A DNA stretch of 64,000 nucleotides from Candidatus Poribacteria bacterium (GTDB lineage Bacteria; Poribacteria; WGA-4E; PCPOR2b). The notes under the pieces were generated by a model. The model saw only the letters and a list, made by a program, of their open reading frames with translations, had not been told where the DNA came from and did not search any database. A program made the position numbers and the translations under genes. Positions 1 through 64,000 of the stretch are shown here, piece after piece (positions within the stretch are counted from its first letter, which is position 1; each line of letters starts with the position of its first letter). The DNA is taken from the NCBI GenBank assembly GCA_965116925.1, contig OZ220744.1:800001-864000 (forward strand), given 5' to 3'.

Positions 1-28
1 ATCTTTCATCAGTGTTGTTCAACCCAAC

Positions 29-952
29 CTACGCACTCACTCGCAATGCTGTTTCTTCCTTCATCAACGCGTCCATCATAGCATGAACCCGTGGCAAATC
101 CGGTGCTGCCACATCTTCGGCAAAAGGAATGACCGGACCACCAGCCAATCCCACGTAATCCATGGCAGCGTGTAACGCCGAACCGCTATACCGTGCCCCA
201 TTTTCACCTCGAAAATCCTCGAACGGCACCATCATCGCACGGAGCCGTTCCGCTTCTGTCTTATCGCCGGCTGCGAACTTTTGATGCAGCGTCAGGCTCA
301 TTCGTGGCACGAAATTCGCCATGCCCGAACTGAAGCCCACCGCGCCGTGCGCCATATAGTCGATGCAGGGATCCTCTGCCATGCCACAGACCATCGCTGC
401 GCGATCTCCTGCCCGCTCTACGATTCGATCAAAGGCGTCTAAATCCTCCACCGCATACTTTAGGCCGACCACCTCGTCCAGTTCACAAAGATTGATTACG
501 TCGTCCACCGGCATGATGTCCAATCGTCGCTGATAAAGGACTGTGGGCAACTGTACTACCTTTGTAATTTCCCTGAATCCGTTGTAAACACCGTTGGCAG
601 AGGCGGGCCCCACCACCGGCATAATCATCACGCCAGCGACGCCGAGTGATCGGGCGATGTGTCCCATCTCTAAGGCTCTCCCGAATCCTGGGCCAATGCC
701 CGGCACAATATACGCCGCATCGCCAGCTTCGTCGAGATATGTGCCAACCACGGCTTCATACTCCTCTAACGTGGCATCGTAAACCATACCGGTGCCGCAC
801 TCCGGCATGATGAAGTCCACACCGTGCTGGATAAGGTAACGGACGTTTTTCCGTACACCTTCCAGATCCACCTGCCGGTCCTCCCGCCGAGGCGTAATAG
901 CAACCACCAAGACGTTCCGGCACGCTTCTCTATCCAAGCTCTGCTTACTCAT
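29..952 (-). CDS. Dihydrodipicolinate synthase family protein (KDG dehydratase-like)
   Basis: DHDPS-like motifs VAITP, CGTG, LYQR and VVGLKYA (Schiff-base Lys). Start set at MSKQ, just downstream of the previous gene's stop. Confidence 0.8.
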   Translation of the reverse strand: MSKQSLDREACRNVLVVAITPRREDRQVDLEGVRKNVRYLIQHGVDFIMPECGTGMVYDATLEEYEAVVGTYLDEAGDAAYIVPGIGPGFGRALEMGHIARSLGVAGVMIMPVVGPASANGVYNGFREITKVVQLPTVLYQRRLDIMPVDDVINLCELDEVVGLKYAVEDLDAFDRIVERAGDRAAMVCGMAEDPCIDYMAHGAVGFSSGMANFVPRMSLTLHQKFAAGDKTEAERLRAMMVPFEDFRGENGARYSGSALHAAMDYVGLAGGPVIPFAEDVAAPDLPRVHAMMDALMKEETALRVSA

Positions 953-953
953 T

Positions 954-1994
954 TTACGCTCCTTCCCGATATCTCGCCAATTTCTCCTGAAATGACTTCT
1001 TCTCAAGCACCTCGCGATTCACCACATTATCTGGGATCTCGCCCCGTGATACCTGAATCGCCTTCTGACAGTTTAGCCTGCCGATGTCTCGGTAGCACTC
1101 TTCCGTCAAAGCGATGGCGTGAGGAGACACGATGACGTTATCCAATTTTAACAACGGTTCATTCGGATCCACCGGTTCTTCTTCAAACACATCAATCCCC
1201 GCGGCCCGGATACGTTTTTCCTGCAAAACTTGGGTCAACACACGCTGATCAACGATGGGACCACGGGCGGTGTTGATAAAGAATGCTGTCGGCTTCATGA
1301 GTGCAAACTCTTTTTCACCAATCAATCCGTGCGTCTCATCGGTCAACGGACAGGTGACACACACGTAATCGGATTCGCGCATCACGGTGGGCAGATCGAC
1401 CACCTCCACGTTCAGAGATTTGGCGACCTCCGGCGAAACATACGGGTCAAACGTCAGGAATCGCATACCGAACGGCTGCAGCAAGCGGAACACTTCAGTG
1501 CCAATGTTGCCAAGTCCCACCGATCCGAGGGTGCGCCCGATGAGATCGACACCGGTTTCCAAACCTTCTCGCCAAGTTCCTGCGCGTGTTGCGTGGTCAT
1601 ACGCGAAAAAGTTCTTCGAGAGCGCGAACATCAGTCCAATAATACCTTCTGCCACGGGACGGCGCACGCCGCTTGGCGCGATAGCAATCATCACATCGGC
1701 TTCGGTCGCCGCTTGGAGATCGACGTTGTCGTAACCGACTCCGTGCCGTGCTATCAGCGTCAGTCGATCCACAGCCTCAAATGTCTCGCGGGGATACTTC
1801 CCTCCAAGCGCGATGAAGGCATCTAACCCGCCTATCTCATCCGGCGGCACATACGGACGCTCGGTTGCAATAAATGTGTATTCAATGTGTGGTTCATTGT
1901 CTAAGAGATCTAAACCGACATCCTTGAATCGAACTTTGCCGTCCTCTCCAAGGAAACCGGGGGTCAATCCGACACGGAATTTTTCCTGCGCCAT
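954..1994 (-). CDS. D-isomer-specific 2-hydroxyacid dehydrogenase (SerA-like)
   Basis: Motifs GVGYDNVD, GLGNIG, INTARG, DVFEEEP and SPH. Confidence 0.9.
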   Translation of the reverse strand: MAQEKFRVGLTPGFLGEDGKVRFKDVGLDLLDNEPHIEYTFIATERPYVPPDEIGGLDAFIALGGKYPRETFEAVDRLTLIARHGVGYDNVDLQAATEADVMIAIAPSGVRRPVAEGIIGLMFALSKNFFAYDHATRAGTWREGLETGVDLIGRTLGSVGLGNIGTEVFRLLQPFGMRFLTFDPYVSPEVAKSLNVEVVDLPTVMRESDYVCVTCPLTDETHGLIGEKEFALMKPTAFFINTARGPIVDQRVLTQVLQEKRIRAAGIDVFEEEPVDPNEPLLKLDNVIVSPHAIALTEECYRDIGRLNCQKAIQVSRGEIPDNVVNREVLEKKSFQEKLARYREGA

Positions 1995-2084
1995 AAAGTT
2001 CTCTCTTTCTATTTAGGGTAAGCGTATGTAACCAATGGTACGAGTTTACAATTGTTGATACGCTCTCTGGTCAAAGACCGAGAG

Positions 2085-2109
2085 TGAAACGTGATGCGTG
2101 AAACGTGAA
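2085..2109 (+). repeat. Heptamer tandem array (ACGTGAA/GCGTGAA/ACGTGAT type)
   Basis: gtgaaacgtgatgcgtgaaacgtgaa. The same array recurs near 8152, 19539, 20591 (reverse), 28723, 33828, 42587, 44935 and 46176. Confidence 0.8.
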
Positions 2110-2132
2110 GACTGGAAAACGGGATGAAATTA

Positions 2133-2225
2133 ACCACCGAGACGCAAAAAACGCAGAGAAAACATGTGTTCATTTATTCATTAATGAACCGGTGGATCGA
2201 AAAAAACTCTGTGCCTCTGCGGTTT
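2133..2225. repeat. Inverted pair of degenerate nonamer repeats
   Basis: aaccaccgagacgcaaaaaacgcagag ... ctctgtgcctctgcggtt form imperfect inverted arms. Confidence 0.45.
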
Positions 2226-2253
2226 CTAATTGTCTCGTTCTCTTGTTTTTTCA

Positions 2254-2637
2254 TCATTTCCATATCCCGTAGGCGAGTGCATGACCCAGCCATGCAGCAC
2301 CCAAGCCGAGCACCACATGCACAGCGACGTTGGCGAGGGCAGCAGCACTATCGCCAGACTGCCAGAGGTTCATGGTTTCATAGCTAAACGTCGAAAACGT
2401 TGTGAATCCGCCTAACAGTCCCATAAAAACAAATAAGCGAATCTCTGGGCTTAAAAATCCGCGCGTCCCAACCCATTGCGAAAGGAATCCGATGCCTAGG
2501 CAACCGATCAGATTGACTGCCAATGTTCCGTAGGGAAATCCGGTGCCTTTCACCAGATATTGGACATACTCGCTTAAGAGGTATCGCCCGATTGAGCCAA
2601 GGAAGCCTCCGAATCCGACCCAGAGTATTTTCCCCAC
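2254..2637 (-). CDS. crcB: Fluoride channel Fluc/CrcB
   Basis: GGFLGSIGRY, FPYGTLAVN and GLLGGFTTFSTF; 127 aa, about 4 TM segments. Confidence 0.95.
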   Translation of the reverse strand: MGKILWVGFGGFLGSIGRYLLSEYVQYLVKGTGFPYGTLAVNLIGCLGIGFLSQWVGTRGFLSPEIRLFVFMGLLGGFTTFSTFSYETMNLWQSGDSAAALANVAVHVVLGLGAAWLGHALAYGIWK

Positions 2638-2673
2638 GCTGATGAACTCCCTTCTTCCCCTGTAGGTTGGAGT

Positions 2674-3993
<1,320 letters not shown>

Positions 3994-4002
3994 TTATTAC
4001 GC

Positions 4003-4791
4003 TTATTCACCCCAAAGTTCACTATTATCAGTCAGAATCTCCGGACCGTCAGAAAGAATAACAACGGTATGCTCGAAAAGCGCGGAGAGGCTGCGATCCG
4101 TAGTAACGGCAGTCCAGCCATCATCAAGTATACGCGCTTCGGAGTTACCCACGTTGACCATCGCCTCAATGGCAAGTGTCATACCTGTCATCAATCGTAC
4201 ACCCCTACCCGCGTCCCCATAAGTGGGAACTTGAGGCTCTTCGTGAAGCTGCCGCCCAATCCCGTGCCCGGAGAAATCCCGAACCACAGCGAATCCGTGC
4301 GATTCGGCACCGTCTTGCAGTGCAAAACAGACATCACCCAATCGGTTGCCGACCTTTGCAGCCTCAATGGCACGATAGAGGGAGGCTCTTGTGGCATCAA
4401 GCAGCTTTTGGGCTTCGGGTGCGATTGCCCCAACGGGAAAGGTGAAAGCGTTATCGCCGTGATAGCCGTCCAAAAAGATTGCCGTATCAATCCCAACGAT
4501 ATCTCCCTCATTGAGCAATACATCCTTGCTTGGAATACCGTGAACAATCTGCTCGTTGAGTGACACACAGATTGTCGCCGGGTAAGGGGCATGTCCCGGA
4601 AACTGATAGCCGAGAAATGATGAGATTCCACCCAACTCTTTGATGGTTTGACGTGAGATCTGATCTAATTCGTAGGTCGAAACGCCGGGTTTCACTGCCT
4701 CTCCGATTCGCTGCAATATGGTTGATGCAGCTTTACCGCTGCGTCTCATCGCTTCGATTTCGGATCGGGATTTGATTCTAACTTTTGTCAT
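4003..4791 (-). CDS. map: Type I methionine aminopeptidase
   Basis: SLNEQIVHGIP, GHGIGRQLHEEP and LFEHT. Confidence 0.97.
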   Translation of the reverse strand: MTKVRIKSRSEIEAMRRSGKAASTILQRIGEAVKPGVSTYELDQISRQTIKELGGISSFLGYQFPGHAPYPATICVSLNEQIVHGIPSKDVLLNEGDIVGIDTAIFLDGYHGDNAFTFPVGAIAPEAQKLLDATRASLYRAIEAAKVGNRLGDVCFALQDGAESHGFAVVRDFSGHGIGRQLHEEPQVPTYGDAGRGVRLMTGMTLAIEAMVNVGNSEARILDDGWTAVTTDRSLSALFEHTVVILSDGPEILTDNSELWGE

Positions 4792-4830
4792 GGTTCGTGA
4801 TTCGTGATTCGTGATGTGTAAAGAAGCCCT

Positions 4831-5556
4831 TTACGTATTACGGATTATTTTTGTATCACTAATAATTTTTATGAGAGCGGATTGGGCGGTGTCTGCTGCG
4901 CCCGGAATGTCCCACCGGTCGAGTTGGCGATCTTCGACCAGATTGCTGATGCCACGTACCTCCAAGAATGGAACGTCGTATAATGTACAAATATGGGCGG
5001 CGGCGGCACCTTCCATGTTTTCACATAGCGCATTGAAGCGAGCGTGGAGGGCATCCCCGACCGCTTGAACACCGCTGCATTGCGAAACGGTTACAAATGG
5101 GCCGCACGTCCCTCCGCAAATCTCAATAGCGGTTGAAACGAGTTGCGAATCCAACGGGAAACGATTGAAGTGAGGTGGGTCGCCGTGTACCAAGGGGATG
5201 CCGATTTCGTCCGCCGGTTTCCAACCTTCAGGTGTCACCACGCCGACATCACCGTAAACCTCCTCCGTCGCTAGCACAACAGATCGGATTGGCAAACCGG
5301 TCGGCACATAAGCTCCGCCGATTCCAAATTGGATGACTAAGTCGGGCAGTTGTTCCTCAAGTTGACATGTCAGCGCGTGTGCTGCGTTGACAGAGCCGAT
5401 ACCGGTGTGAATCAGTGTGCATCGCCAGCCACATAAATTTCCGACGATCGCCGTTTTGCCGGCGTGTTGGGTGGTTTTGGCTTCTGCAAGAGCACTTTGA
5501 ATAGCACCGGATTCAAGCTCTGTTGCACTAATCAGTAGTAGATTCGGCTGAGCCAT
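4831..5556 (-). CDS. mqnB: Futalosine hydrolase (PNP/MTAN fold)
   Basis: TGIGSVNAA, GIGGAY, TVSQCSG, ENMEGAA and RGISNLVEDR..W. Confidence 0.8.
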   Translation of the reverse strand: MAQPNLLLISATELESGAIQSALAEAKTTQHAGKTAIVGNLCGWRCTLIHTGIGSVNAAHALTCQLEEQLPDLVIQFGIGGAYVPTGLPIRSVVLATEEVYGDVGVVTPEGWKPADEIGIPLVHGDPPHFNRFPLDSQLVSTAIEICGGTCGPFVTVSQCSGVQAVGDALHARFNALCENMEGAAAAHICTLYDVPFLEVRGISNLVEDRQLDRWDIPGAADTAQSALIKIISDTKIIRNT

Positions 5557-5591
5557 CTAGTTCATCCTCAATAACATAATCCGTTACAATT

Positions 5592-5750
5592 TATAGTAGA
5601 TTTCAGAATTAATGAGACACGCCAAACCGGTGATGACTCACTCTTACTATACAGATTGCGCTCCGCTGGAGCGCGGGGATTGGACATGTCGCCTTCTATA
5701 GACATATCGCTCCTCTGGAGCGAAAGTCATTTATAGTAGATTTCAGAATT
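5592..5750 (+). repeat. Repeat cluster: two partial left ends of family A around a family B REP-like pair
   Basis: tatagtagatttcagaatt at 5592 and 5732; hairpins gctccgctggagcg and gctcctctggagcg within about 5647-5723. Confidence 0.75.
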
Positions 5751-5851
5751 ATAGTAGATTTTAGAATTAATGGAACACGCCAAATCGGTGCGGTTACAAA
5801 CCGCACCTACCGGGTGGCGCAAGTGTTTCTTTATTTTTTGAATTCACTATA
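5750..5851 (+). mobile_element. MITE family A (variant copy)
   Basis: Imperfect terminal inverted repeats tatagtagattttagaattaat / ttattttttgaattcactata; internal hairpin ending in CTAC. Confidence 0.75.
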
Positions 5852-5854
5852 TTT

Positions 5855-7255
5855 CTATGGCGCAGGGAACATCGATCCAATCAACGTATGCGCTGTCACA
5901 GACTCGACTTTCACACGCACGAGATCACCGACTTGTGAACTCTCCTTCGGAAACACGGTTGTTTTGAAACCATCGGTCTTTCCTTGGTATCTGTCCGGAT
6001 CCCGCCGCGATTCGCCTTCGACCAAAACTTCTACGGTTTCACCGATCAGTCCCCGATTGATTTCGTGGGAGATACCCTCTTGTAACGCAATAATCTCCTG
6101 CAAACGGTGTCCTTTTTCCTCCTCGCTCACATCGTCGTCAAGCGTTTTGTGAGCAAGTGTTCCCTCGCGGGACGAATACTTGAACATGAACGCCGAGTCA
6201 TATCGAATTTCAGCCATCATATTGTACGTTTCCATAAAGTCAACCTCTGTTTCTCCGCAGAAACCGACAATCACATCTGTTGAGATTGAAAGATTCGGGA
6301 TGCGCTCCCGCATTTTGGCGACAAGCTCTCGGTATTCCTCCGCTGTGTACGTGCGCCGCATCGCTTTCAGTACCTTCGTTGAACCGGATTGCAACGGCAG
6401 ATGGATATAGTTGCAGACGTTATCGCAGCTCGCCATCGCTTCGATTAGGGCATCGGTCGCATCGCTTGGATGTGGCGAAGTAAAGCGTATCCGCTCGATT
6501 CCTTCAACTTCACTCATCGCAAATAGAAGCTCTCCAAAATTGTGTGTCCCATCGTTATACGAGTTCACTGTCTGACCGAGGAGGACGACCTCTTTGAAGC
6601 CTTCATCGACAAGCCGTTTCACATCATCAATCAGTAGGTGCGTCGGAATACTTCGCTCGCGTCCACGGACAAATGGCACGATGCAGAAGGTACACATCTT
6701 GTCGCATCCACGTTGGATGGTCAGCCACGCCCGGATGCCATCCTTCCTAATGGGAGCGATGTCCGCATAATCCTCATCTCTGTCTAGCTTCAAGCCGAGG
6801 AACGGGTCACCTGTCGTCACGGAATTGATTGCCATCGGTAGATTCCGGTAGGCATCGGGTCCCAATACGAAATCCACATACGGTGCGGCATCGATCAGCT
6901 TTGTCTTCATGTGTTGTGCCATGCAACCACACACACCGAGCACCAGATCCGATTGTCTCCGTTTTCGATGATGCAGATGGACAAGACGATTGAGCACCTT
7001 CTCTTCGGCATTTTCGCGGATGGCGCAGGTGTTGAGAAGCACAACGTTGGCATCTTCGAGTCGATTCACCATTTCGTAGCCATTTTGGGTCAAGATGCCC
7101 GACATCAACTCGCTGTCACTCACATTCATCTGGCAGCCGTAGGTTTCGATATAGACCCGTCGATCACCCTGTGCTTGTTGGGTGATATGAGGTTCCAACG
7201 TTGGGGCTGCTTTGTATAATGGTAATTGTGTTTTGGTTGGAATTTTCGGATTCAT
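5855..7255 (-). CDS. miaB: tRNA-i6A37 methylthiotransferase
   Basis: TYGCQMN, NTCAIRE, GCDKMCTFC and a C-terminal TRAM domain. Confidence 0.97.
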   Translation of the reverse strand: MNPKIPTKTQLPLYKAAPTLEPHITQQAQGDRRVYIETYGCQMNVSDSELMSGILTQNGYEMVNRLEDANVVLLNTCAIRENAEEKVLNRLVHLHHRKRRQSDLVLGVCGCMAQHMKTKLIDAAPYVDFVLGPDAYRNLPMAINSVTTGDPFLGLKLDRDEDYADIAPIRKDGIRAWLTIQRGCDKMCTFCIVPFVRGRERSIPTHLLIDDVKRLVDEGFKEVVLLGQTVNSYNDGTHNFGELLFAMSEVEGIERIRFTSPHPSDATDALIEAMASCDNVCNYIHLPLQSGSTKVLKAMRRTYTAEEYRELVAKMRERIPNLSISTDVIVGFCGETEVDFMETYNMMAEIRYDSAFMFKYSSREGTLAHKTLDDDVSEEEKGHRLQEIIALQEGISHEINRGLIGETVEVLVEGESRRDPDRYQGKTDGFKTTVFPKESSQVGDLVRVKVESVTAHTLIGSMFPAP

Positions 7256-7313
7256 TGTCTTTTCAACCTTTGTTGAATTATTCTTTCGTCGTTCAAAATC
7301 TTTGAGGACAGGA

Positions 7314-8138
7314 TTATGAAAACCAGAGGTTCATCGCAGTTTCGCCCAAAATAGCAGCCTTTTCCGAATCGGATAACCCCAAATGTTCCTGAAAAATTGC
7401 GAGATGCTGTTGGTACGTTACCTTCGGAATCCAGAGCGATGTCGGGAAATCGCTGCCCCATATACATCTTTCTGGTGTGTAAGCGTCGATGACCTGCCTG
7501 ACTCCATCGGACATATCGCCGCAGGGAAATTCTTCGTCAGATCCGGTGACAAGAAATGAGAGTTTAGCGTATAGATTCTCGAATTCTGCAAGTCCCAGGA
7601 CGGTTCTAAGATTGTCAGAATCGGGGAAATCACCGGCACTCAGATTGGCGCAGTGATCTAGAACAACGGGAACGTCCGGATACGCTTTAAGCAAATTTGC
7701 CAATGAACGACAGTTGGGCGTATTAAGTAAGGCACAGAGCACCACGTCTAACCGCTGTGCTGCTTCCCATAGCCGCCGATGTTCCGGGAGGACAGCATCA
7801 TCCGTGGGCCAGCTGGCGGAAACCCGATTGCCGCGGACACCTATTGTGAGTGCTTCCTCCATTAGACTGACCGATCCATCGTCAAAGGGATCGAGGTTCA
7901 AAACGCCGGTTGTCCATTCTTGATTGTCCCGCACGGTATCCATCGTGAGTCGGTTATCGTGTTGGTACACAGTGAAGGTTTGGACAACGACAACGCGATC
8001 GATATTGTTCGTCTTAACCTCATTTTTCAGATCTGCTATTGTCCCCCGACCGGACGGTGGCAGAAAGGGTTCAGGGCTTTGCGGGTACGTTTCGGTATCT
8101 TCGGAATAGATATGTGCGTGTGTATCAACGATAGCCAT
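7314..8138 (-). CDS. Amidohydrolase family protein (L-fuconolactonase-like)
   Basis: DTHAH, VLDH, YAKLS and WGSDFP. Confidence 0.85.
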   Translation of the reverse strand: MAIVDTHAHIYSEDTETYPQSPEPFLPPSGRGTIADLKNEVKTNNIDRVVVVQTFTVYQHDNRLTMDTVRDNQEWTTGVLNLDPFDDGSVSLMEEALTIGVRGNRVSASWPTDDAVLPEHRRLWEAAQRLDVVLCALLNTPNCRSLANLLKAYPDVPVVLDHCANLSAGDFPDSDNLRTVLGLAEFENLYAKLSFLVTGSDEEFPCGDMSDGVRQVIDAYTPERCIWGSDFPTSLWIPKVTYQQHLAIFQEHLGLSDSEKAAILGETAMNLWFS

Positions 8139-8240
8139 TAATACTCTCCTTAACGTAAAACGTGAAACGTGATGCGTGAAATATCAAACGTGGGTTCAAG
8201 GGGTGAGTCACTCCGAGAGTGAAATGAATGAATACATTCG

Positions 8241-9506
8241 TTATTTTTGAGCATCTATTTCTTCTCTTCCATCATCACGCATCTCTATATTTTGGTACTG
8301 TTTTGTCAAGTTCAACACGATCCCAGACCAGAGGATTGCCATTATCATTGCGGTTATAGAATATGCTGCCCCCGGAATTGCCATAGCAAAGCCGATCACG
8401 GTAATTACGCCGGCACTGCCGCCTTTAGCAAATCGGTAACCGAAGGAGTCGATGACCTGTTTCGCTCGATAGCGGGCATCAAACGACAAAGGGATATAGA
8501 GAATCTCTTTCGCAGCTCGGAAAAGTGAGTAGTCCAATGCCTTGAAAAGCAAGAATGCGGTCGCACCGCTCCGTAGGGAAGGTGCTATCGTCAGGGCTGC
8601 ACCGGCAATCAGATGAACCAGCGGAATACCCGGATGCAAAACACGAATCGGTATAAATCGTAACACAACCCCCGCACAGAGTTGCAAAACAAAGGCGGAG
8701 ATGCCAAGCCACTGCCCATAAAATCGCCCATAGAAGGCGGTTCGCATATCTTTGTCAGGGATGTCGGTTTCGACTAATCCATTAAATCGTAGGTCTAGCA
8801 CCGTCGAAACAACTTGTGTTGTTAAGATGAGCAGAAACAGGAAAACGAGATAACGGGAACGTGCAAGTACCTTCAATCCTGTGTGTCCCTGTTGTCCCCC
8901 GTGCTCCATGGATGCGGGTTGCGGTTCACCGGCGGCAGCATAAGCGAACATCGCGAACAGTGCAGCGGGCAGCAATGAACCTGCGGCAAATAGCAGCAAC
9001 ACCTCAGTACCCAAAGATGGAGCGAGATGTGCAACAAGCGAGCCGCCGGTAACTGAGCCGATTGTCGCAATTGCACAGAAGGGACCGTTGATCCAACGCG
9101 CCTGTTTAGGGGTTAATGTACTATTGACAAGCGACCAATACTGTTCGATAATCAATACGATGTATGCTTCACGGAAAACGTAAATCACCGCTGTCGCAAT
9201 AGGGTAACCCATCAGAATGAAGTTGTAGCAGCTTGCAATCAGTCCCGCCGACAAAATTGATGTCAACAATAACGCCCGTTTTGCGCCCAGCCATGACAAT
9301 AGCCTGCCGTAGAGATAGAGCAGCAAGAAGACACTCGGCGGCACCGCTACCATCACGCGAGGCAAATTTCTAGCGCCGTACGCCTCAATGAACAAGGAAG
9401 TTGATACCGCCCGAATAAACTCGTACCCACACAGTAAAAAGCTGCCTGCCACGGCAATCGAAAGTGCTGCGAGAAGTGTTCGCTTGGGGAAAGTCTGTGT
9501 TATCAC
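8241..9506 (-). CDS. Npt1/Npt2 (TLC ATP/ADP translocase)-like nucleotide transporter
   Basis: About 12 TM segments; KALDYSLFRAAKEILYIPL..RYRAKQVID..YRFAKG resembles the conserved TLC C-terminal motif. Confidence 0.7.
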   Translation of the reverse strand: MITQTFPKRTLLAALSIAVAGSFLLCGYEFIRAVSTSLFIEAYGARNLPRVMVAVPPSVFLLLYLYGRLLSWLGAKRALLLTSILSAGLIASCYNFILMGYPIATAVIYVFREAYIVLIIEQYWSLVNSTLTPKQARWINGPFCAIATIGSVTGGSLVAHLAPSLGTEVLLLFAAGSLLPAALFAMFAYAAAGEPQPASMEHGGQQGHTGLKVLARSRYLVFLFLLILTTQVVSTVLDLRFNGLVETDIPDKDMRTAFYGRFYGQWLGISAFVLQLCAGVVLRFIPIRVLHPGIPLVHLIAGAALTIAPSLRSGATAFLLFKALDYSLFRAAKEILYIPLSFDARYRAKQVIDSFGYRFAKGGSAGVITVIGFAMAIPGAAYSITAMIMAILWSGIVLNLTKQYQNIEMRDDGREEIDAQK

Positions 9507-9549
9507 TATGTCAACTCCAAATTTTTCCGCGATGAGTTCCTGCTATAGT

Positions 9550-11484
9550 TTATAGCCCCGAATCTTGTTCTACCGTTTGGGCACGTCTATGCACCTCCTC
9601 AAACCGGATGTTGGCAAGGCAGCCAAAAAGTAGATGTCTCGATAGGCGAGTCTGCGTTAATCGTGGAGAGGTAATACCACACGCAAATCGGGCTAATGCC
9701 CGGGCATCGTCGATCGGCTCCTCCTGATCTTGCCAGACACCAAGGAGCTGCTCCCAAAGTCCTTCATCAATTGTCCCCGGTTCCGCGGGTAGAAGCCTCG
9801 CAGGTTGATGACCATTCAAACACCAAGCACAATGTCCACAGAGACGAGAAAGTTTTTCACCAAAGTGGGCAGCTAGGTGCGCCACTTGACACCCGTCGTG
9901 CGATCCTAACTTGATAACTTGACCAATCCGTTCAACCTCACGTCTCTCAAGTTCAAGTGCGTTTTGAAACAGCACATCGGTTAGCCGATCGAGGTTGTCG
10001 GGCCGCCGAAGGATCGAAAAGCGATTGCGAACCCCTTCGGCTCTCACTTCCAACAGTCCCTGCTCGGCGAGGTAGTCCAATGCCCTCACTATTCGATCTC
10101 GGGGGCAATCAATCGCTTCTGCTGCTTCATCAAGATCAATGTGAAACCAAGTCTTGGCTTTGTGAGCTTGTTTGAAAACTGCTATCAGGAATTGGCGACG
10201 TTCATCTTCAAACCTCGATAAAATTTCGGACGATGAGACAAGTGGCTGAAATTGGTAACGGCTGTAAAATGGGGTCAGTTCCTGTAGATAACCATTAAGT
10301 TCCATTTGCACTAACAATGTCCGTGCCACTAATTGACGAATGTCATGATGTCTCGACAGTTCATAAAGACTAAGGTCGAACTGACCGGAAAAGGAAAAAA
10401 TCTCCTTGACTAAATCCCGGATTGCGTTTCGGCTTGGTGTGTCTCCATAGGCAAAATTCTCAAGTGTGCAAACATCATCCAAGCAGACAAACATCTCACA
10501 GATCGAAATCTCCCCGTCCCGCCCGGCACGCCCAATCTCCTGCGAAAAATTCTCAAGACTCTTCGGCAGATTATAGTGGTAGATATAACGGATGTTTGAC
10601 TTGTCGATTCCCATGCCGAAAGCAATAGTTGCCACTACGATCCCGTCGTCCGAGCCCATGAACCAATCTTGCACTTCAGTCCGTTGCTCATCTTTCATCC
10701 CTGCGTGATAGGCGCGTGCCGGTAGACCTGCCGAGGCGAGATACGCTGCTACTTCTTCGGACGTTTTTTGTAGTGTGACATAGACGATTGTGGGTCCCAC
10801 GGGATGCCTCTGCAGCCTTTCTAGCAAAACCCCATCACGGTCAGCAGCGGTGATAGGCGTTGTCAACATTGTGAGATTCTTTCGGTAAAAACCTGTCCGA
10901 ATTACGCATTCGCCGGGTATACCGAATCCCTCACAGATGTCTTCAGCCACCTTGGGAGCCGCTGTCGCCGTCAATGCAAACAACCGCTCTGCACGACATG
11001 CCCGCGCCAAACGAGCGAGTTTCAGGTAATCCGGTCGAAAGTTGTGCCCCCACTCCGAGATACAGTGTGCCTCGTCAACAGCGAACATTGATACCTTCGT
11101 GTGCATAAGTGTTTGCAAAAAGCGTTCATTGCTAAATCGCTCTGGTGCTACATACAGGAGACGCAACTCCCCAGATCTCAGACCTAACATGACAGCCCGA
11201 GTCTCATCGGCCGACAGCGTTGAATCGAGCCGCTCGGCTGGAACACCACGGCTTTTGAGGACATCGATCTGATTTTTCATCAACGCAATCAACGGCGAAA
11301 TAACAATTGTTACGCCCTCGAAGGTAAGCGCAGGCAATTGGTAGCAGAGCGATTTCCCTCCACCTGTTGGAAAAATCGCCAATGCCGAACGTCCAGCAAG
11401 CAGATGTTCGATGACTTCTGCTTGCCCCGGCAGAAATTGGTCAAAGCCAAATGTCTCGGAGAGCAGCTGTTGAGCCCGTTTCAT
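9550..11484 (-). CDS. recQ: RecQ family ATP-dependent DNA helicase
   Basis: PTGGGKSLCYQ, VDEAHCISEWGHNFRPDY, QEIGRAGRDG and CGHCAWC. Confidence 0.93.
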   Translation of the reverse strand: MKRAQQLLSETFGFDQFLPGQAEVIEHLLAGRSALAIFPTGGGKSLCYQLPALTFEGVTIVISPLIALMKNQIDVLKSRGVPAERLDSTLSADETRAVMLGLRSGELRLLYVAPERFSNERFLQTLMHTKVSMFAVDEAHCISEWGHNFRPDYLKLARLARACRAERLFALTATAAPKVAEDICEGFGIPGECVIRTGFYRKNLTMLTTPITAADRDGVLLERLQRHPVGPTIVYVTLQKTSEEVAAYLASAGLPARAYHAGMKDEQRTEVQDWFMGSDDGIVVATIAFGMGIDKSNIRYIYHYNLPKSLENFSQEIGRAGRDGEISICEMFVCLDDVCTLENFAYGDTPSRNAIRDLVKEIFSFSGQFDLSLYELSRHHDIRQLVARTLLVQMELNGYLQELTPFYSRYQFQPLVSSSEILSRFEDERRQFLIAVFKQAHKAKTWFHIDLDEAAEAIDCPRDRIVRALDYLAEQGLLEVRAEGVRNRFSILRRPDNLDRLTDVLFQNALELERREVERIGQVIKLGSHDGCQVAHLAAHFGEKLSRLCGHCAWCLNGHQPARLLPAEPGTIDEGLWEQLLGVWQDQEEPIDDARALARFACGITSPRLTQTRLSRHLLFGCLANIRFEEVHRRAQTVEQDSGL

Positions 11485-11566
11485 GCGATATTATTCCTTT
11501 CTTCTCAACCCGTCGGGAAAGGGAATTTCGCCCCTACCAATGACCGAAACCGAATGATGACTCCCC

Positions 11567-12715
11567 TCAATTTACCTCAAACGAGATACATAACTGTGTC
11601 GAATTGAGTCTCGCAATTCGCATCGCCTCTAATCCCTTTTCATCCCAAACGCCAGCGATTCTTGTTTCACATTTCGGACAGCTGCCAGCTTTCAGCCGGT
11701 GCTTCAATATTCTGAATCCCCATCGCTCAATGAGGAGTTCACCGCAGCCGGGGCAGTAGGTGTTTTCGTAACGTCCAACATGGCCGGGGCGGTTGCCTGC
11801 GTACACATAATGGAGTCCAGCGTCGTAGCCAATCTCTGCTGCGCGGATAAGCGTGGAGACGGAGGTGTTGTCCGGCTCGGTCAACTTATAGTCCTGATGA
11901 AAAGCTGTCACATGCCACGGAATATCTGGTGAGATAGACACAAGGAAATTGGCAATCTCTTTTAGTACGTCATCAGAATCGTTGAAACTTGGAACGATAA
12001 GCGTGACAATCTCAACCCAGAAATTACGTTCATACAACATCTCAACTGTATCAAGGACATGCTTTAGCACACCGCCGAGCTTGCGGTAATTTCTGTCGTT
12101 GAAATCCTTGAGATCTACTTTATACAGATCTACCCATGGAGCGAGTGCGTCGAGAACTTCGGGTGTAGCGTTTCCGTTGGACACATAGGAGGTGACAAGT
12201 CCATGCTTTCTCGCCTCCTTGAAGATATCAATCGCCCATTCGCTCGTAATGAGCGGCTCATTGTACGTGCTCGTGACAACTTGGGCGTTGTGTCGACGGG
12301 CAAGTGAAACAAACGCTTCCGGTGAAATATCCTTCAGCGGTGCCCCTGCGTTTTTGTCCCGAAGTGCTTGTGAGGTAATCCAGTTTTGACAGTAAGCGCA
12401 GTGATAATCGCAACCCAACATTCCGAAACTCATCGCTAAGGCACCGGGAAATGCGTGGAAGAACGGCTTTTTCTCAATCGGATCGAGTTGCAACGCCCCT
12501 ACGTATCCCCATGGCACATAGAGCTTGCCCCCTTCATTGAACCTCACGCGACAAATACCGGCCCTGCCCGGCGGGATTTTACAATTGTGGCCGCACGCGT
12601 AGCAATGCACCCAATCCGCTTTGTCGGACAGTTTTTCGTACAGGAAACCTTCTTGGGTTCGTGTGGTGAGTGCTCGTTTGAGCGTCATGGCTTCTTCTGG
12701 TTGTTGTCTCGCCAT
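11567..12715 (-). CDS. amrS: AmmeMemoRadiSam system radical SAM enzyme
   Basis: N-terminal CYACGHNC...CRVR, DPIEKKP, CDYHCAYCQNW and C-terminal CPGC/CPKC. Confidence 0.88.
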   Translation of the reverse strand: MARQQPEEAMTLKRALTTRTQEGFLYEKLSDKADWVHCYACGHNCKIPPGRAGICRVRFNEGGKLYVPWGYVGALQLDPIEKKPFFHAFPGALAMSFGMLGCDYHCAYCQNWITSQALRDKNAGAPLKDISPEAFVSLARRHNAQVVTSTYNEPLITSEWAIDIFKEARKHGLVTSYVSNGNATPEVLDALAPWVDLYKVDLKDFNDRNYRKLGGVLKHVLDTVEMLYERNFWVEIVTLIVPSFNDSDDVLKEIANFLVSISPDIPWHVTAFHQDYKLTEPDNTSVSTLIRAAEIGYDAGLHYVYAGNRPGHVGRYENTYCPGCGELLIERWGFRILKHRLKAGSCPKCETRIAGVWDEKGLEAMRIARLNSTQLCISFEVN

Positions 12716-12792
12716 CTTACCTCACCCCAATTTCCACTCACTCCACACACTATACGGAGACATCATTTATTTTGTTAATCTAACGTAAGTTG

Positions 12793-12911
12793 CTAGTACT
12801 CTGTCATATAAGTTTTGCATATCAACAAGGGGGTCGGGTGACCCGACCCCTACGAAGTATTATGAGTCTCAATCCATATAGACAATCATAATTTGCCTGA
12901 CAGTGTACTAG
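12793..12911. mobile_element. MITE family F (CTAG-flanked)
   Basis: TIR ctagtactctgtca / tgacagtgtactag; internal hairpin ggggtcgggtgacccgacccctac. Confidence 0.7.
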
Positions 12912-13038
12912 GACGTGTTGACATTTTGAAGCTGCTGATTCGGCAAATGCTGTAAGCATCAGCCAATCTGCAAAATGTAGCGCAAACTGTTAGTTTGCAG
13001 GCTAAGATCACAATCTAACAGATCGTGGTACAAAAGGC
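12908..13038 (+). mobile_element. MITE family E, left part only
   Basis: ctaggacgtgttgacattttgaagctgctg...gatcacaatctaacagatcgtggtacaaaa matches the other E copies. Confidence 0.75.
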
Positions 13039-13369
13039 TATCTACTTTTGGCTCATGTATTGTGTAACCTACGGATACTGCTGGTTACGGCATACGGAGT
13101 ATGCCTACTACCTTTACACATGTCGCCCCGCTGGGGCTTTGTAGATCCGGTAAAATACCCGGCCTACGGATATTGGGAGTTGACGCGCCACATATAACTA
13201 GCAACTTGCGTTAATCTATGTGTGTAAATATAACCCATTCGCTCCCAAAAGGCAAGCCTCTTTTTGCAGGGTGAACATCTCCTCTACCAACTGTACGTGA
13301 AATTTGTGCTTTAGATGTAGACACGGTTGATCGAATCTGATATAATGGAATAATGTCAAAAGAGAGAGG

Positions 13370-13780
13370 GTGTTGATTGTGCAACAACAGAACCAACCTG
13401 CTAAAAGTAATAAAGTCCTTCAAGGATTCCTTCCCTGGATTATTCTCGGTGTTGGCTTACTAATCATGGTCGTGGGAATTATTATCAGCTCTACGATAAA
13501 AGACAAATCTCCTGCACCGCAACCAGGACCAGCACCGCGCATACCCAAAGTCAATCTCATCATCCATTCCAACGTTGGTGGAGCAGAAGTCTATCTTAAC
13601 GATCAGCAAAAAGCGATTGTTTCTGATACGCACCATAAAGCAACGCTATTCAACCTCGCGCCGAATACATATCAGATTGCGGTGAAGAAACAGGGGTATG
13701 CCGATCGGACGGAGACGGTGGAGATCACGGGACAAACAATCTCTCAAATCGTGGAAATCCCTTTGCGACCTAGCCGATAA
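13370..13780 (+). CDS. Membrane-anchored PEGA domain protein
   Basis: TM helix, Pro-rich linker and PEGA pattern IHSNVGGAEVYLND...YQIAVKKQGY. Start codon uncertain. Confidence 0.7.
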   Translation: MLIVQQQNQPAKSNKVLQGFLPWIILGVGLLIMVVGIIISSTIKDKSPAPQPGPAPRIPKVNLIIHSNVGGAEVYLNDQQKAIVSDTHHKATLFNLAPNTYQIAVKKQGYADRTETVEITGQTISQIVEIPLRPSR

Positions 13781-13789
13781 CCGAGTGAT

Positions 13790-14830
13790 ATGGACTGGAT
13801 ACGTTTCGGACACCCTCATTTCCTATATCTGCTATGGATTACGCCTGCCTTTATCTTACTCTATATCTACGCATTCCGACAAAAGCGGAAGGCATACCAA
13901 CGCTTCAGCAGCCATCATTTTTTTCAAAGACTGACGAGATCTGTCCACTTTGGAAGGCAGAAGGCAAAAGTAGTCTTAATGTCCCTTAGCTATGCGTTCC
14001 TTGTCCTTGCCCTTTCGCGTCCCCAAATCGGAACGACCCTTGAAATGGTCAAGCGGAGTGGGTTGGATATTATGATCGGGCTAGACATTTCGGCGAGTAT
14101 GTTAGCGGAGGACATCAAACCGAATCGGCTGCTCAAGGCAAAGCACTCTATCTCCTCATTTATTGATCGGTTAGAGGGCGACCGAGTGGGTCTGATTGCG
14201 TTTGCGGGAGATAGCTTCGTCCAATGCCCATTGACTATCGACTACACTGCAGCGAAACTCCTGCTTGATTCTCTTGATGTTGACACAATCTCCCAAACCG
14301 GCACAGAGATTAGCCAAGCCATCGAGATAGCCGCATCCAGTTTCAACCAAGAGGAGGATAAGTACAAAGTCCTGCTCTTCTTCACGGATGGTGAAGACCA
14401 CGGGAGGCGAGCAATTGAAGCGGCGGAGGCGGCAGCCAACCAAGGGATACGCATCTACTGTGTTGGCGTCGGTTTGCCGAATCAGGGTACGCCAATTCCG
14501 CTTCGTCAGTCGAACGGTGAATTCCGGGGGTATAAGCACGATAGAGATGGTAAACCGATCGTGACGAAGCTAGAAGATGCGCTATTACGGGAGATTGCTC
14601 AACTGACAGGCGGGAATTATTATCAAGCCACGCCGGGGGGGGCAGAGATAGATCGACTGCTCGCAGAACTCGCTGCAATCGAGAAACGTGAAATCGAGGA
14701 ACGACAGTTCACGCAGTATGAGGATCGGTTTCAATATTTCTTGGCGTTCGCGCTGTTATTTTTGGTATGGGAATTTTTGCTGCCGGAGTCCCGCTCCAAT
14801 AGACCGAACGCTATTAGGGAAGAGAGCTAA
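13790..14830 (+). CDS. BatB-like VWA domain membrane protein
   Basis: N-terminal BatA-type segment, MIDAS DISASM, QCPLTIDY, TDGEDH and a C-terminal TM helix. Confidence 0.88.
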   Translation: MDWIRFGHPHFLYLLWITPAFILLYIYAFRQKRKAYQRFSSHHFFQRLTRSVHFGRQKAKVVLMSLSYAFLVLALSRPQIGTTLEMVKRSGLDIMIGLDISASMLAEDIKPNRLLKAKHSISSFIDRLEGDRVGLIAFAGDSFVQCPLTIDYTAAKLLLDSLDVDTISQTGTEISQAIEIAASSFNQEEDKYKVLLFFTDGEDHGRRAIEAAEAAANQGIRIYCVGVGLPNQGTPIPLRQSNGEFRGYKHDRDGKPIVTKLEDALLREIAQLTGGNYYQATPGGAEIDRLLAELAAIEKREIEERQFTQYEDRFQYFLAFALLFLVWEFLLPESRSNRPNAIREES

Positions 14831-14846
14831 CCCCAGCTGCTACATT

Positions 14847-14954
14847 TATAGTAAATTTTAGAATTAATGAGACACTCCAACTCGGCGCAGTTGGAAACAG
14901 CGCCTACCAAACATGGGGAGCGAAAGTGTCTATTTATTTTTAGCATTCACTATA
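14847..14954 (+). mobile_element. MITE family A (108 bp)
   Basis: About 29-bp imperfect TIR with TA at both ends; internal hairpin ggcgcagttggaaacagcgcctac. Confidence 0.8.
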
Positions 14955-14963
14955 AACCTCATT

Positions 14964-15680
14964 CTACGTGAAGAACTCCTCGTTATGCGGACGCAGATCT
15001 AATTCAAACGCCCACGCACTTTTGGGTTGTTGTACCAAGCTCCAGTACGCTTCAGCGATATCATCGGGCAGCAACAACGGTTCATCTTCCGATAATTGGT
15101 AACGCTCACGGACACTCGGTGTGTCGATAACGCCATCAATGATGATGTGGGCGACGTGAATCCCTTTCGGACCCATCTCTCGCGCTAACGCCCATGCCAA
15201 TCCTCGTACCGCGAATTTCGCGCTGGAGAAAGCAATCGCGCCCGCTCTGCCGCGGATAGCTGAGGTGGCTCCTGTGAAGAGGATTGCACCACTCCCCTTT
15301 TCGACCATATCTGGTACTACCTGTTGAGCGCAGAGGAACGATCCAAAGGCACAGACCTGCCATGAGCGATGAAAGGCTTCAGCGGTCAATTCGCCAAACT
15401 CACCCCACGCCGCATTACCGGCATGATTGATGAGAACGTCCACCCCTCCCAATTCCTCGCGGATTGTGTTAAAACTGGCTTCAACCATTTGGGAATCGCT
15501 GATGTCGGTGGGCAGCGCGAGTGCATTTGTGCCTGATGCGCCTAGTTCAGCGGCAAGTGTTTGGATGTAGTCCGATGATCGGGCGAGTAGTCCTACCTGA
15601 TAACCCTCAGATGCGAATTTCCGTACAAGCGATGCACCCAGTCCAGGACCAACGCCTGTAATTACAGCGGTCTTTTTCAT
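14964..15680 (-). CDS. Short-chain dehydrogenase/reductase
   Basis: TGVGPGLG, NHAG and FSSAK. Start set at MKKT because the longer ORF runs into element E. Confidence 0.88.
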   Translation of the reverse strand: MKKTAVITGVGPGLGASLVRKFASEGYQVGLLARSSDYIQTLAAELGASGTNALALPTDISDSQMVEASFNTIREELGGVDVLINHAGNAAWGEFGELTAEAFHRSWQVCAFGSFLCAQQVVPDMVEKGSGAILFTGATSAIRGRAGAIAFSSAKFAVRGLAWALAREMGPKGIHVAHIIIDGVIDTPSVRERYQLSEDEPLLLPDDIAEAYWSLVQQPKSAWAFELDLRPHNEEFFT

Positions 15681-15720
15681 TTTCATTTTCCTCACTTTTG
15701 TTGAGATATTTTTCAATGGA

Positions 15721-16033
15721 TTAGGGCGTGTTGACATTTTGAAGCTGCTCATTTAGCAAACGCTGGGATCACAATCTAACAGATCGTGGTACAAAAGGCG
15801 ATTGTCCCGATTTATCGGGATTTTCAACGTGGCGTGCAACAAGCCGGGTTGATTGAGCCCAAACTATAGCGCGATGTGCTAAGGGGTGTCAATTTTGGAA
15901 AATCGACCTACAGAAATCCGAGGCCATCTCTGATGTGTGAACAGAGAGGTGGGGGACCCAACCCCTACGAAGGATTATGTGTTTGTGTGCCCCCTTGATT
16001 GTCTGATTGCGATGGAATGTCAACAGAACCTAG
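15721..16033 (+). mobile_element. MITE family E (module Y only)
   Basis: Ends ttagggcgtgttgacatt / aatgtcaacagaacctag with YTAG flanks. Confidence 0.8.
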
Positions 16034-16083
16034 CACCTTAATCATGCTATCATTGACTTCAATTGATGTCCAGTCTAAAAAAC

Positions 16084-16112
16084 TTGCATTTGATTTGGGG
16101 GATGTGCATAAT
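16084..16112 (+). promoter_or_regulatory. Putative sigma70 promoter for the aminopeptidase
   Basis: TTGCAT-17 bp-CATAAT. Confidence 0.4.
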
Positions 16113-16157
16113 AGTTCACCCGAAAACAGCAGCGATCTTAAAAATATTAGAACAAGA

Positions 16158-16265
16158 TATAGCAGATTTTAGAATTAATGAGACACTCCAACTCGGCGCA
16201 GTTACAAACAGCGCCTACCAAACATGGGCCGTGAAAGTGTCTATTTATTTTTAGAATTCGCTATA
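16158..16265 (+). mobile_element. MITE family A (108 bp)
   Basis: Near-identical to the 14847 copy. Confidence 0.8.
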
Positions 16266-16294
16266 AATGTCATACTACGCATTCGGAGGACTGC

Positions 16295-17428
16295 ATGCAC
16301 GATTCACGATTGGAGAAACTTGCAGATGTACTCACAACCCACTCGACTAAGGTACAGCCCGGTGAGTATGTTCTGATTGAAGGGTTTGATATTCCAGAAG
16401 AGATGATTATCGCTTTAATCCGTACAGTGCGGGCGGCTGGCGGGATACCACTCGTTGAGATTAAGCAGAATCGCATCCAGCGCGAACTGCTCCGAGACGC
16501 CGACGAGGAAGGATTAAAGCTAATTGGCGAATACGAAGGCTATCGGATGAAAAAGGTGCAGGCGTATATCGGCATTCGTGGCAGCCAGAACATCGCAGAG
16601 ATGTCGGACGTACCGACAGAGGGGATGCGGGCTTACGAAAAACACTGGCTGACCCCCGTTCACTTCGATATTCGTGTCTCCAAGACGAAGTGGGTGGTTC
16701 TACGTTGGCCCTCACCGTCAATGGCACAGAGTGCAAAAATGAGCACCGAAGCGTTTGAGGATTTCTACTTTGACGTATGTACGCTTGACTATAACCACAT
16801 GGAAAAGGCAATCGCACCGCTCCAAAATCTGATGGAGGGGACGGATGAGGTTCACATCACTGGACAAGGCACAGATTTGAAATTTAGCATCAAGGACATC
16901 CCCGTGATACCCTGCACCGGCGAAAGGAATATCCCTGATGGCGAGTGCTTTACCGCCCCCGTTCGTGAATCGGTCAATGGTGTTATCCATTTTAATACAC
17001 CGACGCTCTATCAAGGGACGGTATTTAACGATATTTGCCTCCACTTTGAGAGCGGTAAGATAGTGGAGGCATCTGCCAATAACACCGAAAAACTTAACGA
17101 CATCCTTGATACAGATCCGGGCGCACGATATATCGGCGAATTTGCTATCGGGTTTAATCCGTACATCCATACCCCGATGCTCGATATTTTGTTCGACGAA
17201 AAGATTGCAGGATCGTTCCACTTCACACCCGGCCAGGCGTATGAGGTCGCGGATAACGGCGTTCGCTCAAGTGTCCATTGGGACATGGTGATGATTCAAA
17301 CGCCTGAGCATGGTGGTGGGGAAATCTCTTTTGATGGGCAGTTAATTCGGAAAGATGGGCAGTTTGTACTCCCTGAGTTGGAGGGGCTTAACCCTGAAAA
17401 TCTGCTGTCCGCATCAGGAACAGATTGA
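16295..17428 (+). CDS. M29 family aminopeptidase (AmpS/AmpT-like)
   Basis: [29 protein letters not shown] and SSVHWD. Confidence 0.93.
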
Positions 17429-17432
17429 GGTT

Positions 17433-19523
17433 CTATTTGTCGTTCATCTCCTTAACACGCCGATCGATCTGGCGAAACTGCCAACCCCATCGGACATTGT
17501 AAAGGAACTGACGAAGATCGAATCGGTTATCGTCAGGGGAATAGGACTCGGCGTGATATGACGGTGTCAGTGTTGTCATCTTATGACGGTTCACGGAATA
17601 GTAGTAAAAGAAGCGTTTGACCTTTTCGGCGATCTCTTGGGGCGGGAGATGATTCCATTCATGGACTAATTTCTCAAACATACTTACGGGACCGCACCGA
17701 TCAATTTTCCGCAGCCTGCCGAAACGACTGAGCTCTTCGTAGGTCATTCCCATATCCGCCTCATCCTCCTGCGTGTATGTTTCAGTGATTGGCTCTAACT
17801 CCGCTGTCGGTGGGGCTTCGACCACCTCAGTGAGAGCATGGTAACCCAGATTCTCTGCTGCCCAGCGCAAAAACCGGCGGAGGTCCGTCTTGCTAATCCC
17901 GCCGATTGGGTTCAGATCGGCACTGCTGCAATCGTATTTCGTCACATACCCTCGAAGGCTCTCATCCACGTTGGCACTGCCCAAAACCAGCAACGCACCA
18001 CGTTTGCCCCGCACCCACGGCAACAGTTGCGCCATCAGATAAGCAAGGGTCATACGGATGCGTGCCTGAATATTCTGCAAGGCATTATTCTCCCTCTCTG
18101 TTCCACCCTCCACCTTAAACTTCGGGGTTTTCCCAGTAATGCCCACAAAAAGAGCATAGAGCGCAGCAACGACTGAATCAATATTCACACTCAGGTGGTA
18201 AGAACCGATCTGGTCGGTCAGCCGCTTTGCGCGATCCTGTGTCGCTTTTGAGCTATTCCGGGTTGCCATGTAACAGGTATAAAAGACTCTATTGGCAAAT
18301 TCGCGTGGATCGGTTGGGAGGTAGGCACTATCTTCGCTTTCTCCAGTGATTCGACGGGCATCTTGGATGACTTGTTGGTTGCCTGCTCGCGCTGCCTTTG
18401 CAACCATCTGACACATTGAGCCAACAATAGTTGCCACCGACGAGCTATCCGCCCCACCGGAGATTGGCAAGAAATATCCCGCGACACCGGAGCGTCTCAG
18501 GTAATCCCACAGCCAACAGGCGGGACCGTAGGCAATCTCTTCTTCCGGCGTGTGATAGTTCACATCAATTGTAGAGGAAGGAGAACAAGAGGAATCTTCG
18601 ACGGTCAGGTCAAAATCCGCGCTTATCCGAGGGACTGGATCCGATTGGCTGGCTTGTACCATTCGGCTGATAATTGCGCCACGCTTCGATCGTACGTCTT
18701 CCAGATTAACAGTTGCTGTGACCACTTCGACATCGTTCAGAGAAAACTGCGACCCCTGTGCCACAATCTCCCCATTGAGGGCAATGAGCGCGCACCCATC
18801 GAAATAGAGCCGTCCGCCATCGCACCCCTGTTGATTTGCGTAGAGGTAAACACCGCCACTTTTCGAGGTTGCATTACGGATGAGATCCACCCGCGTGTTC
18901 AGCTTGCGAAGTTCGTGATGTGAGCCTGAACCGTTCGTGATAATTTCAATCCCGTTCAAGCCGAGATAGATATGTGGACTATTTGGCGCGAAAAGTTCCT
19001 CACAGGTTTCAGCGGCTAGGGCAGTATCACGCGCCGCGATTGCTGCATCGCCGAAGGGCACCGTTTCCTGTCCCGTTATCTCCCGGAGCATACGCGGCAG
19101 GTAGTATTCCTCCACTTGTCGTAGGTGTTGCCACGCTGCAAACCATCGGGGTTCCCGATAGTTTCCGTCGGCGGCAAGAATTAGCTTGGGACGGATGAGG
19201 AGAATCTTTCCATTTAGCACGAAGATCCGACAGTTATACCGCACATTTCTGTGCATGACCGGCATCCCGATATCGCACAAAATATCGGTTGTTAGGTCGC
19301 CCTTGAGGATTTCGGCAAGACACTCCCACGAATGGAGAAAGGTATCTCCCTCCAAGAAATGGTCTTCGCAACCGTAGCCCGGTATTTCGAGTTCGGGACC
19401 GAGCCGATAGCGTGCCCCGTTTTGCTTGGCTATCTGAATCGACTCGATAATCCGTCCCAAATTTCCCTCAAAATCGAGTGCCCATTGGGTGAGATTGCAT
19501 GTTGCTAAGGTTGTGAGTTTCAT
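17433..19523 (-). CDS. nadE: Glutamine-dependent NAD+ synthetase, eukaryote-type
   Basis: Nitrilase domain (GPELE, RPK, TCEE) plus synthetase domain ([28 protein letters not shown]). Start set at MKLTT. Confidence 0.95.
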
Positions 19524-19561
19524 GACTTTGCGTCCAAAGCGTGATGCGTGAAACGTGAAAG

Positions 19562-19972
19562 TTGACATCTCTCTTTGATGCGAGCGGTGTTGTCCTCGCC
19601 TACCTTTTTGGATCGGAGGCGAAAGGCACCACACACCCTGAATCGGACATCGACATCGCCGTTCTGCTATCCGATCAGATCCCGCAAGCGGAATACGGTC
19701 AACGGGTGGTAGACCTCAATACCGAGCTTATTGGCATTTTCCAACGGGATGCAGTTGATGTTGCACTGCTGAACAACGCCCCGCCGCTGCTGGCTTTTCA
19801 AGTTGTACGTCACGGCGTTGTCATCTATGACCCAGATCATCGGTATGTCTCATTCTATGTTGACACATTCAATCGTTATACCGACACCCAACCTTTGCGT
19901 GACCTCCAATGGCAATACTACCTCAAAAGACAGAGTGCCAAATCCCAAAACTCCCGAAGCGAGCCCGATTAA
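19562..19972 (+). CDS. mntA: MntA-type minimal nucleotidyltransferase antitoxin
   Basis: YLFGS.A.G....SDIDIAV...VDVALLN. TTG start with no clear RBS. Confidence 0.82.
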
Positions 19973-19974
19973 GT

Positions 19975-20403
19975 ATGATTGATCCACAAGCCACCCAAGC
20001 CTTGTTACAAACGCTTTCGGAATATACCGAAGATCTCCGCACTTATCAGCAGTTGAGTCGTGATGAGGTGGTAGCAGATCGCAATTATCAATCGATGATT
20101 CGTTATGCGCTGCAAACGGCAATCCGGTGTGTGATTGATATTGCGAATCACCTGCTTATCGGCGGCGACTTGGAACAGCCATCTGACAGCCGGTCTGCAA
20201 TACTTGGACTCGGTAGATACGATATTCTGCCTCAAGATTTTGCACAGGAACTCGCTGGCATGTCGGGGCTACGAAACGTGATTGTGCATCGGTATATGAC
20301 GGTCGATGATGAGTTGATCTATCAATTTCTACAACGGTGTGTTACCGATTTTGAGGCGTTTAGTCAACATATCGTCGACTATTTACAAGAAAATTGTCGG
20401 TAG
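19975..20403 (+). CDS. hepT: HepT-type HEPN RNase toxin (DUF86)
   Basis: RNVIVHRY (RX4HXY) motif; ATG 2 nt after the mntA stop. Confidence 0.85.
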   Translation: MIDPQATQALLQTLSEYTEDLRTYQQLSRDEVVADRNYQSMIRYALQTAIRCVIDIANHLLIGGDLEQPSDSRSAILGLGRYDILPQDFAQELAGMSGLRNVIVHRYMTVDDELIYQFLQRCVTDFEAFSQHIVDYLQENCR

Positions 20404-20611
20404 TGGTGCGTTAAACGTAAAGGAACTGATTGCCTGTTGGGTTTCACTGTGTTCATCTGTAATGAGGGGGGTGTCGAAAGGCAGTATCTCTATTGTGCTT
20501 GATAGGGGTTCGCATTTAGACGTTCAACCCAACCTACATCAAACCAGACGGCTTCATGTCTCGTTTTCTGGTTTTCCCGTTTTCCTATCTTTACGTTTCA
20601 CGCATCACGTT

Positions 20612-21628
20612 TCATTCCCACGGCTTCAGGATCATCTTGCTGTTTTGATGAGACGATGAAATTTCAAAAGCCCGCTGGATCTCGCTCATCGGAACAATGT
20701 GACTAATAAGCAGATCAATCAGCGGCGATTCTTGGATGACTTTCATGATGCCCGGAAAATCGCTGAGGTTGTAGTGCCAGTTGCCGATGATAGTGAGCCC
20801 CTTACGGATGAGGTCTGGACTGACGCGGATTGGCAAATCCTGTCCACATTCTCCGACATAAGCAACCTTCCCCTTGCGCCGTGCTGCATCAATACAGAGC
20901 CGCTCCGCTTGAACGGTCCCGGAGCAGTCCAACGCACAATCCACACCGATCCCATCTGTCAAATCTTTAATTTTCTGAACGATGTCCGGATCGCTTGGGT
21001 CAAGGACTTCCGCAGCACCCATCTGCTTCACGCGATCAACCCGCCACGGCACAGATTCCACAGCGATGACCCGCGCACCTCGAAAACGCGCATTGACGAC
21101 CGCACCAAATCCAACTGGACCGATGCCAGTAATCAGTACGGTATCATAGGCACTTAAATCCATCGTCTGAAACGCGCCAAATGAGGGGCCCAGTGCACAG
21201 CAGGCGAGACCGGCATGTTCATAAGGCACCCCATCTGGAATTTTTGGCAGAATCCAAGAAGGTTTCAGGAGATATTGCGCCATCGTCGCCCGTCCTTCAG
21301 GGGCACCGGTGAACGCTGTAAAATCGTAAGCGTTTTCGCAGTGAATGTAGTCCCCGTCAACGCACAGGTGGCATTTGCCACATGGGTACTGCGGCATCAC
21401 AACCACCCGATCTCCCTCTTTGACCTTTCCCGGCTGTGCCACTGCTACGACCTCTCCCGCTGCCTCGTGTCCGAGGAACTCCGATTTGCCTCCCGACACA
21501 TAGCCCTTGTATTCGGTGCACATCGGTGCCGCATGTACCTTGACGACGGCCCAATCCTCTTTGGGTTGCGGATCTGGAACTTCAGCAATTCCCGCTTGGC
21601 GTTCTCCGAGTATAACTGCTTTTTTCAT
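20612..21628 (-). CDS. Zn-dependent MDR alcohol/polyol dehydrogenase
   Basis: GHE, structural Zn site CGKCHLC...C and GIGPVG. Confidence 0.9.
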   Translation of the reverse strand: MKKAVILGERQAGIAEVPDPQPKEDWAVVKVHAAPMCTEYKGYVSGGKSEFLGHEAAGEVVAVAQPGKVKEGDRVVVMPQYPCGKCHLCVDGDYIHCENAYDFTAFTGAPEGRATMAQYLLKPSWILPKIPDGVPYEHAGLACCALGPSFGAFQTMDLSAYDTVLITGIGPVGFGAVVNARFRGARVIAVESVPWRVDRVKQMGAAEVLDPSDPDIVQKIKDLTDGIGVDCALDCSGTVQAERLCIDAARRKGKVAYVGECGQDLPIRVSPDLIRKGLTIIGNWHYNLSDFPGIMKVIQESPLIDLLISHIVPMSEIQRAFEISSSHQNSKMILKPWE

Positions 21629-21680
21629 TTCTTTTCTCCTGAGTGTGTTTACTTGTGGTTCACTTAGTCGGTCTCACGAG

Positions 21681-21979
21681 CTAGGGCGTGTTGACATTTT
21701 GAGAATGCTGATTCGGCAAACGCTGTAATCATCGGGGAATCTGACATAAGTAGCGTTTGCGGACGGAGATCACAATCTAACAGATCGTGGTACAAAAGAC
21801 CACTTTTAGGGACTAATGTTTTCAAAAGGAGACTTCCCGATGAAAAACGGAGTTGGGTTTCACTCTATTTGTCTAGAAGCAGATGTCGTTGAACGACGGA
21901 GCCTCTATTGGACTTGGTAGGGATTGGGTTTTAACCGTTCAACCCAACCTACGGGCCGTTAAATGTCAACAGAATCTAG
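21681..21979 (+). mobile_element. MITE family E (module X only)
   Basis: ctagggcgtgttgacatt ... aatgtcaacagaatctag with CTAG at both ends. Confidence 0.8.
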
Positions 21980-22058
21980 TAAAATTATGATTGGTGTTAT
22001 TTGGCATTATATCAAAATTGGGATGCCATTGCAAGCGGAAACAAAAGACAAAAAAATC

Positions 22059-22087
22059 TTGACATCCCCGCAAACGTCTGTTACTAT
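22059..22087 (+). promoter_or_regulatory. sigma70 promoter of the ileS leader
   Basis: TTGACA-17 bp-TACTAT with an extended -10 TG. Confidence 0.75.
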
Positions 22088-22128
22088 ACTATTTTGTTGG
22101 ACAAAAATCAAACAGGGAGATTTGCACT

Positions 22129-22257
22129 GTGCCATACTCACTATCAATCCACGAATCTATACGCGAGACTGAAAGCCGGAATATACGTCTTTCTATTGAG
22201 ATTATTTCTATTATTATCATTGCGTCTTGCGGTGGTGGGCTGATGGAGACAAAGTAA
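22129..22257 (+). CDS. Ile-rich leader peptide (42 aa): MPYSLSIHESIRETESRNIRLSIEIISIIIIASCGGGLMETK
   Basis: GGGAGA RBS 8 nt before the GTG; 10 Ile codons, 7 of them within codons 23-31; directly upstream of ileS. Confidence 0.8.
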   Translation: MPYSLSIHESIRETESRNIRLSIEIISIIIIASCGGGLMETK

Positions 22258-22284
22258 ACTCGATTACAGCAGTCATAACAATAC

Positions 22285-22330
22285 AAACGCCCACCATCGA
22301 AAACAACTTCGGTGGTGGGCGTTTTTGTTT
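22285..22330 (+). terminator. Attenuator terminator upstream of ileS
   Basis: aaacgcccaccatcgaa-aacaac-ttcggtggtgggcgttt followed by ttgttt. Confidence 0.85.
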
Positions 22331-22370
22331 GCAGGGCAGTTAATACACATTTTACACACAGGAGAAAAGT

Positions 22371-25300
22371 ATGTTTAAGGATGTACCCAATACAGTAGAC
22401 TTCGTTACCCAAGAGCATCAACTCTTAGACTTCTGGCGCGACAGTGACGTTTTCCACAAACTCCGGGAGCTGCGACAGGAGGGACCTCGCTGGAGTTTCA
22501 TTGACGGACCAATTACCGCCAATAACCCGATGGGTGTCCACCACGCATGGGGTCGGACATACAAGGATCTCTTTCAACGATTCAAAGCCATGCAAGGCTA
22601 TCAGACCCGATACCAGAACGGGTTTGATTGCCAAGGACTCTGGATTGAGGTCAATGTCGAGCGCGACATGGGTTTCAAAGCCAAAAAGGACATTGAGGCA
22701 TACGGATTAGATGAATTTGTCAACGCCTGCAAGCGGCAGGTGCTTCGCCATGCAGCTACGCAGACCGAACAATCTATGCGACTCGGCTACTGGATGGACT
22801 GGAATGATCCGGATCTCTTGCGTGAGCTAGAGCAGAAAATGGCACAGGATCCCTCACAGTCCCTCACCGTAGAGGGGCCGAATGGTCCCGTCACGGATAC
22901 GGTTGAGCAGCTTGTGGGAAGACTCGGATTGCCGGAGTTGGGCGGATCTTACTTCACATTTTCCAACGAGAACAATTACACCATCTGGACGATGCTGAAG
23001 AAATGCTTCGATCGTGGCTGGATCTATAAAGGCACGGATGTCATGCCGTGGTGTTCACGGTGCGATACCGGCATCAGCCAACATGAGATTGTCACCGACG
23101 GATATAGGGAACTAACGCATACCAGTATTTTTCTCCATTTCCCGCTGCGGAATCGTCCTGATGAGAGCCTGTTGGTCTGGACGACGACGCCGTGGACATT
23201 GACAAGCAATGTTGCAGCGGCGGTGCACCCAGATCTGACCTACGCTTTGGTAGAACAGGGCGAGCATCGCTTCTGGTTGAGCAAGGGAGCATTAGAGAAC
23301 GCCATTCAGGGAGATTACCGGATTCTTGAAGAAAAATCGGGTGGCGAATTGGAAGGCTGGACCTATGACGGTCCTTTCGATGAACTGCCAGCCCAACAGA
23401 CCTCCGGCGCAGCTGAGGGGCACCGCGTCATCCTGTGGGACGAAGTTGGTGAAGCGGAAGGTACAGGAATTGTCCACACCGCGCCGGGCTGCGGTGCAGA
23501 GGACTTTGAATTGAGCAAGGAGCAAGATCTCCCTGTTATCGCTCCGTTGGGAGCGGAAGGAATTTATCTCGACGGATTCGACTGGTTGACGGGTCGTCAG
23601 GTCCACACCGTTGCGGAGGACATCTTTGAAAATCTGAAGGAGAAAGGGATTGTCTATCGTCTCGAAGATTACACCCACCGCTACCCGGTATGTTGGCGCT
23701 GCGAGGAGGAGCTGGTCTTTCGCCTTGTGGACGAATGGTTCATCTCAATGGGGGACCAACTGGACAAACCGTATGAACAGGTGACGGAGGCAGAGAAGGA
23801 ACAGAACCTACGCTATCAGATGATGGAGGTTGTCCTCAACGAAACCAAGTGGTATCCCTCGTTCGGACTCGCCCGTGAACTCGACTGGCTGCGGAATATG
23901 CACGATTGGATGATTTCTAAGAAACGCTACTGGGGGTTAGCACTCCCCATCTATGAATGCGATGAATGCAGCCATTTTCACGTCGTTGGGAGTTTGGAGG
24001 AATTGAAGGAACTCGCCGTTGAAGGCTGGGATGAATTTGAGGGACATACACCGCATCGTCCGTGGATTGATGCGGTGAAGATCGCCTGCCCAAGTTGCGG
24101 TGCCGCTGTTTCACGTATCCCGGACGTTGGGAATCCTTGGTTAGATGCTGGTATCGTCAGTTTCAGCACGATGCAATATCGTACCGACCGAGATTACTGG
24201 AGTCAATGGTTTCCCGCCGATCTGATTAGTGAGAGTTTTCCGGGACAATTTCGGAACTGGTTCTATTCGTTAATCGCAATGAGTACAGTGATGGAACGAC
24301 GCTCGCCGTTTAAGCAAAATTTCAGTTATGCGACGTTGTTTGCGGAAGACGGACGTGAGATGCACAAATCTTGGGGCAACGCTATCTGGTTTGATGACGC
24401 CGCCGAGTCAATGGGTGTGGACGTGATGCGTTGGATGTACTGCGCCGCCAAACCGGAGCAGAATCTACTTTTCGGCTACAAGCACTCTGATGAAGTTCGC
24501 CGTCAAGTTCTCATTCCGTTCTGGAATGTGTATAGTTTCCTCGTCACCTATGCGAACGTTGATGGGTGGAAACCAGACGCAAATCTTTGGAAAGAAACGC
24601 CACAAATGTCTGAAAACCCCCTTGATCGTTGGATTCTATCCCGTCTGCAAAGCACAGTTCGTTCGGTAACGGAGCGTCTGGAGGAATATTCGCCCGATGG
24701 TGCCTGCCGCGTTGTTGAGGATTTTCTGGATGATCTGTCGAACTGGTATCTGCGTCGAAGCCGCCGCCGTTTCTGGAAGTCGGAAGCGGATACAGATAAG
24801 GAAGTTGCCTATCAGACATTGTATCAAGTTATGGTGACGACGAGTCGACTATTAGCACCGTTTGTCCCCTTCGTTACCGAATCAATCTTCCAGAACTTGG
24901 TATGTTCGGTTGACGCAGATGCGCCTGAAAGTGTCCATCTCTCCGATTACCCTGAGGTAGAGGACGAACTCGTTGATATATCACTGGAAGACGATATGAA
25001 ACTCGCTCGTGACGTGATCGGTTTGGGACGTGCTGCTCGGAATCAATCGGGGATCAAGACACGGCAACCGATCGGCTGCATCGGGATCGGTGGTATCTCC
25101 GAAAAGGGACAAGCTGCTGTTAATCGTCTGTCCCCACTCGTTTTGGATGAACTGAACGTCAAGGAGATCTCTTACCACGAAGGGATCGACGAGTTTGCGA
25201 GCTACACGATTAAGCCGAATTTCAAGCTGCTGGGACCGAAATATGGGAAAAATGTCCAAGCGATTGCGAAAGCAATGGCAGCAAGGGATGCGCTCACCCT

Positions 25301-25730
25301 CAAGCAGGAGCTCGATGGGAACGGTGAGCTAGAGATTCAGGCAGCGGGTGTAAGTTACAGGCTAGAAAGGGCAGAGGTTGATGTGCAGTCGGAGAACCGG
25401 GAGGGCTACGCCGTTGAGGCAGATGCTCACAAGTTTGTCGCCCTCTCGACCGAATTGACCGATGAACTCATCCTTGAGGGTTTTGCGCGGGAGTTGGTCA
25501 ATAAGATTCAGCAGATTCGGAAGGAAGCTGACTTTAATGTCTCTGATCGGATTTCGCTCAGTTTGGAATCAACGCCAATCGTTCACGAAGCGTTTGACCG
25601 TCACCGTGATTATATCACACACGAGACCTTGGCGTTGCATGTTGTTGAATCGTCAAGTCCGAACGCTTTTCTGAAGTCACAGAAGGTTAATGACGAGGAG
25701 GCAACGATTGGTGTGGAGCAGGTGACGTAA
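22371..25730 (+). CDS. ileS: Isoleucyl-tRNA synthetase, type 2
   Basis: DGPITAN, WTTTPWTL, GTGIVH.AP, W.ISKKRYWG and a long type-2 C-terminus (EGFARELVNKIQ..RK). Confidence 0.97.
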   Translation: MFKDVPNTVDFVTQEHQLLDFWRDSDVFHKLRELRQEGPRWSFIDGPITANNPMGVHHAWGRTYKDLFQRFKAMQGYQTRYQNGFDCQGLWIEVNVERDMGFKAKKDIEAYGLDEFVNACKRQVLRHAATQTEQSMRLGYWMDWNDPDLLRELEQKMAQDPSQSLTVEGPNGPVTDTVEQLVGRLGLPELGGSYFTFSNENNYTIWTMLKKCFDRGWIYKGTDVMPWCSRCDTGISQHEIVTDGYRELTHTSIFLHFPLRNRPDESLLVWTTTPWTLTSNVAAAVHPDLTYALVEQGEHRFWLSKGALENAIQGDYRILEEKSGGELEGWTYDGPFDELPAQQTSGAAEGHRVILWDEVGEAEGTGIVHTAPGCGAEDFELSKEQDLPVIAPLGAEGIYLDGFDWLTGRQVHTVAEDIFENLKEKGIVYRLEDYTHRYPVCWRCEEELVFRLVDEWFISMGDQLDKPYEQVTEAEKEQNLRYQMMEVVLNETKWYPSFGLARELDWLRNMHDWMISKKRYWGLALPIYECDECSHFHVVGSLEELKELAVEGWDEFEGHTPHRPWIDAVKIACPSCGAAVSRIPDVGNPWLDAGIVSFSTMQYRTDRDYWSQWFPADLISESFPGQFRNWFYSLIAMSTVMERRSPFKQNFSYATLFAEDGREMHKSWGNAIWFDDAAESMGVDVMRWMYCAAKPEQNLLFGYKHSDEVRRQVLIPFWNVYSFLVTYANVDGWKPDANLWKETPQMSENPLDRWILSRLQSTVRSVTERLEEYSPDGACRVVEDFLDDLSNWYLRRSRRRFWKSEADTDKEVAYQTLYQVMVTTSRLLAPFVPFVTESIFQNLVCSVDADAPESVHLSDYPEVEDELVDISLEDDMKLARDVIGLGRAARNQSGIKTRQPIGCIGIGGISEKGQAAVNRLSPLVLDELNVKEISYHEGIDEFASYTIKPNFKLLGPKYGKNVQAIAKAMAARDALTLKQELDGNGELEIQAAGVSYRLERAEVDVQSENREGYAVEADAHKFVALSTELTDELILEGFARELVNKIQQIRKEADFNVSDRISLSLESTPIVHEAFDRHRDYITHETLALHVVESSSPNAFLKSQKVNDEEATIGVEQVT

Positions 25731-25941
25731 GACATTGCCTCGAAGCGTTGTATTTTCCACTTTACTGGGTTCAATAGATGTTCGCATGAACTCTGGCATT
25801 GATAGCCTGTGCCCTTTAAGATGTTGTTCTCTCCTCATAGAAAAGGTTATCGTTTTCTGTGGTGATATATCGTATTTTGTTTGCGTCGTTGTTAGACATT
25901 TTGCTATCATCTGCTGCCAAAATCAAAGCACTTATTCAACG

Positions 25942-26217
25942 CTATCTTTTATAACTACACTTAACTGCGGAGCCACCGATTATACCTATACCGAGTAAAT
26001 ATCCCAGATCATACCACCAACCGCTATTAATCGTCTCGTAGATGCGGATGTTATCGTTGAAAACCCCGATGATAAGACTTAACCAGCACAGCCAGCCATG
26101 CCAAAGTCCCGACAGAAACCCTGCCGGTTTCTGGTAGGTTACTGCACCATCACCGGGCAAACAACCTGTCACTGTTAAAACCGCCAAAAATGCGACTACC
26201 GCTAAAATCTTGTTCAT
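25942..26217 (-). CDS. Small membrane lipoprotein
   Basis: Own RBS (caggggaa) before ATG 26217; lipobox VTGC; AGFLSGLWHG...YE..NSGWWYD.G. Confidence 0.65.
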   Translation of the reverse strand: MNKILAVVAFLAVLTVTGCLPGDGAVTYQKPAGFLSGLWHGWLCWLSLIIGVFNDNIRIYETINSGWWYDLGYLLGIGIIGGSAVKCSYKR

Positions 26218-26514
26218 TGTATTCCCCCTGACTATATGGAAAACTGGAATCCCCACGGTATACATTTGGTTGGATTGATTAGAAACACCAATAAAGTGCT
26301 CCAATGACGAAAGCAACGCCTTAACATCCCCCGGATTGTTCTGCTTGACCTCCTCCACGTAGGGGGCAAAAGCCTCTAAGTGAAGGACATCGCTTTCGGC
26401 AACATACTTGGTCTTTAGATCCTTTTGCTGTAACACATCATGGATAATACGGGAAAGCGTGGACTTGCCTGATCCAGCACCGGGACCGTAGAAGAGGATA
26501 AGTTTAGTTTTCAT
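26218..26514 (-). pseudogene. Truncated P-loop kinase fragment, in frame with the lipoprotein
   Basis: Walker A-like GPGAGSGKST, but under 100 aa before the next gene starts. Confidence 0.5.
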
Positions 26515-26517
26515 CTT

Positions 26518-27018
26518 TTAGTGCGGGAGAATCGGCTGGCTAATCGGTTTATCAAAATCGGCGTAACCTGCAAATGCGCCCAGTTTTTCCCCTTCTACCA
26601 AAAACTGCACCTTCTTAATATGACCCAACATCGGTTGAGTTAAGGTGAGAAAAACGGAATCTATCGTCTGTGCTTCACGGATTAAGCCACCTTGGTGTTT
26701 AGATTTAAATTCTTTCGAGAAGTTTACGTAAGCAACTCCATCTTCAATTGATATGGATAAAAGTTTCGTCTCTTTTGGAATAATCGGTTGTAATTCACGA
26801 CCTTTGGGGCCCTTTATCAACTGGTTTAAGACCCACTTTGAACGTTCTTGTTTGTTCTTCGTATTGTATTGCCTCCTCTCAGGAACAAGGGATGCGGTTT
26901 GGTCGTCCAAAAAGTAGACCTGATGTTCTATTAAATGTGATTCTCGATTGCATCCATTCCCCACAAACCCGAATCCAAATGAGATGACAATCAGCATTAT
27001 TACTTTGAGTCTTTTCAT
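26518..27018 (-). CDS. GerMN domain lipoprotein
   Basis: Signal with GNGC; YF....LVPE.R, LIKGP, AYVNFS.EF, TLTQ and VQFLVEG. Confidence 0.85.
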   Translation of the reverse strand: MKRLKVIMLIVISFGFGFVGNGCNRESHLIEHQVYFLDDQTASLVPERRQYNTKNKQERSKWVLNQLIKGPKGRELQPIIPKETKLLSISIEDGVAYVNFSKEFKSKHQGGLIREAQTIDSVFLTLTQPMLGHIKKVQFLVEGEKLGAFAGYADFDKPISQPILPH

Positions 27019-27104
27019 AGTCTTTCTCCGTAAAATATCTGATGTAATCGACCTTCTATTCTGATGCTAAGTGGGTTCGATCCAACAAATATCAACAGAA
27101 CTGA

Positions 27105-27333
27105 TATACATGTCGCCCCGCTGGGGCTTTAAGGTGTTTTTTATTCCGTGTGCTATATACATGTCGCCCCGCTGGGGCTAAATACACCCTTGACGATTTT
27201 CCGTATCTGATGCACATGGCACTCCGCTGGAGTGCAGGGTTTGGAACATATCGCCCTCTACAGACATGTTGCTCCGCTGGAGCAAATGCCAATTCTCATC
27301 CTCGTCCATCGGGTTGGGAAACCCAACCCCTAC
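27105..27333 (+). repeat. REP-like cluster: four family B hairpins plus one GTAG-type REP
   Basis: acatgtcgccccgctggggct twice, ctccgctggag twice, and cgggttgggaaacccaacccctac. Confidence 0.8.
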
Positions 27334-27401
27334 GAATTCACTCTCCCATTTTCTCTGCCTCTTGCTTTACCTAGGTTTTATGACATGCCGCCCCAGTAAC
27401 A

Positions 27402-28424
27402 TCATGAGTCGCGTTCGACAGCAATCTCCCGCTTCTCCTCCCAAGATTGTACAATAGCTTCCACAACACGCAACGCCTGCAGCCCATCCCGTCCCGATGG
27501 CAGCGGCGGACGATCATTGAGCAGGTCATCGACAAACGCCTTGACACGCCACGCGAAGGTGCCGTCAAAGGCGAGCTCCTCCATCCGAAAGATGGAGGGA
27601 CGGTATTCCTCGACGACCGAATCCTCACGCCGCATCAGAGTTGCGAGACTGAGCACATTATCCACGACAATTTCCGCATCTGATCCACAGATTTCGAGGC
27701 GTTCGATGGGATGCGTGAAATCACTATCCCAACTGGCGAGCAGCGAGGCGACAGCGTCGGTCTCATATCGTGCAGAAATTGCCATACTTGTCCAGCACGG
27801 ATCCTCATCAGGGTTTGCCTCTTTGATGCGCGGATGTGCCATCTGCGAGCAAACCGCGACGATTTCACCACCGAACCAGCGCAACAGATCAATGGCGTGG
27901 GTCTGAAGTTCGTACAGCAGATAGTAGGGGCCCTTCCATGTCGAAACCGGTCCCCCCTGCGATAACTTCATGTCGATGTACGCGATCTGTCCACAGGCAC
28001 CGCTATTAAACCATTCCCGCGCCTTTGCATATCCGGGTGCAAAGCGTCGGTTGTAGTCAATGGCGAGATGCACGCCTTTCTCGTCCGCTTTTGCGACCAT
28101 CTGTTCCGCTTCGTTAATGTCAAGCGACAACGGTTTCTCGCACATCACATGCTTCCCTGCCTCTAAGCATTCGATAACCGGCTCAAAATGCAGATGGTCA
28201 GCTGTAACAACATCAATCGCGTCACACTCTTCGTTCGCTACCAGCTCCTGAATTGACGGATACCAATTGGGGACGTCGAGCTCATGCGCCCGGTTTTTCG
28301 CTTTTTCTGCATCAATATCACAAACAGCGACGAGTTCCGCTTGGGGGTGTTCGAGGTATCCGAGCTGGTGTCGCATTCCAATGCCACCACAACCCACTGC
28401 TGCCACTTTCAGTTTTTTAGACAT
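27402..28424 (-). CDS. Gfo/Idh/MocA oxidoreductase
   Basis: VGCGGIG, GKHVMCEKP and YNRRF. Confidence 0.92.
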   Translation of the reverse strand: MSKKLKVAAVGCGGIGMRHQLGYLEHPQAELVAVCDIDAEKAKNRAHELDVPNWYPSIQELVANEECDAIDVVTADHLHFEPVIECLEAGKHVMCEKPLSLDINEAEQMVAKADEKGVHLAIDYNRRFAPGYAKAREWFNSGACGQIAYIDMKLSQGGPVSTWKGPYYLLYELQTHAIDLLRWFGGEIVAVCSQMAHPRIKEANPDEDPCWTSMAISARYETDAVASLLASWDSDFTHPIERLEICGSDAEIVVDNVLSLATLMRREDSVVEEYRPSIFRMEELAFDGTFAWRVKAFVDDLLNDRPPLPSGRDGLQALRVVEAIVQSWEEKREIAVERDS

Positions 28425-28436
28425 GTTTTGTCCTTT

Positions 28437-28713
28437 TATAGTAGATTTTAGAATTAATGAGACACTCCAAATCGGCGCAGTTGAAAACAGCGCCTACCCA
28501 ACATGGGGAGCGAAAGTGTTCATTTATTTTTTGAATTCACTTAGGAGTTACGCACTTCAGTAGGGAACGCAGATCTGCGTTCCCTACGGACTCCTTATGG
28601 TGCCTCTGCTGTGGTTGCCCGATGAATCGGGCATTAGAAATCGCGTCCATCGGCGATAAATCGCCGAACTACAGAACTCTGAGTGTTCAACTGTGTAAGT
28701 TCTATTCACTATA
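28437..28713 (+). mobile_element. MITE family A interrupted in its right TIR by family C
   Basis: A body at 28437-28541; terminal ttcactata resumes at 28705. Confidence 0.8.
28542..28704 (+). mobile_element. MITE family C (163 bp)
   Basis: TIR taggagttacgca / tgtgtaagttcta; 6-bp duplication TTCACT at 28536-41 and 28705-10. Confidence 0.85.
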
Positions 28714-28743
28714 AGTTATACAAACGTGAAACGTGAAAACATT

Positions 28744-28842
28744 TTGTCTGAATTGCGGATTAACTGGATTGATAGGATTGATGATAGCCGATGGCTGTTA
28801 ATCTTGAGTATCCTTGAATCCTGAAAATCCTGATTCTGACAA
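28744..28842. repeat. Inverted nonamer-repeat element (ggatt.../...aatcctgaa)
   Basis: ttgtctgaattgcggatt...ggattgataggatt versus aatcctgaaaatcctgattctgacaa. Confidence 0.6.
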
Positions 28843-28876
28843 GTGTCTACCAACTTAATGAATCATGCTAATAATA

Positions 28877-29100
28877 ACCTAAGTTGCTAGGTGTTGTTCC
28901 GGTGTTTGTCTGAATTGTGAAACGAAGCGTAATAGGTAATGCGGGGCTCGCAGATTAGGCAATCTGCGCCACGATTGGGATCATTTGCACGACTGCTGGG
29001 ATTCTATAACATAGCCCAAGTCGTTAGAATCAGACAGAAACCGAGTTTTGAAGAAAAAACTCGGTTTACAGTGCTTGGTCTATCAACTAGCAACTTGCGT
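28877..29100. mobile_element. MITE family G (224 bp)
   Basis: TIR acctaagttgctag / ctagcaacttgcgt; 7-bp duplication AATAATA. Confidence 0.82.
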
Positions 29101-29138
29101 AATAATAACATATCGCAAGTTTAGATGATACAAGTTTC

Positions 29139-29264
29139 TAGGTTCATTTAATTCTTCCGTAGCTCGATGTCTTGGTTAACGCAAGGGCGGGGAGACCAGA
29201 TGCCCCGCCTACGGGTTCGGGTCGTTCCAAAATCAGTCAAAAACCCAAAAACTAAATGACCCTA
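29139..29264. mobile_element. MITE family H (126 bp)
   Basis: TIR taggttcatttaatt / aactaaatgacccta; 9-bp duplication ACAAGTTTC; internal REP-like hairpin. Confidence 0.78.
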
Positions 29265-29281
29265 ACAAGTTTCTGAGTCCC

Positions 29282-29310
29282 TTGATCCACCACAATAATT
29301 GTGCTATAAT
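29282..29310 (+). promoter_or_regulatory. Putative sigma70 promoter
   Basis: TTGATC-17 bp-TATAAT with an extended -10 TG. Confidence 0.6.
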
Positions 29311-29423
29311 GTTAATTGAGCTGGCATACAGATATGTGAATACCCCAATATACCCAACATAAATCCGATTCGTCAAACCCGAAAAAACTGTATTCTACAT
29401 CTCATCGCAGCTCCATTGAGATC

Positions 29424-32400
29424 ATGATAACCACGCTGACCAAAGGACAAATTTCTCTGCCAATTGACCATGAGATCCGCACCCGCCTTGAGGGGGGTCG
29501 TGCGGATACGTTTCTGCATATTGTTCCCACCGATCATGCCCGCCTCAAATGGTGCCGTGAATATCTGAAAAACACCCCAAACCGAGCCGCCGCAGGCTTG
29601 CACATCTATACTCTTGATGACCTTGTCCGGCGATTTTTTTATAGCAATCTTAATAGGGGACGTAGACACACCGGCGTGGGGATCCAAACAGTATGGACAC
29701 ATGAAATCATGGATGAGGAGCAATTCCCGTTTTTGAAGCCGCAGCCCGAAACTCGCGTACCCCAAGGAACCGCAAGGCAGTTGAGAGAAGCAGTTAACCA
29801 ACTCAGGAGAAACGGCGTAGATTGGCAGCAGCTACAGAAAGATTCAGTTCCAGACGATGTGGAGACCTCTAGTAAACTGGCGGACCTAATTACTTTTTAT
29901 AAAGCATACGAGAGGCGTCTTGGTTCAGAATGGGTCGATCGTGCGGGCATCCATCGCGCTGTCTCCGAATACTTGACTCGGATCCCTGACCGTGCAGAAA
30001 GGTTAATGAAGAAAATTTTTCCCAACGTTGATTTGGTAGTTGTCAGTGGTTTCGATGCGTTGTTCCCTCACGATGCTGCAATTCTAACTGGCATTGCTAA
30101 CCTGCCATCAATAAAAATGGGTGTTCTCCTTGACTACGATGAAGGGAACGAATCCCTGTTTGGACATATCAAAGCTGACTATGACCGATTCCTGAGTTGC
30201 GGATTTGAGAGGCATGGCGGGGAGCTAGAAACCCCTGACGCGGTCCGCAATGTGCACTTTGCCCGAAATCTGTTTTACACTGATCTGCCACAGGATTCTG
30301 CAATTGAGAAGCTAGCACTTACAGATCAGATCTCCCTATTGTACCCGTCAAACCGCCTCCGGGAGGTAGAGGAAATTGCCAAGTTAATCAAGCGACTTGC
30401 ATTGAACCAGTCCTCACCTGCGTTGAATCAGATATGCGTCACGTTTAACAGGCTAGATGCATACGCACCGCTCATTCGTGAGATCTTTCCCCTTCACGGT
30501 ATCCCCTACACCTTGGACTGGAGCGAAAAGCTTGAAAATTCTACCGTCGTTGTCTCTGTTTTTACCTTACTGGAGTTGCTCCAAGGAGGTGCGCCGCCCC
30601 AGACTCGGGAGAAGGTTTTGCGGAGTCCATATTTTCATACTAATGATTGGGACGCTGTGATTGAGGGGTGCGGCTTAAAGGCAAAGTTGTCGCCGGAGGA
30701 TTTTCGAGAATCCTTCGATCTATTGATGGATACCCTCAAAGTCCGTCAGCAGATTCTGAAGGGCAGTTGGGAATCCAAAACGAGGTTTGCAGCGCACAAG
30801 ATGAACGCCTATCGCGAATTCCGCAGGCTCATTGATGAATTGGTTGAGTCCTTGATAACCGATCATGGGGCCGAAGTGTCTCACTCGTTTGAGAGCTATA
30901 TCCGTCGTCTCAGATTGATGATTTCAGAATCCACTTATCGGTGGGGTAATCCAAGCGACAAAGGGGTTGCTATCCTACCGCTTAATCAGACGCAGGACCT
31001 TGCTTTTGATACCGTTATCTTAGGTGGTTTGGTTGACGGCGAATTCCCTGCGGCCTTCCGTGCTGACACCTTTCTGCCTTCTAGCCAAAGGGAAACGGAA
31101 TCGGATCGTCTGCACGAAGACCGCTTCCTTTTCTATCAAGCCCTCACCCTCTATCGCAAACAACTGTACCTCCTGAGTCCCCAGCATGATGGCGATGTGG
31201 AATTAGTGCCCTCCGCATTTATTGACGAGCTGCAACGCATCGCCAAGATTAAGACCTCCACGGACTATGACAAAACCCTTTTTAGTACGGAGAATTTCCT
31301 CAAAAATTATGGGGCGTTCGTTTGGGAACGTTCGGAAACGGAGGATGTAGAGGAACCTAATCTCCCTTCGACGATTTTGCCGACGCTTCCGTTGATTGTG
31401 CACAACATCCGGGTCGAAAAGAGCCGTACAGTCACGCAGGAATCCACGCAGAAACTCCTACAGTATGAAGGGCGTCTTCTCCCGAACTTGCTGTCCCAGT
31501 CAAGCCGTCGTACGCTTGAACAACGACGTGACAGAACGTATTCGGTGAGTCAATTAGAAACCTATGGTGAGTGCCCGTTCCGATACTTCTCCAATCGGGT
31601 ATTGAATCTCAACATAGCCGAAGATGAGGAAACAGAGCTAACAAGCATGAAGAAGGGGAGCTTGGCGCACAAAATTCTGTTTGAGTTTTACGATCTCCGT
31701 CGTGACGAATCGCCGATTGCTGCATGTGAAGATGCGGAGTTTGAGGGAGCAGTCAATTTGCTTAGACAAATCGCACGAAACCATCTGGCGGCGGAGGAGG
31801 CTCAACGTCCTCTCAACCGGGCGGACAAGTTGTTTTGGGATATTGAGGTGGAAAGGTTGATCGGCGGGCACGGCAGGACCGGCATCTTGCCCGCATTCCT
31901 TGAAGCAGAGCGGGAACGAGATCTTGAGGTACAACCCCGTTATTTTGAAGTTGAGTTTGGCCCCAGTGTCAGATCAGAACCAGCTGACCCACAACTTGGC
32001 AGCACAGAAGCGATAACGGTTGGGGGCGTCTCCTTGTCAGGGAGAATCGATCGGATCGAGCTGGGGAATGGGATGTTCGTTATCGGTGACTATAAAACAG
32101 GTAGCACCACTCCCAAGTTGAACGACCTCCTTGAGGGGCGCAGCCTCCAATTGCCCCTCTATGTTGCAGTCGTAGAGCAGTTATTGAGGCAACAGTCAGT
32201 CCCGATTCAAGGTTTCGAGGAGGATCTTGAATCGGTTCAAGGGGTGGGAGGCGTTTACTATGTTTTGCAGGAGGAGAGTAGAACGGAACTCGGTTTTGGG
32301 GACAGAGATTGCAACGGAAGGGCGTTTCAGGTTTCATCTCGGAGCGGTCAGCTGTTACCCAATTCAAGGTATCAAATCGCGGACGTGGGCACTGATGCGG

Positions 32401-32573
32401 ATTCCGATGTGATCGGGAGCATTGTTGATGTAGCGGTCGAACATGCGAACCAGTACGTCCGTTCGATTGCGGACGGGGATTTTCAACTGACTTCCCACGA
32501 TAGGACAAAGGTCTGCCGCTACTGTTCGTTCAAGCAGATCTGCCGTGTGGGTGTGGTTGCGGAAGAGATGTAG
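29424..32573 (+). CDS. AddB/RexB-like protein with a C-terminal PD-(D/E)XK nuclease
   Basis: Degenerate helicase-like N-terminus, SVSQLETYGECPF, GRIDRIE, DYKTG, LQL.LY and CRYC...C Fe-S staple. Confidence 0.85.
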   Translation: MITTLTKGQISLPIDHEIRTRLEGGRADTFLHIVPTDHARLKWCREYLKNTPNRAAAGLHIYTLDDLVRRFFYSNLNRGRRHTGVGIQTVWTHEIMDEEQFPFLKPQPETRVPQGTARQLREAVNQLRRNGVDWQQLQKDSVPDDVETSSKLADLITFYKAYERRLGSEWVDRAGIHRAVSEYLTRIPDRAERLMKKIFPNVDLVVVSGFDALFPHDAAILTGIANLPSIKMGVLLDYDEGNESLFGHIKADYDRFLSCGFERHGGELETPDAVRNVHFARNLFYTDLPQDSAIEKLALTDQISLLYPSNRLREVEEIAKLIKRLALNQSSPALNQICVTFNRLDAYAPLIREIFPLHGIPYTLDWSEKLENSTVVVSVFTLLELLQGGAPPQTREKVLRSPYFHTNDWDAVIEGCGLKAKLSPEDFRESFDLLMDTLKVRQQILKGSWESKTRFAAHKMNAYREFRRLIDELVESLITDHGAEVSHSFESYIRRLRLMISESTYRWGNPSDKGVAILPLNQTQDLAFDTVILGGLVDGEFPAAFRADTFLPSSQRETESDRLHEDRFLFYQALTLYRKQLYLLSPQHDGDVELVPSAFIDELQRIAKIKTSTDYDKTLFSTENFLKNYGAFVWERSETEDVEEPNLPSTILPTLPLIVHNIRVEKSRTVTQESTQKLLQYEGRLLPNLLSQSSRRTLEQRRDRTYSVSQLETYGECPFRYFSNRVLNLNIAEDEETELTSMKKGSLAHKILFEFYDLRRDESPIAACEDAEFEGAVNLLRQIARNHLAAEEAQRPLNRADKLFWDIEVERLIGGHGRTGILPAFLEAERERDLEVQPRYFEVEFGPSVRSEPADPQLGSTEAITVGGVSLSGRIDRIELGNGMFVIGDYKTGSTTPKLNDLLEGRSLQLPLYVAVVEQLLRQQSVPIQGFEEDLESVQGVGGVYYVLQEESRTELGFGDRDCNGRAFQVSSRSGQLLPNSRYQIADVGTDADSDVIGSIVDVAVEHANQYVRSIADGDFQLTSHDRTKVCRYCSFKQICRVGVVAEEM

Positions 32574-32677
32574 GCTTGATAGACATGCGTCTTTTGATCG
32601 CTATAGGTAGATAGAACGATGACCGATGTGCTATAATTACGTTTTACTGATTATCAGGTAAGGAGCAAAATCATCTT

Positions 32678-33835
32678 ATGTATGTTGAAGGACTTTTATC
32701 TTCGTTGACCCGTGTGAAAAAAGCGCGCTCTCTACGCGCCGCTTCGTGGGACACGACTGGAAGAAATAACGATGCGTGGAATATTGAACCTAACGAGACA
32801 CGCGTTCTCGCTGATATCAAGGGCCCCGGTTGCATCAACCACATCTGGATGACGCAACGCGACGGCTACCGGAATGTCCTCCTGCGAGCCTTTTGGGATG
32901 ATGAAGAACAGCCCAGCGTTCTGTGTCCCCTCGGTGACTTCTTCGGATTAGGCAACGAAATTGTAAATTCCTACGATTCATTGCTGTTCTCGGTATCAAC
33001 CGCGGGTAACAATCAGTTCAACACCGGTTGTGCGCTGAATTGCTACGTGCAGATGCCATTTAACCAATCAGCACGAATCGAACTTGTCAACGAAGGCGAT
33101 GAGATGCACCGGCAATACTTCTACATTGACTATGAGCTTTATAATCAACCCTTCGACGATGATGTGGCTTACTTCCACACACAGTTTCGTCGGGAAAATC
33201 CGTGCGATGGGTGGGGACACGAGATCCGGGTCAACACGCCGGAAGCAAACATTGTCAATGCGGAAAGGCTAGCTTGGGACAACAACTATCTCATCCTTGA
33301 AGCAGAAGGACGCGGGCACTACATCGGTTGTAACCTCTCCATTACCAATTTTCAAGGCACATGGTGGGGCGAAGGGGACGACATGATTTGGGTTGATGGC
33401 TATAAATGGCCCCCCGATCTCCACGGTACAGGCTCAGAGGATTATCTCAACCAAGCGTGGGGTATGCAGCCCAACGCATTCCAACACAACGGTTCGTCAA
33501 TCTATGAGCCTGATACGGATGGTTATCAAACATCGTACGTGTTTCACCTCGAAAATCCTGTTCGATTTGAGAAAGAAATTCGCGCTACCATTGAGCACGG
33601 ACATGGGAACCACCTCCGTAATGAAACATCCTCAGTTGCCTACTGGTATCAACTCGAACCGCATAAACCCTTCGGTATCCTACCGGTACAGCAACGAAAG
33701 CCGGTCCTCAAGACTGAAGATGGAGGGTGGCTTATCAATGAAACAGCACAAACGCCACAAGCGAAACCGATGTTGAACGATGAAATGAACCAGTTGAAAG
33801 CGCAATGGACGGAGAAGCAGAAAACCGAAACGTAA
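32678..33835 (+). CDS. DUF2961 / GH172 family glycoside hydrolase
   Basis: GPGCINHIWMT, PLGDFFG, WWGEGD, GTGSEDY and IEHGH.N. Confidence 0.88.
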   Translation: MYVEGLLSSLTRVKKARSLRAASWDTTGRNNDAWNIEPNETRVLADIKGPGCINHIWMTQRDGYRNVLLRAFWDDEEQPSVLCPLGDFFGLGNEIVNSYDSLLFSVSTAGNNQFNTGCALNCYVQMPFNQSARIELVNEGDEMHRQYFYIDYELYNQPFDDDVAYFHTQFRRENPCDGWGHEIRVNTPEANIVNAERLAWDNNYLILEAEGRGHYIGCNLSITNFQGTWWGEGDDMIWVDGYKWPPDLHGTGSEDYLNQAWGMQPNAFQHNGSSIYEPDTDGYQTSYVFHLENPVRFEKEIRATIEHGHGNHLRNETSSVAYWYQLEPHKPFGILPVQQRKPVLKTEDGGWLINETAQTPQAKPMLNDEMNQLKAQWTEKQKTET

Positions 33836-33985
33836 AACGTGATGCGTGAAACGTAAAGATAAATTTTTCATGGGATCATGGGTTCGTAGGTTCATTAGTA
33901 CATTGGTTCATGAATGCACTTCTGAAAATATCCACTTCTTAAATGAGCCTACCCATTGATTTGCTATAATTTTGGGAGGAGTTGA

Positions 33986-36900
33986 ATGCTCATATCTTTT
34001 CAGGGACTCTTAGTACAGACGCTTATTCATGTCAGTGACACGGAGGGGGCTGAACAAAATCCATCCGATGACACAAAGGAAGAAAACCTATCAGCAGCGG
34101 AAACACAAGAACAAGCGATAGATTCCGAACACGATGAAGCTGATGGTTCAGATGTAACAGTTATGCCAAGCGACAATCAACAAGGTGACGAAGAAACAAA
34201 GGGAAAGGGTTCGCAGCCAACCACAGCGGTGGAAACAGATGCAGAATCACATTCCAGTAATGTTGAGAATGAAGAAACGATCGCCGAAGGGGACGAATCT
34301 CCGTCAGGGAGCACAGAAGGAGTAGCAACAGTCCCTGATGAGGTCGGGGTTGAGGTGCTCACAGAGGAATCAGTTGAAGAAACCGTTACAGTCAATACGG
34401 CAGAAGTTGAAATCATCGACGATGAAGCAGCGGAGGCAACCGTAACAGATTCGGCTGAAGAAGCGATCGAAGATACTCGGGTGCCCCTCACTTTTGGAGT
34501 TATTGACGAGGTATATAATTTCGTTGATGAATTCCAGCACAGCCAATCGAGTGATACTGAAAAGACTTCCGCTAGCATTCAGGATAGTGCCGGAGGTATA
34601 AAAAAAGCGGCACTCTTTGGACATCCCCCCGCCGAAGGCTATACGCGAATCCAGTATGAAGTGACACTGCCTCAGATGGAGTCCAACGAGAATCTGATTT
34701 TGCATTTCAGCATTGGCTTGAGGGATGGCGTTGATTTTGAACTGCCGCACACGAAACCCGATGGGGTACAATTTGCTGTTGAGATTTCAGATGAACGCCG
34801 CTTTGAAGGTGTCTCCGAGGCTTGCCGATGGGATGAATACCTTATTGACCTTTCCGATTTTGCTGGCAGCACGGTTCAAGTTGCTTTCCTTACTAATTGC
34901 AACGGGGCCGGTAATACTAACTACGCCTGGGCTTTATGGGGAAATCCGCGTGTCCTAAAACTGACCCGTACCTCACTGCTGCTTGAGAAAGGCGAAGATG
35001 AACCCAAACTCAGACGGGGGCTTGCGCTAGGGCTGTTAGAGGGAGAAACGCCAGAGCTCTCGGTCGCTGAATTTGATTTGGAGGTCTCTACGCTGGCTTC
35101 GGAGGTTGCAGATGAACTGAGCCAACGGATGGAAGCGAAGGTAGAGACAGCAATTGTTGAGTTGGCGTTGTACACAGAGCAGCCAAAACTAGAAATCATA
35201 ACCGCGGGACCAACTACTGCGCTCCTTACCGCACGAGAGGATTTTGAACTGCAATGCACGGTTCGTAACAATGGGCTAGTTCCAATTGAGCCGATTCACG
35301 AAGCGACTCTCTCAATCAATCGGATTAAATTGCGACGCGGTAGAACGACACAACCGCTGAAAAGGCTCAACCCGGGAGAAGAGACAACGTATTCTTGGAG
35401 TATCCGCAGTTTTTCACGTGAGTCGGTGGCTCGGACATCTGTTGTACTTCGATGTCAAATGTCGACGGGTGAAATTCGTCAAGCCGTTGATCAGAATGTC
35501 AACCTGCTACCGGCAATCCCTAGAATTTCTAATCAAGCCGCTTCGGATTTATGTACCTACGATCAGAGCGGACATGTTATCACCGAAAATCGGCACCTAC
35601 GCACACTTTTCGTCAGAGGATCTGGCGGATTTGAATACTGTCTACTTTTCGTGGCAAAAAATGGCCGTTACCGTCAGGTTGCGGTCTGCAATGCGATTTC
35701 AGAACTCTGCTATCGTGATTCATCGGGAACCCCTCAACACATCAAAATCACTCCGACTGTCTACCGGCTCGCCGGAAATAATCTTGGTGAATCGATTGTT
35801 CGCTTGTCCTCTGAGGAACGAGGCGGAGATGGTGTGCTTTGGTCTTATGAAGCATGTTTTTCGTTGTCTGAGCAATCCAAACGGCTCAAGGTGGAATACA
35901 GTCTCACTGCGGATCAGGAGCGGGAATTAATCGCTTTCAATGGTCCAATCCTTTATGCCGGAGATGGAGCGTTTGGCGAACGTAAGACCACCGCCCTGTT
36001 CCCCGGCTTAGAGTTTCTGGAGGGCGATGAACCATCGTCGAGCACGCGAGATGTCGCTCCACCGCATAACAACCGACTTGTTCCCCATCCCTATAAAATA
36101 ACGATTCCGCTGATGGCGGTCGAGCATAAAAAGACATTGGTTGGGTTGGCGTGGGATGCACTGGAAACTTGGGATGGCGAGCACAACATGCTATCGGCAG
36201 CTTTTGCCTCCCCAAATTGGTACAACCATCAAAAGAATCACTTAATGGGTCTATTTGTTCCTACCATCCCTGATTGGGTCGAGGAAAATCAGATGGCAGC
36301 CTCGACACCATATCCTCTGAAAGCGAACCTACCGATAACGATCAAAGCACAAATTATCATTGATGGAAACGCTTCCATTCTGGATGCCATTTCTCATTGG
36401 ACAGATGCCTACGGTGTCCCTGAACCGTTAGAAGCCCCACGTAGTGATAAGGAGGAGGTTCTGCTGTCGCGGCACGGACTCATGCAGACCGTATGGGATA
36501 GAGATACGGGCAAATCACGGCACTGTGTTGATTGGGCACCGGGCAATGCCCCCGGTTTTGCGACGCTGCTGTGGTATGATTACCTGATCCAGACACAGGA
36601 TGATACCATAAAGGATGAACTGGTCAGGCAGCGGGCGTTAGAAATCGTCAAGCGCACAGTCCAAGAAGCGGGACCGGCAGGACTGAGTTCGACGGACCTT
36701 TGCCACATTTTAAAGTGGGAGGCGCCATTCTACTTTGGGGAGGTTGAAGCGGGATTAGATCGACTCAAAGAAATTGCGTCACGATGGATCGAGACGCAGG
36801 AAGAGGATGGTAGTTGGCGTTTTCACCCGATAACGGATCGAGCGAAGACGTTAGGGAATGAAGGAGATGCTGTTCTGGGAACTTGTGCCACCACCGTCCA

Positions 36901-37948
36901 GCTACTCCTCAAACACGCTCGCGTAACTGGCGATGCGGAATCGTTAGAGGCTGGTGTGAAGGGACTAAAGTACATGGAGAACTTTAAGATTCCGCGCGGG
37001 GCCCAAACGTGGGAGTGTCCGCTTTATGAACCGGATCTTCTCGCCGCTGCCCATGCTGTCGCTGCCTATATTGAAGGCTACGAAATCACCAAAGAGAGAC
37101 AGTATCTGGACAGGGCAGAGCAATGGGCAAAAGCGGGACTTCCTTTCCTGTATCATTGGCATCTGTCGGACCGTCCCGGTATGCGTTTCGGTTCGATACC
37201 GGTTTTCGGCACAACCTTCTATACCCATCCATGGTTCGGTGTTCCCGTTCAGTGGAACGGCTTGGTTTACGCTTACGCTCTTCAGCATCTCGCTCGACAC
37301 ACACCTGACAGTCAAAGCCAGTTCTGGTCCAAGGTTGCCGAGGGGATTACGATCAGCGCAATGTATCAGCAGTGGACAGAAGGGGAACTAAAAGGAACAT
37401 ATCCCGACGGTTTCTACGGCTACTGTACTGAAGGACGGGGGCCCCATATCAATCCAGAGGACATTATGGTGAACCTCTATACCCTACGTGGACTTGATCC
37501 AGATATCGCTACAGGAATTGTCCGTGTACGAGACAATCGTATTCACGTAAGTAGCGGTGCAAGGATTGATAGGTTGGACTATGATGATTCGGATCGGCTG
37601 ACGTTTTCACTGCGTTATGTCCAAAACGAAACAAGTTATTCTATCATTGCAGGATACGGAAGGCGGTACGGCGGATCGGAACCTTCAGCGAAACCGGGGC
37701 CCTCGGCAATTCGTACCGGAGGTAGGGAAATCCCCATTGTAGATAATCTCTCAACTTCTGAATCCGGTTGGTTCTATCGCGAGGAGAAGGACATCGTTTT
37801 CATCAAGTACAAACATCTGGTGGGCGCGACGGATTTTGAAGTGCTTCCCTCAGAAAGGGTGGAAACCACTCCTGAGGCAGTTGAGCCAGAAACAGCGACG
37901 GAACACGGAACAGTCGAGACGAACGAATCCGAACCCAATCCAGAATAA
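33986..37948 (+). CDS. Large hypothetical protein: acidic low-complexity N-terminus, beta-sandwich modules, probable (alpha/alpha) barrel
   Basis: 1320-aa ORF with a GGAGG RBS; E/D/T-rich first ~165 aa. Domain calls are pattern-based only. Confidence 0.6.
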   Translation: MLISFQGLLVQTLIHVSDTEGAEQNPSDDTKEENLSAAETQEQAIDSEHDEADGSDVTVMPSDNQQGDEETKGKGSQPTTAVETDAESHSSNVENEETIAEGDESPSGSTEGVATVPDEVGVEVLTEESVEETVTVNTAEVEIIDDEAAEATVTDSAEEAIEDTRVPLTFGVIDEVYNFVDEFQHSQSSDTEKTSASIQDSAGGIKKAALFGHPPAEGYTRIQYEVTLPQMESNENLILHFSIGLRDGVDFELPHTKPDGVQFAVEISDERRFEGVSEACRWDEYLIDLSDFAGSTVQVAFLTNCNGAGNTNYAWALWGNPRVLKLTRTSLLLEKGEDEPKLRRGLALGLLEGETPELSVAEFDLEVSTLASEVADELSQRMEAKVETAIVELALYTEQPKLEIITAGPTTALLTAREDFELQCTVRNNGLVPIEPIHEATLSINRIKLRRGRTTQPLKRLNPGEETTYSWSIRSFSRESVARTSVVLRCQMSTGEIRQAVDQNVNLLPAIPRISNQAASDLCTYDQSGHVITENRHLRTLFVRGSGGFEYCLLFVAKNGRYRQVAVCNAISELCYRDSSGTPQHIKITPTVYRLAGNNLGESIVRLSSEERGGDGVLWSYEACFSLSEQSKRLKVEYSLTADQERELIAFNGPILYAGDGAFGERKTTALFPGLEFLEGDEPSSSTRDVAPPHNNRLVPHPYKITIPLMAVEHKKTLVGLAWDALETWDGEHNMLSAAFASPNWYNHQKNHLMGLFVPTIPDWVEENQMAASTPYPLKANLPITIKAQIIIDGNASILDAISHWTDAYGVPEPLEAPRSDKEEVLLSRHGLMQTVWDRDTGKSRHCVDWAPGNAPGFATLLWYDYLIQTQDDTIKDELVRQRALEIVKRTVQEAGPAGLSSTDLCHILKWEAPFYFGEVEAGLDRLKEIASRWIETQEEDGSWRFHPITDRAKTLGNEGDAVLGTCATTVQLLLKHARVTGDAESLEAGVKGLKYMENFKIPRGAQTWECPLYEPDLLAAAHAVAAYIEGYEITKERQYLDRAEQWAKAGLPFLYHWHLSDRPGMRFGSIPVFGTTFYTHPWFGVPVQWNGLVYAYALQHLARHTPDSQSQFWSKVAEGITISAMYQQWTEGELKGTYPDGFYGYCTEGRGPHINPEDIMVNLYTLRGLDPDIATGIVRVRDNRIHVSSGARIDRLDYDDSDRLTFSLRYVQNETSYSIIAGYGRRYGGSEPSAKPGPSAIRTGGREIPIVDNLSTSESGWFYREEKDIVFIKYKHLVGATDFEVLPSERVETTPEAVEPETATEHGTVETNESEPNPE

Positions 37949-37965
37949 GCCTATTGAGAGAAACT

Positions 37966-38598
37966 GTGACAGACCGAGGACTTTTTATCACATTTGAAGG
38001 TACGGACGGGGTAGGGAAAACAACGCAAATTCAGCGTCTATCCGCAGACCTTAAACGCGCTGGTCATGATGTATGCCTGACACGCGAACCGGGCGGCACC
38101 CCTATCTCCGAGCAGATTCGTGATATGCTTCTGAACCCAGACCACAGTGAGATGGCAGCGACGACGGAGTTGTTATTATACGCTGCATCGCGGGCGCAGC
38201 ATGTATCAGAGGTTATCAAACCCGCGCTAGAAGCGGGAAAGGTTGTCATCTCCTCTCGATTCGCAGACGCAATGGTCGTCTATCAAGGCTATGGGCGTGG
38301 ATTAGATCTGGATAGGATACATCATCTGAATCGAATTGCGACCGATGGCGTTACCCCGGATGTGACCTTTGTATTGGATCTGCCGGTGGAGATTGGTTTA
38401 CAGCGCGTCCAAAAACGCCGAGGCGGATTAGACCGTTTGGAAAGAGAAAAAATTGAGTTTCACCGACGGCTGCGGGAAGGTTATCAGACAATAGCACAAC
38501 AGGAACCGCAGCGTCTGAAAATTATTGATGCCAAAGTCAGCCCAAAGCGGGTGTATGCACAGATTCAGGCAATAATCCAACCCTTGTTGCAACAGTGA
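37966..38598 (+). CDS. tmk: Thymidylate kinase
   Basis: FITFEGTDGVGKTTQ, TREPGG, SRAQH and YQG.GRG. Confidence 0.96.
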   Translation: MTDRGLFITFEGTDGVGKTTQIQRLSADLKRAGHDVCLTREPGGTPISEQIRDMLLNPDHSEMAATTELLLYAASRAQHVSEVIKPALEAGKVVISSRFADAMVVYQGYGRGLDLDRIHHLNRIATDGVTPDVTFVLDLPVEIGLQRVQKRRGGLDRLEREKIEFHRRLREGYQTIAQQEPQRLKIIDAKVSPKRVYAQIQAIIQPLLQQ

Positions 38599-39560
38599 GC
38601 GACCGTATGCAAGATGCTATCATCGGACATCACCAGATTCTTGAACAGTTGTACCACGCGATTGCATCGAATCGCATAGCGGGTGCTTATCTGTTTGTTG
38701 GAATCGCCAATATCGGGAAAGAGACCGTCGCGCTTCATTTTGCAAAGACCATCAATTGCCTCACATCAGACGAGGGAGCTTGCGGCACCTGTTTATCGTG
38801 TCGCAAAGCTGACGATGGAAATCACCCCGACCTTCAGATTATCCGTCCGTCAGGGGCTTGGATCAAGATTGATCAGATCCGCGAATTGCAAAAACGGATT
38901 ATTTATCGGCCACTCGAAGGGGCACGAAAAATCTATATCTTGACCGAAGCGGAACGGATGAATCTCGAAGCCGCAAACTGTTTGCTCAAAACCCTTGAGG
39001 AACCGCCCGCCGATTCGGTTTTAATCCTCCTGACTGCAAATCTTGAGGCACTGCTACCTACAATCCGGTCCCGTTGCCAAATCATCCCCTTCCAGCCTCT
39101 TCTGATTTCTGAACTTACCGGGTATCTGATGCAACGATTCAACATCGACGAAAGCCAAGCGTTCTCAATTTCGACGGCGGCCGGGGGCGCTGTTGGCAAA
39201 GCACTAGCGATGGTTCAAGAGGGGGCAGGTTTCGATGAGGAGATTCCTGAGATTATGATTGCTGGCGAGCGTTTAGATGCTTTTCGGATTGCGGAGAAAT
39301 GGAGTCAACAACCGGAGGCACTTGATCATCTCGTGACATGGTATCGCGACTTGGTATTGCTGCACCAAGGTGCTCCCGCAGATCTGCTCACCCATGTTCA
39401 TCATGCGGAACCACTCAAGCAGTTGGCAGCGCATTATTCACGGCTACAGTTGCAATCGGCAATCAAGGCGATTTTTGAAACGAAAGCTATGCTGCAACGC
39501 AATGTCAATGCGACGTTGGCTTTAGAGGTTTTGGCTTTGAAGTTGTTGCGTAGATCGTAA
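38595..39560 (+). CDS. holB: DNA polymerase III delta-prime subunit
   Basis: CGTCLSC, HPD, AANCLLKTLEEP and TIRSRC; follows tmk. Confidence 0.93.
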   Translation: MSDRMQDAIIGHHQILEQLYHAIASNRIAGAYLFVGIANIGKETVALHFAKTINCLTSDEGACGTCLSCRKADDGNHPDLQIIRPSGAWIKIDQIRELQKRIIYRPLEGARKIYILTEAERMNLEAANCLLKTLEEPPADSVLILLTANLEALLPTIRSRCQIIPFQPLLISELTGYLMQRFNIDESQAFSISTAAGGAVGKALAMVQEGAGFDEEIPEIMIAGERLDAFRIAEKWSQQPEALDHLVTWYRDLVLLHQGAPADLLTHVHHAEPLKQLAAHYSRLQLQSAIKAIFETKAMLQRNVNATLALEVLALKLLRRS

Positions 39561-39585
39561 GGTTCATAGATAAGAGGAGTTGGCC

Positions 39586-40563
39586 GTGGCGTTAGATGAT
39601 TTACAGAGCGTAATTGAGAAGCTACGGAAAACGATTGAGACTCAGCGTAGATATTTGGCTGAAAATGAAACCCGTACGCGGCAGGTGCTAATCGATCCGT
39701 TGCTGCGGGAGTTGGGTTGGGACGTGTCAAATCCGAATATAGTTCAACTTGAATATTGGGTGAGAGAGGGACGTCCGGATTATGCACTGATGTCTAACGG
39801 TAAACCGCTTGCTGTGATTGAAGCAAAAAGACTGGGGAGTGATTTAGACGCAGTTATTAAGCAGGCATTCAACTACGCAAATCCGGATGGTATTGATTAC
39901 ATAATTGTCACTGATGGTGATAAGTGGGAGATGTACGATGTCTTCAAGAAAGCTAAATTGGAAGAGCGCTTGTTGATGAGGTTGCAGTTGTCTCAACAGC
40001 CTGCTCATAGAAATGCGTTACAGGCGTTAGCGATGTGGAAGCCGAATCTTGCCGCTAAGGAACCAGTCTTCGTATCACCAAAGGCTGTACCGGATCAAAC
40101 CAACGTTAAGTCCAATGAACAACAACGAGAACAGTTACCCAATAAAATCTCAGCAGATGCCGAGAAGCGTTATTCGTTCGCATCAAAAGAAAGCTATCCA
40201 TCAGATACCGATACCAAACCAATCCTGTTGAAGATAGGAGATTGTGTCGAGAAACGGGTTAAACGTTGGCGGGATGTCACTCAGGAAGTCGTTAGTTGGC
40301 TCGTCAACGAGGGAAGACTGAGCAGCAATAATTGCCCAATCGAGATGGGAGAGATGGGAGAGTGGACCTTCATTAATTCCAAAAAGGTGAATAGTGATGG
40401 CACACCCTTCAGATTCCCAAAAAAATTGTCGAACGGACTCTTTTGGGAGCGTGGTCGAGGAACAAACCAACAACAATCGGAGAGATTATGGAAGTTGCTA
40501 GAACAATTTAACATAGATTTAAGTGAGATTGAAGTGTTTTACAAGTCAATTAGGAAAAGCTAG
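39586..40563 (+). CDS. HsdR N-terminal-like PD-(D/E)XK nuclease with an unknown C-terminal domain
   Basis: NE..TR..LIDP.L..LGW, RPDYAL, IEAK, QAFNYA and TDG..W. Confidence 0.75.
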   Translation: MALDDLQSVIEKLRKTIETQRRYLAENETRTRQVLIDPLLRELGWDVSNPNIVQLEYWVREGRPDYALMSNGKPLAVIEAKRLGSDLDAVIKQAFNYANPDGIDYIIVTDGDKWEMYDVFKKAKLEERLLMRLQLSQQPAHRNALQALAMWKPNLAAKEPVFVSPKAVPDQTNVKSNEQQREQLPNKISADAEKRYSFASKESYPSDTDTKPILLKIGDCVEKRVKRWRDVTQEVVSWLVNEGRLSSNNCPIEMGEMGEWTFINSKKVNSDGTPFRFPKKLSNGLFWERGRGTNQQQSERLWKLLEQFNIDLSEIEVFYKSIRKS

Positions 40564-40607
40564 TCGCTAAATACACCGCTGATCCATCCAATTTAAGGTG
40601 AGCGAAG

Positions 40608-40635
40608 GTAGGGAACGCAGATCTGCGTTCCCTAC
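40608..40635. repeat. Perfect 28-bp GTAG palindrome (REP-like), stand-alone copy
   Basis: gtagggaacgcagatctgcgttccctac; also present inside both family C elements. Confidence 0.85.
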
Positions 40636-40674
40636 GAAGACGCAATACGCAGGAAGTCAAAGAGGAATATAATC

Positions 40675-42585
40675 ATGAGTACATTCTACATAACAACACC
40701 GATATATTATACCAACGCCGAGCCGCACGCCGGACACGCGTATACAACAATCGCCGCCGATGTGCTCGCAAGATACCATCGTCTCAAAGGGGACGAGGTT
40801 TTTTTTCTGACCGGCGTGGATGAGCATGGGGAAAATATACAAAAAATTGCTGACCAGAAAAATATCTCTCCGCAGGCTTACTGCGATCAGATCGCGCCAA
40901 CGTTCACGAAGCTTTGGGAGAGGTTGAATGTATCTTATGACATCTTCCTGCGTACAACGAGCGAACTGCACAAAAATGGTGTCAGAAAACTGCTTAACTC
41001 GCTTTATGAAACCGGGGACATATATAAGGGTAAATACGAAGGATACTACTGCCGTCCGTGCGAACGCTTTTTCACGGAAAAGGAGCAGACCGAGGATAAG
41101 ATTTGTCCAGACCACAATTTACCGTTGGAATGGGTCGAGGAAGATAACTACTTCTTCGCGCTTTCAAAATACCAGGATCCGCTGATTAAACACATCCACG
41201 AAAATCCTGATTTCATTCAACCAGAGAGCCGTCGCAACGAGATGTTAAATGTGTTAGAGTCGGGGTTGGAGGATGTAAGCATCTCACGGTCTTCCGTGTC
41301 TTGGGGCATTCCCTTACCGTTCGACACGGAACACATCTCTTATGTGTGGATTGAAGCCTTGAGCAACTATGTCACCGCACTCGATTATGCCCAAGATGGG
41401 GAAAGATTTCGCAAATTTTGGCCCGCCAACGTTCACTTGATGGCAAAGGACATAGCACGTTTCCACGCGCTGATTTGGCCCGCAATGCTAATGGCGGTAA
41501 ACTTGCCAGTCCCCAAAAAAGTGGTCGCCCACGGCTTCCTGACGAAAGATGGTGAAGCCTTGAGCAAAACGCTCGGCATTTTCATTGACATGGATACCGA
41601 CATCGGGACCTACGGGTTGGATGCGTTCCGCTACTACCTGTTACGGGAATTTAGTTTCGGAAACGATGGCGATTACCGACCAAGTCGTCTCGACGCCCGT
41701 TATAACGCTGACCTCGCAAACGACCTCGGAAATCTCCTCAACCGGACACTCGGTCTTGTCTCTAAGAACTTCGGTGGTATTCCTGAACCGACGACATCGG
41801 GTGAATTCGATGACGAAATCCAGCAGATGGCGCGTGAAACGATCGAGAAGGTCGATGCCCTGATGGAAGAACTCGTTTTCGATATGGCGTTGGAAACGAT
41901 TTGGGAGTTTGTGCGACGGATTAATCGCTATATCCAGCAAACGCAGGTGTGGACATTGGCTCGGTCAGAGGAAACAAAAGGACGTATGGGGACTATCCTC
42001 TATAACAGCATGGAAGCGCTGCGGGTTGTCGCCGTTCTGATCTCGCCCTTCATGCCGGGCACCGCCAATCGCATCCGTCAACAGCTTGGACTCGATGAGA
42101 GCTTCAACGATCAAGGATTGGATACGGTTGCTGAATGGGGAGGCTTGCCATCGGGGTTGGTACTTGGAAAGCCCGAACCTATCTTCCCTCGAAAGGATAC
42201 TAAGAAGCCGAAACAGGCGAGAAAGGAAAAACCTGCCCAAGCGGAGCAGCCCGCCGATGATAATCTAATCTCTTTCGATCAGTTTCAGGAACTGGATCTG
42301 CGCGTTGCTGAAGTGATCGCTGCCGAGAAAGTGCCCAAGGCAGATCGTCTGCTGAAGCTACAGGTTGATTTGGGGGGTGAGAAGCGTCAAGTCGTCGCCG
42401 GTATCGCAGCGCATTATACGCCTGAAGACCTTATCGGGAAGCAGATTATTCTGGTCGCCAACTTGCAACCCGCTAAGATTAGAGGTATTGAATCGCAGGG
42501 GATGCTGCTCGCAGCTGAAGGTGGGAAAGAGTTGGCTATCGTGACGCTTGAGAAGCAGATGCCACCGGGGGCACAGGTTCGATAA
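40675..42585 (+). CDS. metG: Methionyl-tRNA synthetase with C-terminal tRNA-binding domain
   Basis: YITTPIYY, HAGH, TGVDEHG, YVW..AL.NY, KDI.RFH and a C-terminal OB fold (SQGMLL). Confidence 0.97.
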   Translation: MSTFYITTPIYYTNAEPHAGHAYTTIAADVLARYHRLKGDEVFFLTGVDEHGENIQKIADQKNISPQAYCDQIAPTFTKLWERLNVSYDIFLRTTSELHKNGVRKLLNSLYETGDIYKGKYEGYYCRPCERFFTEKEQTEDKICPDHNLPLEWVEEDNYFFALSKYQDPLIKHIHENPDFIQPESRRNEMLNVLESGLEDVSISRSSVSWGIPLPFDTEHISYVWIEALSNYVTALDYAQDGERFRKFWPANVHLMAKDIARFHALIWPAMLMAVNLPVPKKVVAHGFLTKDGEALSKTLGIFIDMDTDIGTYGLDAFRYYLLREFSFGNDGDYRPSRLDARYNADLANDLGNLLNRTLGLVSKNFGGIPEPTTSGEFDDEIQQMARETIEKVDALMEELVFDMALETIWEFVRRINRYIQQTQVWTLARSEETKGRMGTILYNSMEALRVVAVLISPFMPGTANRIRQQLGLDESFNDQGLDTVAEWGGLPSGLVLGKPEPIFPRKDTKKPKQARKEKPAQAEQPADDNLISFDQFQELDLRVAEVIAAEKVPKADRLLKLQVDLGGEKRQVVAGIAAHYTPEDLIGKQIILVANLQPAKIRGIESQGMLLAAEGGKELAIVTLEKQMPPGAQVR

Positions 42586-42658
42586 TTACGTGAAACGTAA
42601 TGCGCAAAACGTGAAAGTAATTCGTTCATTGGTTAATTGAACGGATGGATTTCAATGT

Positions 42659-43226
42659 CTAGGGCGTGTTGACATTTTGAAGCTGCTGATGCGGCAAACG
42701 TTGTAATTATCAGGTAATCTGCCATAAGTAGCGCGAACTGTTAGTTTGCAGGGTGAGATCACAATCTAACAGATCGTGGTACAAAAGACCATTTTTAGGA
42801 AACCGTTTTTTGCACAGGAAGCGTCCCGATGACAAACGGAGTTGGGTTTCACTCTATCTTTCTATAAGCAGGTGTTGTTGGATGGCGGAGCCTCTATCGG
42901 GCTTGATAGGGATTGACGATGAGCCGTTCAACCCAACCTACGGACTGGGATCATAATCTAACAGATCGTGGTACAAAAATAGATTGTAGGTCGCGATTCA
43001 TATCTCGACAAAATACACAGCGTGGCGTGCAACAAGCCGGGTTCGTTGAGCCAAAACTATCGCGCGATGTGCTAGGGAGTGTCGATTTTGGAAAATCGAC
43101 CTACAGAAGTTCAAAATCGTCTTTGATGTGTGAACAACGGGTTAGGAGACCTAACCCCTACGAAGAACCGTGCGTTTGTGTGTTCCCTTGATTGTCTAAT
43201 TGCGATGAAATGTCAACAGAACTTAG
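42659..43226 (+). mobile_element. MITE family E, long form (modules X+Y), abutting a lone G end
   Basis: ctagggcgtgttgacatt...aatgtcaacagaacttag followed by caacttgggt; the block gatcayaatctaacagatcgtggtacaaaa occurs twice. Confidence 0.82.
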
Positions 43227-43235
43227 CAACTTGGG

Positions 43236-44294
43236 TTAAAACAACCCGGAGATTGAAATTCGTTGCGAATTTCCGAGGTCGTGGGCGTTAAAGGCGTAAT
43301 CTGCGTAGAGCGCAGTTTCGCCAAAACGGAGGCGTATGCCAGAACCGGCTGCAAGTTTAGTCCCCTCCGCCCCGATGCGGAGGGCAACCACGTCAAACAG
43401 CCAATACTCCCCGCCAAAACGGAGAATCCTCTCCGCACCTCCATCCGTTTGGAGGTCTTTTCGATCGGTTTCCAAGTCAAGACCAAACGTCGCCTTACCG
43501 ACTACCGGAAGTGAGATACGGTAAGACAGACCGAATCGGAACCGACGATCGCGGGTGAATACCGGCGCGTCAGGGGTGTTCCAGCGGATCTGTGTGCCGG
43601 TGGCATCCGCTAACATCGCTCCAATGTGGAGTCCATCAAGCGGCTTGAGCATTAACCCGATGTCAAGCCCGAAGCCGTTTCCGCTGTTTTCAAAGAGTGA
43701 TTGCCTCAGTAACTTTAGATTGCCACCGATTGACAGACTTGGGTGGATCTGACGCGCATAAGAGATTAGCAGCGCATTGTCTGTATTACTGAAATACCCC
43801 GCCACTTGGGGACGATCGATGTACCACTCACCGGGGTCCTTAACTCCATCGCCATCCTTGTCGAGAAAGTCCCCCAAGCGTCCATTACCGTTGACATCCA
43901 CAAAAGTGGTATGCGGTATATCGTCCACGCCGAGTCGAATCCAACTGATGCCCATGTTCCCGATGCCTTCGACCCCTTGAACATAACCGACAAAGTTGTA
44001 CTTTACCAACCCCTTGCTGAGAAAGCCTCCCTGCCCTGTGCCAAAGGAATCGGAATACATCGCGGCAAAAGCACGTTTTTGGATCTGAACAAGTCCGGCG
44101 GGATTCCAGTACGCCGCTGTGGCATCGTCCGCGATAGACACGAAGCTACTGCCCATACCTAAGGCGCGTGCGCCGACACCGTGACTGAGAAATTCTGCTG
44201 CATGGCTGCCCTCTTCGGCAAATACTAGCATCGGTGTAGCGGAGACACTTAGAGCAACAAGGAACAAAAAGAAGGGGTGCCCTTTTTCAGACAT
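43236..44294 (-). CDS. PorV/PorQ (UPF0164)-like outer-membrane beta-barrel
   Basis: Signal peptide, FL..GVGARALGMG, DATAAYWNPAGL and a C-terminal Phe. Confidence 0.8.
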   Translation of the reverse strand: MSEKGHPFFLFLVALSVSATPMLVFAEEGSHAAEFLSHGVGARALGMGSSFVSIADDATAAYWNPAGLVQIQKRAFAAMYSDSFGTGQGGFLSKGLVKYNFVGYVQGVEGIGNMGISWIRLGVDDIPHTTFVDVNGNGRLGDFLDKDGDGVKDPGEWYIDRPQVAGYFSNTDNALLISYARQIHPSLSIGGNLKLLRQSLFENSGNGFGLDIGLMLKPLDGLHIGAMLADATGTQIRWNTPDAPVFTRDRRFRFGLSYRISLPVVGKATFGLDLETDRKDLQTDGGAERILRFGGEYWLFDVVALRIGAEGTKLAAGSGIRLRFGETALYADYAFNAHDLGNSQRISISGLF

Positions 44295-44889
44295 AAAAAT
44301 CTACGATATTCTGTAACATGCCTAAAATCTGACCCACGTTGTCAAGATAGTAACGATTGTCATCCAGAAAAATGGTGCCGTTTTCAAGTTTGAGGAACTG
44401 CCAGGCCTCACCGGTTGTCGAGCAGCCGAAAATGGTATCAGGTCCATTTTCTTTGCTTTCATTATAAATTTTCGCGCCAACCATCTGTGCTGCACACTGA
44501 CCAACGCCTACGTCAATATCGTTCTTCTTCGCTTCGACCATTGCAAAAATCGGAGTCCGGAGAGTATAAGAGATTTTACCTTTTGATAAAATGAAGTCAC
44601 ACTCACCATTCAACCCTCTTTCTGGAAGCACATCGAATCTTTTTCCCGAATGAACCGCAAGACAGCCACGGTTTCTTCTTACCAATTCCAGAAGAATCGG
44701 AGCGGCGATAAACTCCGACCTTGCTTTCTCGCTGGCTGAAAATAGCCCCAAATCAAGACCAGTTTCAAATGTCTCCTTGAGCCATTCGCTCATCTCCAAT
44801 GTTTCCACATTGTCAAATAATTTTGCTCGGTCTTCAACTAAGCCAAATTCTGTAACAACGTCTTGTAAGGTAAAATCACTGTACGCCAT
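44287..44889 (-). CDS. Restriction-endonuclease-like PD-(D/E)XK hypothetical protein
   Basis: SEKARSE...P.L, G.CDF, VEAK, GQC.AQM and TTG..WQF. Confidence 0.65.
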   Translation of the reverse strand: MAYSDFTLQDVVTEFGLVEDRAKLFDNVETLEMSEWLKETFETGLDLGLFSASEKARSEFIAAPILLELVRRNRGCLAVHSGKRFDVLPERGLNGECDFILSKGKISYTLRTPIFAMVEAKKNDIDVGVGQCAAQMVGAKIYNESKENGPDTIFGCSTTGEAWQFLKLENGTIFLDDNRYYLDNVGQILGMLQNIVDFYV

Positions 44890-45015
44890 TGAAGAATCCT
44901 CCCTTCTTTGGGGAGCCAGACAGTCCTACATTTGAATGCGAAGCGTAAAACGTGGAAAATTGACGCTTCACGTTTTACGTTTCATGTTTCACGCAACTAT
45001 GCAGACAAACATAGA

Positions 45016-46068
45016 TTATTCTGCCGCACTGACTGCAATTTTGATGACCATATCCCCTTCGAGCCGGTAGGTTCCGTTGAGCGCGTCAAACCCATCGCGG
45101 ACGCGGGACAGCGGCAACTCATGGCTTACCATGTCAGCAAACGGGAATTCGTTTTTTTCAAGGATTGGCAACCCACGTACAAAGTGTTCGGGTCGGCTGC
45201 CCCAGATCGCTTCGAGACGGATATTTTTACGCATCAGCAGCTGATTGATATTGAAATCGATTGAGCCCATATCAACAAAATGCCCAACCTCGACGAAGGT
45301 TCCGCTCTGTTTTACATAGCCCAAACCTTCAGGGGTAGCGGGCAAGAATCCTGCGCATTCAAAGACAACATCGGCTCCTTCGCCTCGCGGTGTTTCCGAT
45401 TTGACCAACTCCGTGCGTTCCTCGACAGAGCCCACATCCTCAATGTCGATTGTCACATCGGCACCCATCCGCTTGGCGAGTTCTAGACGCCTCGCGGGTC
45501 CACCGACAACGATTAGCTTCGCTGCACCGCTGATTTTCGCACAGATTAACGTTACCAACCCGATTGCCCCGGCACCCTGAACCACAACGGTATCGCCGAT
45601 TTGCACCTGACCGCGCATCACTGCGTGTACGCCAACTGTGAACGGTTCTGTCATCACGGCAGCTTCTGGAGAGGCGTTAGTTTTGATGAAACAGGTGTTC
45701 GGATAAGAGAGGTAGATGTAATCGGCGAACCCACCCCGAAAGTGGGGTGCTTCATCCGGATTCCATTGAAATCCATAAGCACCATAGCTAGTCCCGGGCG
45801 CGAGGATGACGCGATCCCCTTCACTAATCGGATTGCCCACGTAGTCTGTCTTTACGCCTTCGCCGATTGCATCAATCACACCGACATTCTCATGACCGAG
45901 TAATACTTCTCGATCGAATCCGTTCTGCCAGTTATGTAGGTCTGTTCCGCAGATTCCTGCCAACTCCTGCCGTAGCAGCACCGTGTTTGGTGCCGGATCG
46001 GGTACAGGATATTCTCGAACATCAAAATCCTGTCCGTGTGCAACGACTGCTCTGCCTGTTCTTGCCAT
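45016..46068 (-). CDS. Zn-dependent MDR dehydrogenase
   Basis: GICGTD, GHE, EP and GAGAIG. Start set at MARTG. Confidence 0.88.
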   Translation of the reverse strand: MARTGRAVVAHGQDFDVREYPVPDPAPNTVLLRQELAGICGTDLHNWQNGFDREVLLGHENVGVIDAIGEGVKTDYVGNPISEGDRVILAPGTSYGAYGFQWNPDEAPHFRGGFADYIYLSYPNTCFIKTNASPEAAVMTEPFTVGVHAVMRGQVQIGDTVVVQGAGAIGLVTLICAKISGAAKLIVVGGPARRLELAKRMGADVTIDIEDVGSVEERTELVKSETPRGEGADVVFECAGFLPATPEGLGYVKQSGTFVEVGHFVDMGSIDFNINQLLMRKNIRLEAIWGSRPEHFVRGLPILEKNEFPFADMVSHELPLSRVRDGFDALNGTYRLEGDMVIKIAVSAAE

Positions 46069-46291
46069 CTTTCTTTCTCCTTGTATGATTTTGCGAAAAG
46101 GTTTATAATACGTCCAAATCATCACGATTATACAAAAATTTACACGAGAGGGCAACGGAAAAACTAGAAAAATAAAACGTGATGCGTGAAACGTGAAAAT
46201 AATTTGTCCATAGGTTGATTGTTTCATGAATGAACTGATAAACAGATGAACTTAGGTGGTAACTTGCGTTACCTAAGGAGAGCTTGATACG

Positions 46292-47233
46292 ATGTATAGT
46301 GCTGGAAAAATCTTTGAACACCAACCCAACTTCCCTTCCTGCCACGCCTCAACAATCACCGAATTACCTAACGGCGATCTGCTTGCTGCATGGTACGCTG
46401 GATCACAAGAAGGAGAGAAAGATGTCGCAATATTCATTTCGCGTCGCTTTTACGGCAGCGAAGGCTGGATTGAGCCGGAAATGGTTGTGAATACCACAGA
46501 TTGCTCCGAAGGCAACCCCGTCCTATTTGCCGATACAAATGATCAGATCTGGCTATTCTACGTTACGATGTACGGCAACCGTTGGACACAGTGCAAGATG
46601 TATTACAAGAAGTCGGGTACAATGGGGTATAGTTGGGAGGAGAGTGTTGTGCTCCGTGAGGAGTTGGGATGGATGACACGCAACAAACCGGTCTATCTCT
46701 CCAATGGCGAAATTCTGCTGCCGGTCTATGATGAACGGAATTGGCATTCGATGGTGATGATTTCCGATAACGGCGGCGAGACATGGGACACGTATGGAGA
46801 TGTGTCGAGTCCTAAAGGGGTCATCCAACCAACGGTTGTTGAACGCACCGACGGTAGTTTACTGATGCTGATGCGCAGTCGGGATGGGGAGATCTGGCGT
46901 TCCACCTCCACAGATTTGGGAAGGACTTGGGAGGCAGCGCAGCCGACAGAGTTGCCGAACCCCAACAGTGGTGTTGATATGGCGCGCTTGCACAACGGAA
47001 ACATCGCGCTCGTTTACAATGACACACCACGCGGGCGGACACCCCTAACGGTCGCGCTATCGACCGACGAAGGGGAAACGTGGGAATACAAACAGCATCT
47101 TGAAACCGAGGAGGGAGAATACTCCTATCCCGCCATTATTCAAGCCCATGATGGTGGTATCCATATCACCTATACCTACAAACGCACCAGTATCATGCAC
47201 GTTGAAGTCGATGAATCGTGGATTCAGGAATAG
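46292..47233 (+). CDS. BNR-repeat sialidase-like protein
   Basis: Asp-boxes SDNGGETW, STDLGRTW and STDEGETW; RTPL and YSYP. Confidence 0.85.
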   Translation: MYSAGKIFEHQPNFPSCHASTITELPNGDLLAAWYAGSQEGEKDVAIFISRRFYGSEGWIEPEMVVNTTDCSEGNPVLFADTNDQIWLFYVTMYGNRWTQCKMYYKKSGTMGYSWEESVVLREELGWMTRNKPVYLSNGEILLPVYDERNWHSMVMISDNGGETWDTYGDVSSPKGVIQPTVVERTDGSLLMLMRSRDGEIWRSTSTDLGRTWEAAQPTELPNPNSGVDMARLHNGNIALVYNDTPRGRTPLTVALSTDEGETWEYKQHLETEEGEYSYPAIIQAHDGGIHITYTYKRTSIMHVEVDESWIQE

Positions 47234-47255
47234 TATGGATTGTTGATTGCCCATT

Positions 47256-47363
47256 TATAGTAGATTTTAGAATTAATGAGACACTCCAACTCGGCGCAGT
47301 TGGAAACAGCGCCTACCAAACATGGGGAGCGAAAGTGTCTATTTATTTTTATGATTCACCATA
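47256..47363 (+). mobile_element. MITE family A (108 bp)
   Basis: Near-identical to the 14847 copy. Confidence 0.8.
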
Positions 47364-47478
47364 GAAAATGAATCCATTCGTTTTTTTTATTATTGCCTTA
47401 AATATTGAATTGTGATAAAATTAATCACCTGATTAACTAAATTACACAAACTACACACATAATTGGAGATAGATTCAC

Positions 47479-49488
47479 ATGCCAAATGCCCTTTTTGTTT
47501 ATCCCGAGTTTCCGCCATCGTATTGGGGCTATAAATACGCCTTGGACTTTGCGGGCAAAAAATCGGCCATGCCGCCGCTCGGATTGTTGACTGTTGCTGG
47601 GATGTTCCCGAAGAATTATCAACTCAGAGTCGTTGATATGAATGTTAATACCTTGACAGATGCAGACATTGATTGGGCGGATGTCGTTTTGACGTCCACG
47701 ATGGTTGTTCAAAAGGAATCATTGTATGAAGTCATTCAACGATGTAACCGGGCGGGCGTTCCCATTGTCGCCGGTGGACCCCACCCCACTTCCTATCATG
47801 ACAATATAAGAGAGGAAGCGGAGGGAGAGGTCGATCACTTCTTCTTTGGTGAAGTGGAAGAAATATTTGAGGATTTTCTCACAGATTTTGAAGCGGGAGT
47901 TGCCAAAGATGTATACAAGGAAAAGAGAAAACCCGACATAACACTAGCACCCCCACCTCGTTACGATCTTATAAATATACACGATTACGGTTCAATGGCA
48001 CTCCAATTTTCTCGTGGCTGCCCCTTTGACTGCGAATTTTGTGACATCACCAAGCTGTTTGGTCGTGTGCCGCGCACCAAGAGCAATGAGCAGATGATGG
48101 CGGAATTCGATATGCTTTACCGGCTCGGTTGGCAAGGTTCAATGTTTGTAGTTGATGACAATTTTATCGGAAATAAGCGTGATGCGATGCGGCTGCTCCC
48201 TGAAGTGATTTCGTATCAGAAGGAAAGAGATTTCCCGTTCAAACTGTTCACCGAGGCTAGCGTGAACCTCGTCGAAATTCCAGATATGTTGGACGCGATG
48301 AGCGATGCCGGGTTTGACATGGTATTTTTGGGAATTGAAAGCCCGAATGAAGATGCGCTATTGATGACCAAGAAGAAACAGAATACCAATAAAGAAGAAG
48401 ATGCCGGAAGCTACCTGCACCGTGCGATTCGAACGATTCAGGGTGCCGGCCTGGAAGTAACAGGTGGCTTCATTATTGGAATGGATGGGGACAAAGAATT
48501 TGATTCGCATATTCGGTTTATTCAAGAAGCTGGCGTTCCTATGGCGATGGCGGGTTTGTTGACCGCTTTGAAAGAAACCAATCTTTATCATCGTCTTCAA
48601 AGTGAAGGCCGTCTGCTTGACGAATCTACAGGAAACAACACTGACATCACGTTGAATTTTGTTCCCGAACTCCCGCGAGAACACCTCATTGCCGAATATA
48701 GACGGGTCGTTTCCACGCTGTATGACCCGACCTTGGAGAACTATTTTGAACGCTGCCTCACGTTGATTAAAAATCTCAAGCCGGTCAAGCATTCAGGGCA
48801 AAAAATTGGTAAGATGGAGCTAATGGCTGTTGCTCGGTCAATTAAGCGACAACTTTTCTCCAAACAGGGTCCCGCATACCTCCGGTTTTTAATAAACGTG
48901 ATCAAAGATTACCCAAGTATGCTTGATAAAGCGATACGCCTCGCCATCCACGGGTATCATTTCGAGAAAATGACCAGTCAAACGGTTGCTGTCGATAATT
49001 TCAAACAATATTTGACAACAGAAATTAACGCTTTTGAGGAGATTGTCTCTGACTCCCAATCGCAGCAGGATTCTGAGCAGCCTGTTAAAGCAGGCGTCAG
49101 TCGTATTGGCGAGATTCGTTCGCATGCACAAGAACTCTTAGCCCGTGTTTACGCGCAATATGAAGACATCCATGAGGACTTTAGATATAATGTGCGTGAC
49201 GCACTCGATACCTTCCAGAAATCTGTGTTCAAACACTATCTAGAGGCAGAGTTTGGGGCATTTAAGGAAACCGTTTCCCGGTTCGCCAGAGCGGGAGGCG
49301 ATCGAATCAGTGAAGTTGGTGAGCATGCGGGTGAGCTTTTGACACGGGTCCATGCACAGTACGAGCGGATTCACAAAGATTTCAGATATGGCATCCGCGA
49401 TTCGCTTATCTCTTTCCAAGAATCTGTGAAATCTCACCTGGATCAGCTTGTGGGTCCGGTCCCAATCGAAATCAAGAGTTTCGACTAG
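47479..49488 (+). CDS. B12-binding radical SAM protein (HpnP/DUF4070-like) with a duplicated C-terminal extension
   Basis: PPLGLLTVA, GGP, SRGCPFDCEFC and DDNFIGN. Confidence 0.88.
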   Translation: MPNALFVYPEFPPSYWGYKYALDFAGKKSAMPPLGLLTVAGMFPKNYQLRVVDMNVNTLTDADIDWADVVLTSTMVVQKESLYEVIQRCNRAGVPIVAGGPHPTSYHDNIREEAEGEVDHFFFGEVEEIFEDFLTDFEAGVAKDVYKEKRKPDITLAPPPRYDLINIHDYGSMALQFSRGCPFDCEFCDITKLFGRVPRTKSNEQMMAEFDMLYRLGWQGSMFVVDDNFIGNKRDAMRLLPEVISYQKERDFPFKLFTEASVNLVEIPDMLDAMSDAGFDMVFLGIESPNEDALLMTKKKQNTNKEEDAGSYLHRAIRTIQGAGLEVTGGFIIGMDGDKEFDSHIRFIQEAGVPMAMAGLLTALKETNLYHRLQSEGRLLDESTGNNTDITLNFVPELPREHLIAEYRRVVSTLYDPTLENYFERCLTLIKNLKPVKHSGQKIGKMELMAVARSIKRQLFSKQGPAYLRFLINVIKDYPSMLDKAIRLAIHGYHFEKMTSQTVAVDNFKQYLTTEINAFEEIVSDSQSQQDSEQPVKAGVSRIGEIRSHAQELLARVYAQYEDIHEDFRYNVRDALDTFQKSVFKHYLEAEFGAFKETVSRFARAGGDRISEVGEHAGELLTRVHAQYERIHKDFRYGIRDSLISFQESVKSHLDQLVGPVPIEIKSFD

Positions 49489-49515
49489 TCTGTCTGAGTT
49501 GTACCTCTCGAAACC

Positions 49516-51276
49516 ATGGGCAGCATCGAAATTGAAAATCTCCACTTCACCTACCCCAGTCGCAACACGCCAACTTTACGCGGAATAGATGCAAAGGTCG
49601 CGCCCCAAGCGTTTATTCTGCTCACAGGTCCCACGGGCTGCGGCAAATCAACACTGCTACGGACGTTGAATGGCTTAATTCCTCACGCTTCGGGAGGAAA
49701 GTTGTCTGGCAGGGTCCGTATCAACGGTGCGAGTGTTGCTGAGCAGCCAATCGCTGTGACATGCCAACACGTAGGACTGTTGTTCCAGAATCCTGAAGAG
49801 CAGCTCTTTTGCATCATCGTAGAAGATGAGATTGCATTTGGATTAGAGAACCAAGGGCTTCCCTCCCATGAAATCGATCGCCGGATTGATTCTGCATTAA
49901 CGCAGGTCGGACTTGCCGGATTCAGGAATCGTGAAATCGCTTCGCTATCAAGTGGACAGAAACAGCGAGTTGCTCTTGCGTGCGTATGCGCGATGCAGCC
50001 CCAAATTCTGTTGCTTGATGAACCGACCAGTTATCTCGACCCACAAGCCACCCATGACATCCTTGAGATTATCCGTGAGTTGAATAGAAGGCTCGGCATT
50101 ACCGTTATTGTTGCGGGACATCAGGTCAATGAGATTGCACCGTTGTGTGGTCGGGTGTGGCTCATGAATGAAGGTAGATTGGTCTCCGACCTACCGATAG
50201 ATCAGGCATTCGCTGATCTCAAGCGTTACTCGCAGCTAGGCGTGCAGGTGCCAGATCTGGCGCAAGTTGCGGAACAACTAGGCTATTCTGAACGTCCACT
50301 GACCCTCGATCATGCCGCGCGACTTTTTGCCAACCCGACTCAGGATTCAAAGCAACCCCAATTTGATCGGGCTGAAACACCTGACGGCCTTATCAATTCT
50401 GACACATCATCAAGGGAGGACGGACTGACGGTCTTAACACCTGTCCTGACTCAAGCCAACCCTGTAGACCCTGATAATATTTTGGCAGAGGTTCAAAACC
50501 TCTCTTTTCGTTACCCACAGACTTCTGCTGATGTACTGAAAGGTATCTCCTTTCAAATTAGGGGCGGTGAAGTTGTCGCGATTATGGGAGCCAACGGATC
50601 AGGGAAGACGACGTTGCTCTTACATCTGATTGCGCTCCTACGCCCATCAGCGGGACAGGTTCTCATCAAGGGGCAGGATACCCGGCGTTGTAAGCCTCGC
50701 CATCTTGCGGGTCAAGTGGGGATTGTTTTTCAGAATCCAGATCTACTGTTGCAGGCAGCAACTGTATCTGAGGAGGTGGCTTTCGGTCCAAAGAACTTGA
50801 AGTTGTCTCATCAGGAAGTCGAGGAACGACTTGAAGATATCTTACTGATGTTTGACTTGGCACCCCTCAAAGCGGAGGCCCCTTACGCGCTTTCACGAGG
50901 GCAACGGCAACGCACCGCGGTCGCTGCGAGTTTTTCGCTCTACCCCGATCTGCTCCTTCTTGATGAACCAACAACGGGCCAGGATTACCATCATTTGCGA
51001 CAGCTCATGCAGACGCTGGACAGTACTCTAAGAACAGAAAACAAAACAGTGGTCTTCTGTACCCACGATGTTCATCTCACACTGGAATACGCTAGTCGGG
51101 TATTGCTACTTCATCATGGGGAGCTCATCTTTGATGGAGCACCTGACGCTGCTTTTGCAAACCCTGAACGCTTAGAACAGGCATCGATAATCCCACCACT
51201 GACGATGCAACTACGAGGTATCCAAAATGACAAAACTCCATCCTCTCACGAAAATTCTCCTCCTCGTGATCGTTAG
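49516..51276 (+). CDS. ECF transporter fused double ATPase
   Basis: Two Walker A motifs (GPTGCGKS, GANGSGKT), FQNP twice and LDEPT twice. Confidence 0.9.
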   Translation: MGSIEIENLHFTYPSRNTPTLRGIDAKVAPQAFILLTGPTGCGKSTLLRTLNGLIPHASGGKLSGRVRINGASVAEQPIAVTCQHVGLLFQNPEEQLFCIIVEDEIAFGLENQGLPSHEIDRRIDSALTQVGLAGFRNREIASLSSGQKQRVALACVCAMQPQILLLDEPTSYLDPQATHDILEIIRELNRRLGITVIVAGHQVNEIAPLCGRVWLMNEGRLVSDLPIDQAFADLKRYSQLGVQVPDLAQVAEQLGYSERPLTLDHAARLFANPTQDSKQPQFDRAETPDGLINSDTSSREDGLTVLTPVLTQANPVDPDNILAEVQNLSFRYPQTSADVLKGISFQIRGGEVVAIMGANGSGKTTLLLHLIALLRPSAGQVLIKGQDTRRCKPRHLAGQVGIVFQNPDLLLQAATVSEEVAFGPKNLKLSHQEVEERLEDILLMFDLAPLKAEAPYALSRGQRQRTAVAASFSLYPDLLLLDEPTTGQDYHHLRQLMQTLDSTLRTENKTVVFCTHDVHLTLEYASRVLLLHHGELIFDGAPDAAFANPERLEQASIIPPLTMQLRGIQNDKTPSSHENSPPRDR

Positions 51277-52075
51277 CTGTCTGGTCATTTTGCTCGATAG
51301 TCCAATTGCCCTGTTTGTGTGTTTTCTGGTAAGTCTCTGCTTCCAGGCGTCAATCCCGCCGTCATGGCGTCAGATTCGTTTGCTCAGCCTTTTTATTATA
51401 TTAGGGACATGGGGATTGATTTACAGTCAAGGAATCTTTTATAATCAATTCCCTCGAACCGTCATCTTTACGTTGATCCATAAAGATGTTCCCATCATCG
51501 GGGGGTTGACGGGTGGCATCCATCTGTATCGTGAGGGGCTGTTTCACGGTGCAGTTCAATCTTTGCGGTTTAACACAATGTTGACAGTTAGTTGTTTTAT
51601 TATTTGGACAACCCAACCCCGTGACCTCTTGCTCGGCCTTGTGAAGCTGCGCGTTCCATACAGTCTCGCGTTTATGGTGACGACAGGGTTGCGCTACATT
51701 CCGCTCATCGGTTCGGAGGCGCGAACTGTGATTCGCTCACAGCGGTTACGCGGTTTTCGTTATTTGCAGCTTAATTTGTTTCATACCATCAGCGGAATCT
51801 TAAACAGTTTGCGCCCAATCTTAACCAATAACATTCGGCGGGCAACGCATCTCAGTGAAGCGGTTGAGAGCCGCGCATTCTCTCCTGATGCTGCCCATCG
51901 TACCTCTCTGCGTGAATTGAAAACGCGACAGCAGGATATTCTCCTAATTGTCCTTTTATTGGTCTGTTTATTGGGTGTTATTGGCTTGAAGGGGGTCTAC
52001 TTTCTCTACGCCAACGGACTCTATTATGCGTCTTGGCTGAGAGGTGCGTACACCTTTGCACGCGAAATCCTATAG
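51227..52075 (+). CDS. ECF transporter T component
   Basis: LHP..K, LRYIP, SQRLRG and ESRAF motifs; multiple TM segments. Confidence 0.87.
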   Translation: MTKLHPLTKILLLVIVSCLVILLDSPIALFVCFLVSLCFQASIPPSWRQIRLLSLFIILGTWGLIYSQGIFYNQFPRTVIFTLIHKDVPIIGGLTGGIHLYREGLFHGAVQSLRFNTMLTVSCFIIWTTQPRDLLLGLVKLRVPYSLAFMVTTGLRYIPLIGSEARTVIRSQRLRGFRYLQLNLFHTISGILNSLRPILTNNIRRATHLSEAVESRAFSPDAAHRTSLRELKTRQQDILLIVLLLVCLLGVIGLKGVYFLYANGLYYASWLRGAYTFAREIL

Positions 52076-52106
52076 TCCAGACAAAACTGTACAGGAGATG
52101 TGGAAA

Positions 52107-53489
52107 ATGGCAGAACGTATCTTAGTGGTTGACGATCAAACGGCAATGCAGGATTTACTGACAGATTTGCTCGAACAGCGTGGCGCGGAGCCGGTGGCTG
52201 TCGGTACTGTGGAGGCAGGGTTGGAGATGGTCTCTAAAAGCCCCGATGCCTTTGATCTCGTTATCCTGGACCTCGATTTTGGTGAAGGACAGACAAACGG
52301 GCTCGCTGGCTTAGAAGATATCAAGAAAATCAACCCCTCTCTGCCGGTTGTTATCCTAACAGGCAAAGGTACTATCTCGACTGCTGTCGAAGCAATTAAA
52401 CTTGGGGCTCAAGAATATGTCGAAAAGGATTTCTACATTGAAGAAAATATGGAACTCGCTCTCACACGGCTTAATCACCTGATCCGTGCCACAGTCGATA
52501 ACAAGCGGCTGCGTCGAGAGCGCGAGTTTTACCGTGAGGAATTGAAGGGGCGATACAACATTGTTGGCAAAAGTCGAGCCATTCAACAGGTGCACCAACA
52601 GATTGCGGAAGTGGCTTCTATCCCAAGACCTGTCCTGATTCGTGGTGAACGTGGAACTGGCAAAGAACTAGTCGCTGCTGCCATCCATAATAACAGTGAT
52701 CGCCAGAAACGCCCCTTCATCACAATTAACTGTGCAGCACTGGCAGAGGGGCTGCTAGAATGTGAACTCTTTGGGCAGGAAGATAACGCTTTCACCAATT
52801 CATCGTTTCGAGAGGGGCGCTTTGTGTTAGCGGATAGGGGAACGCTCTTTCTCGACGAGATCGGTAATATGTCGGTTGAATTTCAGCAGAAGATCCTGCG
52901 CGTGCTGGAATATCAACAGTTTGAACGGGTTGGTGGCACGAAGACGATGAAGGTTGATGTACGGGTTATTGCTGCAACCAATAGCGATATAGAGGCGGAT
53001 ATAGAGGCTGGCAAATTTCGGGCAGATTTATATGACAGACTTGCCTTTGAAACAATTTGGCTGCCACCGTTGCGTGATCGGAAAGAGGATATTGAACTGT
53101 TGTGCTACCATTTCATGGAGCGTCTCGCCGGGGAAGTCGCTGACATCAAACCCAAAAGATTGGCACCTGAGACTTTTGAGCACTTGAGCGCGTATGATTG
53201 GCCTGGTAATGTCCGTGAGCTCAAGTATGTTATCGAACGTATAACGTATAAAGTTGATGGGGACACTATTTCTCCGCATCACCTACCCCAGGAGATTCTC
53301 ACCGCCTATTCGCGCTCCGGTGGGGGAGACCCCCTCTCGAATCGACTCGCTCAAGTTGAAAAGCAGATTCTGATGGATGTGCACGAACAGTGCAAGGGAG
53401 ACTTGGAAGAAATTGCTCGCCAACTGAGCACCCCGCTTGAGTCACTGAAGCAGCTGATGCAGAAACATCAGATTGACGATACACAATAG
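52107..53489 (+). CDS. NtrC-family response regulator (REC-AAA+-HTH)
   Basis: VVDD, ILD, GERGTGKE, FLDEIG and WPGNVREL. Confidence 0.9.
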   Translation: MAERILVVDDQTAMQDLLTDLLEQRGAEPVAVGTVEAGLEMVSKSPDAFDLVILDLDFGEGQTNGLAGLEDIKKINPSLPVVILTGKGTISTAVEAIKLGAQEYVEKDFYIEENMELALTRLNHLIRATVDNKRLRREREFYREELKGRYNIVGKSRAIQQVHQQIAEVASIPRPVLIRGERGTGKELVAAAIHNNSDRQKRPFITINCAALAEGLLECELFGQEDNAFTNSSFREGRFVLADRGTLFLDEIGNMSVEFQQKILRVLEYQQFERVGGTKTMKVDVRVIAATNSDIEADIEAGKFRADLYDRLAFETIWLPPLRDRKEDIELLCYHFMERLAGEVADIKPKRLAPETFEHLSAYDWPGNVRELKYVIERITYKVDGDTISPHHLPQEILTAYSRSGGGDPLSNRLAQVEKQILMDVHEQCKGDLEEIARQLSTPLESLKQLMQKHQIDDTQ

Positions 53490-53536
53490 AATCAACACGA
53501 AGTTGAATCAGAAATCAGATCGGAGGGAACCTTATT

Positions 53537-54325
53537 ATGACTGTTGAGACAGCGGCAAAAGAGAAAGGTCAAGTTGAACATAGCAAAAACCCCGATTCGA
53601 GACTGAGGGAAGCCCATGGCCAACAACCTCCACACGCTGTGAAAAAGAAAACAGTTCCGCCACCACCGTTGAAGCATGGAGAGCGACTGACACGGGACGA
53701 ATTTGAGCGGCGTTATGAAGCAATGCCGCATCTGAAGAAAGCAGAGTTAATTGAAGGAGTCGTCTACATGCCATCACCTGTACGGACCGATATTCATAGC
53801 GACCCCCATGCCCGGATTATGACATGGCTTGGCGTCTATTGGACAGCAACGCCAGGAGTTCAGTGTGCTGATAATGCAACGGTTCATCTCGATCCCGACA
53901 ACGAGGCACAGCCCGATGGGTTGCTTCGGATTGATGAAGACGGCACCTCCCTTCTTAGCGATGAGGGTTACATTGAAGGTGCACCGGAATTGATTGTCGA
54001 AATTGCTGGGACAAGCGCGGACTACGATTTGCACGAAAAATTAGATGCCTATCTCCGTAATGGGGTAGCGGAGTACATTGTGTGGCAGACGCAGGAAAGA
54101 CGACTCGATTGGTTCCGTCTTGTCAATGAGGAATACGTGCCGATGTCCCCCGATGCGGATGGACTGATAGAAAGCCAAGTGTTTCCCGGTTTGCGCCTAG
54201 CAGTGAATGCGCTCATGGAAGGGGATCTCGCGACAGTTTTGTCTGAATTGCAAAAGGGATTGGAGACCACTGAGCATTCTGCATTCATCAGGCAGCTGCT
54301 AGAGAAAACGAATTTAGACACTTGA
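53537..54325 (+). CDS. Uma2 family endonuclease
   Basis: ELIEGVVYMPSP, QPD, PELIVEI and K...Y...GV.EY. Confidence 0.9.
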   Translation: MTVETAAKEKGQVEHSKNPDSRLREAHGQQPPHAVKKKTVPPPPLKHGERLTRDEFERRYEAMPHLKKAELIEGVVYMPSPVRTDIHSDPHARIMTWLGVYWTATPGVQCADNATVHLDPDNEAQPDGLLRIDEDGTSLLSDEGYIEGAPELIVEIAGTSADYDLHEKLDAYLRNGVAEYIVWQTQERRLDWFRLVNEEYVPMSPDADGLIESQVFPGLRLAVNALMEGDLATVLSELQKGLETTEHSAFIRQLLEKTNLDT

Positions 54326-54359
54326 AAGCATACAAGGTCTTGTTCTTTGGGGAGTTTCC

Positions 54360-55757
54360 ATGTTATTCACAATCACAACGACAGCACATCAGGCAGATAA
54401 TCTTAGCTTCCTGCTTCACAAGCACCCGGCACGGGTGCAAGTCTTTGGATTGAAATTTGGAAAGGTCCATGTTTTTTATCCGGAGGTAAGCGAGACGCGT
54501 TGCACAGCAGCGTTGCTGCTTGAAGTTGACCCTGTCGCGCTGGTCCGTAGGCATAGGGGTGGAAGCGGTGGTACGTTGGGAGCCTATGTAAATGACCGTC
54601 CTTACGTAGCATCATCATTTTTGAGCGTAGCAATCTCGCAGGTATTCGGAACTGCACTGGCCGGGCACTGCAAAGATCTACCCGACCGGGTGGATGAAGC
54701 GATGCCTTTTGAAGTAAACATCAGCGTCCTACCCTGTCGTGGGGGCGAGACGGTGCTTCGACAGCTGTTTGAACCGCTCGGTTATCAGGTAGATGCAACA
54801 CCGCATGCGCTTGATGAACAATTCCCACAGTGGGGAACCTCACGCTACTTTACGGTGACCTTGAAAGCGACATGTAGCCTGCAAGCACTCCTATCGCACC
54901 TTTACGTGCTTGTGCCTGTTTTGGATGATGATAAGCATTATTACGTTGGCGAGGATGAAGTGGAGAAACTGCTGCGTCGTGGGGAGAGATGGCTACCTTC
55001 ACACCCAGAACGGGACCTCATTACGGAGCGATACCTCAAATACCAGCGTTCATTGGTGCGCGAGGCATTAGCACGGTTGCAGGAGGACGCGGTAGCACCC
55101 GATGCAGCGGCGGAGAGGTACGCCGCTGCGGAAGAAGCTTTGGAAGCACCGGTACGACTGAATACGCTGCGATTGGAGGCGGTGGTGGAGGCGTTGAAGC
55201 ATTGTGGTGCCAGACGGGTATTGGATCTCGGCTGCGGCGAGGGAAAACTGCTCGTCATGCTGATGAAAGACGCGCACTTTGAAAAACTCGTCGGGGTGGA
55301 TGTTTCCGCACAAGCATTAGAAAGTGCTGCAAAACGGCTACACCTCGATCGCCACCCGAAACGTCGAGAGCGGATGTCGCTTCTTCATGGTGCCTTGACC
55401 TATCGTGACGACCGCCTACACGGCTTTGATGCCGCTGCGCTGGTTGAGGTCATTGAACACCTAGATGCACCACGTCTGAGAGCTTTGGAGCGGGTTGTCT
55501 TCGCACATGCCCGTCCGGGGTGTGTCATCGTTACAACACCCAATCAAGAATATAACGTTCGCTTTGAATCTTTGCCTGCGGGCGACTTTCGCCACCCCGA
55601 CCATCGCTTTGAATGGGGGCGTTCCGAGTTTCGTACATGGGCAGAATCTGTCGCAGCGCAATTTGACTATACCGTGAGGTTCGTTCCAATCGGTGAAGCA
55701 GACGAGGTACTCGGGCCGCCGACGCAAATGGCGGTGTTTGAACAACTGCACAATTGA
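54360..55757 (+). CDS. hen1: Bacterial Hen1 3'-terminal RNA 2'-O-methyltransferase
   Basis: FLLHKHP, YVNDRPY, DDDKHY, DLGCGEG, EVIEH, TTPN.EYN and RH.DH.FEW. Confidence 0.95.
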   Translation: MLFTITTTAHQADNLSFLLHKHPARVQVFGLKFGKVHVFYPEVSETRCTAALLLEVDPVALVRRHRGGSGGTLGAYVNDRPYVASSFLSVAISQVFGTALAGHCKDLPDRVDEAMPFEVNISVLPCRGGETVLRQLFEPLGYQVDATPHALDEQFPQWGTSRYFTVTLKATCSLQALLSHLYVLVPVLDDDKHYYVGEDEVEKLLRRGERWLPSHPERDLITERYLKYQRSLVREALARLQEDAVAPDAAAERYAAAEEALEAPVRLNTLRLEAVVEALKHCGARRVLDLGCGEGKLLVMLMKDAHFEKLVGVDVSAQALESAAKRLHLDRHPKRRERMSLLHGALTYRDDRLHGFDAAALVEVIEHLDAPRLRALERVVFAHARPGCVIVTTPNQEYNVRFESLPAGDFRHPDHRFEWGRSEFRTWAESVAAQFDYTVRFVPIGEADEVLGPPTQMAVFEQLHN

Positions 55758-55830
55758 TTTGATACATCACCTAGTCGTGAATTTCACCGGAGAAACGACT
55801 GAAGTCGGCACGACAAAAACTTATACTATG

Positions 55831-55993
55831 TAGGACTTACGCACTTCAGTAGGGAACGCAGATCTGCGTTCCCTACGAATCCCTTATGGAATCTCTCTTG
55901 TAGTTGCCCGATTCATCGGGCGTTGGGACGGGTGTGCAGAGGCGATAAATCGCCGAACTACAAAATGTTGAACATTCAACTGCGTAACTCCTA
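55831..55993 (+). mobile_element. MITE family C (163 bp)
   Basis: TIR taggacttacgca / tgcgtaactccta; 6-bp duplication ACTATG. Confidence 0.85.
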
Positions 55994-55995
55994 AC

Positions 55996-56103
55996 TATGG
56001 TAGATTTTAGAATTAATTAGACACTGGCAATCGGCGCAGTTGTAAACAGTGCCTACCAAACACTGGGAGCGAAAGTGTCTATTTATTGTTAGGATTCACT
56101 ATA
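55996..56103 (+). mobile_element. MITE family A (108 bp)
   Basis: Same consensus; its left tip overlaps the duplication made by element C. Confidence 0.8.
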
Positions 56104-56131
56104 GTTTTATTTGGGAATCAAGAGGGCGACA

Positions 56132-58816
56132 ATGAGTGAACCCAAAACCATCACCATTCCAGAACTATCCCTTGTCCTGCTGATCGGTGCATCGAGTGCA
56201 GGTAAAAGTACCTTTGCCCGCAGACATTTTAAGCCGACGGAGATCTTGTCCTCCGATTTCTGTCGTGCGTTGGTGTCGGACAATGAGAATGACATGAATG
56301 CGACGAAGGCGGCTTTTGATGTGTTACATTATATCGCTGTCAAGCGGTTGGCAGCGAGACGATTGGTGGTCGTGGATGCTACAAACCTGAAACCCGAAGA
56401 TCGCAAGCCGTTTGTCGATTTAGCGCGAGAGTATCATGTCCTGCCGATCGCCATCGTGCTAGAGCCACCGCAAAGCGTCTGCACCGCACGTAATCAAGCA
56501 CGCCCCGATCGGCATCTGCCGCGAAGCGTGATTCGTCAGCACATCCAGCAATTGCGCCGATCTGTAGGCAGATTGGGTAAGGAAGGTTTTCGCTACATTT
56601 ATCGCTTGCGTAGTGAGGAGGAAATCGATTCGGTTCGCATCGAGCGACAACGGCTCTGGACCGACCGCCGAGACGATTCTGGGCCTTTTGACATTATCGG
56701 CGATTTACACGGCTGCTGTGACGAATTGGAAGAATTGCTCGGTGTACTCGGCTACATCCGAAACGAGGGTGGGATATTCGTCCATCCTCAAGGCCGACGT
56801 GCCTTCTTTCTGGGCGATCTGGTTGATAGGGGCCCGCGCATCGTGGACACGCTGGAATTGATCATGGGAATGTGCGAGGTAGGTAGTGCGTTATGCGTGC
56901 CGGGAAATCATGACATAAAATTGATTCGGAAGTTGCGTGAACGAAACGGGACTGAAAAATTTTCGCATGGAGGTCGCCATCGGGGTAAAAGTTCTGGGAT
57001 TCAAATCGTGCATGGACTTGCCGAGACACTTGCGGAGCTGGACGCGCTCCCTGATGATGAGCGAGAAACATTTAAGGAAAAGGTTATCGCGTTTCTGGAC
57101 AGTCTTGTGAGTCACTACCTTCTTGATGATGGAAAACTGGTCGTCGCACACGCGGGGATGAAGGAGGAGATGCAAGGGCGGGCGTCAAGAACGGTTCGTG
57201 AGTTTGCGCTTTACGGCGAGACGACCGGCGAGATTGATGCGTTTGGTCTGCCCGTCAGATTCGACTGGGCATCGGCGTATCGAGGCGGTGCAACCGTTGT
57301 TTACGGCCATACCCCCGTACCTGAACCCGAATGGCTCAACCATACTATCAATATTGACACCGGCTGTGTGTTTGGAGGCAAGCTAACGGCTCTGCGCTAT
57401 CCCGAAAAGGAATTGGTATCCGTTCCTGCGCAGCGGGTCTATTCCGAACCTGTGCGTCCATTCCTTGAGCCTGAGCTGGAGTCACCGCAATTGACCGCAC
57501 AGCAGGCACACGACGATCTACTCAACGTCGCTGACTACTTGCAAAAATTGATGATCGACACACGGTTGATGGGGCATGTGATTGTCCGCGAAGAAAATGC
57601 CGCTGCCGCGCTTGAAGTGATGACTCGCTTTGCAGTTGCTCCACAGTGGCTTATCTATTTGCCTCCCACAATGTCGCCCAGTGCAACATCGCGTCGTCCA
57701 AACATACTCGAACACCCGGAGGAAGCGTTCTCTTACTTCCGCAACGAAGGTGTACCGCAAGTCATCTGTGAAGAGAAGCACATGGGGTCCCGTGTCGTTA
57801 TCGTGCTATGCCGTGATGAAACGGTTGCCCAGAAACGATTCGGTATTGTTGGTAATGGTACAATTCAACCCACATTTGACGGTGACAAATCGCCGGAGGT
57901 CAAACATATTGAACCTAGTATCGGTGTCTGTTATACACGGACGGGGCGTCCTTTCTTCAACGACCCTGAGATCGAGGGTGCGTTGCTCCAACGACTCCAC
58001 GCTGCCTTCGATGCAATCAAGTTTTGGGAAACGCACGAAACCGATTGGGTGTGTCTTGATGCAGAGCTAATGCCGTGGTCTGCAAAGGCGCAGGAGTTGA
58101 TCAAAGAACAATACGCGCCGGTCGGTGTCGCTGGGCAGATTGCGCTCAAACATGCTGCGGATGTTCTTACGCAATCGGAAGCGCGAGGGCTGGCTGTGCA
58201 GGAGCTACAGGGGCAAATCGTCCAACGGCAGGATAGCGTCAAACGCTATCGCAATGCTTATCGGCAGTACTGTTGGGAGGTGACATCACTCAACGACCTG
58301 AAACTTGCACCATTTCATCTGTTAGCGGTAGAAGGTAAAGTCTACACTGACAAAGACCACCACTGGCACCTCGAAACACTGAAGGCATTGTGTAATGCCG
58401 CCCCTGATCTGCTTCAAGCCACTGCTTACCACATTGTTGATGTGCGGGACGAAGCATCGCAGGGTGGAGCGATTCAGTGGTGGGAGACGTTGACAGAACA
58501 GGGTGGTGAAGGAATGGTTGTCAAGCCGTATGATTTTCACCCACGCAGCTCACGTGGGCTGGTCCAACCGGCGGTCAAATGTCGTGGACGAGAATATCTG
58601 AGAATCATCTACGGTCCCGAATATTTACTCCCCGAAAACTTAGATCGGTTGAAAGCCCGTAACTTAGGGGTCAAAAGGCAGTTGGCACTCCGCGAGTTTG
58701 CACTTGGTATCGAAGCATTGGAACGCTTCGTGCGGCGCGAGCCACTTCAGCGTGTGCACGAATGCGTCTTCGGCGTTCTGGCGTTAGAGAGCGAGCCTGT
58801 CGACCCACGGTTATAG
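56132..58816 (+). CDS. pnkp: Polynucleotide kinase-phosphatase-ligase (Pnkp)
   Basis: Kinase GASSAGKS, phosphoesterase GDLHG/GDLVDRG/GNHD, ligase EEKHMGSR, EGMVVKP and C-terminal DPRL. Confidence 0.95.
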   Translation: MSEPKTITIPELSLVLLIGASSAGKSTFARRHFKPTEILSSDFCRALVSDNENDMNATKAAFDVLHYIAVKRLAARRLVVVDATNLKPEDRKPFVDLAREYHVLPIAIVLEPPQSVCTARNQARPDRHLPRSVIRQHIQQLRRSVGRLGKEGFRYIYRLRSEEEIDSVRIERQRLWTDRRDDSGPFDIIGDLHGCCDELEELLGVLGYIRNEGGIFVHPQGRRAFFLGDLVDRGPRIVDTLELIMGMCEVGSALCVPGNHDIKLIRKLRERNGTEKFSHGGRHRGKSSGIQIVHGLAETLAELDALPDDERETFKEKVIAFLDSLVSHYLLDDGKLVVAHAGMKEEMQGRASRTVREFALYGETTGEIDAFGLPVRFDWASAYRGGATVVYGHTPVPEPEWLNHTINIDTGCVFGGKLTALRYPEKELVSVPAQRVYSEPVRPFLEPELESPQLTAQQAHDDLLNVADYLQKLMIDTRLMGHVIVREENAAAALEVMTRFAVAPQWLIYLPPTMSPSATSRRPNILEHPEEAFSYFRNEGVPQVICEEKHMGSRVVIVLCRDETVAQKRFGIVGNGTIQPTFDGDKSPEVKHIEPSIGVCYTRTGRPFFNDPEIEGALLQRLHAAFDAIKFWETHETDWVCLDAELMPWSAKAQELIKEQYAPVGVAGQIALKHAADVLTQSEARGLAVQELQGQIVQRQDSVKRYRNAYRQYCWEVTSLNDLKLAPFHLLAVEGKVYTDKDHHWHLETLKALCNAAPDLLQATAYHIVDVRDEASQGGAIQWWETLTEQGGEGMVVKPYDFHPRSSRGLVQPAVKCRGREYLRIIYGPEYLLPENLDRLKARNLGVKRQLALREFALGIEALERFVRREPLQRVHECVFGVLALESEPVDPRL

Positions 58817-58945
58817 TTTTGAATGAGCGCGTTTTATTTGTTAGAGCAAGCAATTTTGAGCAAGGATGGAAGATATGCTTCATTCACTTTTTTCCCATCT
58901 TCCCTCCTTCCCTATTTTCTGAAGACTGGAAAGGAGGAGCCGGAA

Positions 58946-60853
58946 ATGATGTCTGACACGTATGAGAAAACCTACACACAGTCATTGAACGAGCCGGAGG
59001 CGTTTTGGGCGCAGGCAGCGGAAGATGTGCACTGGTATAAGAAGTGGGACACCGTGCTTGATGACTCACGGAAGCCTTTTTATCGCTGGTTTGCAGGTGG
59101 TTTGACCAACAGCTGCTACAATGCTCTCGATCTGCATGTGGAAACTGGACGTGCTGATCAGACAGCACTCATTTACGACAGTCCTGTTACAGATACTATT
59201 GAGACTTTCACTTACCGTGAGCTCCGGGACGAGGTCGCACGTTTTGCGGGTGTGCTTGTCGCTCAGGGTGTTCAGAAAGGCGATCGTGTGATTATTTACA
59301 TGCCGATGGTGCCTGAAGCGGTTATCGCCATGCTCGCTTGCGCGCGGATCGGTGCTGTTCACTCGGTTGTTTTCGGGGGCTTTGCTGCCAATGAATTGGC
59401 AACCCGTATTGACGATGCAAAACCGAAACTCATCCTCTCTGCTTCGTGCGGTATCGAAGTGGGCCGGATTGTGGCATATAAGCCCCTGCTTGATAGTGCT
59501 ATTGAACTTGCATCAGAAAAACCTTCGCGGTGTATCATCCTACAGCGTCCTCAAGAACGAGCATCCATGGTTGCTGGCCGCGACTTGGATTGGTTGGAAG
59601 TTGTGGACAGCGCGACTCCAGTCGATTGCGTACCGGTTGCTGCAACAGATCCCCTTTATATCCTTTACACTTCGGGTACAACCGGTGTGCCGAAAGGCGT
59701 TGTACGCGACAACGGTGGACATCTGGTTGCGCTTAATTGGAGCTTAAAGAATGTCTATGGCGTGAATGCCGGCGAAGTATATTGGGCGGCTTCGGACATC
59801 GGTTGGGCTGTAGGACATTCCTACACTGTCTACGCGCCCCTCTTCAAAGGATGTACGACGATTTTGTACGAAGGAAAGCCGGTTGGCACCCCCGATCCGG
59901 GGGCATTCTGGCGGGTCATTTCCCAACATGGGGTGAGCACGCTTTTCACAGCACCAACCGTTTTCCGAGCTATTAAGCGGGAGGATCCGAACGGCGATTA
60001 TATCTGCAAATATGATCTGAGCTACTTCCGGGCACTCTTTCTTGCCGGTGAGCGATGCGATCCCGATACACTGCTCTGGGCGCAAAAACAGCTCAACGTT
60101 CCGGTGATTGACCATTGGTGGCAGACGGAAACCGGCTGGCCCGTAGGTGCGAACTGCATTGGCATTGAAGCGTTTCCCGTGAAGCCCGGCTCTTGCACAA
60201 AGACGGTTCCGGGCTATGATGTGCGTGTTTTAGATGACGATGGTGCGGAGGTAGAAGCGAGTCAGATTGGTAATATCGTCATTAAGTTGCCGTTACCTCC
60301 CGGCTGTCTGCCAACGCTGTGGAACAACGACGGAGGTTATCAGTCATCTTATCTCAGCACCTATGCGGGCTACTATTTGACAGCGGACGCCGGCTATAAG
60401 GATGAGGATGACTACCTCTGGATCATGAGTCGCACGGACGACATCATCAACGTGGCGGGGCATCGCCTCTCGACCGGTGCGATGGAGGAGGTTCTAGCGT
60501 CTCATCCCGATGTTGCTGAATGCGCCGTTGTGGGTATCGCAGATCAGATCAAGGGGGAAGTGCCGATGGGCTTTATTGTGCTGAAAGCCGGCGTTCAGCG
60601 CGCCGAAGATCCCATTATTCAGGAGCTCATCCAGATGGTGCGTCAGGAGATTGGTCCTATCGCCTCCTTCCGAGTTGCGACTGTGGTGCAGCGGCTTCCT
60701 AAAACGCGATCGGGTAAGATTCTGCGCGGAACCATGAAGCGGATCGCTGATGGGGTTGAGTATCGGATGCCGGCGACAATTGATGATCCGGTTATCTTGG
60801 ATGAGATTACTGAAGCCTTGGCAATCCTCGGTTATCCGCGTAAAAGTACATAG
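58946..60853 (+). CDS. prpE: Propionyl-CoA synthetase (acetate/propionate-CoA ligase)
   Basis: YTSGTTGVPKGV.RD.GG, DHWWQTETG, NVAGHRLSTG and PKTRSGK. Confidence 0.88.
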   Translation: MMSDTYEKTYTQSLNEPEAFWAQAAEDVHWYKKWDTVLDDSRKPFYRWFAGGLTNSCYNALDLHVETGRADQTALIYDSPVTDTIETFTYRELRDEVARFAGVLVAQGVQKGDRVIIYMPMVPEAVIAMLACARIGAVHSVVFGGFAANELATRIDDAKPKLILSASCGIEVGRIVAYKPLLDSAIELASEKPSRCIILQRPQERASMVAGRDLDWLEVVDSATPVDCVPVAATDPLYILYTSGTTGVPKGVVRDNGGHLVALNWSLKNVYGVNAGEVYWAASDIGWAVGHSYTVYAPLFKGCTTILYEGKPVGTPDPGAFWRVISQHGVSTLFTAPTVFRAIKREDPNGDYICKYDLSYFRALFLAGERCDPDTLLWAQKQLNVPVIDHWWQTETGWPVGANCIGIEAFPVKPGSCTKTVPGYDVRVLDDDGAEVEASQIGNIVIKLPLPPGCLPTLWNNDGGYQSSYLSTYAGYYLTADAGYKDEDDYLWIMSRTDDIINVAGHRLSTGAMEEVLASHPDVAECAVVGIADQIKGEVPMGFIVLKAGVQRAEDPIIQELIQMVRQEIGPIASFRVATVVQRLPKTRSGKILRGTMKRIADGVEYRMPATIDDPVILDEITEALAILGYPRKST

Positions 60854-60907
60854 GGATCGAATAACCAAGAAATTATTTCCAAGCAACCTATATCCGGGGA
60901 GAAAAAA

Positions 60908-62404
60908 ATGACTGAATCGAACCAGGACGGCATTGACCCACGCCGTCTGAAATTGGCATCTGATCCGTACCGTCCAGCATACCACTTTATATGCCCATCC
61001 AACTGGATGAACGATCCGAACGGAACTATTTTCTGGAAGGGCAGATACCATATCTTCTATCAGTACAATCCCAACGGGGCTTTCCACGGCACGATACATT
61101 GGGGACACGCTTCCAGTGCGGATTTGGTCCATTGGACAGATCACCCGATTGCATTGCCTCCCGGTCCAGAGGGTGCCGACCGGGACCAGTGCTACAGTGG
61201 TGCAGCGTTTATCAACAAAGAGGGGGTGCCCACATTTATCTATCACGGTTTGCCGGACGGTATCTGCCTCGCCACAAGCGACGATGATTTACTTATCAAT
61301 TGGGAAAAACACCCGGCGAATCCGATTATACCCAATCCGCAGGCGGGAGATGAATTTCGGATCGGTGGTGCCCCATGCGCTTGGGTCGAAGGGGATACTT
61401 ACTACGCACTGACCGGAAACAGCGGTGCTGCCCCGCCGGATGCAGCGTATTTGTATACCTCCAAAGACCTCGCGCATTGGGAATATTTGCATCCCTTCTA
61501 CGAGGGAGGGATTTTCACAGAGTGGGGTGAGGACTGTGGCTGTCCTGACTTTTTCCGTTTGGGAGATAAACATGTGCTGTCCTTCACTAGTCACCCGCGT
61601 GGGGCGCAATTTTACATCGGCACTTATGCCAATCAACGGTTCACTCCGGAGCGTCACAAGCGATTGGCACTCGGCAATACAGGTCGTCCCGGTGTCTACA
61701 ATGAGGGCTTAACGTTGCTTGATGATAAGGGGAGGCGCGTTTTGTTTGGCAGACTCCACGAGGCGCGCTATAGCTACGTCCAACGTGCTTCTGGCTGGGC
61801 GGGGATGTTCGCCCTGCCGATGGTTCTGTCGATGTCCGATGACGGCGATCTGCTTATGGAACCTGTTCCAGAACTGGAAGCGTTGCGAAGTGAGCACACA
61901 CACTTTTCTGACATTCAATTGAACGGAGACGAAGATCATCAACTTGATGAGATCAGAGGAGACCAACTGGAGATTCGAGCGATGTTTGAATGGGAGAGTG
62001 CCGAGGAGTTCGGTCTGAAAGTTTGTTGTTCTCCGGACGGTGAAGAGCAAACGCTCATCCGTTTGAACCTTAATCCGTGGTCAGCCAATCGTGCTCCGGA
62101 AGAACTTCGCCCCCTTCGGGAGTTGATATTGGACGCAAATCGGTCTAGCATCAGTTCAGAGGTAAGCAATCGTGAGTCAGAACGATGCACGTTTGACCTC
62201 CCTTACGGCGAGTCGATAGAATTACGGGTGTTCGTGGATCGGACGGTGGTGGAGGTTTTTGCCAATGACCGATACTATTTGGCGAAGCGCATCTATCCCG
62301 CAAGGCCCGATAGTCTCGGCGTACAGCTGTTCACGCGGGGTGGGAAGGCGACTGTGCGATCGCTGGACGTATGGCAGATGGGGGCAATTTGGCCCATTGA
62401 CTAG
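60908..62404 (+). CDS. GH32 family protein with atypical catalytic motifs
   Basis: WMNDPNG, WGHA.S.DLVHW and C-terminal D...VEVF.N. Confidence 0.85.
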   Translation: MTESNQDGIDPRRLKLASDPYRPAYHFICPSNWMNDPNGTIFWKGRYHIFYQYNPNGAFHGTIHWGHASSADLVHWTDHPIALPPGPEGADRDQCYSGAAFINKEGVPTFIYHGLPDGICLATSDDDLLINWEKHPANPIIPNPQAGDEFRIGGAPCAWVEGDTYYALTGNSGAAPPDAAYLYTSKDLAHWEYLHPFYEGGIFTEWGEDCGCPDFFRLGDKHVLSFTSHPRGAQFYIGTYANQRFTPERHKRLALGNTGRPGVYNEGLTLLDDKGRRVLFGRLHEARYSYVQRASGWAGMFALPMVLSMSDDGDLLMEPVPELEALRSEHTHFSDIQLNGDEDHQLDEIRGDQLEIRAMFEWESAEEFGLKVCCSPDGEEQTLIRLNLNPWSANRAPEELRPLRELILDANRSSISSEVSNRESERCTFDLPYGESIELRVFVDRTVVEVFANDRYYLAKRIYPARPDSLGVQLFTRGGKATVRSLDVWQMGAIWPID

Positions 62405-62440
62405 CTATGTTCATCTCATTAGCCAAAGGAGGTTAGCCCA

Positions 62441-63229
62441 ATGGGCGCAAACAAAGACAAGTCCTTTGAAGAAAATCTAGCGCAGCTTGAACGCGATGGA
62501 TTTCTGCTGATCAAGAACGCCCTCGATACGGAAACCGTTCAGAAGTGGCGGGACAGTCTGTATGGGCGTTACAACCGGGGAGAATATGACCGCAGAAACA
62601 GTGTAGGCAATGTGTCGTATAATCAATTACTGGCGCAGGAACCGGAGATGACGCGAGCACTTATCGCACACCCTAGTGTTGCGCCATACCTGAAGGCAAC
62701 TCTGGGAAGGCAGTGCCAACTCCGTAGTGTGCGTGCACATCTCAACCCTGACGACTACACGCAAGAATGGCACATGGATTTCTACGATTACTGGTATCAA
62801 GAGGAGAAGGTTGATGCAAGCCGTTTTGTCCAAGGGTTTTGCATGAATACTACTTTTTATCTGACCGATAATACGCCGGAGCGGGCTCGCCTTACTTTCG
62901 TCAAAGACCTCTGTCATCGCCCGATTCCCGAAGAACTTCGGGAACATCTCTGGTACAGGGACGATCGAAACAATCCGTTCCAGCGTTGGTGCGACGAGCA
63001 GCCATATATAGACCTGTATCCAATGAGTGGGGATGCGGTGGTCTTCTACAGTCATCTGCCTCACCAGGGTGCCAAAATGGGACCCGATCCCGAAGGCGAG
63101 ATTCGTGGGAATATTGTCTTTCACTACCAGCAGAACCCGATGTATCCCGGTATCCGCTTTGTCAGCCATCCTCAGCTCACGCTTGATGCCCTCGGTTATG
63201 ACGGCACTTTTCCCTTTGTTGAAGATTGA
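62441..63229 (+). CDS. Phytanoyl-CoA dioxygenase (PhyH) family protein
   Basis: RDGF, WHMD (HxD) and distal GD...Y....H. Confidence 0.8.
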   Translation: MGANKDKSFEENLAQLERDGFLLIKNALDTETVQKWRDSLYGRYNRGEYDRRNSVGNVSYNQLLAQEPEMTRALIAHPSVAPYLKATLGRQCQLRSVRAHLNPDDYTQEWHMDFYDYWYQEEKVDASRFVQGFCMNTTFYLTDNTPERARLTFVKDLCHRPIPEELREHLWYRDDRNNPFQRWCDEQPYIDLYPMSGDAVVFYSHLPHQGAKMGPDPEGEIRGNIVFHYQQNPMYPGIRFVSHPQLTLDALGYDGTFPFVED

Positions 63230-63284
63230 ATCTGTCTGTGCTCATAAAGGAACCGTGCAACAGTAACTGAATTTTTGGCAAGTC

Positions 63285-63310
63285 CGGGCGGGGCAAGATG
63301 CCCCGCCTAC
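63285..63310. repeat. GTAG-type REP-like hairpin
   Basis: cgggcggggcaagatgccccgcctac; related copy inside element H. Confidence 0.7.
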
Positions 63311-63387
63311 AGTTTTATCGAAAAACCCTTTAGGTCTAAAACCCAAACATTTATGTTTGGGATACAGATTGCTTTAGCCTTTTTTGC

Positions 63388-63416
63388 TTGAGGTTGCAGG
63401 CAAAATAGGGTATACT
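63388..63416 (+). promoter_or_regulatory. Putative sigma70 promoter
   Basis: TTGAGG-17 bp-TATACT. Confidence 0.5.
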
Positions 63417-63606
63417 TTTCACAGTTACCCGCACCGAGAAGCAGGATATAGACGCTGGTATAGGGGCAGGGCGTTGTCCTTTGTGAGAGACGTATTAAGA
63501 CACCCGACGGGGTGCAGCGTTGTTGACCGCACAATTAAAAAGTGGATTCCTAACAAGAATCCAAATGCTTCAGCTTTTGGAGTACGTCAAACGGAGGATA
63601 TATTTT

Positions 63607-64000
63607 ATGGCAACATTTCGTCCCAAAATCCTGATCGCTTGTGATGAGCGTGTCCGCAATTCCTACCTACCCCCAATAGAAATAGAACGACTTGAAACTT
63701 TTGCTGATTGGGATTGGTTCTCCTGCGAAGGCGGAAGCATCTATACCACTAACGAAAACCCCGAAGCAGCGGCAGAACTCTCTGAGCATGTCGGCGAGAT
63801 CAATGGTCTGGTTGTCTGCCACGGCTGTCCCACAATTACACCAGAGGTTTTGAATGCTGCACCGAATCTGAAAATCATCGGTGAATTGGAGGGCGATCGT
63901 TTCGCCAGTCGGATTGACTTGGAGGCTGCGTGGGAGCGGGGAATCCGCACGGTGGATACCACCAACGGTTCCTCCTATCCGGTCTCAGAGTGGGCGTTGG
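63607..64000 (+). CDS. D-2-hydroxyacid dehydrogenase family protein, 5' part (runs off the window)
   Basis: GGAGG RBS; MATFRPKILI...VLNAAPNLKII...AAWERGI..V..VSEWAL. Not in the ORF track. Confidence 0.75.
   Translation, partial: MATFRPKILIACDERVRNSYLPPIEIERLETFADWDWFSCEGGSIYTTNENPEAAAELSEHVGEINGLVVCHGCPTITPEVLNAAPNLKIIGELEGDRFASRIDLEAAWERGIRTVDTTNGSSYPVSEWAL

Follow-up and report, generated by a model that had tools for sequence, protein, structure and literature searches.

What controls the expression of isoleucyl-tRNA synthetase in Poribacteria? The question is raised by the window analysed here, a stretch of 64,000 nucleotides from a Candidatus Poribacteria bacterium (contig OZ220744.1, positions 800,001 to 864,000), in which ileS is preceded by a short isoleucine-rich reading frame and by RNA segments that can pair in alternative ways. 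A sequence-only reading of this stretch had proposed a leader-peptide attenuator that senses isoleucine. Conservation, selection of Ile codons, spacing, folding with a modelled ribosome and paralogues with cognate codons all support that interpretation. On these comparative and modelling grounds, the leader is very probably a transcription attenuator of the classical ribosome-mediated kind: a stall on Ile codons would keep an antiterminator in place and give readthrough into ileS. The features of the locus, in window positions, are as follows.

22059..22087, + strand: sigma-70-type promoter-like site, TTGACA-17-TACTAT with an extended TG; 10 of 12 consensus matches, probable start site at about 22094
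22115..22120, + strand: ribosome-binding site of the leader ORF, GGGAGA, 8 nt 5' of the GTG
22129..22257, + strand: leader ORF of 42 codons, GTG start, 10 Ile codons, read from the sequence
22195..22221, + strand: regulatory Ile run, 7 Ile in 9 codons; the last Ile ends 9 nt before region 2
22214..22223, + strand: region 1, weak G-U-rich partner of region 2; 1:2 is worth -9.1 kcal/mol by folding
22230..22240, + strand: region 2, the antiterminator strand; 11 bp with region 3, -19.5 kcal/mol
22289..22299, + strand: region 3, the shared strand, pairing with region 2 or region 4 (folding and alignment)
22285..22330, + strand: predicted intrinsic terminator 3:4, 17 bp (22285-22324) plus U-tract, -29.9 kcal/mol
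22360..22364, + strand: ileS ribosome-binding site, AGGAG, outside all leader helices considered
22371..25730, + strand: ileS, type-2 (eukaryote-like) isoleucyl-tRNA synthetase, 1119 aa, TIGR00392 above cut-off
22533-22544, + strand: GVHH signature, residues 55-58 of the enzyme, GXHH in place of HXGH

An isoleucine-rich leader ORF upstream of ileS

The promoter, the GGGAGA ribosome-binding site and the GTG-initiated ORF with its ten Ile codons had each been proposed before, and all three are present at the coordinates listed above. Taken alone, the promoter-like site is modest evidence for a promoter: the 1.3 kb around the leader contain six such sites, against 2.0 +/- 1.4 in shuffled sequences. 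A TTGACA box stands at a comparable place in many of the relatives' ileS upstream regions.

Codons 23-31 of the leader ORF hold seven of its ten Ile codons. At least seven Ile codons in a 10-codon window occurred in 2 of 5000 dinucleotide simulations and in 1 of 5000 mononucleotide shuffles of the leader. Throughout the 6.47-Mb genome only three stop-to-stop frames of fewer than 90 codons reach this density, the leader frame among them. The ORF has no match among the NCBIfam models. An overlapping Leu-rich frame of 80 codons (22001-22243) was rejected, since it begins upstream of the promoter and so cannot lie on the leader transcript.

Mutually exclusive antiterminator and terminator helices

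Sequence and folding indicate that the 2:3 antiterminator and the 3:4 terminator exclude each other through their common region 3. Region 2 had been described as a copy of part of the terminator's 3' arm; this is borne out, with an identity of 11 nt (22230-40 and 22310-20), one more than claimed. The strong terminator with a U-tract is likewise recovered by prediction, and 21500-22800 contains no other terminator-like site. Folding of 2:3 over 22229-22305 gives a z-score of -4.2, which none of 200 shuffles equals. In stability the terminator exceeds 2:3 by about 10 kcal/mol; readthrough must therefore be kinetic. An inner helix of 4 bp that would prolong 2:3 was rejected: it is 98.5% paired, but shows zero double changes and is not better than shuffles.

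The G-U-rich 1:2 hairpin of the sequence-only reading can be drawn, but it is weak, with G-U in six of ten pairs, and it loses to 2:3. Because naked RNA also prefers 2:3 to 1:2, by folding, in the window and in 43 of the 55 leaders of relatives, a trp-like role for 1:2 as a pause or protector hairpin is not supported by the modelling; nor was a pause site found.

The position of the ribosome was modelled on the assumption that it covers about 13 nt counted from the P site. In the window leader 2:3 has a probability of 1.0 when the ribosome stalls on any one of the eight Ile codons examined, and of 0.03 when it is two codons past the last Ile. Among the relatives this probability exceeds 0.5 in 52/55 stalled leaders versus 10/55 with the ribosome two codons further on; in genus g11 the modelled antiterminator often outlasts a ribosome that has passed the run (above 0.5 in 5/10). 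The distance from the last Ile to region 2 is 6-12 nt in 46 of the 55 leaders, even though reading frame and stop position vary among families. Family f1 leaders have their stop codon 24 nt into or beyond region 2, g11 leaders just before region 2, and f2 leaders inside it.

The proposed switch would work as follows. When Ile-tRNA(Ile) is low, uncharged tRNA(Ile) would stall the ribosome on the Ile run. With the A site on any Ile codon, region 2 would be free to pair with region 3 once the latter is made and before region 4 is, and with 2:3 formed ileS would be transcribed. With ample Ile-tRNA, a ribosome two codons past the last Ile would cover region 2 and 3:4 would terminate transcription. 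Such a loop would report both IleRS activity and isoleucine supply, and would act as feedback on the only ileS detected. At leuS and DAHP synthase the same scaffold seems to have been put to use again, with different codon runs.

Conservation before ileS in Poribacteria

We took ileS upstream regions from 58 of 61 genomes, the other three having no N-terminal match. The scaffold of region 2, region 3 and terminator precedes ileS in 55/58 loci from four families of the order; the genomes that bear it are kin, and locus counts are thus non-independent events. In two genomes (G037, G046) the terminator is kept but region 2 has diverged. The leader has been lost in the close relative G003, where it is absent upstream of ileS, and the f2 genomes G079 and G080 have none before ileS.

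The Ile-rich leader is kept in relatives, as had been expected of an attenuator. In the best of three frames, the 14 codons before region 2 contain at least four Ile in 46/55 leaders and at least three in 53/55; nine leaders have three or fewer. This best frame is the same in 26/26 leaders of f1 and 11/11 of f3, and another fixed frame is used in 13/13 of f2. An in-frame start codon is present in 53 of the 55, and predicted Shine-Dalgarno (SD) pairing is -4 kcal/mol or stronger in 44. Ile accounts for 290 of the 770 codons just before region 2, versus 48 for Leu, 22 for Val and 9 for Phe; the genome average for Ile is 6.5%. Since the Ile codons ATT (211), ATC (43) and ATA (36) interchange while ATG appears only five times, the leaders point to selection on the amino acid rather than on an A-T repeat.

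Within the genus of the window, 15 of 18 scaffold-bearing loci retain five to eight Ile in frame together with an SD sequence and GTG. Among 18 further f2 loci, picked by their match to the scaffold pattern, 17 have at least three Ile. The leader is duplicated or rearranged in G002, G015 and G016 (L013, L007, L036), with only three Ile at 27 nt from region 2 and the scaffold intact. A partial duplication lies upstream of the intact leader of G013. Palindromic inserts stretch the spacer between terminator and ileS, up to about 650 nt, in five loci (L010, L022, L023, L029, L030). Short repeated palindromic elements also occur in the window at 21800-21985, and many unrelated RNA contigs pile up on 21835-21985.

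Beyond the order, the phylum's other class included, a flagged terminator of the same type precedes ileS in 14/15 loci, and at least four Ile in ten codons are found in only 4/15. A strict phylum-wide pattern matches at least 120 of 176 and misses copies without G before the U-tract (all f3); its reversed control gives 0.

The cores of 50 of the 55 leaders were aligned, leaving out the three rearranged ones (G002, G015, G016) and two divergent ones (G040, G043). Covariation had been suggested earlier as a check on both helices. Helix 2:3 is 96% paired against 30-62% in slid controls, but has a single double change (A-U to G-C), which is common to 13 f2 rows and counts as one inherited event; region 2 doubles as coding sequence in f1 and f2. 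Helix 3:4 is 90% paired with four double-changed pairs, in an alignment where the f2 terminators are bulged and partly misaligned. In 12 of the 18 further f2 loci the predicted terminator leaves the central A of region 3 without a partner; in 2:3 this A is paired. The 3' arm of the f2 terminators varies while region 3 keeps its complementarity to region 2, a pairing that is partly built into the selection pattern.

Evidence from RNA consists of assembled contigs, in which starts, ends and levels cannot be read and none of which is counted as support. For X2-X4, from one study, the assembled contig begins at 22102-22113 and runs into ileS; such contigs give no true start. X7 is an assembled 240-nt contig over 22129-22331 with short unlike ends, and likewise gives no true end. 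The assembled contigs of X1 and X6 reach upstream of the promoter, and X5 covers only the sequence from 22323. Indels within the Ile run in public contigs are of 3 nt. The population of X1-X4 (one study) carries a central mismatch in region 2, with which 2:3 drops from -23.9 to -17.3 kcal/mol; this is a point against strict constraint.

The same scaffold before other genes

The window's genome (G000) carries the scaffold at two further places, and a related terminator with a short ORF at a third.

G000:C1:1126500-1126740 (L146): Leu-rich leader on the scaffold, before leuS
G000:C1:6257760-6258000 (L147): Tyr/Phe/Leu-rich leader on the scaffold, before a DAHP synthase gene
G000:C1:1533480-1533870, minus strand (L148, L344): Met-rich short ORF and related terminator, before a thrC-family gene

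In relatives the scaffold precedes leuS in 19/50 loci, whose leaders have 110 Leu and 3 Ile among 266 codons. None was found in 20 separately fetched leuS regions, mostly from f2 and f4, with a pattern that may miss diverged copies. Before DAHP synthase the scaffold is present in 24/26 loci, with 136 Tyr plus Phe, 126 Leu and 1 Ile among 336 codons; Leu, about as abundant here as Tyr and Phe together, is non-cognate. Three further copies with Tyr/Phe runs stand before a different type of DAHP synthase (G024, G040, G043).

Family f5 has an ileS leader rich in Phe, Tyr, Trp and Leu in three genomes (L292 and L293 in G065 and G066, L276 in G064). It fits the cognate rule because ileS there precedes a DAHP synthase gene and a leuA-like gene, in that order in both genomes checked. 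From its codons, the f5 leader is possibly multivalent.

The Met-rich leader has relatives at L312-L341, and at least three Met in 16 codons occur in 24/30 loci of this kind. The gene behind it matches TIGR00260 above cut-off, and an ORF resembling aspartate aminotransferase also lies downstream. By its codon content this leader is a candidate methionine-sensing attenuator, hinting that the 'threonine synthase' encoded there may serve methionine synthesis; a literature search brought up nothing relevant to such a leader.

No terminator with a leader was found before thrS, serS, the two proS copies, hisS, tyrS, trpS or valS of G000, names assigned from N-termini and Pfam class. The sole exception among these synthetase genes is serS, which has the terminator of a tRNA cluster upstream. 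A similar-looking terminator, with no evident cognate leader, precedes an argH-like gene.

Alternative explanations

Could the element instead be a degenerate T-box, with uncharged tRNA(Ile) as its direct ligand? In favour are a UGG within region 2, as in the T-box bulge, the use of T-boxes at other places in the genome, and their frequent presence among the Chloroflexota relatives of this IleRS. However, a search of 21000-23500 with the T-box model (RF00230) returned nothing up to an E-value of 5, while that model gives two matches over the Rfam cut-off elsewhere in the genome.

G000:C1:5607381-5607638 (L059): T-box before pheS
G000:C1:3895548-3895806 (L060): T-box before ilvB

Moreover, 2:3 is a continuous helix and lacks the 7-nt T-box bulge. 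No Rfam leader model matches the ileS leader. The only family to appear there, mir-427 on the opposite strand, scores 21.5 bits against a gathering score of 70 and was dismissed as a chance match. A T-box is therefore largely refuted, with only a trace of probability left to it.

The remaining alternatives accept the leader but read it differently. The switch may be real and respond to the general speed of translation, or to a bound protein such as IleRS, rather than to Ile-tRNA specifically. With naked RNA preferring 2:3 over 1:2, readthrough would follow whenever the leader is not translated; RNA structure could favour Ile codons, which by way of G-U pairs are in part complementary to region 2; and Leu is plentiful in the DAHP synthase leaders. 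In Streptomyces, some classical-looking ilvB and leuA leaders failed codon-substitution tests (PMC1262725). Against this explanation, the codon run follows the downstream gene (Ile, Leu or Tyr/Phe) on an unchanged scaffold, ATG is avoided where the three Ile codons replace one another, and the spacing of the stall site is conserved, so that we regard it as improbable. If the element were an inherited attenuator whose regulatory role has been lost in this lineage, leaving only a fixed level of readthrough, this would account for the losses and rearrangements in the close relatives G003, G002, G015 and G016 and for the region-2 mismatch in one expressed population. The window copy is nevertheless intact, with perfect 11-bp 2:3 pairing; most scaffold-bearing loci of the genus (15/18) keep the in-frame Ile codons, SD and GTG; and indels within the run in public contigs are 3 nt long. 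This makes loss of regulation a little less credible still than a non-specific switch. Least persuasive of the three is that the ORF matters as a peptide, whether a small membrane protein, a lipoprotein or a nascent-chain arrest peptide, which we think very unlikely. The window peptide does combine a Cys with a basic residue and a hydrophobic stretch, and its run followed by A-S-C resembles a lipoprotein signal of the lipobox pattern. The lipoprotein version was rejected because a Cys stands at that position in only 11/26 f1 leaders. In addition, g11 leaders stop before the Cys, f2 leaders end in another frame, Ile is not freely exchanged for Leu, Val or Phe, and the N-terminal part is not conserved between families. 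We therefore retain ribosome-mediated attenuation as the preferred reading.

The enzyme behind the leader and its history

The ileS product scores closer to MupA/MupB than to ValRS models, and the IleRS-type motif has a single match in the genome, the ileS of the window. The GXHH motif of type-2 IleRS has been defined, and in such enzymes GVHH is reported to raise the mupirocin Ki about 200-fold and to give hyper-resistance (bioRxiv 10.1101/2023.01.31.526100). The native GVHH enzyme is predicted to be mupirocin-resistant, and a mupirocin test of the leader therefore needs a host with a sensitive IleRS.

Trees of IleRS, built from 39 and from 19 rows trimmed to some 700 residues, place the enzyme of the window, together with those of f1, g11 and f9, inside the enzymes of Chloroflexota, and the other sampled Poribacteria enzymes form a separate clade. 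Forcing all Poribacteria rows together is rejected modestly (p-AU 0.035, with 19 rows and a long branch between the clades). GVHH or GIHH occurs in both Poribacteria clades, and the ileS genes of both follow the same leader. The scaffold is absent from all 70 Chloroflexota ileS loci; a T-box core motif lies within 1.2 kb upstream in 42/70, over the Rfam cut-off in 3/18 scanned. An imported Chloroflexota-like ileS has thus likely replaced the ancestral Poribacteria gene behind a resident attenuator. Because of this likely replacement behind the same leader, the switch would be older than the gene that it now controls. Three Chloroflexota loci (L067, L080, L082) have a T-box, then an ORF of about 250 aa that resembles by eye a tRNA-synthetase editing domain, and then ileS.

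Two neighbours of the leader in the window also deserve mention. A long NAD+ synthase with a nitrilase-like N-terminus (17433-19634, minus strand) falls below the bacterial full-length cut-offs and looks like a eukaryote-type glutamine-dependent enzyme. Adjacent small ORFs (19562-20403, + strand) resemble by eye a nucleotidyltransferase and a HEPN/DUF86 protein, and look like a pair of the MNT-HEPN toxin-antitoxin kind.

We lean slightly towards a broader proposal, in which the leader is a portable cassette as old as the phylum. Its codon run would have been swapped to suit each gene, with Ile codons in front of ileS, Leu codons in front of leuS, Tyr/Phe codons in front of DAHP synthase, a mixture at the f5 ileS-aroF-leuA cluster, and a related Met-rich version at the thrC-family gene. 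The cassette would have outlived the replacement of ileS by a Chloroflexota-type gene that had lost its T-box, and it would lack a strong 1:2 hairpin, so that an untranslated leader would be ON by default.

Comparison with known systems

The mechanism is a classical one and not new: for other synthetase genes it has already been predicted or is known. The geometry of the trp, his, thr, ilv and pheST attenuators, invoked in the sequence-only reading, is found for the short ORF, the cognate codon run, the terminator, the antiterminator and the stall spacing, as far as sequence and modelling can indicate. The closest parallel is the pheM-pheST leader-peptide attenuator of E. coli. Both leaders combine a cognate-codon ORF with alternative 2:3 and 3:4 helices before a synthetase gene, and the ileS leader differs in amino acid, gene, phylum and its long GTG ORF of 42 codons. 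The ilv and thr leaders are multivalent. pheST is the gamma-proteobacterial example of a synthetase attenuator (PMC1262725). In the genome of the window, pheS is preceded by a T-box.

For the enterobacterial trp, his, thr and ilvGMEDA operons, the four-region model requires a 1:2 pause hairpin for high sensitivity (PMC1183508). The ileS leader shares with them the regulatory codons in region 1, the mutually exclusive 2:3 and 3:4 helices and the proposed deciding role of ribosome position, but differs in its weak 1:2, its Ile-only run and its synthetase target. Outside Proteobacteria, leader-peptide attenuators have been predicted for leuS and trpS of Streptomyces, where ileS T-boxes are also reported (PMC1262725), and His leader peptides precede hisS paralogues in bacilli (PMC2965389). 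These are likewise cases of synthetase attenuation, with exchanges of T-box and leader peptide within one gene family. Neither paper describes a leader peptide for ileS in its main text, and that of PMC2965389 does not mention ileS at all.

A search of the published literature, covering main texts, found no leader-peptide attenuator for ileS nor any for Poribacteria. The broadest survey of such attenuators, that of Lopatovskaya et al. 2010, lay outside this search (its abstract reportedly does not list ileS), and priority is not established.

If the proposed attenuation is correct, leader-peptide control would extend to ileS and to an uncultured phylum, beyond the few synthetase genes for which it is already on record, and coupled transcription and translation would be implied in Poribacteria, beside T-boxes in the same genome. 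The paralogous set offers a natural experiment, with one scaffold and several codon runs that each match the gene behind, and where the downstream gene is poorly annotated its codon run may suggest a function, as with the Met-rich leader before the thrC-family gene. The probable exchange of ileS behind a leader that was kept would be a clear case in which regulation stays and the enzyme is replaced. The ileS T-box riboswitches of Firmicutes and Actinobacteria (PMC1262725; bioRxiv 10.1101/2022.02.09.479832) control the same gene in response to the same presumed signal, the charging of tRNA-Ile; in the Poribacteria leader, the sensor would be the translating ribosome rather than direct binding of the tRNA.
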